Made by a program: the position numbers and the translations under genes. The notes below the pieces were generated by a model that did no database searches, was not told the origin of the DNA, and was given only the letters and a program-made list of their open reading frames with translations. Below, one piece after another: positions 1 to 64,000 of a stretch of DNA of 64,000 nt; within the stretch, counting starts at the first letter, position 1; every line of letters starts with the position of its first letter. Origin of the DNA: Dimorphilus gyrociliatus (taxonomy: Eukaryota; Animalia; Annelida); contig CAJFCJ010000006.1 of NCBI GenBank assembly GCA_904063045.1, positions 3,922,408 to 3,986,407 on the forward strand, given 5' to 3'.

Positions 1-44
1 TTATTAAACAATTGTATTGAACACTAAAATTGTGAAATCGAGTG

Positions 45-2064
45 CTACGTAGGAGTTGAGGTCGAAGTAGACGACGTAATTGTTGAAGTCGATCTCACCG
101 AAACAACGGCGGTTGATAATTGATGAGGCAGCATTTCAGCCAATTTCTCCAATGCAATTTGGGCTGCCGTTTCCCTGGCCTCGGCTTTGGTTTCGGCTGA
201 TCCATGTGTTACCTATTTGAAAGAAAAGAAATTTAAATTCTTGTAAGTGCTTAATATTAAAAGTAATTACTTGAGGTGGACATGTATTCACTTTCAAAAG
301 AGTAATCACTGCGGTCTTGTCACCTCCTCTGGGAAAATCTGTGTAGGTCATTTCTATATCGAATCTGTCGCATAAGGTTTTTAAGTTCTCTTCAGCTGTT
401 GCTTTTCGTGAGACATCTGCTAAGCCATCCGATTCTCCATTATCTACTAATTGTTTAGCAATAAGAAACATCGTATTAGAATCTCTATTTCCTTTCGTTT
501 TCTTTGTTCCATTATTCATATATAGTAAGCCAGGAGCTAGTTGACAACCTTTTTTATCATCGCTAAAGGATACGTTTTTCTTATCATGCTGTCCTTCACT
601 AGAGTTTCTAATTGCCGGTTTTGATGGTTGCGCCATTTGACGATGATAACCTAAATTTTCAAGCATTTCTTCAGCAGCTGCCCTCTTTGCTAATTTTTTA
701 TTCGGACCCTTTCCAATTGCTATATTTTGGCCAATTTTTACTTGAATTGTAAACTCTTTTTTACGACCCTGTCCTTCTTCACTAATTAAATTATATTCAG
801 GTTCGGTGTCTTTCTTCGCTTGTTGAATGTGAATAAGTCTTGAAATCGGATTTACTTCTTGTCCATATTCAGGGCATGCTTTCTGCTGTTTGATTTTATT
901 TTTACCATTATTTGTATTACGCTTTGGTCTAACGACTATAGAGCTCTCCGGTACCGGAAGACTGCTTAGTTGCGTTAACATCATTTTAGCAGCCTCTTTC
1001 TTTGCTAATTTCTTGGAATTACCACAACCAGATACTTCTTCATTAATTTTCTCGTTACCAGTTTGACCGACAGCAGTGCATAATATCGTAAAAGACTTCA
1101 TATGAGCCGGTCCACTTTCGTTGGCAACTTTAAAATTTAAGTCTAGATGTAGTTTTAAAGCAAGCTCATGCAACTGAGAAATGTTTGATTTTATCGAGGA
1201 TGAAGAATCTCCATTAACAGTATTACTATTAGTCTTATCTGGCGTTTGAGAAGGAAGTGGAAGGGACTTGAGAAGACGCAGAGCTTTAGACGCTGCATCA
1301 TGCTTTGCAGCTTGTCTCGTTGATCCTTCTCCTAGAAATTCACGGGGCCCTACACATACTGACATACAAAAGGTATGTGACAGTCGCGGAGCAGACATTC
1401 CTCGTCCATTTACAAAAGGAGCATTTGGACTTGGCTGCTGGTGGCATTGGACTTGTTTATAAGATACTTTTTCTCCTCGTTTCATGGCGAGAGCATTTAG
1501 TTCAACTGTTGGCGTTATTGCAGGATTTGACCCACTATTGTTCGTATTGGTGGAATTTCTATTCGAGTGTGGTCGGGATTTGAATGTGGGTCGGAGATAC
1601 TTAGTTGACTTTAAAGCTGTATCGGCAGCCTTATGTTGAGCCTTTTTTATACTAGGACCGGAGGCTTGGTAAACTTCTTCACCTAGTTGAAGATTGAAAT
1701 AAAAGACTTTTTCATGGGGTGGACCTTTCTCATCAACCAAAGTATAACAATGGTCTATTTTATTATATCTTGCTAATTCATTAACTAAGCTCATAGGTGT
1801 TTTTTCTTTTGGATTTGATAAACTTGTTGTCGATTGTTGCGATAATGCAGCTGTGTTGGTAAGGGGAACTTCTCCGAGATTCGACGCTATTTGCATTGTT
1901 TGTACAGCAGAATTAGGCATTACTACTGGTCCGGCTGTAAAATTTAATGACAAAAGTAACAAAAAACCCTACTTAGGCCATATCTTACCTGCCGCAAACC
2001 GTAAGTGAGGGGCTCCAAAATATGTCGCGGCAGTTGATGAAAATACTGCAACGTTTTGTTCCAT
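45..2064 (-). CDS. stau: Staufen double-stranded RNA-binding protein (3 exons: 2064-1989, 1934-271, 212-45)
   Basis: Five dsRBD-type modules: TPMSLVNELARYNK, split dsRBD2 ITPTVELNALAMKRGE, KSNISQLHELA..ESGPAHMKSF, NPISRLIHIQQAKK..EPEY, and a C-terminal dsRBD5 completed by exon 3 (VTHGSAETKAEARETAAQIALEKL). The 54- and 58-nt GT-AG introns restore an ATG start (MEQNVAVF) and a TAG stop. Confidence 0.95.
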
Positions 2065-2511
2065 GTTAACCACGTGACTCTACTGCAATGACTTCCTTCA
2101 TTTACATTTCCCAAATAAATTCTCAGGTTTTCAAACGTACCTTTTTATCAATTAGGGAACACAGTGATAGGAGAAACTATTGTATATTATCTTGTGTTGG
2201 TATTCTTTCTAAACTAGGACAAAATTCAGCTAAAAATGAAAAACAGTAAAAGGAACGAAATTACAGACGATCAACGTGAATGATGGTCTGTACCCGACTG
2301 TTCTCCGCACTAAATTTTTATCTGAAAATTTAATGCGGAGCTAGATCCACTCATTCATTCAGAGAAATATTAGTAAATCAGATGTATAACATTGCTTTCG
2401 ATGTAAAAATACAAAAATGGAGTAGTCCTTTCAAAAGAAAAGGAGACATATTTGGTATTTTACGAAAAATATAAATCTTATGTATTTTTGGACACTCTAA
2501 TAAATTGCATC

Positions 2512-5259
2512 ATGGCGGCCTCCAATAAGATATGCTGCAAACATTTTTTAAAGTTATCCGACAAGCCCCTAAGATTTGAACCCGTTAATGAAGTCAATCA
2601 AGTCTTCTTCGATGATACTTTGGGACAGGTGATGGAACTTTAAATTAAAATCAATTCACTTTTCAATTCTTTTTTAAAAAGGTCTTTGCGGTTCGATCAG
2701 GAGGAACTCTCGGTGTTGTTGCTGATAGTTTGGATAAGAAGCTATACAGAAGTTTTCGGTATATTAACTGTAAACATCTCAAATATTCTAAATAATATTA
2801 GCTTTATTCCAGGATGCAAGATAAAGGAAATATCATAGCGATGAAATTTAACCCGTCGTTAACCGTATTAGCTATACAAAGATCTCCAAAATCTGTTGAA
2901 TTTATAAATTTTAACGAAAAGAATGAACCTGTTGAATTTTCAAATTATTCTCAAACATGCAAAGTAATAGATTACTTGAAAATTCAATGCATAGTATACA
3001 AATATATATATCTAGTTCTAAACGATATTTATGTCCCAGAATAAATCCTTCATGATCAGAGGGTTTAACTGGATAACAACGACGGATATAGCTTTTGTAA
3101 CTGACAGTGGGTTGGAACTTTATCAAGTTGTTGCTGAAAAACAAACTGTCCGGTCATTAAAAACTCATAGTGCCCAAGTTAACTGGTTTTGTTATGAAAG
3201 AAAACATTCCATTCTAATTCTCTCAACTGGTATTCTTGGAAATGTACTTTATCCATTTGTTTTTCAGGTAAAATATTTTATTTAATCTATTAAATCAACA
3301 ATTTTTGACCACTAAAAAAAATAGGGAACTCAAGGTATAAAGCTTCCGCGTATTGAAGTTGAAGTTGCTGCTGTTAAACCCCCATCTTTAGTATTATTCG
3401 ATAGACACGTTTCTCTTTTAGAATTGTTAGTAAATATGCTTTCTTCTTATTTATTTAATACTAATTCATTTTAATTTATAATTAGATATGGGCAATTATA
3501 TCTTGCTGTACTTAATCAGAAAATGCAGAAATCTGAAAGTTCACCAATAACAATAGTTTTATATTTAATAAATAAGTAATAAAATTCTTATTAATTACTT
3601 TTCATTATTAAATATTTGCTCTACTAATAAAAAATGCTTAGAGATGGTCCTGCAAAGAAGTTATACATTCTTGAAACAAAGCTACCTGGGAATTTTGCTT
3701 TAAGTAGCGCTGATAATCTTATTGTTTTACATCATCCAGCAACAGAGGTACTTGCATCCTTTTAAATAGTTAGATTATATTTTGTCAATATACAATTTTA
3801 GACATGCTTATTATTTGATATTGCTCTACCTGGTGATAGTGATGGATTTGGTGTAACTCATTTATTACCGATTATTGAGCCACTTCCAATTCAACCTTAT
3901 GACATTCAACTACCATCAAAAGATTTTAAATACGACATGTGTTGGTATATAATTTAATTTATAAGATCCTCCACCATACATTTCTTTTTATTCATTAATT
4001 AGCTACATGGTTAGTTTTTCCGCCAAATATAATAATTGATGCTCGAATTGGATACCTTTGGACTATAATTGTAGACTTACAAGCTTTAGCAGAAATGATA
4101 ACAGATAAACTAAAGCTTATAGATATACTTTCCAGAAGAAGATTCGCAAAAAATTTACTACTAGAAGTTTGCACGTAAAATTGATTGATATATATTCTTT
4201 CTACATCATTCATCCATAGTAAAGTCATCTCTTTTTCTAGGGAAGTTATATCTCCAGAATCACCGTATCCTATTGGTTTAATAGCACGTGTATTTGACGC
4301 CCTAAATAGGAATTATGTTGCTCATAGGAAATCTATTGAGACGGGAAATTCATCTAACGATCCATTTTTACCCTTCAGTCTAATATTAGATCAGAGGGAT
4401 TTATACTCAGGTGTTTTCTATAAAGTCTTCGAGGCTAGAAAGGTTAGTAAAAAAATTTTTAAAATGGCTTAACCAATCCCTTAATATCTTTTATCTCTTA
4501 ATACAGGATATTAGTCATAAATATGCTATTGCAGTTTTATCAGAGTTTGTTCGCTCCTTGAATCAGTATAACATTTATATAGGCGTAAGTAGTGAATTTA
4601 ATCACTTGGATTAAAAATTATTATATTTCTTCTGTACAGGATTTTATACTTGAAGAATTAATAACAAGATTAGTTGATGGGAATCGATGCAATGAAATGT
4701 CACAATTAATAGAGCGTAGTGTATTGGGCGAATCTAAGCGTTTGGTCGGTTATTGAATTAAAGAATTAACAAAGCTTATTCCCAATTTTCTTTCAATAGG
4801 CTTGTCTTCAATTATCTCTGCAAAATATTTATCCTAGAGCCTTACATTTAGCTATAAATATGTTTTCGAAAGAGAATACAGGAGGTCCAGAGTTAATTGA
4901 AATTATGTTAGAAAAACGTCAAATTATCTCGGCTTTAAGATATGTTAGAAAGAATGGATTAGCTGATACAATTAGCGCTAGAAAATTCTTAGACGCCGCC
5001 GTAGAAACAAATGATCCCGCAGTTTTTCACGCTACATTCCTATTCTTCGAACAAAGAAATTTACGACTCAGGGGGGATCCAAGGTACTGGAATAATAAAT
5101 TACAGTTTTTTTTTTTATACTTTAAATTACAGTCAACATCATTCTCTTCTTTCTGATAGATTCGCACCAGGAGAACAATGCGATAGCTACGTATCTCACT
5201 TTGAAAAACTGTTCGGTTGTTCCAGCGCCCTACACCAGACATCTATAGCAAATAATTGA
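2512..5259 (+). CDS. RMC1: Regulator of MON1-CCZ1 (C18orf8/Mic1), multi-exon
   Basis: N-terminal LRFEPVNEVNQVFFDD..QVFAVRSGG, DKGNIIAMKFNPSLTVLAIQRS, and C-terminal Mic1 domain (SARKFLDAAVETNDPAVFHATFLFFEQRNLRLRG..FAPGEQCDSYVSHFEKLFG). Fragments are joined by many short introns. Confidence 0.9.
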
Positions 5260-6646
5260 GATTAACGTTATTATGAAGTTATTTTACTCATCTAGTCTTA
5301 TCTATTACATTGTTTCATTTGTCGTCCAAGTGCAATAACAATTAGAGTGAAGAAATCTATAAAATCTACAATGATTTTATATAGATATAGATAACTAGGA
5401 AAATTATTGTTACTATACAAATTTAACCTGTAAAAATATACAAAATTTAAAATAAAAGAATGGACTATTTTCTAAATCAGCTGATAGTATTTGTTATCTT
5501 CTTATCTATTTGGTAACAAGAGAACAAAAGCTTTTATAGATTTTTGTGGTAAGACTCATTACACTTATGACAAATGTCATAAATACTTGGCATCTTAAAA
5601 ATAGATTATAATATTTTAGAGGAACGTTTATAGGAAAAGATGAATTGTAATAGTAAATCAATTAGATGCTTTTCACATACCAAGTACATACACATTGTAT
5701 ACAGTTTGTATAAATGGTGAAATCTACAAATTATATAATAGGATATTGTTAATTAATCATTTCTCATTTAAATATGAGTTATCCTCCATACAAACTTACA
5801 ATTTGATATTATTAGTATCGCTGAAAAATTGCGATAAGAAATTTTATTTATGTTTGCCTCAACCTTTTCAGTTTTAAAACAAACAACTAAAAATCGATAA
5901 CAATATATTTATCTTGCATGAGGTAATGTTATTTTTAAGGAATACTATTACAAAATATTCAGGCGATTTGGAATAAATTGACGCTTTTTATTAATTACGA
6001 TTCAATTGACTACAAACAGCTAGCTAGAAAGCTAAAGAATACCAATAATCGTTATCAAAAGGGTGTTGGTTATATATTTTATAAAATTCGAAAGAGTTTT
6101 ACCAAATATATCTCTTTGCACAATAACTAGCCTCTACTATTTCTTAATAATTATCATATAACAAATGAATATATCTGCCAAAATAATTACTGCTGTTAAA
6201 AGAAGCCTCTTTAGAGACTACTACAAAGAGAACATAAAATAAAACAAAGTCGTTACATATATCGCAAATATATAGTATAAATGGAGCATTTATCATTTCT
6301 ACAAAGCTAAAAAATGATCTATATTTCCTCTTTTCATTAATATCAATTCAATCACATAAAAAAAAATAAGATTACTATTTTTCTAATCTAAAATAAGAAG
6401 ATGTAAATTATGGCCTTGAACCTACTAAAAACAATAAAAAGAACTCTTTCTTTCAGTACTTGAATCATCATCATTTGCATTTATTTTACATATATAATAT
6501 ATCTCTAGAAAAAATATTGCCATAAAGATCAATTTGTTTAAGCTATAACAAAAAAAATAATGTCACCATTAACTAGATTAATACCTTTACAGCATTGTAC
6601 AAAATATGGATGGAGTGGTTTTTTTTATTAGTGTTTTTATTTATTA

Positions 6647-7561
<915 letters not shown>

Positions 7562-7709
7562 TTATCGAAATGATCAATTATCTTATCAATTCCTATCTTT
7601 GCACATTGATTAAAAACCTTGTCTTTTTTTTTGTTCTCTTGCCCCTTCTAAATAGTTGGTCTGCTGACGTGTAATGAAAACTGGTAGTTCTACTTAAAGG
7701 TGAAGGTCA

Positions 7710-8240
7710 ATGAGTAGTAAGGTACAGTTAACTTTGGCGTTAATTAAGCCATGTGCTTTTGCCCGACCATTTATTCAGAATGATATACAGTGGACGTTGA
7801 TAAAAAATGGGTTTTACATAATAAGGTCCAAGGTTGTCAAGCTGAGTAAAGAATCAGTTTCGGATTTTTACGAAGAACACAAGAAGCGATTTTTTTACAA
7901 TAGGCTAATTCATCATATGTCGGCAGGACCTTTATCTGCTTTAATATTAGCAAAATATGGTGGCATAGCAGAGTGGAGAAGCCTTATGGGACCAACAAAA
8001 GTTTTGAAAACAGTCCACGAACAACCAGAAAGTCTCCGAGGTTTATATGGCCTTAGCGACTCAAGAAATGGTCTACACGGCTCCGATTCGGAAGAAAGCG
8101 CAAAGAGAGACATAGAATTTTTCTACCCAGAAGTGGACTACAATAAATTGTTGAAACAAGTTGATAATTCTATAAAGAACAATCTATTATATTATGATTG
8201 TCAAAAGTATATTCATTGTGAAAGAATACAAGATGTGTGA
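7710..8240 (+). CDS. NME6: Nucleoside diphosphate kinase 6-like, single exon
   Basis: QLTLALIKP start, FYEEHKKRFFYNRL, WRSLMGPTKV..PESLRGLYGLSDSRNGLHGSDS with the catalytic His. Divergent from SLC66A2 with 148 nt between start codons. Confidence 0.85.
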   Translation: MSSKVQLTLALIKPCAFARPFIQNDIQWTLIKNGFYIIRSKVVKLSKESVSDFYEEHKKRFFYNRLIHHMSAGPLSALILAKYGGIAEWRSLMGPTKVLKTVHEQPESLRGLYGLSDSRNGLHGSDSEESAKRDIEFFYPEVDYNKLLKQVDNSIKNNLLYYDCQKYIHCERIQDV

Positions 8241-8941
8241 ATTCTGAAATACCAGTTTCCATTTTTCCTTTAATTAGAAAATATTTATTATACTTTATGC
8301 TTATGGTTTAAAAGTAAAATATATATATATATATATCGTAAGTATGCCTATAAATCCGCTTAAAATGCATTAAATTAAAAAAGAAATTGTTATTAATAAA
8401 ATTAAAGAGGGCTTTTTTTCAGCAGATGTACTTTTAACATTAATCCATCTTTATCTATTTTCATTCTTTATTTTTTCTAATAGATTCTCGAATCCTGCAA
8501 ATATTATCTAATATATCATATTCATAATAGATATATATTTTACACTGTTTATCAGACATTACATAATATACTAAACAAATTTCGAACATATTGAACTTTA
8601 GTCTAACATTTAGTTTATTTTGTTATTGTTATTGTTATTGTTTATTTTTAGAATGGAATAGTAATTCATTATTAAAACAAACACTTTTTACAATCCACAT
8701 AATTAAGTAGATTATATTTAGGAAACACACAATAATTTTTTTTAATTGAGCCGCCCAAACCTTTGACTTTTTATGTTAATTTTTTAAATCGGATTTAAAC
8801 ATATATATATATATATATGCCAAAAAAAAGACAGAACGGATAGAAGAGAAGAGAGAGAGAGAGAAATAATTGATAATTGATTAACTAAATTTTTTGATTT
8901 TCTTATAATGGAATCAATTCAGGTGGAATTAAAAGTTTTAC

Positions 8942-11900
8942 ATGAACTTTAAATCAGAAGATAGATCTCCATCGTCTAATACTTATTTACCATCTAATTC
9001 TCTTTCCGGTTTAAGATGCATGTAATGTATTCTTTATCTTTATATTAGTGGATTCTTATTTTATTTTTTTTTCTATATTTAGACGAATTCCTGACGATTT
9101 GAAAAGTTCTTCTAGCGATAATTCGCTAAGGAGGTATTGAATATTTTCAAACAAACTACATGTATTACCTATATGACTATCTGTTTTTGCGTTTAAAAGA
9201 AAATCAAGAAACATTTCCGAAAAGAAAAGAAGAGATCAGTTCAATTTATTAATTAATGAATTATGGCAAATGGTTTCTTCGAACGGAGAGAAAATGGATA
9301 AAGTATCTATACTGAAAGCTGCTATTGATAGGATCAAAGAACACGGTGGTAATACTCTTTAATAGACAATAGATTCTCCATATACCCTTTTTCCGCGTAC
9401 TTTTTTTAAAAGACGAATCGAAAACATTAAAGGATGATCAATTCAATGAAGAATTAAAGCCGTTCTTCTTCACTGATGTCGAATTCTCCCGATTTATGAT
9501 GGAAGTAAAGATTTTATTTTATATATACTTTTTTTTTTACATGAAAACTTAAATAATATTAAGTAACCATTAATACTTTAATAAGTTTAGTGTTATCCAT
9601 GTTATATCCCCTTATACTTAATATAAATAAAGGCTCTGGACGCAATATTTTTGGTCCTCGATAAATCTGGAACTATTCTTTACGTTTCCCGAACTATTTT
9701 TGGATTATTAGGTTTTGCACAGGTAAGTAATTAGGTTGACAACTTAAAAATATGACTAAACACTTTCATACAGAGTGAAATTGAAAATAAATCGGTTTAC
9801 GATTATATCCATCCCAGCGACTGCAAGAAATTATACGATTTGCTAAATCTGGATGACATTACACTGTACAAGGAGACAGGTTATATTAATTTAATAAAAG
9901 AATAGTAAATAGAAAGGGAGAGTTAAAAAAGATTAAAACTTATTGAGAAAATTGATCAAATGTATATTTAATGAATCTGACGTTTGTTTCTACTTTGCTT
10001 TTATGATAGTCGGATAACAATCCCCGCTTCCATCATTTTCTTAGATCATTAATTGATTTTTTTCTTTCGCTCTGACCAGAGAAGAATCAGAAGAATCAAT
10101 TATGTGTAGAGCTACATATGAAGAGGAGAGATAATGACTACTTTAACGACAAACCCGTATTCCAATTGGTTAGGATTAGCGGTAATTTCCGGCAATACAA
10201 CCCATTTCGTTAGTAATCTATTACAATAAGTATAATTATCATTATTTTTCATTAAAAAATTAATGCCATTTTATAATCGAAATAGTTTTCTGGGCAATCA
10301 GGCCTACACTCCTATTAGTAGATCGCACAGTTAAGAAAATCCCTAAGGGTTTTTTCACTAAGATTGACTAGGGCGACGTCTTGTGGCGTCGTAATTTTTT
10401 TTCATTCTATGCTTCCCTCTAGAAAGAGAAGATGCGATTTTATAAAGTTGGTCCTTTACTGTTTTTAACCTTCTTTATTATCTTAGGTTGGTAATTAATA
10501 ATTGAATTCTCTTATCAACTCTCTCTTTGAAGTATAGCTACAAAGAGAATATGCAAATATAATATCGAAGGCATATTTATATAAAAGAAAACAATAATAT
10601 ATCTTACTTAGGCCTAATCAAGAAGCGCTTTAAGTCGGAACAATTTGATATTCTGCCAATATCCAATGCATCCTTAGATAATAAATTCGACTGTATCAAG
10701 ACGCCTTTAAAATTCTCTATATGTGTCTATGAAGCATCTCGAGATAAATATATCTCAGCATCCCTTAGAGGTACTGGAGTGTGGGAGAAACGTATGAGCA
10801 AGCGTCTACTTAAAGCTTTGTCCTTCAAGAAGAATTCGATTTTAATAGATATTGGAGCCAATATTGGATATTTTACATTATTGGCAGCTAATTTTGGTCA
10901 CAATGTTATTGCAGTGGAGCCAAATCTAGAAAGTGCTAGGAGGTTAAGCGTCTCAGTTGCGTTAAACGGGTTCCACTCGAACGTGACCATCGTTCGGAAT
11001 GCTCTATTTGATAGAATATGCAGGGCGGAAATGACTAGAAACGATGATAATCAAGGTGGAATTTGGATTAAGCGCTGTACCCCGAAAGGAGACGTAAGAA
11101 CAACCTTCCTACAGCATTTATCCGCAATTGTTAGTCCTTCTCAAGTTGGTGTCCTCAAATTAGATGTTGAGGGTTTTGAGTGCAGAGTCTTAGAAAGGTC
11201 AGAAGGATTTTTGAAAACACCTTATATATTCATGGAATGGAATAAAATGTTTATCAAACGGAACCTTTACTCGACTCCTTGCACCGAAGTTCAAATACAA
11301 GCAATGGTTCATACCCTCCTACAAAAAGGATACGTTGCACATGATATCGACAGCGGTACACAACTCGATAATTCTATCTCAGATCGATGGAACTTTCATG
11401 ACATCTATTGGAGATTAAAAGGGATGAAAGAGCTATAAAAATTGCCAGCTAAAAGCTCTGTCTAAGACGAAATAGCGGCTTAAGTTGTAGCTGTCTTGCT
11501 CTTTTTATTCAAATAGTAATCATTTAGGATCTACGAAAAAAATGAGTCCACCATTGGTAGCCTATTTCCAAATCGTAATGCTATTTTGCTCGAGGCCTGA
11601 TAAAACCCAGGATTACTAATAATGTGTTTATAGTAAAGCCAAATTGTTTTGAAATTAATAGGTAACCAAAAGTCGTATCAGGATCCGATAAATCCTTCTG
11701 ATATTAACGAAGAGAGATATTTCAGCTGTAGTATTCGGTTATTAAACGCTACTACTCTAAGAGAATTGGGAGTAGTAGATGAAAAAAATAACGAATTTTC
11801 AACTAGATATAATTTAGAATGGAAGTTTTTATACATCGATCAGAGGTAAACTAGAAATTATTCTCCTAATTTAACTTGAACTTAATTCGAAACAGATGTT

Positions 11901-13069
11901 AGAATATAAACAAGTTTTAATACTTTACAGGGCGCCCTTCCTCATAGGTTACATGCATTTCGAGTTGCTTGGTACCAGTTGTTACCAGTACTGTCATCCA
12001 GATGATATATTGAGTGTCTTCGAAGGACATACTCAACGTAATTCTATTCAATCTTTATAAATAACTCATCAATCAGTCTACTAGTCTTTTATTTTATCTT
12101 ACACTTAGTTCTAAAAGTTGGACAGCACGTATCCAACTTTTATAGATTTTTAACCAAGGGACAACAATGGATTTGGATACGTACTCACTACTTTATTACG
12201 TACAATCAATGGAATTCAAGACCTGAGTTTATCTCTGGTACTCATACTGTTTATAGGTAAGCCAGGGATATATCTCCTAGAAAAAACGAACAAAACTCGC
12301 AACCTTTCGTTCTTTATCCAGCGCATCAAGCGTAAGACAACAATATCAACAGCTTCCTTCGTGCGCATTTTCAGGTAAATTTCTCGTTTTGATTTGAAAG
12401 ATGTGCATCTTGACACATTTCTTTATTCTTAAATCCACTAGAAAAATCAGAATCGCAGAACTTAGATCTTAACTACCCGATGCGTGATCAAGTATTACTC
12501 TCATCTCTTTCTTTAGACTATTATTTATGTGACTTATAATAATACAAAATTGCAGGAGAAGCATGTGTTTTCACTTTCCGAAGCTGCTCCAGTAAATCAG
12601 CAATGCACCTATCAGGTAAAAATAATAAACTCAATTTATAAACAATCAGCCCGAATATCTTTTTACAAACTAGCAAAACATCGAAACATTCAAATTCGAC
12701 GAAATTCCGCGCACCTCGAAAGCTTATATAGACTCAACAACTAGTGATGGAAGGGTGGACTACTATTTAAGGAATCATCCCAATAGGAAACCGTCTGTAT
12801 TCCCAGTAACTTTCCAACAGAGATATTCACCGTCGCAAAGTTAATTTTATATAACAGTAATCTAAAACAGCCATCGTAACTATTGTTATTTTATAGCTAT
12901 ATCAATGAATCCTTCGTCTTCAAAAGAGCACCGAAATTCATTGCTGCAGCAGAATATCTTCTTTGGAACATCATTTTCCAATTATGATATTCATTATGAA
13001 AGTGCAACAAGTGGCGCAGAGTCAAATACGGATTTTACAGAACAGGATTTAAATAACGATTATAAATAA
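8942..13069 (+). CDS. Clock: bHLH-PAS circadian transcription factor CLOCK, multi-exon
   Basis: b[33 protein letters not shown]; PAS-A ([23 protein letters not shown]); [38 protein letters not shown] and [31 protein letters not shown], typical of CLOCK. First in-frame ATG at 8942 joins through a 61-nt intron. Most exons are absent from the ORF track. Confidence 0.92.
10432..11438 (+). CDS. FkbM-family (Methyltransf_21-like) SAM-dependent methyltransferase with N-terminal type II membrane anchor, nested in Clock intron 10182-11661
   Basis: SAM motif [15 protein letters not shown] and KLDVEGFE. Exon 1 reads [18 protein letters not shown](G) and joins by intron 10487-10611 to [26 protein letters not shown], continuous with ORF 10779-11438. 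Confidence 0.85.
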
Positions 13070-13146
13070 AAGTAACTTTTAATAATTTTTTAAATGAACA
13101 AAGATAATAATGATAATAAAAATGATTCTTTTTACACAGAAAATAA

Positions 13147-13613
13147 TCATGTATCAGATTTCTCTTCAGTTTCTGCTTGTTTTGCTGCTAAATTTGCAGC
13201 TTCATCTGTTGCTTGTTTTGCTGCTAGTTTTGCAGCTTCATCTGTTGCTTCCTTGTTTTTCTTTTGCTGAAGTTCAACAAAAGTGGCAATCATCTTTTGA
13301 TTGCCGGCCACGAATTTGCTACTGCAGGATTCCACACACATTTTCTATTGAAAAGAAACACATGAAAATTCCATCTACAGTTGAAAGAAAAGTAATATTT
13401 ATTACCTCATCCTCATTCAATCCAATACTATTAAAACACTTTGCACATCTTTGGAAACATTGTTCTGTAATACGATTATAAGTTTGAAGCATGTCCTTGA
13501 GCTGTTGAGCGATAATGTAATAACTTTATCTTTAAATTGAAAATTATTATATTAAAATATACATTTGAAATATTGCTTTCGTTTACTGGAACACCACCAA
13601 GTGACGCTGACAT
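13147..13613 (-). CDS. TIMM10B: Mitochondrial small Tim chaperone Tim10B/Tim9b (3 exons)
   Basis: Hand-spliced sequence MSASLGGVPVNESNISN-LKDMLQTYNRITEQCFQRC..LNEDE-KMCVESCSSKFVAGNQKMIATFVELQ has the twin CX3C motif and a Tim10B-like YNRxTExCFQRC. Only the last exon is in the ORF track. Confidence 0.85.
13175..13250. repeat. 36-bp tandem duplication (2 copies plus partial) in the TIMM10B tail
   Basis: gcttgttttgctgctaaatttgcagcttcatctgtt (13175-13210) and gcttgttttgctgctagttttgcagcttcatctgtt (13211-13246); encodes ATDEAAKLAAKQ / ATDEAANLAAKQ. Confidence 0.9.
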
Positions 13614-14017
13614 ATTGATATCAATTTAAAAAATATTATCAAAACAAACAATGTGTAGACACTTAAACGTTGTGATTGCTTCACAAAATTAAATTTCTTT
13701 CAATCTTATTTTGGAATAAATTCGATTTTTTATCTAAAAATTACTTATATCACGGTAAAAATAATTTAAAAAATAAAACTAAATATTAGGGATGTAAATT
13801 CGAGGAAAAGTTGTTCATCAACTCCAAATTTATACATAAACCAGTATAACGAGATATTGCGAGATTTGCGGCGTGAACGATTCATCGTCAGCAATTCCAC
13901 TGTTTTATCTCCAGCCGTTGCACTTACCTTTGAAAATTAATTTATTGTTAATTATTAAATTGCAAGGGGCTGGATATATATTATTTTTCTTATCCGACTT
14001 ATTGATATTTTTGAAGA

Positions 14018-15903
14018 ATGGAGGAAAAAGACAAAGGAGAAGATGAACAATTTGAGAGGGATTTGAAAAATATGCTAAAGGATGGTTAGTACCACTTAAC
14101 GCTGACTCAAATTATCTTATTAAAATATTATATATATTTAACAATTGATATTTAGTGGTATTATCTACTGATTCATTATCACTAACATTCTAATTATTCT
14201 TGTTAAAGTAGGGCCTTCTATAAGTCCAACTGCTGACACTGTTCAAGGCGATTTATCAACTTCCACAAATCCTATGTCTATGCCTTCGACTAGTGTTCCG
14301 AGATCTGCCTCAGGTCCAATTCAAGGAAGATTACCTGGTATTAAAATATTTTTCCTTAAAATATGAATAGTCATGTCATCGATTTGTCTAATTATTAGAT
14401 GCAGCATCCGTTCCTCATTCACCGTCTGTAAACGGACACAGTTCATCTGTTACACAGCTTAACTTAAATTCCTCATCCAAGTTGGATGCAATAAAAGACT
14501 GGTCAATTAGTACATTTAAATGCACAAAACAACTTATTTCGGAGAAATTTGGAAACAGTTCAAGAACCGTGGATGTTGAATTAGAGAGTCAAATTGAAGT
14601 TCTTCGAGATACACAAAGAAGGTAAGTTTTTGGAAAATTTAAACTAAACTTGAATAGAGAGATTTTATTCCTTAAATACATTTACCAGATATTCCAATTT
14701 ACTGAGATTGGCTAGGTTATTGGCTAATCAATTGTCTGGTGTTTTTACAACCCAAAGAGTCATGAGTGAAGCATTTAGCGATTTGGCCCAAAAATCTTTG
14801 GAACTACAAGAAGAATTTGCCTCCAATTCTGAAACTCAAAAGAACCTAGCCAAAAGTGGAGAATCTTTAATAGGAGCTCTGAATTTCTTCATTTCGGGCA
14901 TTAATACCTTAACACATAAAACGATGGAGGATACGTTGCAAACAATTCGAAATTATGAGACAGCCAGGTAATTTATATTGAGAAAAAAAAATTCATATTC
15001 ATCTTTTTAACATTAACATGTTGTATTTAGAGTTGAATATGATGCCTACCGGTTAGATGTTGAGTCGCTTCAGCTTCGTCCAAGAGATGCAACTACGATG
15101 CAAAAACTCAAGGAGGCTGAAAATAAACATGCTTATCACAAAGCAAAATTTGAGCGTTTAAGAGGGGATGTTTCGATCAAGATGAGATTTCTTGATGAGA
15201 ATAGAGTAAGTTTTATATAAGGATAGCAATTTGAAAATGATATGTACTTCAAAAAAATTACTTACCGTATATTAAAAAAAAATGTAAAGAATGTCGGTGT
15301 TAAAAACATTTTACATCCAGCCAAAGGAACAATTTATTCTTTAAAAGCTTTTAGCTTTTTATGTTTTATTTCAAAAAATTTTAATTCTTTGGGGTAGAGC
15401 ATTTATTATTTTTTGTTGGCACAGTACCAGGTATCTGTGCGACAGTTACGACACCTGCAATCATCAATGGCTTCTTGGGTCGGTTCTAATGCCGATGCGG
15501 TGTGTCCAACACCTCCTCACACAAGGTTGTGTTTCGTTGTTTGTAATGGCTGGCGCTATCCCTCTACATTATTTTATTAGGAGAAAGATTTTTTGATTTT
15601 ATTAGTGCATGGGACGCGAATCTTGGGTTTAATTTTCAGCGATTAATTAGATTTTCGTTTAGAAATTGATAATTTTAGCAGTTATTATGTTGCAACTTCT
15701 ATAATTACAAAATAGTAACTAAAGAATTATTATTTTTTTTCTTACAGGTTAAAGTAATGCAAAAACAGTTGCTACTGTTTCACAACGCTGTCTCTCATTA
15801 CCATACTGGAAATGTGGTAGCATTGGAAAAGACAATGAAACAATTTAGTATAAAATTAAAAACTCCCAATTCTTCAAATCCCTCTTGGTTAGAACAATCT
15901 TGA
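14018..15903 (+). CDS. ARFIP2: Arfaptin (AH/BAR domain)
   Basis: [57 protein letters not shown], and C-terminal [34 protein letters not shown]1 versus ARFIP2 cannot be separated in an invertebrate. Confidence 0.92.
15425..15525 (+). CDS. Candidate alternative (duplicated) arfaptin exon inside the 542-nt last intron
   Basis: Polypyrimidine tract plus cag acceptor at 15424, phase 0. Open frame [33 protein letters not shown] aligns without gaps to [26 protein letters not shown]. Candidate donor AAG|gttgtg at 15525; otherwise the frame reads through to TAG at 15578-15580. Confidence 0.65.
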
Positions 15904-17081
15904 AGCGATGAGAATAGAAATAAAATCATAAGATTTTTCTATAAAATATAGGCAGATGGGTAATTAAAAAAAAAAACTAACAAACAAATCTATTAAGTTA
16001 TTTTCTTCATCTCTGTTTCTCTATTTTTCTTCTTTTTACTATCTTCTTATTTGTTCCTTTATTTTCTTTTTGTTTCTTCTTGAAGTGCATGCTTTACTGC
16101 TTTAGATTGTTTGTGATGCTTGATGACGTATCTGGTTTTTAAGTCTTCCTAATGGACTTTTTAAAATATTTCATTAGTACAATACTAAATGTGTCTGTTA
16201 TACAAGTATTTATGTTCAGTATAATTTATATTTTTTTTCTGAATTAATTGCTATGCTTGTCTCTAAAATTAATCAACCTGAAAAAAAAAATTCTGTTACC
16301 TTGCTAGTCTTAACGTTTTCACATTCCATATATACAGTTTATATACAGTTGATTCTTGTGTTTCGTTTTGTGACCGTCATTTTTTTAATAAGGTCAATTG
16401 TATTATAGTACAAATATTTATTTACCGGGATGGGAATAACAATAATAAATACAATTCGGTTTGAAAGATAACAGTATTTTTATGATATGTTGAAAATTTC
16501 CGTTTATTTTCTAATAAGGATATATTATATGTATTACTTTATAATTAATTCTCACCTCTACGATCCCTACTGCTATTTCATGCTAAATTATTAACAGCTT
16601 CTCATATAAAGGAAAGGTTTTCCAGTACATATTTTAAGGGAAATTATAAACAAAGCCTGCCCTATTTTTTCCATTAGAAATGTAGCTAAATTGTCGTTTG
16701 GCAAAAGACGTAGCTTTGGTTGAAAGACAACATAACTAATGGCGTTCTATCTTTACATTACCACTTTTTCTCCCTTATTACAGCATCTTCAATGCGAAAA
16801 AGTAGCCAAATTAAGACCTTAGTTACATGGAAAATCTAAACGTGAACATATCAGCTCAGGATACAAGATTAGAGAATAAGTGTATAAAAAAAAATACATT
16901 TATGGTTTATAAATAGCAAAGATCTATACAACTAAAAAAAACTCTTTATTATTGAATTTCTGAGAAAAAGAGAAGAAAAAAATTGATGTGTTTTTTCTCA
17001 TTTAAATATTCTTTATAAAATCTATCACCATTAAAAAAATATCTATCCTGCTCCCCTGCCCCTGTGCAATCTTTTGAAGAT

Positions 17082-18276
17082 ATGATAAATACTCTTTCCT
17101 GCTTGATCTTTGCTAATTGCTTTATTTTTATACTAATGTATAGTGACTATTGGCAAATGAATACAGGTATATCAATTTCTAGGGGAGTTATACGATGAGA
17201 TAGAGAAATAACAAATGCAAAATCTTTATCTGAAGGAAAAACTTTTTTTTGTACATGATATTTGAGAACTTTGAGGTATCAGGGATGTCTTTTTCAGGTG
17301 ATAGAGTATACGATTTAAGTGTTCAGCAAATATTGACAACAAAAATAAAGAGAGGGTCTGCTGAATTGAAAAAGTATTGCAGATCAATGAATAGATGGGG
17401 GCCGTTTTGTTTACAGAGATGTGGAGATTGTTTGAACAATAGTTGCAATCCACTTGGTGGAACTTGTGAGCAAGGATGCAGAAGAAACGATTATGCCTAT
17501 CAAATCAGATGCACAAACGATCTCAAACCTTTTTTACCAAAGGAATCAGAATATAAAAATCTGACGCAATTTAGAGTAAATATTCGCAAATACTGTACAA
17601 TACGTCCATTCGAAAGAACGTTTATTCATTTTTAAATGTTAATATTAAAATTACTTAGGAATTCTGGGCAGAGATGAGAAGAGGTTTAGAAGACGAATGG
17701 AAAGGATTTTGTAAGGGAACACAGAGATGGGGACCATTTTGCTTATTTTTATGCTCTAAAAATTGTCAAATCGGATGTGATTATATGGACGGAAGCTGCA
17801 ATAGAGGAGCATGTATAAAAGGCTACATTGGTATTAGATGTAACAAGTTAAGTCCGCTTGTCCAGGCTCAGAAGGCTTCTATAAAAGAGTATCCAACTGA
17901 AGCTATTTTTTCTGGTTTCACAATCGCATTTGTTGTTGTATCAAGTCTTGGGATAGGAATTTTGTGCTTTACGATAAACAAATACAGAAGAAATAGGAAA
18001 GAAGGTGGGAAAAGCCCAAAGCAACCTCATGAAAGTAACATAACAGATAATGGGATAAGGATAAAAACTGTCGACGAAACAACAATTGGAACTTCGCAGA
18101 ATGTAACTATAAGAGACTTTAAAAATTCTATCTTGAGTGAAATGAATAGAGCACCTACAAAAACTGCAATAAACAAAATTGGACGCTACTCTTTACCAGT
18201 TATTCATACCTCAGTGGTAAATAGTAGAGCTCCCCCGACACGAGATCTAAGCCCATTATTTTCCATTTCCAAGTGA
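17082..18276 (+). CDS. Type I membrane protein with two Cys-rich EGF/laminin-like (MEGF/SCARF-like) modules, 3 exons
   Basis: Hydrophobic signal exon MINTLSCLIFANCFIFILM; modules C..RWGPFCLQRCGDCLNNSCNPLGGTCEQGC and C..RWGPFCLFLCSKNCQIGCDYMDGSCNRGACIKGYIGIRC; TM AIFSGFTIAFVVVSSLGIGILCFTI; basic stop-transfer NKYRRNRK. Confidence 0.7.
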
Positions 18277-18644
18277 TAAATAACAAAAGAATTATAGAAA
18301 GTGAAAACTGAAGAATGAATGTAGTAGATTGTAAAAGTCTGTCAATGAAGAAACGATCATTGTTTCTTTTTTTTGTTTTTTTTTTATTCCTTCCTCCAAA
18401 GGACTAATAAAAAGAAACGATAAGACTCGTATCGATTACAATTATATATCTCTAGTATCTTGGTAAAAAATCACTTGACAAAATCATATACTTTGTTCTT
18501 AATGGTAGACTCTTACTTATTTCCCAGTACGAGTAAAGAGCAATTAGTTTGTCTAAAGGCCCTGATTTTTCTGGCAACACTATCGCCATCTATGAGAAAT
18601 CACATTTTATTATCTCGACAGACAACGACAGAACTTTCGATAGG

Positions 18645-19302
18645 ATGCCATCCACGAATACGCTAGGAAATGTAAAAAGCGGAAAGACTGTTTTCTTTCT
18701 CTGCGATATGCAAGAAAGATTTCGAACAGCTATAAAACATTTTAACGATATATTAGAAGTATCCAGACGTTTGGTTTCGGCAGCAAAAATTCTTAAAATA
18801 CCACTTGTCGTCACGGAACAATATCCAAAGGGATTAGGAAATACAGTATCAGAACTACAAGAAGCTACGGAGGCTGCTGTTGGTGTCTTTCAGAAGACTA
18901 AGTTTAGTATGATGATACCAGAGGTAGAGCATAGACTACCTGATTTGTGCGATGGAGCTCTAAAGCACATAGTCGTGTTCGGAGTTGAAACTCATGTTTG
19001 TGTACAGCAGACTGTCATAGACCTATTGCAGAAAAACTATGAAGTCTATGTCGTTGCGGATGCCACGTCAAGTCGGAGTTCAGTCGATAGAAAATTTGCT
19101 TTAGAGGTTAATTGACTGCAGATTTTCACGCTTAGTCTGTAATTTTTCTGACTAATTTACTTTTTAGAGAATTCGGCAAGCAGGAGCGATCGTGACAACT
19201 GCCGAATCCCTACTACTGCAATTGGTTGGCAATAAGGATCATCAATTTTTCAAGGAAATACACCAAATAATACGATCGTGCCCACCACAATCTGGTTTAT
19301 AA
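18645..19302 (+). CDS. ISOC1: Isochorismatase domain-containing protein 1-like (2 exons)
   Basis: [52 protein letters not shown]; second exon [31 protein letters not shown]. The ATG at 18645 is preferred over the TTG start in the ORF track. Confidence 0.88.
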
Positions 19303-20049
19303 AATATATCTATTTTTCCTGAAATGAAGAGAGAATGAGAAGATAGAAGGAGAGATGAAAGGCGGAAAAATTCATATCGATTTTTAAAAGTAGGAAGGGA
19401 AGACCCAAAAAGACAAATAAAATTATCTTTTTTTTGTCAATACATCGTATTATACGCCACAAGGGCAGAAATGATGCATATACTTATTAATGCTGTCGTA
19501 CAACTGCAACAGCCCGCAAAATATGCTATATATTTATTATTATCATTATAACCCTGTTAGTTTCCGTATGAAAGAAACAGTAAATATGTTCGGTAATGGA
19601 GAAGAAACGGTGGAATGTGAACCGAATACCAAGTGTGTGCTCTTCTGTTATTCTTCACCTTCCCTGCGGGTAGTTCCTTTTCTTTGTTATATTTTATACA
19701 CGGCACGTTTATATTGTACATTTACTTTATCCATATATACCCGTGAGCCATGAATTAACAGTAATTGGTTAAGTCAATATCCATCATATGCTCTCTATAT
19801 GACGTTAGACGCCTCGGGTTTCTAATCTCGATCTACTTTTATTTCGCACTCGATATGAGTTTCTTTCGTTAAGGAAAGGAAAACAATTCTCTTGTTTATA
19901 TGTTACAATATTAATCCTTTTAATAATTTCTTTTATTTATAAAATGCTTTGTTTTGTTTCTATATATCCTATAAAATTATAAAGTTTGTTATACAGTATA
20001 TATATTGTATAAATATACATATACATGTAATAATGGAAAAGGTAGGCTA

Positions 20050-20697
20050 TTAGGTCAAGGAAAATCCTGCTGAAACGAATGAAAATATAAAAGACATTAT
20101 AGCTAAAGAGTAGCAAAAATGAAACGTTCTAATTGGTATCTTGACTGTGTACAGAATGACGCTTATTAGGGTGCAAACGCCTGCGGGAAGAAAGTAAACA
20201 TTTCGTAAATTGTAAAAATTGCTTTTGTCAAAGATAAAAGAGGATAAAATCTTACCGGCTAGAACATTAAGTCCACAAATGTATTTTGGTAGAGCTGACT
20301 TTTTTGACATGCAAACTATACCTATACCGACTGATGCGAAGAAGAGGAAGGCTAATGATAAACACATCAGCACTCTGAATCCGGTAAACCAACCTAAGAC
20401 TGTATCAGTGGGAGTGTTAAAGTTAATTTACTCTCATATTGTTATTTGAAATAGTGTATTGAATATTTTACTTGGGGGTACTTCATGATAGTAATCATCT
20501 TCAAATTGAAAACATATATCTGTCCTCCATTTTACAAAACATATCCACCAGAGACCATGATACTCCGAACGAATATGATTGCCGTTGTATGACCAATAAG
20601 GAGTTGCGAATATTGCAATTTGAATGAGAAAATTTAACGGTATAGTTGCTGATACAACTCTTATAAACGAAACCGGTTTTGCTTCCAATTCAGCCAT
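20050..20697 (-). CDS. Claudin/PMP22-superfamily tetraspan membrane protein (2 exons)
   Basis: Claudin signature in loop 1 (PYW..YHGLWWICFVK..DICFQF) and four hydrophobic segments; a short intron near 20390-20470 joins the two ORF fragments in frame. Confidence 0.8.
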
Positions 20698-20979
20698 CTT
20701 TCTAATGTTTCAGGTAATCGAACATGTTTAGAATCTTTCGCAGGTAAACGAGATAAGATAAGAAAAATGAAATTTACTGCCACCTAGTGGTAGAGAAGTT
20801 TGTTTTGAAACTTTTTGGATGTTGTAAGAAACTGCCTAATTGTTTATTAAACATATTCCAATCGATATAATAGTATTTTTTTTATACATATTGTATTAAG
20901 GATATACTATATTAGTATAACATACTGGCAATTTTTTTCGTACACTGTATTTAAATCAAATCAATATCAGTAGGCCTAA

Positions 20980-20993
20980 GTCACTAAGGAAAC
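20980..20993. promoter_or_regulatory. Candidate RFX X-box upstream of the RJL-type GTPase
   Basis: GTCACTAAGGAAAC resembles GTNRCYNNRGNAAC and lies about 90 nt upstream of ATG 21084. Confidence 0.5.
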
Positions 20994-21083
20994 GAACTCC
21001 TTGATTATAAAGCTTAAGCTAGGCTAACAAAAATATAGTTAGAAAACATTAATAACAAATGTTAATATGATTAAAAATAGGAC

Positions 21084-22114
21084 ATGAACAAGGATCGAGA
21101 AGCCTTAAACAAGAAAGTACTTGGTGTAGTTTCAGATCTAGTCTGGATAAAGGTAAGATATAATTAAAATAGAAGACAATAATAGAGTAAATTGTAATAA
21201 TAAAGATATAGTATATACAGTATACATATACAGTATTTATATATATATATAATCATTGTTTAGCCATTACTTTCTAATCTATTGACATTAAATGGCCATT
21301 TAATAACTTTCCTTTTTCAATAAAATATATTTACAGATTGTTGCAATTGGCGATTTAGCTGCTGGAAAAACTTGTTTAATAAAGCATATTTGTGAGAGTA
21401 AGGTAATTACATTGCTAATATTCAATACTTAACAATTATATTCAAATATTTCATATATTAATAGTATAGTACTTCATATCAGCCTACTGTTGGAGTTGAT
21501 TATGGCTTTAAAATACACGATATTAATAATGAAGAATGTAAGTTTTATAAATGTTTTTTAATGAAATATGCTATCTATTTCTATTGTTAATAGTAAGAGT
21601 TCATTTATGGGATTTATCTGGTTCTGATGAATATTTTGAAGTTAGAAACGAATTATATAATGGTACTGATGCTTTTTTGTTTGTATTCGATGTTACAAAT
21701 TCACAAAGTTTTGATAAACTCGATTATTGGTTTAAAGAGACTAATAAATACTGTACAAATGACTTTGACACTTATATTATTGGTAATAAGGTAGATAGTT
21801 TACCCATAGCTTTATTATTCTATGAATACAATCAAATTCTTTTCTTCTCACTTTAATAGACTGACTTAAGAGCCAAGAGAATTGTACCTGCAGCAGAGGG
21901 GAAAAGATATGCCTCATCCAGAAAATCCAAGTAAGCTCTACTATTATTTTGTTGACATAATAAAATGATTAATTCTATAGTGTTTTTAGCTATTTAATGT
22001 GTTCTATTGTTCTTTTCTTTCAGATACTTTGAGACCTCTTGTCAAAGTGGAGAAGGAATTAATGGAATGTTTAATGAAGTATTATCAAACTGTTTATCGA
22101 AAAGACGAAAATAA
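21084..22114 (+). CDS. RJL/Rbj (DNAJC27-related) Ras-superfamily small GTPase without J-domain (6 exons)
   Basis: Spliced sequence WIKIVAIGDLAAGKTCLIKHICESKYSTSYQPTVGVDYGFK..RVHLWDLSGSDEYFEVRNELY..GNKTD..YFETSC. CE.K, DYG and EVRNE.Y features match the RJL family. No switch-II Gln and no CAAX; ends CLSKRRK* at 22114. Confidence 0.78.
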
Positions 22115-22170
22115 CACACTCAATTTTACTTCCACTAACAATATATTATTAATTGCTTTTGTAGTAAAGA

Positions 22171-22227
22171 TTGCGCGAAACCGGAAATAAAGTTATATTC
22201 TAGTAATTTTTCGTCTGTTGCGCATGC
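22171..22227 (+). promoter_or_regulatory. Compact promoter/polyA overlap: E2F-like GCGCGAAA, ETS-like CCGGAAAT, AATAAA, NRF1-like GCGCATGC
   Basis: ttgcgcgaaaccggaaataaag at 22171-22192 and gcgcatgc at 22220-22227, inside the 131-nt gap between the GTPase stop and the SAFB ATG. Confidence 0.45.
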
Positions 22228-22245
22228 TCACTCACCATATATAAA

Positions 22246-25200
22246 ATGGCGTCCACCGAATGTGTTGTGAATAAGACTTTTTCAGAGCTAAATAGTATTG
22301 AAATAAGAGCAGAATTAAAAAAGCGAGGTTTAGAAATTACAGGAACCTTAGAGAGTCAGAAGGAGCGTTTGAAAGAGGTTATTCATTTTTCATTTATTTT
22401 TAATTAAGTGTTAAAGCTTTGGCGAACTTTTTTTCGACAAGTTTTTTTATCTCTATCATAAAGTTCACATCTAAAGTGACAATAATACTATCCACAGAGT
22501 GTTGAAATCAGTGGTAAGGCAATCGATCAAGTAAACTTCAAAATTTTGAAAATTTCAAAAGGTAATAATTTAGAATATTATTTTTACATATTCATATTTT
22601 TTTATTCTTAACAATGATTGCGATAGTCTTAGAAATTAAACGTAATATCTAATATTTGTTGCATTAATTAAAAAAACAAGAGAATATTCTACAGTCATAC
22701 TTATCTTAATATTAGTTGTTATTGAGCCTAAATCAAAAGATGAGTACACTATTAAGAATAGGTTATACACTAGATCTATAATGTTATTGAAGTTTTTACA
22801 TTCTTATATTATATATATTGTGTCTAATCTAAATATAACTGATAAATTAACGAACATAATACACTGTATATAAATTGAAAAACTAATAAAGTTAAGATAA
22901 AATGAATATACATATTAAATTGTAAAATAGACTTTTATATTAAACTTATATATTAAAATACAGTATATAAAATAAGATATTTAAATATCTTATAAGTAGT
23001 TCTAAATTTCCATACCAAGCCTTGCTCTAGCGATTGAAAGGCATATAGAACTCAAGCTATATAACTTGAGAGCAATTACATAAAATGAAAGAAGTTTTTA
23101 CACTCTACCGTTATTATCTAAGGCTTCGGTTTCAAGTTGTTCTGCTTCATTGAAGCAAGGTAATTAGCTTAAAGTTTAATTCTTATCAAGCGAATTTTTC
23201 CATATAGCATCTTATAAAACTTTCTTGTGTACCTTTCAAGTTGATCGATTAATTTTTTAGTAGTTCTATTTATACTATTTTTCCTGTGAACATATTTTAT
23301 ATATTTAACCATCAATTGTTTTTCAGCGCGTGATGATAAAAAGAAAGTAGACATGTCAAAGGTCGTTAAAACGGATGTTGAAGATACTCTTACAATAAGT
23401 TTTGATGCTGACGAAGAAAGAGTTTTAGACGTAAGTGACTTTTTTATTAGGATAATATAAAGATCATATTCATATAATATAATCTATATGTTTTATTTTA
23501 GGAGGAGCCTTTAGCAAAGAATAGGAAATTATCAAAGGGTAAGTAGACGACTTAAAAAAATGGACTCGGTTTTATGTTTGATTTCTGTTTTTAACTTTAT
23601 TGTATGTGATAAAAAAAAGCTGAATTTTTTTGCCAATGATTCCTCTGATATAAGACGACTAGGTGTTTCACAATTGGTATTGAAAGGAAGAGAGTCTATG
23701 CACGTCTTTGTCGTTATATAGCTCCTATTCTTTTACTTATTGTTTTTTGTTCTGTCGTTATATTTGAAACTTGAACAGCTCATGACGATGAGAGCGAAGG
23801 AATTGTAAAAAAAACCGAATTAACCGACGAAAGTAAAGAGGAAACTTTCATTGTCAAAGTTGATGATGCATCCCAGAATGCATTGGATTCTGATTTACCG
23901 GGAGTTGATGATGCAATTAGGCAAGAACACAGGCGACTGGAAGATGCTGAACATCTTAAAAGTACAAAGAAAATATGCGAGAGAAATGCCACAGATGTAA
24001 AAAAGACACTTGAATATCAGCCAGCGGATAATACAGAAGACAAAGGAGAGCCCCCTGAAATTGAAGAAAGGGCGATGAAAGCGAGTGAAGAACTGAAAGA
24101 CACTGAAACGAGGTTGGTTGGTTCTAAGAAGCAAATGCAATACTTTCCCCTATTTAGCATGTATAACAGTATGCATGTGGGAAAAAATTTTTTTACCATG
24201 AGTAAACAAAAACTGTTAGTAACTAAATAAAATTAAGAGCTTGTGTAACTAATATGAGCGGTTATTCAAGCTGAAACAAAGAAGTGTGGATAAAAATTAA
24301 CAAAGGTTATGTGGTAAGATAATTTTAGGAGTAATTTTGTTTTAAAAATGTTACACCTACAAAAGACGTCAATCGGGTGTGTAAATTGTTCCAAAAATCA
24401 AAACAGGGACTTGAAGACTCTCTGGATAAGTAATTTACCATATTCGGTAAAAGCCACCGGTCTAAAAGAACTATTCTCGAAATATGGAAACGTTTTATCT
24501 GCCAAGGTTGTTATGAAAAAGGAAAACGAAGAGAGGAAAATGTTTGGTTTAATAGTAATGAAAGGAGTTAAGCAGGCGCACGCAGCTCTAGAAGGGCTGA
24601 ATGGAATTGAATTTATGAACCGAAGTTTGTTCGTTGAGAGAGCAAACCCAAGAATAATAAATATGGCTCAGTCTATTAAACCAGCCGTTTCATCTAGTCA
24701 ACAAAGACATTCATTTAGTAGTGAAAATCCTCCCTATAGAACAGACGAAGAAGAAGCAAGGGAGTACGAACGGGAAAGACAAAGGGAAGAAAAGAAACGG
24801 GATGCAAAGCGACGAGAATTAATGAGACGAAGACGAGAAGAAGAGGAGCGACGGAATCAAGAAATGCTGAGAAAGAAGCGCCTGAAAGAGGAGGACGAAA
24901 GGAAAAAACGCATTCGTTTTATGGAGAAAAGAAGGCTAAGGGAAATACAAAGAGAGAAAGAAAGACAAAGAGAAATTCAACAAATGCAGAGAGTTGAAAT
25001 GGCTAAGCTCGAAAGAGAAAAAGAAAAATTAAGGATTGAAAGGGAAAGATTTGAGAGGGAAAAATTTGAAATGCAGCGCTTAGAGAGAGAAAGAATAAGA
25101 ATGGAAAGAGAAAGAATCGACCGTGAACGACAGTTAGAAAGAGATAGAGAGCAGTTAAGACATTTCCAGAGACAGTTAGATGAACAGAGGAAAGCTCAGA

Positions 25201-26172
25201 AAAGAAATTATGAATCAAGAAAGAACCCACGAGACGATTGGGATAACAAAAGAAGATTGGAAAATAACCGGGAAAGAAATCGTCGTATATCTCCTCAATC
25301 GGGAACAGGAAGACGTCATGACAACGGATTTTGGATGGATCAAGAAAAAGGTAATAAATTCAAGAGGCGAAATGGCTATTTTGCTTGACGGTGAATGTGG
25401 ACGTGTGTGTAGTCGTTATGAGTTATCCTCTTCAATTTTTAAGTTGAGCTTTCCTTTTTTAATTGTTGGTTTAAGGTTGACCCTTGTACTAATAACTTTT
25501 GCATTGTTAAACAATATATAAACTTTTTAACGTTATCAAAAAAATTCTTAATGGTTTAAAAGAAATCTGCGATTGTTTCTAATATCAGAAAAGAAGGAAG
25601 CAATCTAACTAAGTATCATTTTGATATCCCCAAGAAGGTAGTGTTTACGAACGCTTTATAATTGTTACTGACAAAAAAATGACATTTATGGCCTAGATTC
25701 TTTGCCGTATTTATTCATTTATTTTGTCTTTTATTTATTCATTTAGATTTCTAGATTATTTAATCGGAATAAATAAAACGCTAAGAAGCTATATATAATT
25801 CCTTAATATTTTCTTATTAATGATTTCATAATGCTTATTTCAATGATAACATAGCATGTATTATCAACTAATTTCCAATATAAGAAAATTCTTCGTCAAA
25901 ACCGTCAAGCATCTTACCCATGACATACTTTTAAATCTATAATGTTCGAGATAGAATGAGTCTTGTATAAACCACCAGGTGGCGGAAGAGGTTCAAATAC
26001 TAGTTCAAGCGGTCAGCAATGGTCGATGCAAAATCTTTCTAATAATGCGAATATGGCACACCTGTTAATGGGCTTAGCCGCACATCAAAACCAGCATAAA
26101 TCTCATACATCGTCTCATGGAACCAGTGATTCTAGATTTAACTTCAAGAATGTCAGCCAGCGGCGCTATTAA
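22246..26172 (+). CDS. SAFB: Scaffold attachment factor B / SLTM family (SAP + RRM + E/R-rich)
   Basis: SAP domain (FSELNSIEIRAELKKRGLEITGTLESQKERL); RRM TLWISNLPYSVKATGLKELFSKYGNVLSAKVV; long ER-rich coil; last exon 25979-26172 is G/S-rich and ends in RRY like SAFB proteins. Confidence 0.85.
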
Positions 26173-27012
26173 GGAAATTTGTGAATTTTCTAAAGAAAAA
26201 ATAAAAGATTCTTTTTTATAGCTAAATGACAAAAGCATACATTATTCCTTGTTATATACTTTAAAAGTTTTATTTGTTTCCAAATTGTTATCTTATTAAT
26301 AATGAGAATATTGTTACTTCTCTTAAGAAGGATAAATAATGGACAAGCAACTAGGAAAACGACAACCTGAAATTGATAGGTGAAGCTAAATATTCTTCAA
26401 CTAAATTCAATGACATTGCCTTTTAAAACTGGATTCGAATTGTATCAAATTAGAGTTCGTTGAAATTTAATGACTGTGTCTGTATGTTGCAAATATTACA
26501 TTCAAGATCTAAATCATGTCTGTTTATTGTTAATATTACATGGTAGTAGGCTAAAAGGTAAATTAATCAGCTTTCAACAAAGGAAAAACTAAAAAAATTT
26601 TCTTTGTTTACTTTTTTATCGTTACATAATAAAGTTATTAAAATTATGATAATCTGTGAAGTCTAATGTGGTTACATTTTACAGATTTTCATCTTGAAGA
26701 TTAAAAGAATACTGATTACTTTTTTTATTTCTTTGAAAATGTGTTGATCAGATAGAAAATTAATAAATATCAAAGATATTTATAATAAATATAGGTCAGT
26801 TGTTTGATCTTTTTTTTTACATATTGCTGTTTGCTTTTTTTATTGCATATATTTTTTTCTTTTAACTATAGTCATAATGAAGGAGGGATATCTTGATAAA
26901 TAACCCAAAGTCTGCTCCAGTATTTGGGGAGAAGTGATGATAAAGTCAATGGGAAATTCAAAAGAAATTTTTAATTTATATTTGTTATATTAATATAATA
27001 ATCTAATGATTT

Positions 27013-29425
27013 TTAATTTTGATCAATGTCAGTTGTTAGATCGATTTTGGTCATAACTGTTTTTCTCGATGGTTCCGAAAAACCACAACCTCTTAAGCCG
27101 TGAAGGAAAATCTGTTGTTTAGGCACTTGACTTTTTCCGTCTTTCAGAGTCTGCGTTTCATTTTCTTTGAGAGGATAAACTTGGGTGGCATTTTCTCTCT
27201 TGTAATTACTTAAATTAGTCTGTTGGGCATGAGTTGCTTTATTCCTAAGATTGGCCAACTTCAAAGCCTTCCTTCTCAATTCCCATTCGTTCCATTCATA
27301 ATCCTTCACGATATTTGATTCCATGAGATGCGTGTCTGTCTGACATCCATTATCTGTTTTCATTATTGGCTTCTCTATCATTGTTTTCTCTCTTCCCTAA
27401 GAATTCCAAAATTTGTTAATGTATAAAGAATAGCTTGCAGAATAACTAGCTACTTACTTGGGCATACGGCGCTATTGCAGCAAATTGATTGTGCAACTCA
27501 AGGAGCTGAATAAGTTCAGGGCTTCTCTTTGCCGCTTGTGCACATTCTAGAATGTATCTGTAAGAAGGAGCATTTTATGATAATTTTAAGTCTTTTTGAA
27601 AGGAAAGAGACATACTGTTCTGGATTTTCCGCAAATTTTGCAGCATTCTTGTGAGAACAGAAACAATAATAGCGATCCTTATACTTTAAAAGACCCATTT
27701 CTGGTATACCGGGCTGAACATAACCATCGAAATCTGATAAAGTTACTGGGCAAAATCCCTAAACATGCAAAATGATTAGAAGATAACAATACTTGTAACT
27801 GCAAACTAACCTTATACTGAATAGGTAAACGACTATAATTATTTGTCGTATCAGGTAAAAGTACTTCAATGTTGGAATATTCTTTAAATTCCCTTGGTGC
27901 CAAAGTTTTCTTTATCTTTCATGGATAAATTGGTTCATGTATCGAATAAATATGGAATTTTATATAAATATGAAAAAGTTATTCTCTTACATCTTTTAGT
28001 CTATCTTCGTCACTTTTAACTTCTAAATTTTCCAAGAGTGGTTGTATAACCTCGTCCGAGAATATTTCCCTTTGAGTCTAAAATAAAGACTATTAGAAAA
28101 TTTGATGTTACTTTTAACAATAATGCATACGCGAACGAAAGGCTCTAGAGACACAAGAATATTACTCAAAACAGATAGATGAACCATTTCATCCTGAAAG
28201 GCGGTCCATATTTGAGACAGATGAATAAATTGAGGATAAACATGTGCTGTTGGAACAGCGGTCTTTGATTGGACTGTTGTCTAATATTGTAAATAAACGC
28301 CTGTTTAGTTATTATTATTTGTTTGTTATTCTATAGTTTACCTGTAATGATTCTAATCTTGCAGCCAACTGTCCTTCTAATGATTCCACTTGCTTTGCAC
28401 ATGAAATAATATCATGCTGAAAAAAGGACATATTATAATGTTGATTTATGAAATTGTAAATTTTTGTCTTACCAGAATAACTCTGAGGAAAGCCTCGTGT
28501 TGACGGGAATTTATCAATGCTTCTTTAAATAATTTTAAAGAACTAGGATCAATGGGACATGTACCTTTTTCTGCTATTTCAGTTTGAACAAAGTGAATTA
28601 TAGCTTCATATTTATAGGCTTTGTTCAAAGTCTGCTCCATTTCAACATCAACATTTTGAGTAGTAGCTGGAATTGCTTCATTTAGAATAGAAGGAAGATC
28701 ATCAATTCCTTCCCCTCCCTTTCCGCATTCCTTATTAAATAGTCTTATGCCAGTAACTATCATGGTTAATTCATAAAGTTGCTTTTCTTTATCTTTTTTC
28801 GTAAGGGACATAAACGTTCCTAGCTCTGTTTGAGGGAATACGCTTTGAAGTGCTGCTGTTGCTTCTCTAACAACGCCTATATCAACAGGAGAACCTAGAC
28901 CGCTCCGAAGTAAAACTGCAGATACTATTTTTCTATATAAACTCTCCAATTCTTCTCTAGTTCTAGCCCTTGAGTCTGTAATCTCTCGCGTAACAGGTAC
29001 CATACGAGATTCTAATACTCGTCTGTGCTCAGCTAAGAATTCTGAACGGCTCGTATAATTCATATCGAAATATACTTGCATTTTAACTGTTTCCAGGCTA
29101 GGTGAACGAGGATCGAGAAGATGGTCAACGCATATTCTAATAAGCTTTTGAACATCATCTTTCGTTAGAGTTCTATCGACATTAAATTCATTGTTTGGGT
29201 CCAGAACTACTGCTTTCACCTGAAAAAGTTCCAATATGACAGATTTTAATATTTTTTCAAATCATTCTGAAGATGTTAGAATTTTTATTGAAAAGTAATA
29301 ATATTGCGAAAATTTACCATAAAAGCGACCAAAGTTTCTGAAACAGTTTGACCCTTAGAAGCACACTCCTGAGCGATCTCCTTGATGATATTCTTAATAA
29401 CACTCTCAGCTTGAGCTCTCGACAT
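27013..29425 (-). CDS. CFAP206: Cilia- and flagella-associated protein 206
   Basis: MSRAQAESVIKNIIKEIAQEC..SETLVAFMVKAVVLDP; PSLETVKMQVYFDMNY; REATAALQSVFPQTELGTF; C-terminal DSGCQT-like DNGCQTDTH..YEWNEWELRRKALKLANLR..THAQQT. Confidence 0.93.
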
Positions 29426-29520
29426 TTCTAAAAGTTTGCTATCCTGCTTTTACTTGAAAAAAAATTGAAAAATTCCGTGTGAAAATAATTTAGATTATTA
29501 TTTTCAGCGCCATATTACTG

Positions 29521-29534
29521 GTTGTTATAGTAAC
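29521..29534. promoter_or_regulatory. RFX X-box upstream of CFAP206
   Basis: GTTGTTATAGTAAC is a near-palindromic X-box about 95 nt upstream of the CFAP206 ATG. Confidence 0.7.
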
Positions 29535-29797
29535 AACTACCAGTTTCTATATCTACCTTTAGCCGCCAATCTAATTAGGAAAGACTTTTTTTTTGATTAT
29601 TAAAGGTAAATAATATATTATTTATAATGAATAAGCAAACCCTGTTGCTTTAAAATAACATAAATTTAAATAAAAGCATATTCTTTTTATAGATAGGTAA
29701 ACAGTAGATAAAATTAGATTGGTCATTTAGAAAAAAACATATCCTATTGAAAAACACAGTTTTTATTAGATTTTTCTTAGTCTTTTTAAAGATGTTA

Positions 29798-30932
29798 TTA
29801 ATTGAGTCGCCTATTTGTGGTTATTAAAGTAGATGTTTTAACCGTTATTAAAATCAAATAAACGATCATATAACTTACCTGCATTATTCCAATTAGAATT
29901 GTGCCTAATACAAGTTCTTTAATATAACTATTAAAATGCTTTCTAATAGGGTCTAGACAACCTTTTTTATTAACAAATTTATTTAGTTTAATACACTCTT
30001 TGAAATTTTGAAATATCAATGTCTTTACTGAGTTTGGAAAAGCTAAAGGATTTACAAATTTACAGCACGATGGAGGATAGTCTGTCTGAAAAATATTATT
30101 TTTACTAAGGTTAATAGGTTCAATAGATTTAAGATAAATATCTCATTATTTACTTCAACAGGTTTGGGATTTTCACTTGTTAATCGTATCATTCTCTTAA
30201 AATTTTGGGGATAGTAGGAAATGATTTTTCTATTTTTCGAATTATACAATTGATAATTCTCAATGCCACAGCACTTAAACTGCACAAGAAAAACAAGAAA
30301 ATCATTCAATTTCATTGGGTTTTAATGTATAAAAGTTTATTACATGAATTTGAACTTGATCCCATATCATAGATATTTCATTTCTTCTCAAATGGTCTAT
30401 TTTTAAGATGGGATTACTTTGAAAAAAATCCACTGAAGCGCTTTCGTATTTAACAATAGACTCTTTCATTCTACTTTCTAAGAAAGTATTTACGTCATTG
30501 TAAAAAATACCGCAAAATATTGCGGAGCATGTAGTACAGATAAATGAGATGTTTAATAGACATATATTGAGTTCTAACAAAGAATAGTTTTTCTTAGAGA
30601 ATGAAAATATTCCAAAGATAGTTACAAAAATCGTCAAAATTGATGCTATAATGAGTAGAGTGCATGAATAAGTATATTTCTTTGGAATGTTCCAATCAAA
30701 CAATTTTCCTTCAGTTAAATCTTTAGAAAAAAAAATGGCTACCCGATCCCTTTTAAAAGTGTAAAAAGCCTTTGAAGCAATTATTATTAAAAGTATGGAA
30801 ATAACCTGCAATTTTCAATTATTTAAGAGTGAAATGTCTAGTTCAAAATAAGTTAAGAATATTTACGATGGAAACTGTTTGGAATCCTGTAAGAATTTTC
30901 GACGAAATTGACAATTTATTTCTCTTTTCCAT
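29798..30932 (-). CDS. Divergent tetraspanin (4 exons)
   Basis: Four TM segments; large extracellular loop with WDQVQIH-FKCCG, YPPSCC and KGCL. Exon 1 MEKRNKLSISSKILTGFQTVSI was found by splicing (ATG 30932). Confidence 0.85.
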
Positions 30933-31392
30933 TATTTATTTATTTTTAAGAGTTTTTCTTGTAATATAATTCCTTCTTTTTATTCTAATAGAATATAATC
31001 CTTTTCAAATTTTTAAAATCTTTAAATATTACTTATATACATAATCAAAGATGTAATTGAATAACTGTTGCGCCACAGAGTTCTTTTAAAGAAAGGGAAA
31101 AAGCGGCTTGAAAACTGGTAAAAAGTCGGTTATATTTTCCCTTTCGATTGTTGCCAAGTGATGGAGTAGTAATTCAATTGTGGTCATACAGGATATATAA
31201 GTATATATACATATATATATATACATATACTGTATATGTATACATATGTATATATATTATATAAATTATTATATAGATGATTATTAAAAAGAGTTAGCAC
31301 AGTGTCTTTAATAGTGAATACCCTAACATTTTTCTCATATAACATAGACTTTATCAAAGACCCGCAGGCGTTTATTATCGCTTGGGAGAATA

Positions 31393-33263
31393 ATGCAAAA
31401 AGCTCACTTGGACAACTTTATCTCAGATGTAAAATTATCCCTTGATTTGTATGAGGATGGATTTAATCGTATGAGAAAAGAAGTGATTGATTTATGCGGA
31501 AATCATACAGTCTGTGACGTTCCTCATGTTCTGGATCAGATTCCTACAAGGGAAGATATAGATAGCAAATGGCATGTGGCACCATTAGCTCTCGCCTTAT
31601 TTAGAAAACAGTTTAACCTATTCGAATCTTTGCTAACGAAAGGAATGAGACCAAACGGAAGATTTGTGTTGAATGGCTGTGAAACAACATTATTGCACGA
31701 GGCTGTAAAGGACGGGGGCTATGACCAAGCAATTCCTGAATTGCTAAAAAGAGTTGACGTTATAACGTACACAAAAAATAGGGAAACTCCGCTTTATTTA
31801 GCATGTGAGTCTGGAAATGAAGCGGCTGTTGAAATATTACTATATGCAATGAAAGAGAAAACTGATAGAAATTTTGATTTATTGTACTTGAAAAGTTTAG
31901 GTCTTGCTGCGCTGAACGGCCATGTTGGTATTGTTAAAATTTTTGTAAAAGACTTGTCGTTAGGTCTAGAATTAAATTTGGTAAGTTTTCTTATAAAACG
32001 TATTTTTAATTTTTTTGGAAAAGACTTTATAGAATGTTTTCAATTTGAAAATAGATAACGGAAAAACTTGGTTTATCAGTCATTCATTCGGCCTTGAAGG
32101 GTAATAAACTCGACGTGGTTAAAGAATTGTGCCATATGCCGTGTGCAAAACAAATTCTTGATCAAAAATCAGCGGATGGGTTAACACCTCTACTTCAAAT
32201 ATGTGCTTCACCAACTCTAGATATAGAATATTTACGGATAATTCTTGATGCGGGAGCTGATATTAAACATTTTCATTTAAATGAAGAGAATATTAAAATG
32301 GACGCCTTGAAATATGCTTCAGAGACTGGTTTGTATCGGAAGAGATATGTTTGCAATTTGAGTAAACCAGCAATTAATTTTTAAGGTCAACCAGAAAAGC
32401 TTAAAGAGCTCCTGGAAAGAGGAGCTACAACAGATAACGATGAAGATGACGTTAGCGCATTAATGCTCTCCTGTCACGGTAAATCTGGTAAATGTGCGGA
32501 ACTCTTAATAAAAGCAGGAGCTAATTGGAAGGAGGTTCAAAAATGTCCATCAGGAACGAATTGTGAAGTTCTTGATTACGCTGTTCAGAAGAGTGCTCCG
32601 GAAGTTCTACAAGTATTAGTAGATAAGGGAGGAATTTTGTGGAATAATTTGCTATATACCGTCAGTATAGCAGAACCTGTAAGTGTAGTTTAAATAATAA
32701 TAGTTTTCAAGAAATGAAAATTTATTTTTATCTTTATGCAGAGTAAAGATTCGGCTGAAACTGCTGATATTCTTCTTTCTAATGGTATGGATTCAACTTT
32801 AGAAAATAGCGACGAAGTCTTTCCTCTCTTTAAACTAGTTCAAAAGCAGACTCGTAACGAATACAACAGAGTTCTTGTCAAATTCCTACAGCACACTCCA
32901 GCACCTGATAATTTGGCTATGCAAATGATTCAATATTTCAGTACATCATTTAGTGTTGAATTAATACCATTGACATCTTTCGTTTTACTGCATATAGCTT
33001 CATATCCTGTTGCTGAGGCTATACTGCCTTTAGATTTAATGCTGCCATCAAAATTTACAACCTGGTTAATGCAAGAGGCCAATCAACCTCAATCGTTAAA
33101 GAGATTATCAAGGGCTCTCATAAGACACCGTATAGGACCGGTAAAATTAAAGAAAAAATGTCAGATGCTACCTTTACCGAACTTAATGATTAATTATCTA
33201 ATGATACCAGAACTAGAAAGCTACGAAGAGGATGCAAGTGATATAGCAAATTGGGATGAGTGA
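31393..33263 (+). CDS. Ankyrin repeat and SOCS box protein (ASB-like, Cullin-5 E3 adaptor)
   Basis: Ankyrin motifs (TTLLHEAV, ETPLYLACESGN, GLTPLL, SALMLSC); C-terminal SOCS box PQSLKRLSRALIRHRIG..LPLPNLMINYL. Start codon uncertain because the frame stays open to an acceptor at 31347. Confidence 0.85.
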
Positions 33264-33630
33264 TTTTTAAAATTACATTGGTCTTTTACACTTTAATTGG
33301 CTTATAAATTCATAATCAGGGTATTCAATTTATTTAAAACATCGGATATCTTCTTTTTAAAAGGGGAGAGAGTTAGTAAAAAGAAAAAAAATATATACAT
33401 ATATTTGTCCGATAACTGTATATATCTATATACACAAGTTCCTTTATAATACATACAAATAAATATTTATATTTGTATGTATTTAGATTTTTTATAAAAA
33501 ATATATACATATACATTATAGTATATGCTGTCATTCTATGTACCGTATATAAATTATTATATAAATATGAAAAAAATCTATTAGATTAAAAGCATTTTAG
33601 GAAAATGGAGATAACAAAGAAGTTCGTTAA

Positions 33631-40592
<6,962 letters not shown>

Positions 40593-42354
40593 TACGGAGT
40601 GTTGTTCAGATGTTTAATTGTCAATTCTTCTGTTTTTTAATTATCTGATAGGGAAATTACAAGACAATGAATATCTCTTTAAATAAAAGAGCATTGCTAA
40701 AATTTAATCAACACAGGATTTAAGAGAACAAATAACCAGTGATCCTCTTATTTTATTGACATATATATAATGAAATAACTCTTTTGGATAAGTACATATA
40801 TATATATATATATTATCTACAATTCTAATCAAGATATATTACCTAAATAGAAACTTTAATAGATAATAAATATTCAACGGAATTTTTTAAGGGTAAAAGT
40901 TAATAATAAAAACGAATGTTAAGGGTTAAAACGTACTATTTAACATTTATTTCTCTTCATTCAGAGGAAATCTCTTTCACATCTACTCTTGCAAGCTTTT
41001 TTCATACGAAATAGACAGTATTCAATTTGCAATACAATTTTAAATGTTGTAGGCCTATATTAATTTCTTATGAGCTTAATCATTTTTTTCTTGCTCGATA
41101 GTTTACCATTTAGGAATATAAATTGAAATAATGCATACAATTAACTGGCTACGTATTAACATATGTTCAATTCATAAAACAAGCCTATGAAATGTTTATA
41201 AAAAGAGCTTACCTATGAACTTTTTTTTACGAGAGATCACGTGATCAAACAGAATTAAAAACTGCGTTGTTTTATTTATATAATGATATTTGAAATAGTT
41301 AGCAGTCGTAGATCATCATTGTTAAAGTTAAAACATTTTGTAAGTCTTTATCACATTTAAAAACTCACTAAATTGAGCAAAATCGTCCATATTAGGTGCG
41401 TTAAAAGAAGTATTGAAAAATTAACGTTTTCGTACGTTTAAAGTCTAAATTATCTTTAATTTGCAAAAATATTATATGATTTTTTTTAATATTAATTTAT
41501 TATTTTAAAATTTTCATCATATATTTTTGGAGAGAGTTTATTCTTAACCTTTTTTAATATGGAAGCGCAATTTATGATATCGCCATAAACGATATTTCCG
41601 TTTCAATATAAAGCATTTAATATTAAAAATTCTTTTAAGTACATGATTTTATTAATTGAAATAAATTTTATGGTTTTATAAACATTACTTTACTACTATT
41701 TTAGATATTTATCAAAGCCATTGCCTTTTTAAAGTATCTTGATCGTAATATACTAGCGATAATATGTGAAAATGTATGTTTTTTTTGCCTTGTTCCAAAA
41801 TATTCTCTAGTGTTTATCTCTGTTAAGCATATTTTTCGCTTAATCGGCTTCCAGGTAAATATGTAAAAATTGAATAGAGATAAGTATATAACGGTTAACG
41901 ACATTTTTCAAGATTTATATCTCAAACCGTTTTTAATATCAGAGATAGAAATAACATTTAACCTTATGCAAACAGCCCTTCTAAAGTATAAGGTTAGGCG
42001 AAAGATCACGTAGATATTTCTTGCCTATATCACTACTTAAATCTAAGTTATAGCATTCATTTTATATAATTTTATTAAAAGATTAAGTAGTTTCTGAAAC
42101 ATTATCTGTTAGATTGTTGTCACTTAAACAAATTAACAAGTTGGCATATTCCATTAAAAAGAAGTAACTTGTTAAACAAGTGTACTAAATGATATTAACA
42201 AGACAAATGATTAATTTACAGTTACTATGTATTGTATTTTTTTAAATCCATTTTAAATAATAAATAGTATATAAATGGTTTATAGACGTAATCACAAGAT
42301 ACTACGCAAGACCTTTTCAAATGAACACATAAGAGACGAACACATAAAAAATCT

Positions 42355-44028
42355 TTAAAACATGCTACTTAAATTTTTTACCATATTTGACTTATCCTTT
42401 TCTACTTTTCTAAAAACTGGTTTAACGTCAAGATTGACATTATTTAAATATTCATGCTTTAGGCACATAATTGCGCTCCATCGTTTTGATGGATCATAGA
42501 TGATCATTTTCTGAAGAAATAAGCAAATATTATTAATTGATTTTTAATAAAAATATAAAAATAATCGTACGCGAAATAAATCCATGCCATCATTGTCTAA
42601 TCCCTGAATGTTAATTTCTTGAACTTTAAATTGTGGAAATCTAGTTTGAAAATCTGGAAGATTAGTAACACCCGGCCAAATATCTTCATTAGGAGTGCCT
42701 AATGTTCTAAATATTCTCATCAATTGATCAATTTCTGAATCAGCAGGAAAAAGGGGTTTGCCGGTAGGCTAAACAAGTTAAAACTCTTAAGAGAAAATAT
42801 GTAATAAAAGTTTTAAAATAATTTACCATTTCGGCAAAAATACATCCTAAGCTCCATATATCAACCGACGGACAATAAAAATCTGTTCCTAAAAGAATTT
42901 CTGGCGATCTATACCAAAGCGTTATTACCTAAAAGAGAAAAAGAAGATAAAACTCTTACTTTAAGTGCCTAGCTGAAAGTGTAAACGGATCGCATTAACT
43001 GTCGAAAATGCCAAAGGGAAAGCTTATTTAATATAAAATTTACCTCATGGGTGTATTTTCTTGAAGGAATTTGTATCATTCTAGCTAGTCCAAAGTCAGC
43101 AATCTTTATTTTACCATCAGAAGTTACTAGTAGGTTTTGAGGCTGGATGATTTTTATTTTATTAAATTGACAATATAAAAAGATTGTAAAATACTTTTAG
43201 ATCCCTGTGCAGTATTTTTCTACCATGACAAAAAGCCATACCGTCCAGTAATTGTTTCATGTAACTCTAAAATGAGGTATAGATTAATAAACCATGTAGA
43301 GATAGTAAATATAAATAAAAAAGCTAAGAATTGTAACAGAAAAATGACTTGACCATAAAAAATCATTTCGTCATGAAAGGAATTACGAATCTTAAGAAGC
43401 TTCGATAAAGTATTGACAAGTTCTATCTAACTCTAGCCTAGTTTTTGCGAGTTCTTTCAAATTATTGAAAATAAATAGATCTTCTATTCAAAGAAATGTT
43501 CACCTCTTTTAATAGTATAGGTTTATATAAGCACTGGTTTTGTTAACATAATTTGTTGAGCAAAGTTATCCCTGGCTTTGTTCCTTCAGGAACGTCTAGC
43601 TGCAGGGAACACTCACCTTTGTTAACTCATAATCTAATCCGCCATTTTGTTCCATTAACTTCTTTAAATCCATGTCACAAAATTCAAAAACCAAATAAAG
43701 TTTGTAAGTTGAATTTGACCCTTGCTGAGGTGTATCGCAAAAAACATTTAACAATTTAACAACATTGTCATGCTCGAGCTGCTTCAGCATGTTCACCTCT
43801 CGTAAAGCTGTGCTAGGAACACCTTCTCTTTCCCTAAATTGTAAGTTTATAGCATTTAATATTTTATAATAATAATAATAATAATAAATTATATCTAGCT
43901 TACCCATTTTTGTTATAGTCGATTCGCTTTAGAGCCACGCACTCTCCGGTTAATGAGTTAATTGCCTTATAGACAACTCCATAGGTCCCTTCCCCTAGTT
44001 TTTCCTTCCTTTCGTATGATGTTTGCAT
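42355..44028 (-). CDS. CDK2: Cyclin-dependent kinase, CDK1/2/3 class, PSTALRE variant (7 exons)
   Basis: [11 protein letters not shown] (T14/Y15), [68 protein letters not shown]2 versus CDK1 or a paralog is not resolvable by eye. Confidence 0.85.
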
Positions 44029-44501
44029 CTTATGTACCCAGCCTATGGTATGTCGATCAAATCCTTTTATCAAACAAGATATTACGTGTATTTTCGACTA
44101 CATTTCCATCCCTCCTGACCCCTTCTAAGTTCCGCGCTCTGGTGTTGCCGCGTTTATTTTCATAGTATCGCAGCAATAAAGTCCGCATTTAATTTCCAGT
44201 GATACTCTTCAATCACAATCTTATGAATTGTCAATAGTTCACAGTTTGCTACCCAAACAGATTGCATGATACAGTATTATTATCTATTAGTAGAAATCGA
44301 TTCATCAAAAATTGATAACAGTAAATACAAAAATTCGAAAAGAGTTTTTTAGTAATCAAGCTTCGCGCTGGAAACCACTTCTTAATCGGGTTCTACTTCT
44401 TATTTTCACTTTTTAAGAATGGTGAAAAAGATTTTTTTACTCATAGTGATAAAAATAAATATATAAATGCATCTTGAATTGTCTTATTAAAAAATTTTTT
44501 C

Positions 44502-44515
44502 GTTGCCATAGAAAT
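44502..44515. promoter_or_regulatory. RFX X-box upstream of IFT54
   Basis: GTTGCCATAGAAAT, about 130 nt upstream of ATG 44648, in the CDK/IFT54 divergent promoter. Confidence 0.7.
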
Positions 44516-44647
44516 TACATTTGACAACAATGCTACGCATGCGCCCAACCAAATTCCAAAGCAGACGGATTTAGCGACTGTTTTGAACAACTCTTAGGAG
44601 TTTTTATGATTTTATAAATAAACTAAAGGAAACAAACAGAATCGAAG

Positions 44648-47600
44648 ATGAATGACGAAATTGTTAAAAAGACTAAAGACACTTTAGGAAAAGTTATTAA
44701 AAATCACCCTCCTCTAACTGACAAATTACTCAATAAGCCACCTTTTCGTTATTTGCATGATATAATGACATCGGTAAAAATTTTAATCAAAAGAAATTAG
44801 ATAAAAATCTCTAATAAATATTTATTATTTTCTTTTAAGGTAATTAAAAGCACTGGGTTCATGAAAGGATTATTCGATGAGTCCGAAATGCAGTCTGAAA
44901 ATGTTAAGGTAAAAATGAATTATGAAATAAACATATTCTAAACAAATACTGTTTCTGGCTATGTATATTAAAAAGCAAAAAAATATTAAATAATTATTAT
45001 TTTATGTAATAAAAACAAGAATCATTAATCTCATTATATTACGAGTGTGTTATTGGTAACATTCCAATTGCATTTATAATAATCATATTGATGTACTTGT
45101 GAAGGAAAATCAATTTCTTAAGCTTAATAATATTCAAAAATGCAAAAAAAAACAGCATAAAACTTATTACCACTTTAAATTTAATGTATTCTAAAATTTA
45201 CCTTAATATTTAATAACTATTTATTAATTTCTCCACAGGACAGAGATGCTAAAGTAGCCTTTTTACAGAAAGTTATTGATATTGTTGGTAAGTTTTGAAA
45301 CATTTGTCTTTTTAAATTAAACTATTAAACGATATTGGAATTTATAATATAAAATTTTGTTTAAATTTCAATTTAGCTTTGGTTACCGGTGAAAAACCGA
45401 GTGCTAGACCGTCTAAAATTGTTGCTGGCCAAGAACCTGAAAAGACAAATGAATTCCTACAGTTATTAGCGGCAGCTGTCAATAAAAAACCCGATAATGA
45501 GTCAGTGGTTCGAAAAGTATTAAGAGGTAAGAATAATTTATATTCAGAGAATAATACAAGTGCTTGTATAGAATTTTTCGAATATCTTTAATGATTATCT
45601 TTATTAATGTGAGACAAATGTGCCATTAGGCTCAGGGAGAAAGAAGGACAGAGAAGGATCTGCAGCTAGGTCCAAAGATGATAAAAACAAGGAAAAGAAG
45701 GATGATGATAAGAGACGAAAGGATAAGAAAGATAGAGATAGGGATAGGGATAGAGAAGATAAGGACGAGAAAGAAAAGGATGAGAAAGAGAGCAGAAGAA
45801 AGCATAAAGATAAGCGTAGTAGAGATCAGTCTAGAGAAAAAGAAGATAAAGACGAAAAGAGGGAGAGGAGAAAAGAGAGAGAAAGAGAAAAGGAAAAGGA
45901 GAGAGAAAGAGAAAAGGAAAAGGAGAGAGAAAGAGAAAAGGAAAAGGAGAGAGAAAAAGAAAACAATTCAACACCAGAAAACGAAGAGAAACACGAATCT
46001 GTATGTATTTCTATTTACGCGTTAACATTAAACACAAGTTTTTTTTAACTTTACAAAAAGAACACCTCTTTATTTTGAAAAGCAAATTTATAAGATGTAA
46101 TTATTATTAGATTATCACAAATTAATAAAATTAAAAAGAAATCCCCTCCCCTTCTAATTATACGTAAAGCATGAAAAATAACCTATAAGTAAAGAAAAGA
46201 ACAAAAAGTCAAGTGTGTAATTCAATATCAGATTTAGACTCAAATTAACCAGAAAATTCTTTTAAAACGAATTTTTTTCGTTAAACTAAAGTAATAAAAC
46301 CTTTAAAATATTTAATAGGAAAAAAATTAAAAGAAGATGAAAGAAATCTAATTATTTATCTATTATTTCTCGTTTCTCTTACTATTTAATTTATATGATT
46401 AAGAGTAGAATCCAAAAACCAAATTCATATTTAGAAATACCTATTTTACTGATTAAAAAATGTATAAAAAATGTAGAAAAAACCCCCAAAACCTTCAAGT
46501 TCCCTAAAGACTGGTAAGCAAAATGCCAAAATATCACAATCCGTTCCTTTTTTCATACCCTATTAAATGTTGTAGAAAGACAGAAATATATATATATATA
46601 TATATATTCTTATTTATATACATGCATACATATACTATATATATATATTAATGTACTGATTAGTATTATTTTTGTTTTCTAAATGGAGAATTTTCTATAA
46701 AAAGCATTAGAAGAGTATCTTTAAATGAAGTTTGGCTGCATTTTTAATAAGGTCATTTGCATTTCAATTTACCATTGGGTTTTTATTCTGGACAAATAAT
46801 ATTTACAAATACACTTAGGTTAAACAGTAATTTTGTAAGATAAAAGTTCAGGAAATATCTTAATTTCTCCTTTTCTGATGCAAAAGAAAATTCTCTGCTT
46901 CTATTTCTTATTATTCTTCGTTGTTTGTGTGATCTCACGGAATCACGTGTGTATTACCCTGTGGTCACAGATGCAGAATGGAGACTCCTCTGAAACGGAA
47001 AAACGAGAAGGTCATAGACCCCCTAGACCCACTTCTGCAAAGGGTCGGCGAAGGCCTAGACATGGTAGTTTATTATTTTTCACCGCATATTTTTTTTTTT
47101 ACGAAAAGTTTGCGGTGCTTTTTTATGTGTGGTTTGTGGTTATTTGTAATCAGGTAGGAAGAATGAAGATGACGATTCGGGTGTTGATGAGCCATTAAGG
47201 AGGAGAGGAGGTCTGTGAAAAGATTTTTAAACAAAAAATATCACTCTTCTATCCGTTTTTCTATCTTGGCTTATGTTTAGTCCAATAAATTGTTCCTTTT
47301 TTTTCTTTTCTTTATATTTTCGAGCTTTTTATCTCGTTTCTTTTTTCAGTGGACGAAGAGGGAAACGAACTCAAAGAAGCTGTTATTCCACCTCAAGTTG
47401 CTGCGTCGTTAGTATAATTATTTTTTAAAGGCTAAACGAATTCAATTATTTAACAAAGGAGCTTTCTCCTTACATTAAAATCGCTTGAATGAAACTTATC
47501 TAAAGCTAATCTTTTTTATTTGATAAATTCTTACTCTATCTTTCATTTAATAGGCGAGCCGCTAGACCGGGAAGTGCCAGACCTGCTGCCCCGCGGCCGA

Positions 47601-48256
47601 AACAAAAGGATAATGCACCTCCTGCAGAAGATAATCAACATTTGATGGCTGGAAAAGTTCCCAATGTGATTGTTGATAAAGCTGACGATTCAGATGATGA
47701 TTTTGTCGCCAAGGAAGAAGAGGATCAACCAATGCCGATGAATGATGCTCCAATGAGGAAAGCCGATATAGATGAAGACGATGATGAGGATCACGGAGGT
47801 TTAGTTAAGAAAATTTTAGAAACAAAAAAAGAACAAGAAGAAGCCATGGCTAAAAGGAGTGGAAAGGTTACCATTGAAAGAACGACTCAATCGGATGCCA
47901 CTAAGAGAAAACAGAGGGAATTAGTTCAGAAAGAGATGGACGCTCTCAGGAATTCTATTCAAACTCTAACTAGGTCGGCAAATCCTCTTGGCAAAATGAT
48001 GGACTACGTTCAAGAAGATTTAGATTCTATGCAAAAAGAAATGATCACTTGGAAAGACGAGAACGAAGTTAACATTAGGGAATTGAAAATGGAACAAACT
48101 AGGACGAATGACGTTCTCGAGCCATTAAAAGCGAAATTGGTGAATGTCGATCAACAAATTTCGGATCAACTTGATTTAATTGCAGCAACTAAATCTTCGA
48201 TCTTAAGAAATGAAGATAGGATTCATAAGATGTTGTCGAGTATAACCAAGTCTTGA
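44648..48256 (+). CDS. TRAF3IP1: Intraflagellar transport protein 54 (TRAF3IP1/MIP-T3)
   Basis: CH domain [27 protein letters not shown]; [15 protein letters not shown]; K/E/R-rich linker; [11 protein letters not shown]; [14 protein letters not shown]; C-terminal coil [28 protein letters not shown]. Confidence 0.93.
45875..45960 (+). repeat. 24-bp coding tandem repeat (EREREKEK x3 plus partial) in IFT54
   Basis: GAGAGAGAAAGAGAAAAGGAAAAG at 45875, 45899 and 45923, partial copy from 45947. Confidence 0.9.
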
Positions 48257-49088
48257 AATAAACAAAAGACAAAAAATAAATATAATTTTTTTTTCTGTTT
48301 TCGTTTTGTAAATATAATGAATTGTAAACGACTTAATTTTCACAATATACTGTTTCTTTCTCCTTTTCTTTGCATCCCTAAATAGAATACAATTTTCGGT
48401 CTAAATTGTTTCTTTCTCTTTCTCTCTCTCTTTCTCTAAACAGCATCTTTCTGTTACAATTATCCTTCTAAATATTCTACCTCGTAATCTATGAAGAAAT
48501 GTACTCTATTTAACTATTTTCAAAATGTCTTAACATGCAATATATACACAATCACAAAACAGTATATTTCTAGATAAATACAATCTGATTTTGGTCGATA
48601 TTTATAAATTTGCGGGAGAAAATGTAATATTATAGTCATATTTCTTCTACTAACAGAATAAAATCGGTAGATATATTTGAAAAAGAAATAATTTTCTTGA
48701 AAATTTATGTCATAAACCGAATTTTTTATATTGAATTTATCTCTCTCTCTCTTTCTTCTTTCTCTTTCCTTCCTAATAGGAAACTTATCGGAGAAGGTTA
48801 AGTCTACTATCTTTGAAATATTATAACATTGTAGTCTTTAAGGCCAATTTCTTCATTTTTCTCAACCTTTTTGTCTAACTAAAAATTAGATAATTTATAT
48901 TAAGAATAATAATATTCTCTTTTTCTTCTCTTAAGCAAACAAAATTGTCTCGTACAAGTAGCTTTATAACTATTTAGTCATATTTATGGTAAAAAAATTA
49001 AATATACAGATGGCGTTCAACAATAATAATAGGTTACCGGTTCCGACGTTATATGAATTGTGCTGATAAAGCGATTGACCGTTAGCTC

Positions 49089-49103
49089 GTTGCTACAGGT
49101 AAC
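49089..49103. promoter_or_regulatory. RFX X-box upstream of ODAD1/CCDC63
   Basis: GTTGCTACAGGTAAC = GTTGCT-N3-GGTAAC, about 135 nt upstream of ATG 49240. Confidence 0.7.
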
Positions 49104-49239
49104 TAAACAAGCGAGTTGGTGATTGTATTGGTTGCGGCTTTCAACTATCGTATTTAAATTCCAAGTACTAAATCTTCATTAAAATTTGTTAAAATGTATG
49201 TTTAACACCTCTTTGAACTAGTAAATTTGTTAATTTAGG

Positions 49240-51462
49240 ATGCCGAGACCGCGATCAGCTTCATCGGATGCCAGCGATGCAGGAGAGGGAATGGCTCAAG
49301 AAGAACTACAAAGATTGAAGAGGAGTTACAGATCGACTGAAGTTAATAAACAGCAATATACTAATGAGAGTCAAACCCTTATCCGTAAACAGAGGTATTA
49401 GGAGAATATTTATGAAATTTTACGATAACCTTCTATCAAAATCTTTGATCTGTTATTTATTTCACTTGTCATGAGGATATTCGTATTTTCCACTGAACGA
49501 ATTCTTAATTACGGGTCGATGAACTACAAAATATCACTGTTAATACAAAATGTTAATGTATTTTAGGCAAGAACTTGAGCAACTTGACAAAAGCATTCAA
49601 GAGTGTCTAAAAGAGCTACGTCTAATTGAATCAACATCCAACAAAAAGAAAGACGATACAAACGTAAACTCTCTGACAGATTTAGGAAATAAACTAAGTA
49701 AAACCCCTTTCATTTCGCATTTATAAGAAAGACAAATGAATATATATTATATAAATTACAAATTGCCTCTTTTTCTTGTAATAGCTGAAACGGAGAAAGC
49801 AATCGTTGATGAAATTAGACAGCAGGAGGATCTAAAAGCTGAAATTAAGGAATGGGAAGCTAAATGTAAAAAGCAAAACCAAAACATGGGAGGGTCAAAT
49901 ATGTCCCATCAGCACAATGTTAAAGTTCAGAGAAATATCGGAAAACTAGAAAATCAATTGGATCAAGCAAATAGCAGATTTTCAAAGTTGCTAAGTACGA
50001 ATGCGAATTTAAGAAACGAAATCGAGTCACTAAGAGTTGAACGAACTCGTTTCGATAATGTTTATAAGAAATTAGAACGAAAATTGAACGATTTGAAAAG
50101 AGAGACAGGAGAAGTTATAGACATATCAACGCAAGCTTACGATCAAAGGTTTGACAGTATATTTGTAAATTTAAATTTTAACTTTATTTATAACACCAGA
50201 GAGGATGCTCAAACGAAGATGATTCAACTTAAGGAAAAATCCGATAAAGATATTGCACAGCACAATGCCGAAATGAAGGAATTAATGAGAATAATTGATC
50301 ACGACAGAAAACTGAGAGAGTTTATGAATGTTAAAGGTGCTGATAGAGAGGAAGACCCACAACAGAGAGCTTGGAAACAAAACATCGGTAAGAATTAAAC
50401 AGAGATAGCCATCTAGAATTAATATTGAAATTGTTTTTTATTTCATAGAAAAAAGAGAAGCTCAAAGACGAAAAGCATCTCAAACCGACACTGTTGAATC
50501 GTACGAACAAGCGATGGAGAGAATTAAGGAAATCACACAAGAAAATGATATTCAAATGTTGGTTAAAAAATTTATAGAAGTAGAGGATAAAAACTTCGCT
50601 CTTTTCAACTATGTTAATGAACAAAACAATCAAATTGAGCAGTTGCAAAACGAAATTTCAGAGGTTTGCTAAATAATTGAGTTTCCCTAACTATTAATTG
50701 TTATTCTCTTTTAGATACAAGAGAATATTGGAAAGTATGAGAAGGAAGGTACCGAAATGGAAGAGGAACGGAAAGATATCATGAGACGTTTGGAAAATCG
50801 TCAACGTAATGCCTCAAAAGAAGCAGATGTCTTTGAAGAAAAACATAAGGCTGTTATGAAAATATTAGATCAACTGAAAGACGGCATACAATCATTGTTT
50901 GACAAAATCAATTGTGATAAGAACGCTTTGGGTGATATGCTGGGAGCGCAGGAGGGAATGAATGAACAGAATATTATGCAATACATGGGTCCCATTGAAC
51001 AACGTACAAATGAACTTCTCAAAATACAAGGCTACGTCTTGATGCAAAAAGTACGCTTTCCTAATTGAATTATTTGCTCATCATTTATTACTTTCGTTTC
51101 GTTGTCAATTAACAGGATCACGATCAAGATTTTACCAAAAAACAACATAGTTTATTAGGTGAGGGACCCGCACCACCTCAAAACCTTCCAATAATTGAAC
51201 CCCCGTCTGTTGGGTAAGTTTCTAAAACTTTAAGGGAAAAGTCGTATCACATCTTTTAAAATATTTTAACAGAGACGATTTGGATAGCGATCCAAACGAA
51301 GTGAGTGACGATGAAAGGCGGCCAATGACAAGAACGGAATTGGAACAAAAGGCTCTTAGGTCAGTCCATAAGCGAGAAGCAACAATGAAGAACCAGCCTT
51401 TCAGATATGATTTGGGAAATAATGACAAAGGAAAGAAAAAGGAAAAGGGAAGAAAATATTGA
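49240..51462 (+). CDS. ODAD1: Outer dynein arm docking complex subunit (ODA-DC2; CCDC114/ODAD1-CCDC63 family)
   Basis: Coiled-coil protein with LENQLDQANSRFSKLLSTNANLRNEIESLRVER..F, MKELMRIIDHDRKLREFM, FIEVEDKNFALFNYVNEQNNQIE and NIMQYMGPIEQRTNELL. Confidence 0.85.
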
Positions 51463-52894
51463 TCTAGATTATGGAGACATCATTAACAACAAATAAATAG
51501 TATCTACTTTATTAATGAAATATCTGCTTATGTTTATTTATTATACAGAATTATTTTTTTTTATATTAAAGAAAGAATTAAAGAATTAAAGCTTCGTAAC
51601 ATTAATAATTCCTTTAATATAATATCCATCTATTGGATCGTCAAATAAAAAAAAGACTATCTTGTAAGGTGCAGAGAAGTTATAGGACTAAATTTTGTCA
51701 TTGTAGTTACTACATACTTTCATTTCAATTAAAATCTACCAAGTGAGCCTCCAAGTGGTTTTCCCGGAAATATAGCACAATAATTTAATAAAAATTATTC
51801 TATACCAAGGCAATCAACTAATCAGCTTTGGAAGAGACATGAGGCAAGAAATGGATAGAGGAGGAGGATATATTAATATACTAATATATATATAAACTGT
51901 ATATATATAGTAAACATATCAATCAATTGTAATTAAGCGAATCAAGCCCTTCGATAATAACGAGATTCCGGAAAAGAAAAGATAATAATCCCATCAATAA
52001 GAAAAAACAAGCATACTGAGACAAGGAAAAAAGCCTTAGAGATTATTTTTCATAAAATTGCTAACTCTCTTTCAGAGTTTATATTATAGAAAGTAGGTAT
52101 AGATTATTTTGGAATAGCATATATACATACACATCTTATAAAAGAAAAAGGTATGCTTATTGGTTGCTGAAAAATTAAAATGTAAGCCTCTTAAGGAAAT
52201 TGAAGCATATGCTATGACTATTTTTCTCTAAGATAGCTTCTTAAGCTCCAAAATAGATATGAAAAAATAAATTGATTTCAAATCTAAACTATTTCTAGTA
52301 AAATTATAAATTTTTCATTATTCTGAAAGGCTTTTTTCTTAAATCTTTTTAATTAACTTTTTTTAATTAACTTTCATCGGTTATAGTACAAGCAAAAAGC
52401 GTTCTTCATTAAGCGCAGTTCCGCATTAAATCAAGACAGTCGGAATTACAAATTAATCAACTGTAAATTAACTTCTTTTGGTTTGAGAAGCTTGCTATCT
52501 TAACAAAACTAAAAAGTAGGAATCGATTTAAGGTAAGATCTAGATAATTAGTCGAAAACATTAAAAATGAATATAGTTTTATTTCAAAAATAGAACAAGA
52601 ACATTCTTTTTTTCTAATTAGTATTTTGGTAGGATAAATTGAAAGACAAAGATGAATGATATTAGGGGAATATAATACATTAATCAGGTTATAGTTTATT
52701 GTTACTAATACCCTCAATGAAGTATTGTATTTATAATCTTTAACATATTTCCCATAATGATTATTTATATTGCAAATATTTATGTATGCAGTGGCTAATA
52801 GAATAAAAAGATAATTAGATTACATAAGTATACGATATTAAACTTTATTATACAGTAGGTGTGAAAGATCAAATGCTAAATCTTCATTAGTTAA

Positions 52895-53734
52895 TTAGCT
52901 CTTATAAAATAGAACAGATCCAAATGTTTTAGACCTATACTTTATTTCATTCCTTAAAAATTCGCTTTTAATTATTTTCCATGAAAAAGGCTCTTTTATT
53001 TGACCTATCGTAAGTGGGTCTGGCTCAGATAAAATTGTAAGACAAAGTCCATCGTTTTTCTCCTTTGGATGAGCATTAGCATTATGTTCAATTGACACTA
53101 TTCCATTGACTTTAGGCTCTCTGACAAATCCAAAAGCTAGTAATAGTATTCTCAATAAAGGAACAACTATACAAGTATCGGAAGCATAAAGTTCAACAAC
53201 CGGAAGTCCATGACAGACCTGTTTATTCTTACAGGATTCGTAAAATAGAACTTTAAGTTCTGGATCATCCCTAATGAATATCGCACGGATATATATTCGA
53301 GCATATCCGTTTAAAACTGGCAATGAATTTCTTGGTATCATATCACTTACAGTATATTTATAACCAATTTCCATAATTGGTAAAATATCTAAACTTTTCA
53401 ATTTTACACTCATATGAATTTCTTTAAAGTCGAAAAATTTTGAACATTCAATTACTCTCTTATCCTTAATTTTTGTTTTTATTTCACCACCAATTATTTT
53501 GCCAGCGAATATGAACTTTAAGGAGAGTCTTTTTTTATTTTCTACGCTAATTAATGTTTCTGGTTCAAATTTAAGTCCTGTTAATTCCAGAACAATCCTC
53601 TTTATGGCTTGCTGAAACGAAATTAACACATTTTTTTGTTTTCTAATAGGGCAATAGCCTCTTATATTTATTCTCTTACTTGGATTTCTCATATAAACAG
53701 TATATATAAACACCGTTGTTGAGTTTACGCGCAT
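52895..53734 (-). CDS. Intronless 279-aa protein of unknown function; weak ubiquitin-like resemblance in the N-terminal half
   Basis: 840-nt ORF with ATG start in AT-rich context and globular composition; segment LKFIFAGKII recalls ubiquitin LIFAGKQL. No family recognised. Confidence 0.6.
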   Translation of the reverse strand: MRVNSTTVFIYTVYMRNPSKRINIRGYCPIRKQKNVLISFQQAIKRIVLELTGLKFEPETLISVENKKRLSLKFIFAGKIIGGEIKTKIKDKRVIECSKFFDFKEIHMSVKLKSLDILPIMEIGYKYTVSDMIPRNSLPVLNGYARIYIRAIFIRDDPELKVLFYESCKNKQVCHGLPVVELYASDTCIVVPLLRILLLAFGFVREPKVNGIVSIEHNANAHPKEKNDGLCLTILSEPDPLTIGQIKEPFSWKIIKSEFLRNEIKYRSKTFGSVLFYKS

Positions 53735-54205
53735 ATATTGTGTAGGTTTATATATACCTATGTACTCGTATATTTAAATAAATAGATCCGTAGATCTTTA
53801 CAAATGGATTGATATATTCTCTAAATATATATATATATATATATATACAATATAAACCGTACACTTTTGTATATAGAACTTTAAATAAAGATTAATTCTT
53901 CCTACTCTTTCATCTAAAAAGCATTCAAAAAGTATAGATAAAAGGACCTAACATAATAAAGTTTCATTATTTTTTTATAATTTACTGAAGGCAATCTCTA
54001 TATGTATCGTCTGACTTAATTATTCTTGTTGAAAGCTTTAATTTTAAAGAATTCTGTGAAAAATGAGAATTTATAAAACGAACAATTAGTCTAGATTTTT
54101 TCCCCTATTTATAAATTAATTATTAATAATATATTTAATGCTTTTACACTTTGGTTTATTTTTAGATGATTGTGTTTATAGGCTGTTAAAGGATTTTTGT
54201 GTGCT

Positions 54206-54677
54206 TTAACGTACTACTAAAGTTTCTCTATCTTCTACTTTATCCTCGGGAATTGTCCATGTCTCCTGACGTTCTTCGTCCATTGTCATTAGAATCCTAT
54301 TCTCATGATCACTAATGAAAGCTGCTACTGTATACATATCTAAAGACGCCTCTTGATCATGTATATAATCTACAGTTAAGTATGTAAGTAATTAAAGAAA
54401 AATATATTTTTTGCAACACACCATTCCCAATCAACTCAATGAGAAAATTTAAATCCGCTTCTTTAGGTTCATTGTTAAGCCACTTCCACAATTCAACCTC
54501 CAGTGCATCTACACAGGATACGCTCGCAGAATTGGGTTTTAAGAAAGAGGTTCGAGACAATTCTAGTGGAAATACCGATTTCTTTAGAGGGAGCGTAGGT
54601 TTATCCAATCCATAGTAGAAATTAGAACTAACATCATTGTCAACTTCACAGCCCAATGTTTTTTTAGTCTTAGACAT
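54206..54677 (-). CDS. Two-exon 139-aa protein of unknown function
   Basis: Exon 1 54677-54422 and a 52-nt GT-AG intron (54421-54370) continue in frame into exon 2 54369-54206: ..LNFLIELIGN-DYIHDQEASLDMYTVAAFISDHENRILMTMDEERQETWTIPEDKVEDRETLVVR*. Confidence 0.6.
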
Positions 54678-56639
54678 TTACGAGATGATAAAGTTTTGAA
54701 AATTTTGTCACGTAGTCAGGATGTATTGAAAATTTTAAGCTGTGTTTATAAACATAATAATTATTTATGCTTATAAATGAAATGTGTAAATTATTCATAA
54801 ATTAATTCTTATCATGTAAAACAGGGGTCTTAATATTTATATGAGTGTTTGCTAAATCGATAACTATTTAGCCTATGTTGTCTGGTTCAATTGTTGAGTT
54901 AGATCGACCTAAATAAAAAGTATAGAATTGAGTAAACAATAAGGAAGAAGATTAAATCAAACTAGTTGAAGTATAAAGGGGAAATTGTCTTTTCTATCTA
55001 ACATGTATTTCTCTTAAAACTATATTCTCATCACTCGGTGCATTGTATAAATATAGTATAAAACTTATTTATAAACTAGTAACTCAGAAAATGCAATTAA
55101 GGTTTTTTTTGTAGGAAGGTAGGCGGGAGAGGGAAATTGCAAAGTACCGTATAAAAATGTTTAGGCATCAAAGCTTTGCCAGAAATAAAAACAAATGATT
55201 CATTTCCCATGTATTGCTTCTTGTTTTTTCTTAAAAAGGACCAAATTATTAAACAATTTATAAGGTTGATTTTTTGCTAGACGCAAGATTTTTTTTTGCA
55301 TTATCCAAAGATTATAAAAAGCAGAATTTTACTTTAGCTGAAGCTAAATTAGCTCGGTGCTAGATTATGATAGGCTAGGGCTCTGTATGTTGCGAATGCG
55401 CGTGTGTAGTATATTTGTAAAAGATAAGTTTTAAGGCTGGAGTAAGTACGGGTTCGTACCAGCATCCATTACCTATAAATAACGAAATAGGCAAAACTTT
55501 ATATCTTGTTGATATAATAGTCTATTTTACAATATATATAATCTATGATTATATACCTGAAATTTTGAACGTAATACTTTTAAAGCAGACAATATACATA
55601 TTGTAAAATACTTTATATTTATATGGATATACAATACAAAAGTGTATGAATGTATATGTAGTCACTAAAGCTTTTATTCTTCAATGGATTAGACTTAGGT
55701 AAAAACATTTTTAAATACCCTTATGAAAGAAACTGTCTCTTGGTTTCAAGATATTTTTGATATTATATATATCTTTTATCTTCTAGCCAAGTTGAAATTT
55801 AATACATCGGTTTATATAATTGTTTAATCAGATTTTCTTATTATAATTGTCTCAATTTTCTTTTCCTATTTTTCTATAAAGCTTTAAAGCGAACATTCCA
55901 TTAATTGTAGTTATAATTGACAATTTGGATTAATTAAGTTGTACTAATTCTACAGTGTTTAAATATATACACGCATTTCGATATAAACTGACGAATCAAG
56001 CACAACTCCGGAAAAACAACACACTTTTTATATTCTCTCTCGCGTACCCCTCTCGTCTGCTAATAGATGCTCTACAATTCATCTTTTCATTTATAATTTG
56101 ATAACAAACAACATTGGATTATAACGTACAATGTTCTGGTAATGCGTTATATTTTTATTTAATAGTATTCGTATCATATATACAGTATTAGTATATACAT
56201 ATATATATATAAATGCATAAAACTATTTGTACGTACAGATTATTACGCGTATTAATTCTTTATATTCTGGAAAACAGCAATTATCATTATTTACTGTTGG
56301 GAAAGTCTGATTGATCTCGTCACTGGACTGAAGGAATACAATGAAATATACATATTAATCTATTTAATGAAATTGTACACAGATAAAGGAGAAATATAAC
56401 CATTCGAACAACTAAGAAAAAACTGAAAAAACTGAAATAGATAGAGTAAAAAAAGACAGAGGGGAAGAAACGTTCGAGGGAGAGATATACTTAAAAGAAG
56501 AGAAAGAGAAACTGAAGGAAACAGAGAGTCAGAGATATATAGATAGATAGGCAGAGCGAGAGAGAGAGAAGGTGAAAGCGAAAGCGAAGGGAAGAAAAGA
56601 TAGATATATTTATAGTAGAAGAGTAGTAGCTAATGAAGA

Positions 56640-56902
56640 ATGTCGTGCTCTTGTGCGAAAAAACTGTCCAGATCTCATAAAGGTGAATTTATATTATAAA
56701 ATTTATCATTCGAATAACGATTTATATAAAAAATTGTATAAATTCTGATATAAAAGAAAATCTCAAGTAATCAAAATCGAAAATAGGATAGCTCCATTCA
56801 ATATAGAAAATAGAGTGAAATTGTAATGCTTCTGATCTAATTAATCTGGTTATATAATAAGTGTTAGCATATATAAATATATAAATACACTATACTCGTA
56901 TA

Positions 56903-56938
<36 letters not shown>

Positions 56939-59900
56939 TATTCAATATAATATCTTTAAATATGACAACAACAAATCCAAAACCTGTTAAATTAAAGAAT
57001 CCGATTACTTTGTTCTAAAATTATTCTCGAATATTTTTTTTCCATGTGTAAAACTTCGTATAATAGCCAATAGGCTCGAATCGTAATTCAATATTTGTAT
57101 AGGAGAACTATGTTTATGATGAGTATAATTTTTTTTTTATAATTTAGACCGCACCCGGCGACCTACATCTAAACTGAAAGTTTAAAAAAAATATAATAAA
57201 ATCATCAAATTCCCCCCTCCCCCCTCTTGTTTGTATATGTTGAATTCTCTCTCACTCTATCTCTCTCTGTCTCTCTCACTCTATATATATATATTGTATA
57301 TAAATATATATATTAGATATGTTTAAAAGCTAACAGCGTAGAAAAATATCAGATATTTTTGTAATAAAAAAAAATTTATGTAATAATATCACTAGTTGGT
57401 AAACTGGTATCACACTTAAGTAAAAAGGTAGGGGGAGAGGGGGTATTAATATATATAGCACGTTTTACTCTTCATCGTCTGTTACGTAAATTATATATTT
57501 GGTAGTTGTAAAAAAAAAAAAATTGCATTTTTTTTTAGTGTTAGGTTTTTTTTTGAGTTAAACCGCTACAGGTAGAAGCGGCGAGTTAAATTTATATCGT
57601 CGACCAGGCCTTGTTGGCACGAAAAGCCAAAAGTGGCCTGCATTCGTAATTAAATACAAGACATTGTTCACTCTTCAGACTGGCCGCGTCCTCTACCAAG
57701 TGCTGAATTTCAACGATTGAGAGATATCATAGACATTTCTCTGCACGGATACGATCTTGAAGATAGTGGGTACGAAGCTGCCGAAAACTTTCTTAACATG
57801 GCGGATAACTCTGTTGTTGAAGAAAACTTAGTTGGTTCGGGTCAGAATGAAGGTGAGAATGGAGATGACCATGTAAAGTTAACTAGGTCGGAAAGTCTTG
57901 ATAGCCCAAAATCAGACGACGAGGGTTTAGGTGTCGAGAAAAAGGAGGTTACAGATAACAATTCCGATGAAGTAGAAGAGGAATCACCTAATCCTTCGTC
58001 TACACTTGACGCTGAATCGCCAGTGCCAGAGGCTGAAAACTCTTGCGAAAGAGACGAAGTAGATTTGGAAGAAACTGGAAATGATAATGAAAATTCCAAT
58101 GTTGAGCTAGAGTCTGAAAATGTAGAAGAGAACCTCAACGAATCACTCAATTCTGACGATAGGGTTGAAGAGGAGGATGAAGTTAACAAGCAGGAGGAAT
58201 CTAATGAACCAAATAACCTAGAATCTTCCCCAACAAGAAAGTCTTCAGTATCATCAAGAGACAGTAAAGAAGCTTCAGACATGGAAGATAATAACGTCTC
58301 TAATCAAAGTAACGAGCCAATTATGGCAAGTGTAAACGAAGGTGAGTGTGAAATATCTCAGCAAGAGCATATTGAAAGCTTGGAGACAACTCCCAACGAC
58401 GAAGAAGAGCAATCGGAGTGTGATAGTCGATTTACAAGGGAATTATCTTGCATATCCGAAAAAGAGGATGAGATGAACGTAGAACAAATAACAGAGGCTA
58501 AGGACAACGCCCCAGCAGATAACGAAGAAAATGTTGTAGAAGAAAATATAACGGAAACGTTAGCCGAAAATGTCGAAAGCATTATGCTTAATTCAACACA
58601 AGAAGAGGATGGTAAACCTGTAGAGGAAACGATGAACGAGTTAAATATTGAGCAGGTGGAAGCAGCAATGATCCACGAAACGTGTTCGGAAAATGGCGAT
58701 GAATCAACAGATGTGGAGGTTAACTTACCGATCAAATACGAAAGCGATACACAATTACAATGGGCGATGGAGATTCTCCTGGGAAAATCACTGCCTGTAC
58801 TAGACACTAGCTATAGTAAGTATAGATTAAAACAGTAAAAATATAACATCTATGTGTTATCAAATAATTAAGTAAAATCCTAAAGAACACAAAATTTTCT
58901 TTCGCACTTCAACAATCTAAGCTGAATTGTCAATTGCAAGGGCCCTCTGTATTTTCAAACTAGGCCAAACTTTTTTTTCTCCTTTTCCTTACCTAAACTA
59001 AAGAAAAATGATTGATTCACCCCTTGTAAACATTCATAGTTCTATTGATGAATTATTTACCTTTCAGGCTGCTAACAGGTCGTATATATGTATGAATTCT
59101 TTTGTTTAGAAATCTCAGCATACTTTATTTTACAGGTATCTCTATAGAGTAATTTATATCTATAAATATATATAAATTTATATATATATATATATATATA
59201 TATACAGTATATATGCTTTTATATAGATACGAGTACTTTATGTAGAAATCTCTACTATCATCCAACATTTAAGATATAGTCCATCAATATTTGTATTTAT
59301 TTATTTATTTGTGCAAATTCTCAGCCTTGTATAAAAATATATAGCATATGCGCGGATGTATGCATACAGATAATATATACTAATAAACGCACGTAAGTTT
59401 TTTTTTAACCGACCCTTTTAAAATCGATAAAGAGGCCTAGACATATTCGAATTGCCTATAGTCCTACAAGTACTACGATCTTGGTTAAATTTTCGCTTAT
59501 CGGCCGTGTTTACTGAATAAACTTTTTAGCTTTTAATTTTATTAAAACTTTTGACCTTTACCAGCTGCTAAAAAGTGTAATTAAGTATTGTTTGATTTGA
59601 TAGATAAAAGGGTAAAGAATTCAGGTAAGTATAGAATTTTCCCGGAGAAGGAAACTGTACTTTAAATTATTTTTTTCATATTTAAAAAACATTTTAATAC
59701 GTGATTATCTTATTTAACGAAAAAAAGTCGTATTGACAAAAGCTTTCGAGACGAAGAGCCTCAACAAATAAGCTATCAGTTTATTACGCGCAAAGCAAAT
59801 ATATATATACTGCATAACTATTTATATGAAATTGTAATAGTTGTCTATTTATTTTCTTTTTAAAAAGGATCTATAAGGAATGAATTAGAGAGTTTTTATA

Positions 59901-60315
59901 CACCTGTTAAGAGCTATACGATTAAAAGAGGTCAAGGAATAGTTGAAGAACCAACAGAAGCAATTGAGGAGCAAGTTGTTCAAGCGGAAGTGAATTTGGG
60001 AAATGAGAGCACTCCGTTGAATTCTAATCTAGATAGAAATTTGAATGGGGATAACGGCTTACTTAATAATTCGGGTGTAGACGACTTAGACGATACAATT
60101 CTCTCCGATGGATCAGAAGGAGTGAAAGAGAGGGAACCTTTGCCCGAGGTATACAATAAAATTAGATTAAGAAAATATTCCTAAAGTCTAATCTTTTACC
60201 GGCTATCACTCTTATATTATATGATATCTTTTTTTAGATTTTATCCCCTAAATCTCCAAGGAAACGTTTTTCACTTCGCCATTTGTTAACGTGCAGTCGA
60301 GCTGCCGACGATTGA
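56640..60315 (+). CDS. 512-aa acidic, largely disordered protein of unknown family (4 coding exons: 56640-56682, 57679-58815, 59868-60148, 60238-60315)
   Basis: Four GT-AG-bounded exons total 1539 nt and read through without stops: MSCSCAKKLSRSHK-DWPRPLPSAEFQRLRDIID..E/D/N/S-rich..QLQWAMEILLGKSLPVLDTSY-RSIRNELESFY..-ILSPKSPRKRFSLRHLLTCSRAADD*. Confidence 0.7.
56906..56934. repeat. (TA)n microsatellite
   Basis: About 14 TA units in intron 1 of the acidic orphan gene. Similar tracts at 53826-53847 and 59179-59204. Confidence 0.9.
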
Positions 60316-62062
60316 CCAAAGTGACGACAACTTGACTTTTTACAAAAAAAAAAACGTGCTTTACAACCTTTTGCCATAAAAGTATATTTTTTAGCTCTTT
60401 TAAGACATGAAACTTGCAGATAGTTAGCTACTACTAAAAAAAACTTACTTTTTATGCTTTCTTCTCATTTGTTAAACAAACAAATAGGACAGAAATCCTT
60501 ATAATTGTACATAATATTATATAAATATATAATAATTGGGGATGGAAGCTTCCTTGTTTTATCCACGCATTGCAAACTCTGATTTTCGTCTTAGACTTTA
60601 TAAAGTTATCATTAACTTGCTAATGAATCATTATTAAGCAAAAGCAGGCCTCTTTCTGCCTTCGTCTTCTTATCATTAAGCGAGCTGAGGCCAGCAAAAT
60701 AATTATTTATAATGACAAGTTATAATCCTGTCACGGGATAATACTTTTTATTCTTGAACTATTGTCTTTTACCCCAGCTATTATCCATAATATTTTAATT
60801 GCAAACATCTATATTACTACTCATTTTATTAATATATGAATTATCATAATTTTCAGAGATATATATTAATCGAAATTTACCTTTTGGGAGATCTATCCTG
60901 CGTAATAATGCACAGAACGAAAGCGATCTTAGCAGACTTATTCTAATTAGTCTTATATGTAAGTAAAATAAATATGGGGGATAAGAAGTTCATCAATTTT
61001 GCTGAAGGCTTTATACTAAAATTTAACCTTTTATGCTCTCATTTTTAATAGTTTATGACATTGGAAGAATATTAAATTGTTTTTTGTAAAATCTTTAAAA
61101 AAGAGGAAAATAATTCTGTTTTTTTTATCTGAAAATATAAGATTCAATGAATATCATAAATATTCATCAAATTATATATGAATGCTTAAGTTGCGTGCTT
61201 AATTATAGATAAGATACACGAGAAAAGCTTTCTGATTTACCATGATTAGGAAAGGCTTATCTCATAAATCTTGGGTAATTAACAAAAACGTCGCTTGTAA
61301 AGGTAAGCGCAAAAATGGATTAAGATATTTGTTTCTGGACGAAGAGTCCATTCAAGTATACAAAGCTCATCAATCATCTCAATAAGCTTTAAACTAAAAG
61401 AAAAACTGTAGTATGATATTAACAATTAACTAGGGAGTGATCCTAAATAAATATATGCATAACTTATATATTCTGTTTAAATATATGTATATATTTAATA
61501 TACTGACAATACATATATATATATATATAAAGCAATAGAAAGAAAGTGTTATTTATCTTAAAAAAAATATATTTATATGCTAAATGCTCTTTCATAAAGA
61601 ACATCTTTCTTGTTTGTAATTCAGTAGAGAAAAAATTTTCGTCTTTTCCCTTTATTTAAAATTACTTTCATAAGTTTACATTCAATATTTTGGTTGCACT
61701 TAACTAAACAACCTGCGTCACTTACGAGACAAGCAATTTCTTTGTGGGAATGTTGTTGAGACGTTTTCACTTTATCACAAGAAAGCAGTAGTGGCTATGT
61801 CCAATCCGTAAATAAATCGATATAAGATATTATCGTATAAGCTGAATTCTTATTTTCTTGATTAACAACTATATTATCCCAGAAAATTAGTTAAATATAG
61901 ATGAGATAATAGATGAGTAGTTAATAATACGTTTAAACCGAGAAATGAAGTATATTTGACAATCTGAATTGTCAAGAAAACATATATTCCTTACTTTTGT
62001 CGTTGTTATTGGCATTTATTGCTGGAAAATGTGTTCGATAAATGTCTTTGTCAAAATATTAA

Positions 62063-63094
62063 TCATCTTCGACTGTATACAACAGTTTGCATTTCATGCG
62101 TATTAGTTGGCTTGGATTGAGTTAGAGGATGGAATTCGTCACGTCTTTTACAATTCTTACCAAATTTAACGTTAAAAAACCCATATAAAAATGGGTTTAT
62201 TGCGCTATTAAGTAAAGCCATAGTCTCCGCAAACGTTTGGACAGATTGTCCCACTTTACCTCCATTCCAAATTCGTAAATGATGTACAACAAAGTATGGT
62301 GTCCAGCAAGCGATAAAGGAAAATATAATGCAAATAGTCATCTTGATTGTTTTTACTTTAGCCCTTGTAATAGCCGCAACATGAGATGAGTTTTTCTTAA
62401 ATAAATTTGAACGCCCTTGATGCCATACGATTCTAACAACACTTGCGTAACAGAACGTAATGAAGAAAGCAGGTAAAATGAGAATATAACTCGTTAGAAA
62501 AGTGAAATATACTAAACGCTGCCAATGCGCTGTGTAGCCCTCGCTTTTGCATTCATAAAAAGTTATGTTGTTATCGGGATTAATTTTCTTCACTCTTACA
62601 AAAATGAAAAGCTGAGGAGCAGCAAATATGAATGCTAAAATCCAAGAGCATATAATCATTATTTTAGCGCGCTGTGTCGTATTACTCGGACTTAATGGAT
62701 GACAAATAGCCATATAACGGTCAAAACTCATACTGACAAGAATAAAAGTTGTAGAAGCAAGCGTTACTATTTGCAGATAAACGGAAATCCTACAGGCGAC
62801 GTCGCTGAATATCCAAGTGCGGTTGAATACAACAAATAATATTTCAACAGGCATAGTAACAAAGCAAACAGTCAAATCTCCGATAGCCAAGTTTAGAATG
62901 AATATATTAACTCGATAATTCAGCACTTTTCTCTTTATGCATGTTAGGACTGTTATTATACTAACATTTCCGAAGAATGATAAAGCCAATATTATTGAAA
63001 TTGTAGTAATGCTCTGGATAGTTGCTGAATCCCAATTTTTCGGATATCCAAGTGCCGTTATATTTGTTGAATTATTTTCCGTAATATTCATCAT
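62063..63094 (-). CDS. Intronless rhodopsin-class neuropeptide GPCR, vasopressin/oxytocin-NPS/CCAP-GnRH superfamily
   Basis: Seven TM helices; GN (TM1), NLAIGDL (TM2), SFDRYMAICHPL, WILAFIFAAPQLFIF, FIACWTPYF, NSAINPFLY; N-glycosylation sites in the N-terminus. A minus-strand donor/acceptor pair near 63245-63320 suggests a 5' UTR intron. Confidence 0.93.
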   Translation of the reverse strand: MMNITENNSTNITALGYPKNWDSATIQSITTISIILALSFFGNVSIITVLTCIKRKVLNYRVNIFILNLAIGDLTVCFVTMPVEILFVVFNRTWIFSDVACRISVYLQIVTLASTTFILVSMSFDRYMAICHPLSPSNTTQRAKIMIICSWILAFIFAAPQLFIFVRVKKINPDNNITFYECKSEGYTAHWQRLVYFTFLTSYILILPAFFITFCYASVVRIVWHQGRSNLFKKNSSHVAAITRAKVKTIKMTICIIFSFIACWTPYFVVHHLRIWNGGKVGQSVQTFAETMALLNSAINPFLYGFFNVKFGKNCKRRDEFHPLTQSKPTNTHEMQTVVYSRR

Positions 63095-64000
63095 CTATTT
63101 ATAGTTAAAACAAGTAGACTGAAAACACCTTGATACATGTAAATTAAATTATAGCAACGGCTTTAGTCTTCATCTTTTTTTATATATAAAGATGAAAAAC
63201 TGAAATAACATTTGGCTTTATATATTTTCTTTCTCTATGTCTACACCACTGAAGTTATTCTTGATCTAATATCCGATAAATCTCTTATTTTGAACATATG
63301 CAGACACAAACTCACCTTTTTGTGCGCTCTTTCCCTCCTTCGACAACGTAATAAGTGGAGACGCTCTTCGCTAGGTGTCTCTGCCTTGCCTAGGTTGTCA
63401 TTTGCAAAACAATTGGGTATTATTAAAATTAAACGACAACTCTACGATTCTATGACTGTATTTTTTCGAGTAAAGAAAAAATCAATTGGTAGAATCTATA
63501 AAATAGCAAATGACACTGGATTTGAGGAAAGTTGATTGGACGTTACACTATCTAATGAAACACGAAATATATTTCGGATTCAGGTCATACTATTCATTGC
63601 AACATCAACACTTTAAAGTACACCAGAATTACTTCCTCAAACTAGCCGGTTGTTCTTGCCTATGTGGATCGCAGGCGGAATCCAAATCGTAATATGAATA
63701 AAGGCCGTGTGGCTCTCTCTTCGGTTGATAGGATGAAGTTTGCTTAGCTGATTCGGTTTTAGCTGTTTTGAATTAATGAGGAATCCTTATTATTTTAATA
63801 ACAAGTAGCTTTCTTTAAAAAAATGCGATAATCTGATATCTAGCGTAATTGCCATTTTCCACCGCAACAATTTATCATTTAAATAGACAAAGAGCTAGCA
63901 TTGTAATCAATAAAATATTTATATGCTATTTTCATAATTATTCTTCATAAAAAACACAAACTTTTCTGGGCTGCATTTGCAGTTTTCACAGATTGGGCTG

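What the first reader, a model, noticed from the sequence alone, without database searches (positions are those of the whole stretch)
10182..11661. Methyltransferase gene nested on the same strand inside a Clock intron, splice-compatible with a CLOCK-MTase chimera
Seen: Clock introns are mostly short, but the one between PAS-A and PAS-B is 1480 nt and holds a complete sense-strand FkbM methyltransferase gene. The Clock donor (AGC G|gt, 10181) is phase 1. The methyltransferase exon-2 acceptor (tag|GC CTA, 10612) is also phase 1 and comes before the true Clock acceptor (11662). Splicing 10181 to 10612 would fuse bHLH-PAS-A in frame to the whole catalytic domain and drop the membrane anchor. I saw no AATAAA after the MTase stop, which fits read-through. 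Known: same-strand nesting is rarer than antisense nesting and creates splicing and polyadenylation competition. Inference: this could be a switch producing full CLOCK, a Golgi-type MTase, or a nuclear DNA-binding MTase chimera. Phase agreement occurs one time in three by chance.
Basis: partly seen in the sequence, partly recalled or inferred. Interest (0 to 1): 0.75.

Follow-up and report, generated by a model that had tools for sequence, protein, structure and literature searches.

The report
Methyltransferase gene nested in Clock intron
A complete sugar-type (FkbM family) methyltransferase gene lies on the same strand inside the one long intron of the Clock gene of the tiny worm Dimorphilus gyrociliatus; it looks like an ordinary self-contained nested gene, and a CLOCK-methyltransferase fusion is arithmetically possible but has no support.

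Summary
The + strand gene at about 8942-13069 is Clock: its exons match mouse CLOCK far better than ARNT or BMAL1. Its introns are 51-200 nt except one of about 1.45 kb. That intron holds a two-exon FkbM-family methyltransferase (MTase) gene: ATG at 10432, hydrophobic N-terminus, 125-nt intron, catalytic exon 10612-11438.

Corrections:
It is still phase 1.
- The intron lies inside PAS-A, before its last strand, not between PAS-A and PAS-B. A chimera would therefore carry a broken PAS-A.
- AATAAA is absent after the stop, but ATTAAA, TATAAA (overlapping the stop) and AGTAAA are present and conserved.

A genomic contig from a related worm (about 75% nt identity) keeps the same nesting. There the MTase is under purifying selection, and the 140 nt before its ATG are better conserved than coding sequence, which suggests its own promoter. 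The limpet Patella ortholog is not inside Clock.

I could reach no RNA data, so the fusion is untested. No bHLH/PAS-FkbM fusion turned up among the nine longest of the 150 closest relatives.

Earlier notes of this scan report at least six other same-strand nested genes elsewhere in this genome. Verdict: an ordinary host/nested pair, a new member of a known kind, of low interest.

The parts
8942..13069 (+). Clock gene (host), approximate coding span from the candidate ATG to the stop
   Evidence: bHLH PF00010 1.4e-11. Exon-wise best PDB hits are mouse CLOCK. Exon map with GT..AG checked. The 5' and 3' ends are inferred from open frames only.
10080..10208 (+). Clock exon for the later PAS-A strands. 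It ends in phase 1 at TTC|GTTAGT.
   Evidence: The open frame continues 9 codons past 10181. The relative has GC at 10182-83 and a conserved distal GTGAGTAATCTAT.
10209..11661 (+). Long Clock intron (1453 nt; 1480 nt if the 10181 donor is used)
   Evidence: Other mapped Clock introns are 51-200 nt. The homologous intron in the relative (L006 1249-2724) is 1476 nt.
10290..10431 (+). Single-copy conserved non-coding block just upstream of the MTase ATG; probable MTase promoter and 5'UTR
   Evidence: 85% identity overall, and 88-95% over 10330-10459, against 48% in the 3'UTR and 78% in the coding exon. Two 1-nt indels break any reading frame. Unique in the genome. No Rfam hit and no fold signal.
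10432..10486 (+). MTase exon 1: ATG plus a hydrophobic signal or anchor segment (18 codons + 1 nt), donor TAG|GTTGGT, phase 1
   Evidence: 72% aa identity with the frame kept in the relative. Mean Kyte-Doolittle 2.6 over residues 6-18. Homologues have N-terminal hydrophobic anchors.
10487..10611 (+). MTase intron (125 nt)
   Evidence: GT..AG. 69% identity. An alternative in-frame splice (donor 10490, acceptor 10570) meets a TGA in the relative.
10612..11438 (+). MTase exon 2: short stem plus the whole FkbM catalytic domain, stop TAA at 11436-11438
   Evidence: TIGR01444 4e-21 and PF05050 3e-9. SAM motif IDIGANIGY and the AVEP, DNQGG and KxDxEG motifs are conserved. Differences from the relative by codon position are 36/25/122.
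11414..11439 (+). ATTAAA (11414-11419) and TATAAA (11434-11439, overlapping the stop): candidate polyadenylation signals for the MTase
   Evidence: Both are conserved in the relative. Clock's own AATAAA (13065) likewise overlaps its stop.
11620..11661 (+). Conserved last 42 nt of the Clock intron, with AGTAAA at 11632-11637, 24 nt before the acceptor. This is either the branch site and 3' splice region or a distal poly(A) signal.
   Evidence: 90% identity against about 45-50% just upstream. AGTAAA is conserved.
11662..11845 (+). Clock exon after the long intron: last PAS-A strand, linker and start of PAS-B
   Evidence: Aligns to mouse CLOCK chain positions 226-269 of 4f3l_A, E 4.6e-7. 77% aa identity to the relative.

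Best explanation
This is an ordinary host/nested gene pair. A functional two-exon gene for a secretory-pathway FkbM-family methyltransferase sits on the same strand inside the one long intron of Clock, within the loop before the last PAS-A strand. The enzyme is probably an O-methyltransferase acting on glycans or another carbohydrate-like substrate. It is most likely transcribed from its own promoter in the conserved block at 10290-10431. It splices its own 125-nt intron and ends at a signal at or after its stop codon. Clock pre-mRNA splices over it from 10208 to 11662. The phase match between the Clock donor and the MTase acceptor is a coincidence (1 in 3). Any Clock-to-MTase splice would be low-level noise or a loss-making by-product, not a designed chimera. 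The arrangement arose in the dinophilid lineage or earlier in annelids and is kept in at least one related worm.

Shown: gene identities, structure, phases, selection, and conservation of the nesting.
Inferred: the MTase's own promoter, the 3' end, the substrate, and the absence of a functional chimera.
For: - FkbM identity and intact motifs.
- Purifying selection on the MTase: 36/25/122 differences by codon position and 81% aa identity.
- Its own ATG and hydrophobic first exon are conserved in frame.
- The upstream non-coding block is more conserved than coding sequence, is single copy and is not an RNA family.
- Conserved ATTAAA and TATAAA at the stop.
- The related-worm contig L006 is collinear: Clock exons, nested MTase, then arfaptin.
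- The Patella ortholog lies elsewhere, with no Clock exons in 48 kb and different intron positions, so the pairing is not ancient or obligatory.
- The chimera would lack the last PAS-A strand.
- No HLH or PAS domain in the nine longest relatives among the closest 150 of 1.84 billion cluster representatives.
- The published genome paper reports median introns of 66 bp, no operons or trans-splicing, and ATAC peaks in unusually long introns (PMC7854359).
- Host/nested pairs in either orientation are common in mammals (PMC11694760).
- Earlier notes of this scan list six other same-strand nested genes in this genome (leads only).
Against: - I could reach no transcript data for either species. Exact look-ups and two word searches for full or fragmentary products were blank. 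The control look-up of the neighbouring NDK protein was also blank, so these blanks carry no information.
- The MTase acceptor is as good as the Clock acceptor (pyrimidine content 0.55 against 0.50). It lies about 1 kb nearer the donor in a species whose splicing favours short introns. Some chimeric splicing is therefore plausible.
- The transcription start site and the poly(A) site are inferred only.
Confidence: 0.75

Rival explanations
1. Interference without a functional fusion. Transcription, splicing or polyadenylation of the nested MTase gene competes with Clock pre-mRNA processing. The competition could work by capture of the Clock donor by the 10612 acceptor, by premature cleavage at the MTase signals, or by promoter occlusion. 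MTase activity would then lower full-length Clock output or yield a truncated bHLH-partial-PAS-A product.
For: - Same-strand layout with a phase-compatible acceptor nearer than the true one, of equal apparent strength.
- The conserved AGTAAA lies only 24 nt before the Clock acceptor, so a distal MTase 3' end would overlap the Clock 3' splice site.
- D. gyrociliatus splices long introns less efficiently (PMC7854359).
- Nested genes are known to cause intron retention, exonisation and premature polyadenylation of their hosts (PMC3192792, PMC11694760).
Against: - No RNA evidence.
- The conserved 42 nt can be explained as the branch site and 3' splice region alone.
- ATTAAA and TATAAA at the stop suggest a proximal 3' end that would not touch the Clock acceptor.
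- I found no conserved intron-bridging RNA pairing that would indicate an evolved means of controlling the choice.
Confidence: 0.15
2. Regulated alternative splicing from the Clock donor to 10612 makes a functional nuclear bHLH-PAS-A-methyltransferase chimera, alongside full CLOCK and the membrane-anchored enzyme.
For: - Both junction partners are phase 1, the reading frame stays open to the MTase stop, and the same is true in the relative.
- The acceptor precedes the Clock acceptor.
Against: - The phase match is 1 in 3 by chance, and its conservation follows automatically from conservation of the two genes.
- The fusion would lack the last PAS-A strand.
- The enzyme has secretory-pathway features: a hydrophobic N-terminus, conserved cysteines and a conserved N-x-S sequon.
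- No bHLH/PAS-FkbM architecture in the nine longest relatives among the closest 150 representatives.
- Patella keeps the enzyme away from Clock.
Confidence: 0.07
3. The MTase has no promoter of its own. It is expressed only as an alternative 3' terminal exon or by read-through of Clock, and the apparent exon 1 is not used.
For: No transcription start has been observed. The upstream block could instead be a Clock intronic enhancer.
Against: - The ATG and the hydrophobic exon 1 are conserved in frame, with mainly third-position changes (3/1/6), and with a conserved donor.
- Homologues in other animals all begin with such an anchor.
- Without exon 1 the enzyme would not enter the secretory pathway.
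Confidence: 0.03

Closest known systems
Host/nested gene pairs (a gene wholly inside an intron of another), as catalogued in Drosophila and mammals (e.g. PMC11694760, PMC3192792)
   Same: A complete protein-coding gene lies within one unusually long intron of a host. Both genes are under selection. The nested gene has its own start. The arrangement is conserved in a related species.
   Different: The host here is the core circadian gene Clock, in a miniature annelid genome where nearly all introns are under 100 nt. The nested gene itself has an intron whose acceptor is phase-compatible with the host donor.
FkbM-family SAM-dependent methyltransferases (PF05050 / TIGR01444), e.g. FkbM, V. cholerae RfbT, and uncharacterised animal homologues such as Patella vulgata LOC126812128 and Owenia fusiformis CAH1793852
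   Same: The domain scores above the curated cut-offs. It has the SAM-binding IDxGANxG motif and the other conserved blocks. It has an N-terminal hydrophobic segment like the mollusc and annelid homologues, to which it is 39-42% identical.
   Different: The stem region is much shorter (about 293 aa against 339-347 aa). There is one intron after the anchor, whereas Patella has introns before the anchor and at two later sites. The substrate is unknown. No animal member has been characterised, as far as the library searches showed.
Animal CLOCK (bHLH-PAS), mouse CLOCK structures 4F3L and 8OSJ
   Same: The bHLH, PAS-A and PAS-B exons hit CLOCK best. The [12 protein letters not shown]...NSRPEF block in PAS-B is nearly identical.
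   Different: The gene is very compact, and the C-terminal region is short and poorly conserved even against the related worm. I did not build or search a joined model.

Membership tests
FkbM family methyltransferase (PF05050 / TIGR01444) | Profile match above the curated cut-off | tested here: met
   TIGR01444 76 bits (cut-off 37.7, E 4e-21). PF05050 37.6 bits (cut-off 22.7).
FkbM family methyltransferase (PF05050 / TIGR01444) | Glycine-rich SAM-binding motif I and the following acidic motif intact | tested here: met
   D79, G81, A82, N83, I84, G85, E102 and P103 are invariant across 8 aligned homologues.
FkbM family methyltransferase (PF05050 / TIGR01444) | Methyl transfer to a defined substrate | not testable with these tools
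   This needs expression and an enzyme assay. The carbohydrate link is inferred from RfbT-like matches (PF05575) and from a relative fused to a GT2 glycosyltransferase (P0130).
Secretory-pathway (type II or signal-anchored) enzyme | N-terminal hydrophobic segment, followed by a lumenal domain with a sequon and cysteines | tested here: met
   Exon 1 peptide: mean hydropathy 2.6 over 13 residues. N-A-S in D. gyrociliatus and N-S-S in the relative are conserved, as are cysteines across homologues. Localisation itself was not tested.
CLOCK (bHLH-PAS circadian factor) | bHLH followed by PAS-A and PAS-B, closest to CLOCK rather than ARNT, BMAL, HIF or AHR | tested here: met
   CLOCK 1.2e-19 against ARNT 4.9e-6. 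CLOCK 5e-13 against BMAL1 4.9e-4. CLOCK 4e-7. Pfam HLH and PAS on separate exons. The exon at 10082-10210 alone gave no PDB hit.
CLOCK (bHLH-PAS circadian factor) | Heterodimer with BMAL/cycle and rhythmic function | not testable with these tools
   Needs experiments.
Host/nested gene pair, same strand | The nested gene lies wholly inside one host intron, on the same strand | tested here: met
   MTase 10432-11438 lies inside Clock intron 10209-11661, both on +.
Host/nested gene pair, same strand | The nested gene is a functional, independently transcribed unit | tested here: inconclusive
   Purifying selection, its own ATG and exon 1, and a conserved upstream block support it. No transcript or transcription-start data were available.
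Chimeric (host-nested fusion) transcript or protein | In-frame splice compatibility | tested here: met
   Donors 10181 and 10208 are both phase 1, and acceptor 10612 is phase 1. The frame is open to 11435.
Chimeric (host-nested fusion) transcript or protein | Observed junction in RNA, or a fused protein in databases | tested here: inconclusive
   No such protein among the closest 150 representatives; nine long ones were checked by Pfam. The word searches were blank. However, products of this genome seem absent from the collections, and no RNA reads could be searched.

The most novel reading that the evidence does not exclude
The nested methyltransferase gene acts as a built-in gate on Clock. 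Its phase-compatible acceptor captures a regulated share of Clock transcripts. So does a conserved AGTAAA that would place a 3' end right on the Clock acceptor. The result would be a truncated or chimeric bHLH-partial-PAS-A product, or simply less CLOCK, which would couple secretory-pathway methylation and circadian output in dinophilid worms.
Probability: 0.07. Interest if true: 0.6.

Novelty: new member of a known kind. Interest (0 to 1): 0.2.

Why it matters
As it stands this is one more same-strand nested gene in a compact genome that has several.

Three points are worth keeping:
- It corrects the local gene models: the Clock donor, the intron's position inside PAS-A, and a two-exon MTase that automatic annotation may miss or fuse.
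- It gives an example of a nested gene whose start region is more conserved than its coding sequence.
- It points to a family of secretory FkbM methyltransferases in spiralian animals. These are candidates for the still unassigned glycan O-methylation activities of molluscs and annelids.

Only if RNA data showed regulated Clock-to-MTase splicing or premature termination would it bear on circadian biology.

Tried and rejected
- **Alternative MTase splice** (donor 10490 GTAATT, acceptor 10570, phase 2). It is in frame in D. gyrociliatus but hits a TGA in the relative, so I rejected it.
- **Conserved block 10290-10431 as an RNA gene or repeat.** There was no Rfam match at E<=1. The fold z-score was only -1.7. 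The block is single copy and no reading frame is preserved.
- **CTCF-like or common promoter motif** (GACTAGGGCGACG). It is not enriched in the genome: 9 hits against 13 for the reversed control.
- **E-box, D-box or full CRE elements** in 8200-14300. None found.
- **Intron-bridging RNA pairing that loops out the nested gene.** D. gyrociliatus gave -44 kcal/mol against -33 +/- 4.6 for shuffles, but the relative showed no signal (-32.6 against -34.3). It is not conserved.
- **Transcript or annotation evidence.**
  - The exact look-ups and the word searches with the Clock exon and with the first 100 aa of MTase exon 2 were all blank.
  - The NDK control was also blank, so these blanks say nothing.
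- **Short contigs of other homologues** (L009, L010). Too short for genomic context.
- **Species of the related worm** (SRA runs SRR23372228 and SRR23372231). I could not identify it from the literature.
- **L007.** It is an exact sub-stretch of L006 and so is genomic DNA, not RNA.
- **Joined models.** I built and searched no joined (spliced) Clock, MTase or chimera sequence.
- **Human DNA.** No contig looked human.

Full report
**What is there**

The window is AT-rich eukaryotic DNA (about 30% GC). The assembly size of 77.9 Mb and the very short introns fit the published description: 73.8 Mb and a median intron of 66 bp (PMC7854359).

On the + strand, between a nucleoside-diphosphate-kinase gene (7710-8240, PF00334) and arfaptin (from about 14390), lies a compact bHLH-PAS gene. 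I searched it exon by exon and by reference only.

Exon results against solved structures and Pfam:
- The bHLH exon hits mouse CLOCK at 5e-13, against BMAL1 at 5e-4.
- The PAS-B exon 12105-12257 hits CLOCK at 1.2e-19, against ARNT at 5e-6, with a near-identical [12 protein letters not shown]...NSRPEF block.
- The exon at 11664-11846 hits CLOCK at 4e-7.
- Pfam finds HLH and PAS on separate exons.

The host is therefore Clock.

**Intron map**

The hand-mapped introns, all GT..AG, are 61, 66, 64, 128, 51, 200, about 1450, 85 and 71 nt.

**The nested gene**

The long intron contains a 291-codon open frame, 10563-11435. It is an FkbM-family methyltransferase:
- TIGR01444 scores 76 bits against a cut-off of 37.7 (E 4e-21).
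- PF05050 scores 37.6 bits against a cut-off of 22.7.
- PF05575 (RfbT) gives a weak match.

The ATG is at 10432, followed by 18 hydrophobic-rich codons and the donor TAG|GTTGGT at 10486|10487 (phase 1). A 125-nt intron ends at the acceptor TTAG|GC at 10611|10612 (phase 1). The stop is TAA at 11436-11438.

The closest animal homologues are Patella vulgata LOC126812128 and Owenia fusiformis CAH1793852/3, at 39-42% identity. They likewise start with a hydrophobic anchor. They share the FxCxxTxxxxFxICVYE block, the [12 protein letters not shown] motif, and the AVEP, DNQGG and KxDxEG blocks.

The dinophilid protein has a much shorter stem region. The genome holds four more distant FkbM paralogues.

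**Related worm**

Protein P0001 (83% identical) led to a 7.1-kb contig, L006, assembled from SRA run SRR23372228. I could not identify the species.

L006 is collinear with window 8768-15968 at about 75% nucleotide identity. It carries the Clock exons, the nested MTase in the homologous 1476-nt intron, and then arfaptin.

MTase exon 2 differs at 36, 25 and 122 first, second and third codon positions and is 81% identical at the amino-acid level. That is clear purifying selection. Exon 1 keeps its ATG, frame and donor.

The 140 nt before the ATG are 85% identical, and 88-95% over 10330-10459. That is higher than the coding exon (78%) and far above the 3'UTR (48%). The block has these properties:
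- It is single copy.
- It has frame-breaking indels.
- It has no Rfam match and no significant fold.

I read it as the MTase promoter and 5'UTR. This is an inference.

1. Donor position. The frame stays open for nine further codons in both species, up to a conserved GT(T/G)AGTAATCTAT. The likelier donor is therefore 10208|10209. 10181 may be a species-specific alternative that would remove 9 residues. Both are phase 1, so the phase argument is unchanged.
2. Intron position within PAS-A. The exon after the intron aligns to the mouse CLOCK stretch that begins VCFVATVRL and runs into LEWKFLFLDHR. By the strand order of the PAS fold, and from my own knowledge of the CLOCK:BMAL1 structure (not tested here), this first stretch is the last strand of PAS-A. 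The intron thus sits in the loop before that strand. A donor-to-10612 product would carry an incomplete PAS-A.
3. Polyadenylation signals. AATAAA is indeed absent from 11439-11661. However, ATTAAA (11414), TATAAA (11434, overlapping the stop) and AGTAAA (11632) are present and conserved. Clock's own AATAAA also overlaps its stop (13065). The lack of AATAAA is therefore weak evidence for read-through.

**Is the nesting old?**

The Patella ortholog spans 28 kb. It has introns at different positions and lies antisense within a short-chain dehydrogenase gene. None of the eight Clock exon peptides finds a credible match in the 48-kb locus. The Owenia locus was withheld. The nesting is therefore shared by two dinophilid-like worms but not by a mollusc.

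**The chimera**

Arithmetically it is in frame. The MTase acceptor looks no weaker than the Clock acceptor (pyrimidine content 0.55 against 0.50). It is also about 1 kb closer to the donor, in a species that removes long introns less well. Some mis-splicing is therefore plausible.

Nothing supports a designed fusion:
- The phase match is 1 in 3.
- The enzyme has secretory features.
- The PAS-A domain would be broken.
- The nine longest relatives among the 150 closest of 1.84 billion cluster representatives are tandem FkbM repeats or an FkbM-glycosyltransferase fusion. None carries HLH or PAS.

I found no conserved RNA pairing that would loop out the nested gene.

I could reach no RNA evidence. 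The exact look-ups and the word searches for full or fragmentary products were blank. A control with the neighbouring NDK protein was blank too, so these blanks carry no weight.

**Context and verdict**

Host/nested pairs cover over a tenth of mammalian genes, with the two orientations broadly similar in frequency (PMC11694760). They are known to perturb host splicing and polyadenylation (PMC3192792).

Earlier notes of this scan list at least six other same-strand nested genes in this same genome. One of them also has unusually conserved DNA at the nested gene's start. These are leads that I did not check.

I conclude with about 75% confidence that this is an ordinary, conserved host/nested pair. 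About 15% goes to interference between the two genes without a functional fusion.

Noticed in passing
window 10395-10422: In D. gyrociliatus a strong acceptor-like site, a T/C-rich run ending CCCTCTAG|AA with 85% pyrimidines, lies just before the MTase ATG. Spliced to the phase-1 Clock donor it would give a stop after 7 codons. In the related worm the AG is TG, so the site is not conserved.
   Followed up: partly
window 10181/10208: Two in-phase Clock donors lie 27 nt apart in D. gyrociliatus (GCG|GTAATT and TTC|GTTAGT). Only the distal one is a GT in the relative. This allows possible CLOCK isoforms differing by 9 residues in a PAS-A strand.
   Followed up: partly
window 13061-13070: Clock's stop codon (TAA, 13067-13069) is overlapped by both AATAAA and TATAAA. 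The MTase stop is likewise overlapped by TATAAA. Poly(A) signals overlapping stop codons may be common in this compact genome.
   Followed up: no
window 13090-13620, minus strand: A small gene with a Tim10/DDP zinc-finger match (PF02953, E 5e-4, below the cut-off) lies tail to tail with Clock, only tens of bases from its stop.
   Followed up: partly
L008 (Patella vulgata OW026349.2:85172349-85220729): The Patella ortholog of the MTase is itself nested. It is a 28-kb gene lying antisense within a short-chain dehydrogenase gene, and it has alternative first exons (isoforms X1 and X2).
   Followed up: partly
P0041, P0042, P0053, P0116, P0130: Some relatives are very long proteins with 2-5 tandem FkbM domains. 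One has FkbM domains flanking a GT2 glycosyltransferase domain. This hints at a carbohydrate substrate for the family, or else at merged gene models.
   Followed up: no
window 12674-12841 vs L006 3789-3947: The C-terminal part of Clock is poorly conserved between the two worms (about 23% aa identity in one exon). The last exon, by contrast, keeps a conserved acidic tail ([13 protein letters not shown]).
   Followed up: no

What the first reader, a model, noticed from the sequence alone, without database searches (positions are those of the whole stretch)
15425..15580. Hidden duplicated exon in arfaptin that swaps the last BAR-domain helix
Seen: the 542-nt last intron (15206-15747) contains a GC-richer island with a good acceptor at 15424 and an open phase-0 frame absent from the ORF track. 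[26 protein letters not shown] aligns without gaps to the canonical [26 protein letters not shown] (shared V, QL, N, A and hydrophobic pattern). Using donor AAG|gttgtg (15525) into the last exon gives ..PTPPHTRLK*, echoing the canonical IKLK, with the stop in the terminal exon so no NMD is expected. Without that donor the frame ends at TAG 15580. Known: this helix is part of the arfaptin AH/BAR dimer that binds Arl1/Arf/Rac and curved membranes. Inference: tandem exon duplication yields a second arfaptin isoform with altered dimer or GTPase specificity. I do not know whether this has been described.
Basis: partly seen in the sequence, partly recalled or inferred. Interest (0 to 1): 0.7.

Follow-up and report, generated by a model that had tools for sequence, protein, structure and literature searches.

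The report
Hidden conserved alternative exon in arfaptin
The last intron of the arfaptin gene of the tiny marine worm Dimorphilus gyrociliatus holds an unannotated short exon, almost unchanged in a related worm and paralleled in other spiralian animals, that would give this membrane-bending protein a different end; it is a well-supported new example of a known kind of alternative splicing, not yet seen in RNA of this species.

Summary
The gene is arfaptin of Dimorphilus gyrociliatus; its annotated 341-aa product uses only the canonical last exon.

The island at 15425-15542 in the last intron behaves as a conserved alternative coding exon:
- **Conservation in a close relative (contig L020).** Constitutive exons are 82-94% identical, synonymous sites about 65% different and introns unalignable. 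The island is 97% identical and 39 of 39 codons encode the same residues. All three in-frame changes are synonymous, and a 1-nt indel breaks the frame right after 15542. Both flanks (15394-15424, 15543-15680) are conserved like exons.
- **Same intron in other spiralians.** Capitella, Lineus (RefSeq isoform X6), contig L005 and an unnamed spiralian carry a last-exon-like alternative exon there.
- **Similarity to the canonical helix.** It is weak but in register (third of 27,180 open 26-mers in the window).

A single origin of these exons is neither shown nor rejected. It is a new member of a known kind.

The parts
15031..15205 (+). Penultimate constitutive arfaptin exon (ends ...FLDENR, phase 0), upstream splice partner of both last-exon choices
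   Evidence: Pfam PF06456 positions 144-203, E 2.7e-15. Matches residues of DgyrCDS5199. 83% nt identity and 96.6% aa identity to L020.
15206..15747 (+). Last intron (542 nt) that holds the alternative exon
   Evidence: gtaagt donor and cttacag acceptor. Its 5' part (15206-15393) and 3' part (15681-15747) are only 54% and 49% identical to L020, which means unconstrained.
15394..15424 (+). Conserved upstream flank: polypyrimidine tract and acceptor (cacag; catag in the relative)
   Evidence: 87% identical to L020, against about 50% for other intron sequence. Resembles the tract before the canonical exon.
15425..15542 (+). Alternative cassette exon. 118 nt (39 codons plus 1 nt) if donor T|gtaatg is used; 101 nt (ending at 15525) if donor AAG|gttgtg is used.
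   Evidence: 39 of 39 residues and 114 of 118 nt identical in L020. The three in-frame changes (15427, 15445, 15514) are all synonymous, and a 1-nt indel follows directly after 15542. Single copy in the genome. In-register similarity to arfaptin last-exon helices.
15543..15680 (+). Conserved downstream intronic flank, probably splicing-regulatory
   Evidence: 83% (15543-15600) and 79% (15601-15680) identical to L020, with small indels and no conserved frame.
15748..15903 (+). Canonical last exon: end of BAR helix 3 plus the conserved ...PSWLEQ tail. It becomes mostly 3'UTR when the alternative exon is included.
   Evidence: Matches human arfaptin-2 chain 1i49_A residues 174-223, E 1.5e-15. Pfam PF06456 positions 204-228. 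AATAAA at 15919.
15750..15757 (+). Stop codons reached by the alternative isoform: TAA 15750-15752 (phase 1, donor 15542) or TAA 15755-15757 (phase 2, donor 15525)
   Evidence: Read directly from the sequence. In L020 the corresponding stops are TAA and TGA, so both are kept.
15413..15445 (+). Possible small hairpin enclosing the alternative acceptor (inference only)
   Evidence: RNAalifold finds a 14-bp stem. The three substitutions in it (15422, 15427, 15445) all keep pairing through one-sided changes. The region as a whole folds no better than shuffles.

Best explanation
Bases 15425-15542 (or 15425-15525) are a real, evolutionarily maintained alternative cassette exon of the Dimorphilus gyrociliatus arfaptin gene.

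How it works. The exon is entered in phase 0 after ...FLDENR. Its first 26 or so codons are a diverged copy of the start of the last exon, which encodes the C-terminal part of BAR helix 3. Its length is not a multiple of three, so the canonical last exon is then read out of frame and translation stops after one to three codons. The stop lies in the terminal exon, so the usual exon-junction rule for nonsense-mediated decay does not apply.

The product. It would be an arfaptin whose last 51 residues (the end of helix 3 and the conserved PSWLEQ tail) are replaced by about 36-40 different residues: a helix-like stretch, then a Pro-rich break and a short hydrophobic, Cys-containing end.

Shown versus inferred.
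- Shown: conservation of the exon, its frame and its flanks, and the homologous architecture, including transcripts, in other spiralians.
- Inferred: inclusion of the exon in Dimorphilus mRNA, the choice of donor, and any change in dimerisation, membrane binding or GTPase binding.
For: 1. The gene is arfaptin. Four exons match PF06456, and the spliced product equals DgyrCDS5199 of D. gyrociliatus, which is annotated with the canonical end only.

2. Comparison with a close relative (contig L020).
- Constitutive exons have pS 0.65 and pN 0.03; introns are 45-57% identical.
- The island is 97% identical with pN 0. Only three synonymous differences are seen where 19 are expected at the constitutive rate (p about 8e-10).
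- The chance that all three changes are synonymous is about 0.016.
- The frame is lost exactly after codon 39, and both flanks are 79-87% identical.

3. The same intron holds a last-exon-like alternative exon elsewhere.
- Capitella teleta: L019 2510-2638.
- Lineus longissimus: L021 8304-8423, used by RefSeq isoform X6.
- Contig L005: 7197-7368.

4. Transcript evidence in another spiralian. P0159 (alternative) and P0228 (canonical) share residues 1-311. mRNA contigs L017 and L018 carry a 130-nt alternative exon followed directly by the canonical exon read out of frame.

5. In-register similarity of the candidate. p is 2e-5 against the Lineus alternative exon and 8e-5 to 2e-3 against canonical helices. 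It ranks third of 27,180 open 26-mers in the window.

6. A model of P0159 keeps helix 3 running through the alternative residues. It superposes on arfaptin-2 (1i49, Z 19.2, rmsd 2.1 A, model residues 140-336).

7. Codon-position G+C of the candidate is 0.59, 0.56 and 0.41, lowest at the third position, as in coding sequence of this A+T-rich genome.
Against:
- Both candidate donors are weak (gttgtg; gtaatg, which is gttatt in the relative).
- Similarity to arfaptin helices is invisible to Pfam, the PDB search and a small HMM.
- Synonymous sites are far more conserved than coding alone requires. Some of the constraint is therefore at the DNA or RNA level, and a purely non-coding element would also be conserved.
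- Only three substitutions carry the synonymous-only argument.
- Unlike the alternative exons of the other species, the Dimorphilus one breaks the helix after about 26 residues (C-P-T-P-P).
- A search of 1.84 billion representative proteins with the L005 exon found nothing.
Confidence: 0.8

Rival explanations
1. A conserved non-coding element. The block 15394-15680 would be an intronic regulatory sequence (a splicing or transcriptional element, or an unknown RNA) that is never translated, and its open frame and likeness to the helix would be coincidence.
For: Synonymous sites are almost invariant (pS 0.10 against 0.65 in real exons). Conservation runs about 140 nt past the open frame. Pfam, PDB and the HMM give no significant match.
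Against: - All three in-frame substitutions are synonymous, and the first indel falls exactly where the proposed exon ends.
- The in-register similarity ranks third of 27,180.
- The block sits where Capitella, Lineus, L005 and the P0159 organism have a coding alternative exon.
- No Rfam family matches and folding is no better than shuffles on either strand.
Confidence: 0.09
2. A regulatory, effectively unproductive exon. It is spliced in, but its role would be to lower the amount of canonical arfaptin by making a truncated, unstable or inactive product rather than a working second isoform.
For: - Very high nucleotide and flank conservation resembles the conserved regulatory cassette exons of splicing-factor genes (established knowledge).
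- The Dimorphilus peptide breaks the helix early and lacks the conserved tail.
- Peptide similarity among alternative exons of different phyla is low.
Against: - In every species examined the stop lies in the terminal exon or within a few bases of the last junction, so the standard decay trigger is avoided.
- The protein sequence is fully conserved between the two dinophilids.
- The alternative exons of the other species keep a helix-3-like pattern, and the P0159 model stays helical.
Confidence: 0.08
3. An alternative terminal exon. The exon would not be spliced onward, the frame would run to TAG 15578-15580 and the transcript would be polyadenylated inside the intron.
For: An open frame of 51 codons exists. 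In Capitella, Lineus and L005 the alternative exon carries its own stop.
Against: - A 1-nt indel in L020 shifts the frame after codon 39, so residues 40-51 are not conserved.
- None of the nine poly(A)-signal hexamers searched (AATAAA, ATTAAA and seven variants) occurs between 15500 and 15833.
- The mRNA L017 shows onward splicing in another species.
Confidence: 0.02
4. A chance open frame in a G+C-richer patch of the intron, with no function.
For: Identity to the canonical exon is only 5 of 26. With free offsets the best local score is not significant (p 0.13).
Against: The patch is 97% identical in a relative whose introns are otherwise unalignable. The probability of no non-synonymous change at the neutral rate is negligible.
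Confidence: 0.01

Closest known systems
Lineus longissimus arfaptin-2-like isoform X6 (XP_064636025.1, P0232), a RefSeq model
   Same: An alternative exon in the last intron, entered in phase 0 after ...FLEENK, replaces the end of helix 3 and removes the PSWLEQ tail.
   Different: The Lineus exon is much closer to its own canonical exon (19 of 26 identical; Pfam Arfaptin E 0.0011) and carries its own TGA. The Dimorphilus exon is far more diverged and relies on a frame shift into the last exon.
P0159 and P0228, alternative and canonical arfaptin isoforms of an unnamed spiralian (mRNA contigs L017, L018)
   Same: A cassette exon whose length leaves one extra base (130 nt; 118 nt here if donor 15542 is used) is followed by the canonical last exon out of frame, with a stop a few codons in.
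   Different: Its peptide keeps a longer helix-3-like sequence (43 codons) and is clearly orthologous to the L005 exon (tree support 95/98) but not demonstrably to the Dimorphilus one.
Tandem duplicated exon substitution events, that is mutually exclusive homologous exons (reviewed in PMC9741552, PMC8373072, PMC9013439)
   Same: A homologous neighbouring exon swaps one structural segment of the protein while the rest stays the same.
   Different: - Here the two exons are not mutually exclusive in the mRNA: the alternative one pre-empts the terminal exon by ending translation.
- The two exons differ in length and end phase.
- Arfaptin and ARFIP are not mentioned in the main text of PMC9741552.
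Highly conserved regulatory (poison) cassette exons of splicing-factor genes (established knowledge, not tested here)
   Same: Near-invariant synonymous sites and conserved flanking intron around an alternative cassette exon that brings an early stop.
   Different: The stop here lies in the last exon, so the usual decay trigger is absent, and the peptide is homologous to a structural helix.

Membership tests
Arfaptin gene (AH/BAR domain, Pfam PF06456) | Exons match the Arfaptin domain model | tested here: met
   Four exons hit PF06456 positions 7-47, 56-142, 144-203 and 204-228.
Arfaptin gene (AH/BAR domain, Pfam PF06456) | Product equals or resembles known arfaptins | tested here: met
   The exon translations match the corresponding residues of DgyrCDS5199 of D. 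gyrociliatus. The last exon aligns to human arfaptin-2 1i49, E 1.5e-15.
Alternative exon derived from tandem exon duplication | Lies next to the parent exon, on the same strand, with the same acceptor phase | tested here: met
   It sits in the intron directly upstream of the last exon, and both are entered in phase 0.
Alternative exon derived from tandem exon duplication | Significant sequence similarity to the parent exon | tested here: inconclusive
   In-register p is 2e-3 against its own canonical exon and 8e-5 to 1e-3 against others; it ranks third of 27,180; nt identity is 32 of 78 (p 0.0015). Pfam and PDB find nothing, and the HMM gives E 1.4.
Alternative exon derived from tandem exon duplication | Frame-preserving conservation in relatives | tested here: met
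   39 of 39 residues are identical in L020, only synonymous changes occur, and the frame is lost right after the exon.
Alternative exon derived from tandem exon duplication | Junction-spanning transcripts in this species | not testable with these tools
Alternative exon derived from tandem exon duplication | Equivalent exon transcribed in other species | tested here: met
   mRNA contigs L017 and L018 encode P0159. Lineus isoform X6 also uses such an exon, but that is a RefSeq model and its RNA support was not seen here.
Classical mutually exclusive exon pair | Exactly one of the two exons is present in each mRNA, and the two have equal length and phase | tested here: not met
   The orthologous-type mRNA L017 carries both exons in tandem. 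Here the exon is 118 or 101 nt, against a terminal exon.
Decay-triggering poison exon | A stop more than about 50 nt upstream of the last exon junction | tested here: not met
   The stop falls at 15750-15757, inside the terminal exon. In Capitella, Lineus and L005 it lies within a few bases of the exon end.
Intronic small RNA (snoRNA, miRNA, tRNA) | A family match or an unusually stable fold | tested here: not met
   No Rfam hit reaches threshold and no tRNA is found. Fold z-scores are -0.3, -1.0 and -0.25.

The most novel reading that the evidence does not exclude
The exon would be one member of an ancient, spiralian-wide arfaptin isoform switch that has gone undescribed: a duplicated start of the last exon that pre-empts the terminal exon by ending translation. 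In dinophilids it would also be held nearly invariant at synonymous sites, because the same bases serve as an RNA-level control of its own inclusion (for example the small hairpin over its acceptor). That would make it a dual-use coding and regulatory element setting the ratio of two BAR-domain forms with different dimer cores.
Probability: 0.3. Interest if true: 0.65.

Novelty: new member of a known kind. Interest (0 to 1): 0.5.

Why it matters
Arfaptin is a conserved BAR-domain effector of Arl1, Arf and Rac at the trans-Golgi. Its helix 3 end and C-terminal tail are almost invariant from worms to humans.

A second, evolutionarily maintained form that swaps exactly this part is present in annelids, a nemertean and at least two unnamed animals that resemble spiralians (contig L005 and the P0159 organism). 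That suggests a regulated change in the central bundle of the BAR dimer, or in partner binding. No paper found here describes it, and the D. gyrociliatus and Capitella protein models retrieved here lack it.

Two practical points follow:
- A compact genome with saturated synonymous divergence to a relative lets conserved alternative exons stand out sharply from introns.
- The exon should be added to the gene model once RNA confirms it.

Tried and rejected
- **Non-coding RNA.** No Rfam hit at gathering or E-value thresholds, no tRNA, and folds of both strands no better than shuffles.
- **Long-range pairing switch** (lead from two earlier notes on other genes). Only A/T-rich inverted repeats turned up, none in the conserved block of both species.
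- **Repeat or mobile element.** The island is single copy in the 77.9-Mb assembly.
- **Direct family searches with the candidate peptide.** No arfaptin match in Pfam and no PDB hit. Pfam also misses the transcript-proven alternative exon of P0159, so this negative carries little weight.
- **Big representative search with the L005 alternative exon.** 0 hits; a 56-aa query is too short for that library.
- **Loci without such an exon.**
  - Five distinct insect-like or crustacean-like loci with a complete last intron have no last-exon-like second copy: L007, L008, L009 (L010 and L011 are near-identical copies of it), L013 and L016. Several of these introns are too short to hold one.
  - The unidentified locus L006 has none either. 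Its near-copy L003 shows neither a second copy nor the canonical last exon within the stretch held.
  - L012 and L014 are uninformative, because no canonical last exon was found within the stretch held.
- **Tree of 11 exon peptides (39 columns).** One clade of all alternative exons is neither recovered nor rejected (p-AU 0.20). Only the L005 and P0159 exons group firmly.
- **Owenia.** Its arfaptin protein (P0139) is not on record in the contig collection.
- **Joined model.** The spliced alternative isoform of Dimorphilus was never joined, searched or folded. All searches were exon by exon, by reference. The profile used the exons as separate rows under a full-length nemertean homologue.

Full report
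**What is at the site.** The exons around the finding match the Arfaptin domain model PF06456 over profile positions 7-228. Their translations match the corresponding residues of DgyrCDS5199, the 341-aa arfaptin annotated in Dimorphilus gyrociliatus. The window therefore comes from this miniature annelid; the assembly holds 77.9 Mb, and its genome paper is PMC7854359.

The gene has six coding exons. The last intron is 15206-15747 and the last exon starts at 15748. That exon aligns to the end of helix 3 and the tail of human arfaptin-2 (1i49 residues 174-223, E 1.5e-15).
- the G+C-richer island;
- the acceptor ending at 15424;
- a phase-0 open frame of 51 codons;
- 5 of 26 identities to the canonical exon;
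- a GT after 15525 that leads to R-L-K-stop in the last exon.

**Is the similarity more than chance?**
- With the register fixed at the acceptor, the BLOSUM62 score is 15 against a shuffle mean of -18 (p about 0.002).
- With free offsets it is not significant (p 0.13).
- Scored against canonical helices of other species, the candidate ranks third among 27,180 stop-free 26-mers on both strands of the window. Above it are the true exon and a T-rich 3'UTR artefact.
- Nucleotide identity over the first 78 nt is 32 of 78 (p about 0.0015), and the tracts before the two acceptors resemble each other.
- Pfam, the PDB sequence search and a small HMM of other alternative exons do not detect it. Pfam also fails on an alternative exon that is proven in mRNA.

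The likeness is real but weak. On its own it would not carry the claim.

**The decisive comparison.** A cluster look-up of the Dimorphilus protein gave an exon fragment (P0226). Its genomic contig L020 (7.1 kb, Logan assembly of a public run) comes from a close, unnamed relative. Between the two genomes:

| Region | Identity or divergence |
|---|---|
| Constitutive arfaptin exons | 82-94% nt identity; pS 0.65; pN 0.03 |
| Introns | 45-57% identity, effectively unalignable |
| 15425-15542 | 114 of 118 nt identical; 39 of 39 codons encode the same residues |
| Upstream flank 15394-15424 | 87% |
| Downstream flank 15543-15600 | 83% |
| Downstream flank 15601-15680 | 79% |
| Rest of the last intron | about 50% |

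- The only in-frame differences in the island (15427, 15445, 15514) are synonymous third-position changes.
- A 1-nt indel directly after 15542 destroys the rest of the 51-codon frame.
- Three synonymous differences are seen where 19 would be expected at the constitutive rate (p about 8e-10). No non-synonymous change is seen.

This is the usual signature of a regulated alternative exon. It also shows that part of the constraint acts on the nucleotide sequence itself.

**The same thing in other animals.**
- *Contig L005.* This metagenome-collection contig holds a second last-exon-like exon at 7197-7368, after a strong acceptor. It lies between the penultimate exon (6396-6569) and the canonical last exon (10611-).
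- *Unnamed spiralian.* P0159 and P0228 are identical over residues 1-311 and differ only at the end. P0228 is canonical; P0159 ends in an alternative peptide. The uninterrupted mRNA contigs L017 and L018 show a 130-nt alternative exon followed directly by the canonical last exon. That exon is read out of frame, with a stop five codons later.
- *Lineus longissimus.* RefSeq isoform X6 uses an alternative exon at L021 8304-8423, inside the last intron and 2.5 kb upstream of the canonical exon.
- *Capitella teleta.* The last intron holds an unannotated exon of the same kind at L019 2510-2638.
- *Stop position.* In all these species the stop lies at the very end of the alternative exon or just inside the terminal exon.
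- *No such exon.* None was found in five distinct insect-like or crustacean-like loci with a complete last intron (L007, L008, L009, L013, L016), nor in the unidentified locus L006.

**One origin or several?**
- The L005 and P0159 exons are each other's nearest relatives (score 72, against 44-46 to their own canonical exons; tree support 95/98). That pair predates the split of those two animals.
- The Lineus exon is closest to its own canonical exon.
- The Dimorphilus exon is closest to the Lineus alternative exon (9 of 26 identical, p 2e-5).
- Arg replaces the canonical Lys before Q-L in four of the five lineages; Capitella keeps K-Q-L.
- Leu replaces the canonical Phe at helix position 11 in four of the five; Lineus keeps Phe.
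- A tree with all alternative exons in one clade is not rejected (p-AU 0.20), but it is not recovered either.

**How it most likely works.**
- *Inclusion.* It joins ...FLDENR to the alternative peptide (window:15425-15541:+).
- *Donor T|gtaatg after 15542.* The exon has 39 codons plus one base, the same end phase as the 130-nt exon in L017, and ends with Cys then TAA 15750-15752. In the relative it ends with Arg then TAA.
- *Donor AAG|gttgtg after 15525.* This donor is conserved in both species and gives ...R-L-K then TAA 15755-15757 (TGA in the relative).
- *Which donor.* I slightly favour 15542. The donor sequence is better, the phase matches L017, similar gtaat donors follow the Capitella and L005 exons, and conservation without indels stops exactly there. 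Only RNA can decide.
- *Not a terminal exon.* A terminal-exon reading to TAG 15580 is unlikely: the frame is not conserved and none of the nine poly(A)-signal hexamers searched lies before 15834.
- *Helix 3 in the P0159 model.* Helix 3 (276-331) continues through the alternative residues from 312, with a short break at the G-G. The model superposes on arfaptin-2 crystal structures (Z 19.2, rmsd 2.1 A, model range 140-336).
- *What changes in the protein.* The exon replaces the C-terminal part of helix 3. From general BAR topology (my knowledge, not tested here) this part packs with helix 1 in the central bundle of the dimer. All alternative forms lose the PSWLEQ tail. The Dimorphilus version is the most extreme: about 26 helix-like residues, then a C-P-T-P-P break and a short hydrophobic end.
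- *Untested.* Effects on dimer pairing, curvature sensing or binding of Arl1, Arf or Rac (background: PMC5487894) are inferences.

**Rivals.**
- *Purely non-coding conserved element.* It is hard to square with the synonymous-only changes, the indel boundary, the in-register likeness and the positional match to coding exons elsewhere. No RNA family or stable fold was found.
- *Regulatory, unproductive exon.* It remains possible given the extreme nucleotide conservation. But the stop positions consistently avoid the standard decay rule, and the peptide is fully conserved.
- *Chance.* It is excluded by the L020 comparison.

**Limits and compliance.**
- The spliced alternative isoform was never joined, searched or folded. 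All searches used single exons by reference. The profile search used the exons as separate rows under a full-length nemertean protein.
- The identities of L020, L005 and the P0159 organism are not known. The closest named relative of P0228 is Capitella, at 69%.

**Verdict.** This is a real, conserved, unannotated alternative exon of arfaptin, probably born by duplication of the start of the last exon, with counterparts in several spiralians. Full-text searches found no paper that describes it, though one RefSeq model (Lineus X6) already contains such an exon. It is a new member of a known kind.

Noticed in passing
window 15413-15445: A 14-bp hairpin can enclose the alternative acceptor AG (15423-15424). 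The three substitutions against L020 within it (15422, 15427, 15445) all keep pairing through one-sided changes. It may gate use of the exon, but the evidence is thin.
   Followed up: partly
L019 2510-2638 (Capitella teleta KB294813.1): An unannotated last-exon-like exon in the last arfaptin intron, with its own TGA followed by gtcagtaatt. The Capitella protein model retrieved here (CAPTEDRAFT_154485, P0138) has only the canonical end.
   Followed up: partly
window 13319-13492 (- strand); L012 2431-2739; L007 and L012 upstream genes: A Tim10/DDP zinc-finger-like ORF lies just upstream of arfaptin (Pfam E 2e-4, just under the cut-off). Insect-like contig L012 has KTI12 and a weak Tim10 hit upstream of arfaptin, and L007 has KTI12, so this may be old microsynteny.
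   Followed up: partly
That region aligns at about 75% nt identity.
   Followed up: no
P0227 (343 aa, Logan RNA contig of 1157 nt): A canonical-isoform arfaptin transcript that is 94% identical to the Dimorphilus protein. Its last exon differs from that of L020, so a third dinophilid lineage seems to be present in public data.
   Followed up: no
window 15971-16048: A T-rich 3'UTR stretch translates to a Leu/Phe/Ser-rich peptide that scored above the candidate in the helix scan. This is a low-complexity artefact and shows the limits of that test.
   Followed up: yes
L003 against L006 (WLWI01000828.1, WLWD01001813.1): Two near-identical contigs share the arfaptin exons. Only L006 shows the divergent last exon at 10950-11108; L003 differs downstream, so they may be haplotypes or carry an assembly difference.
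   Followed up: no
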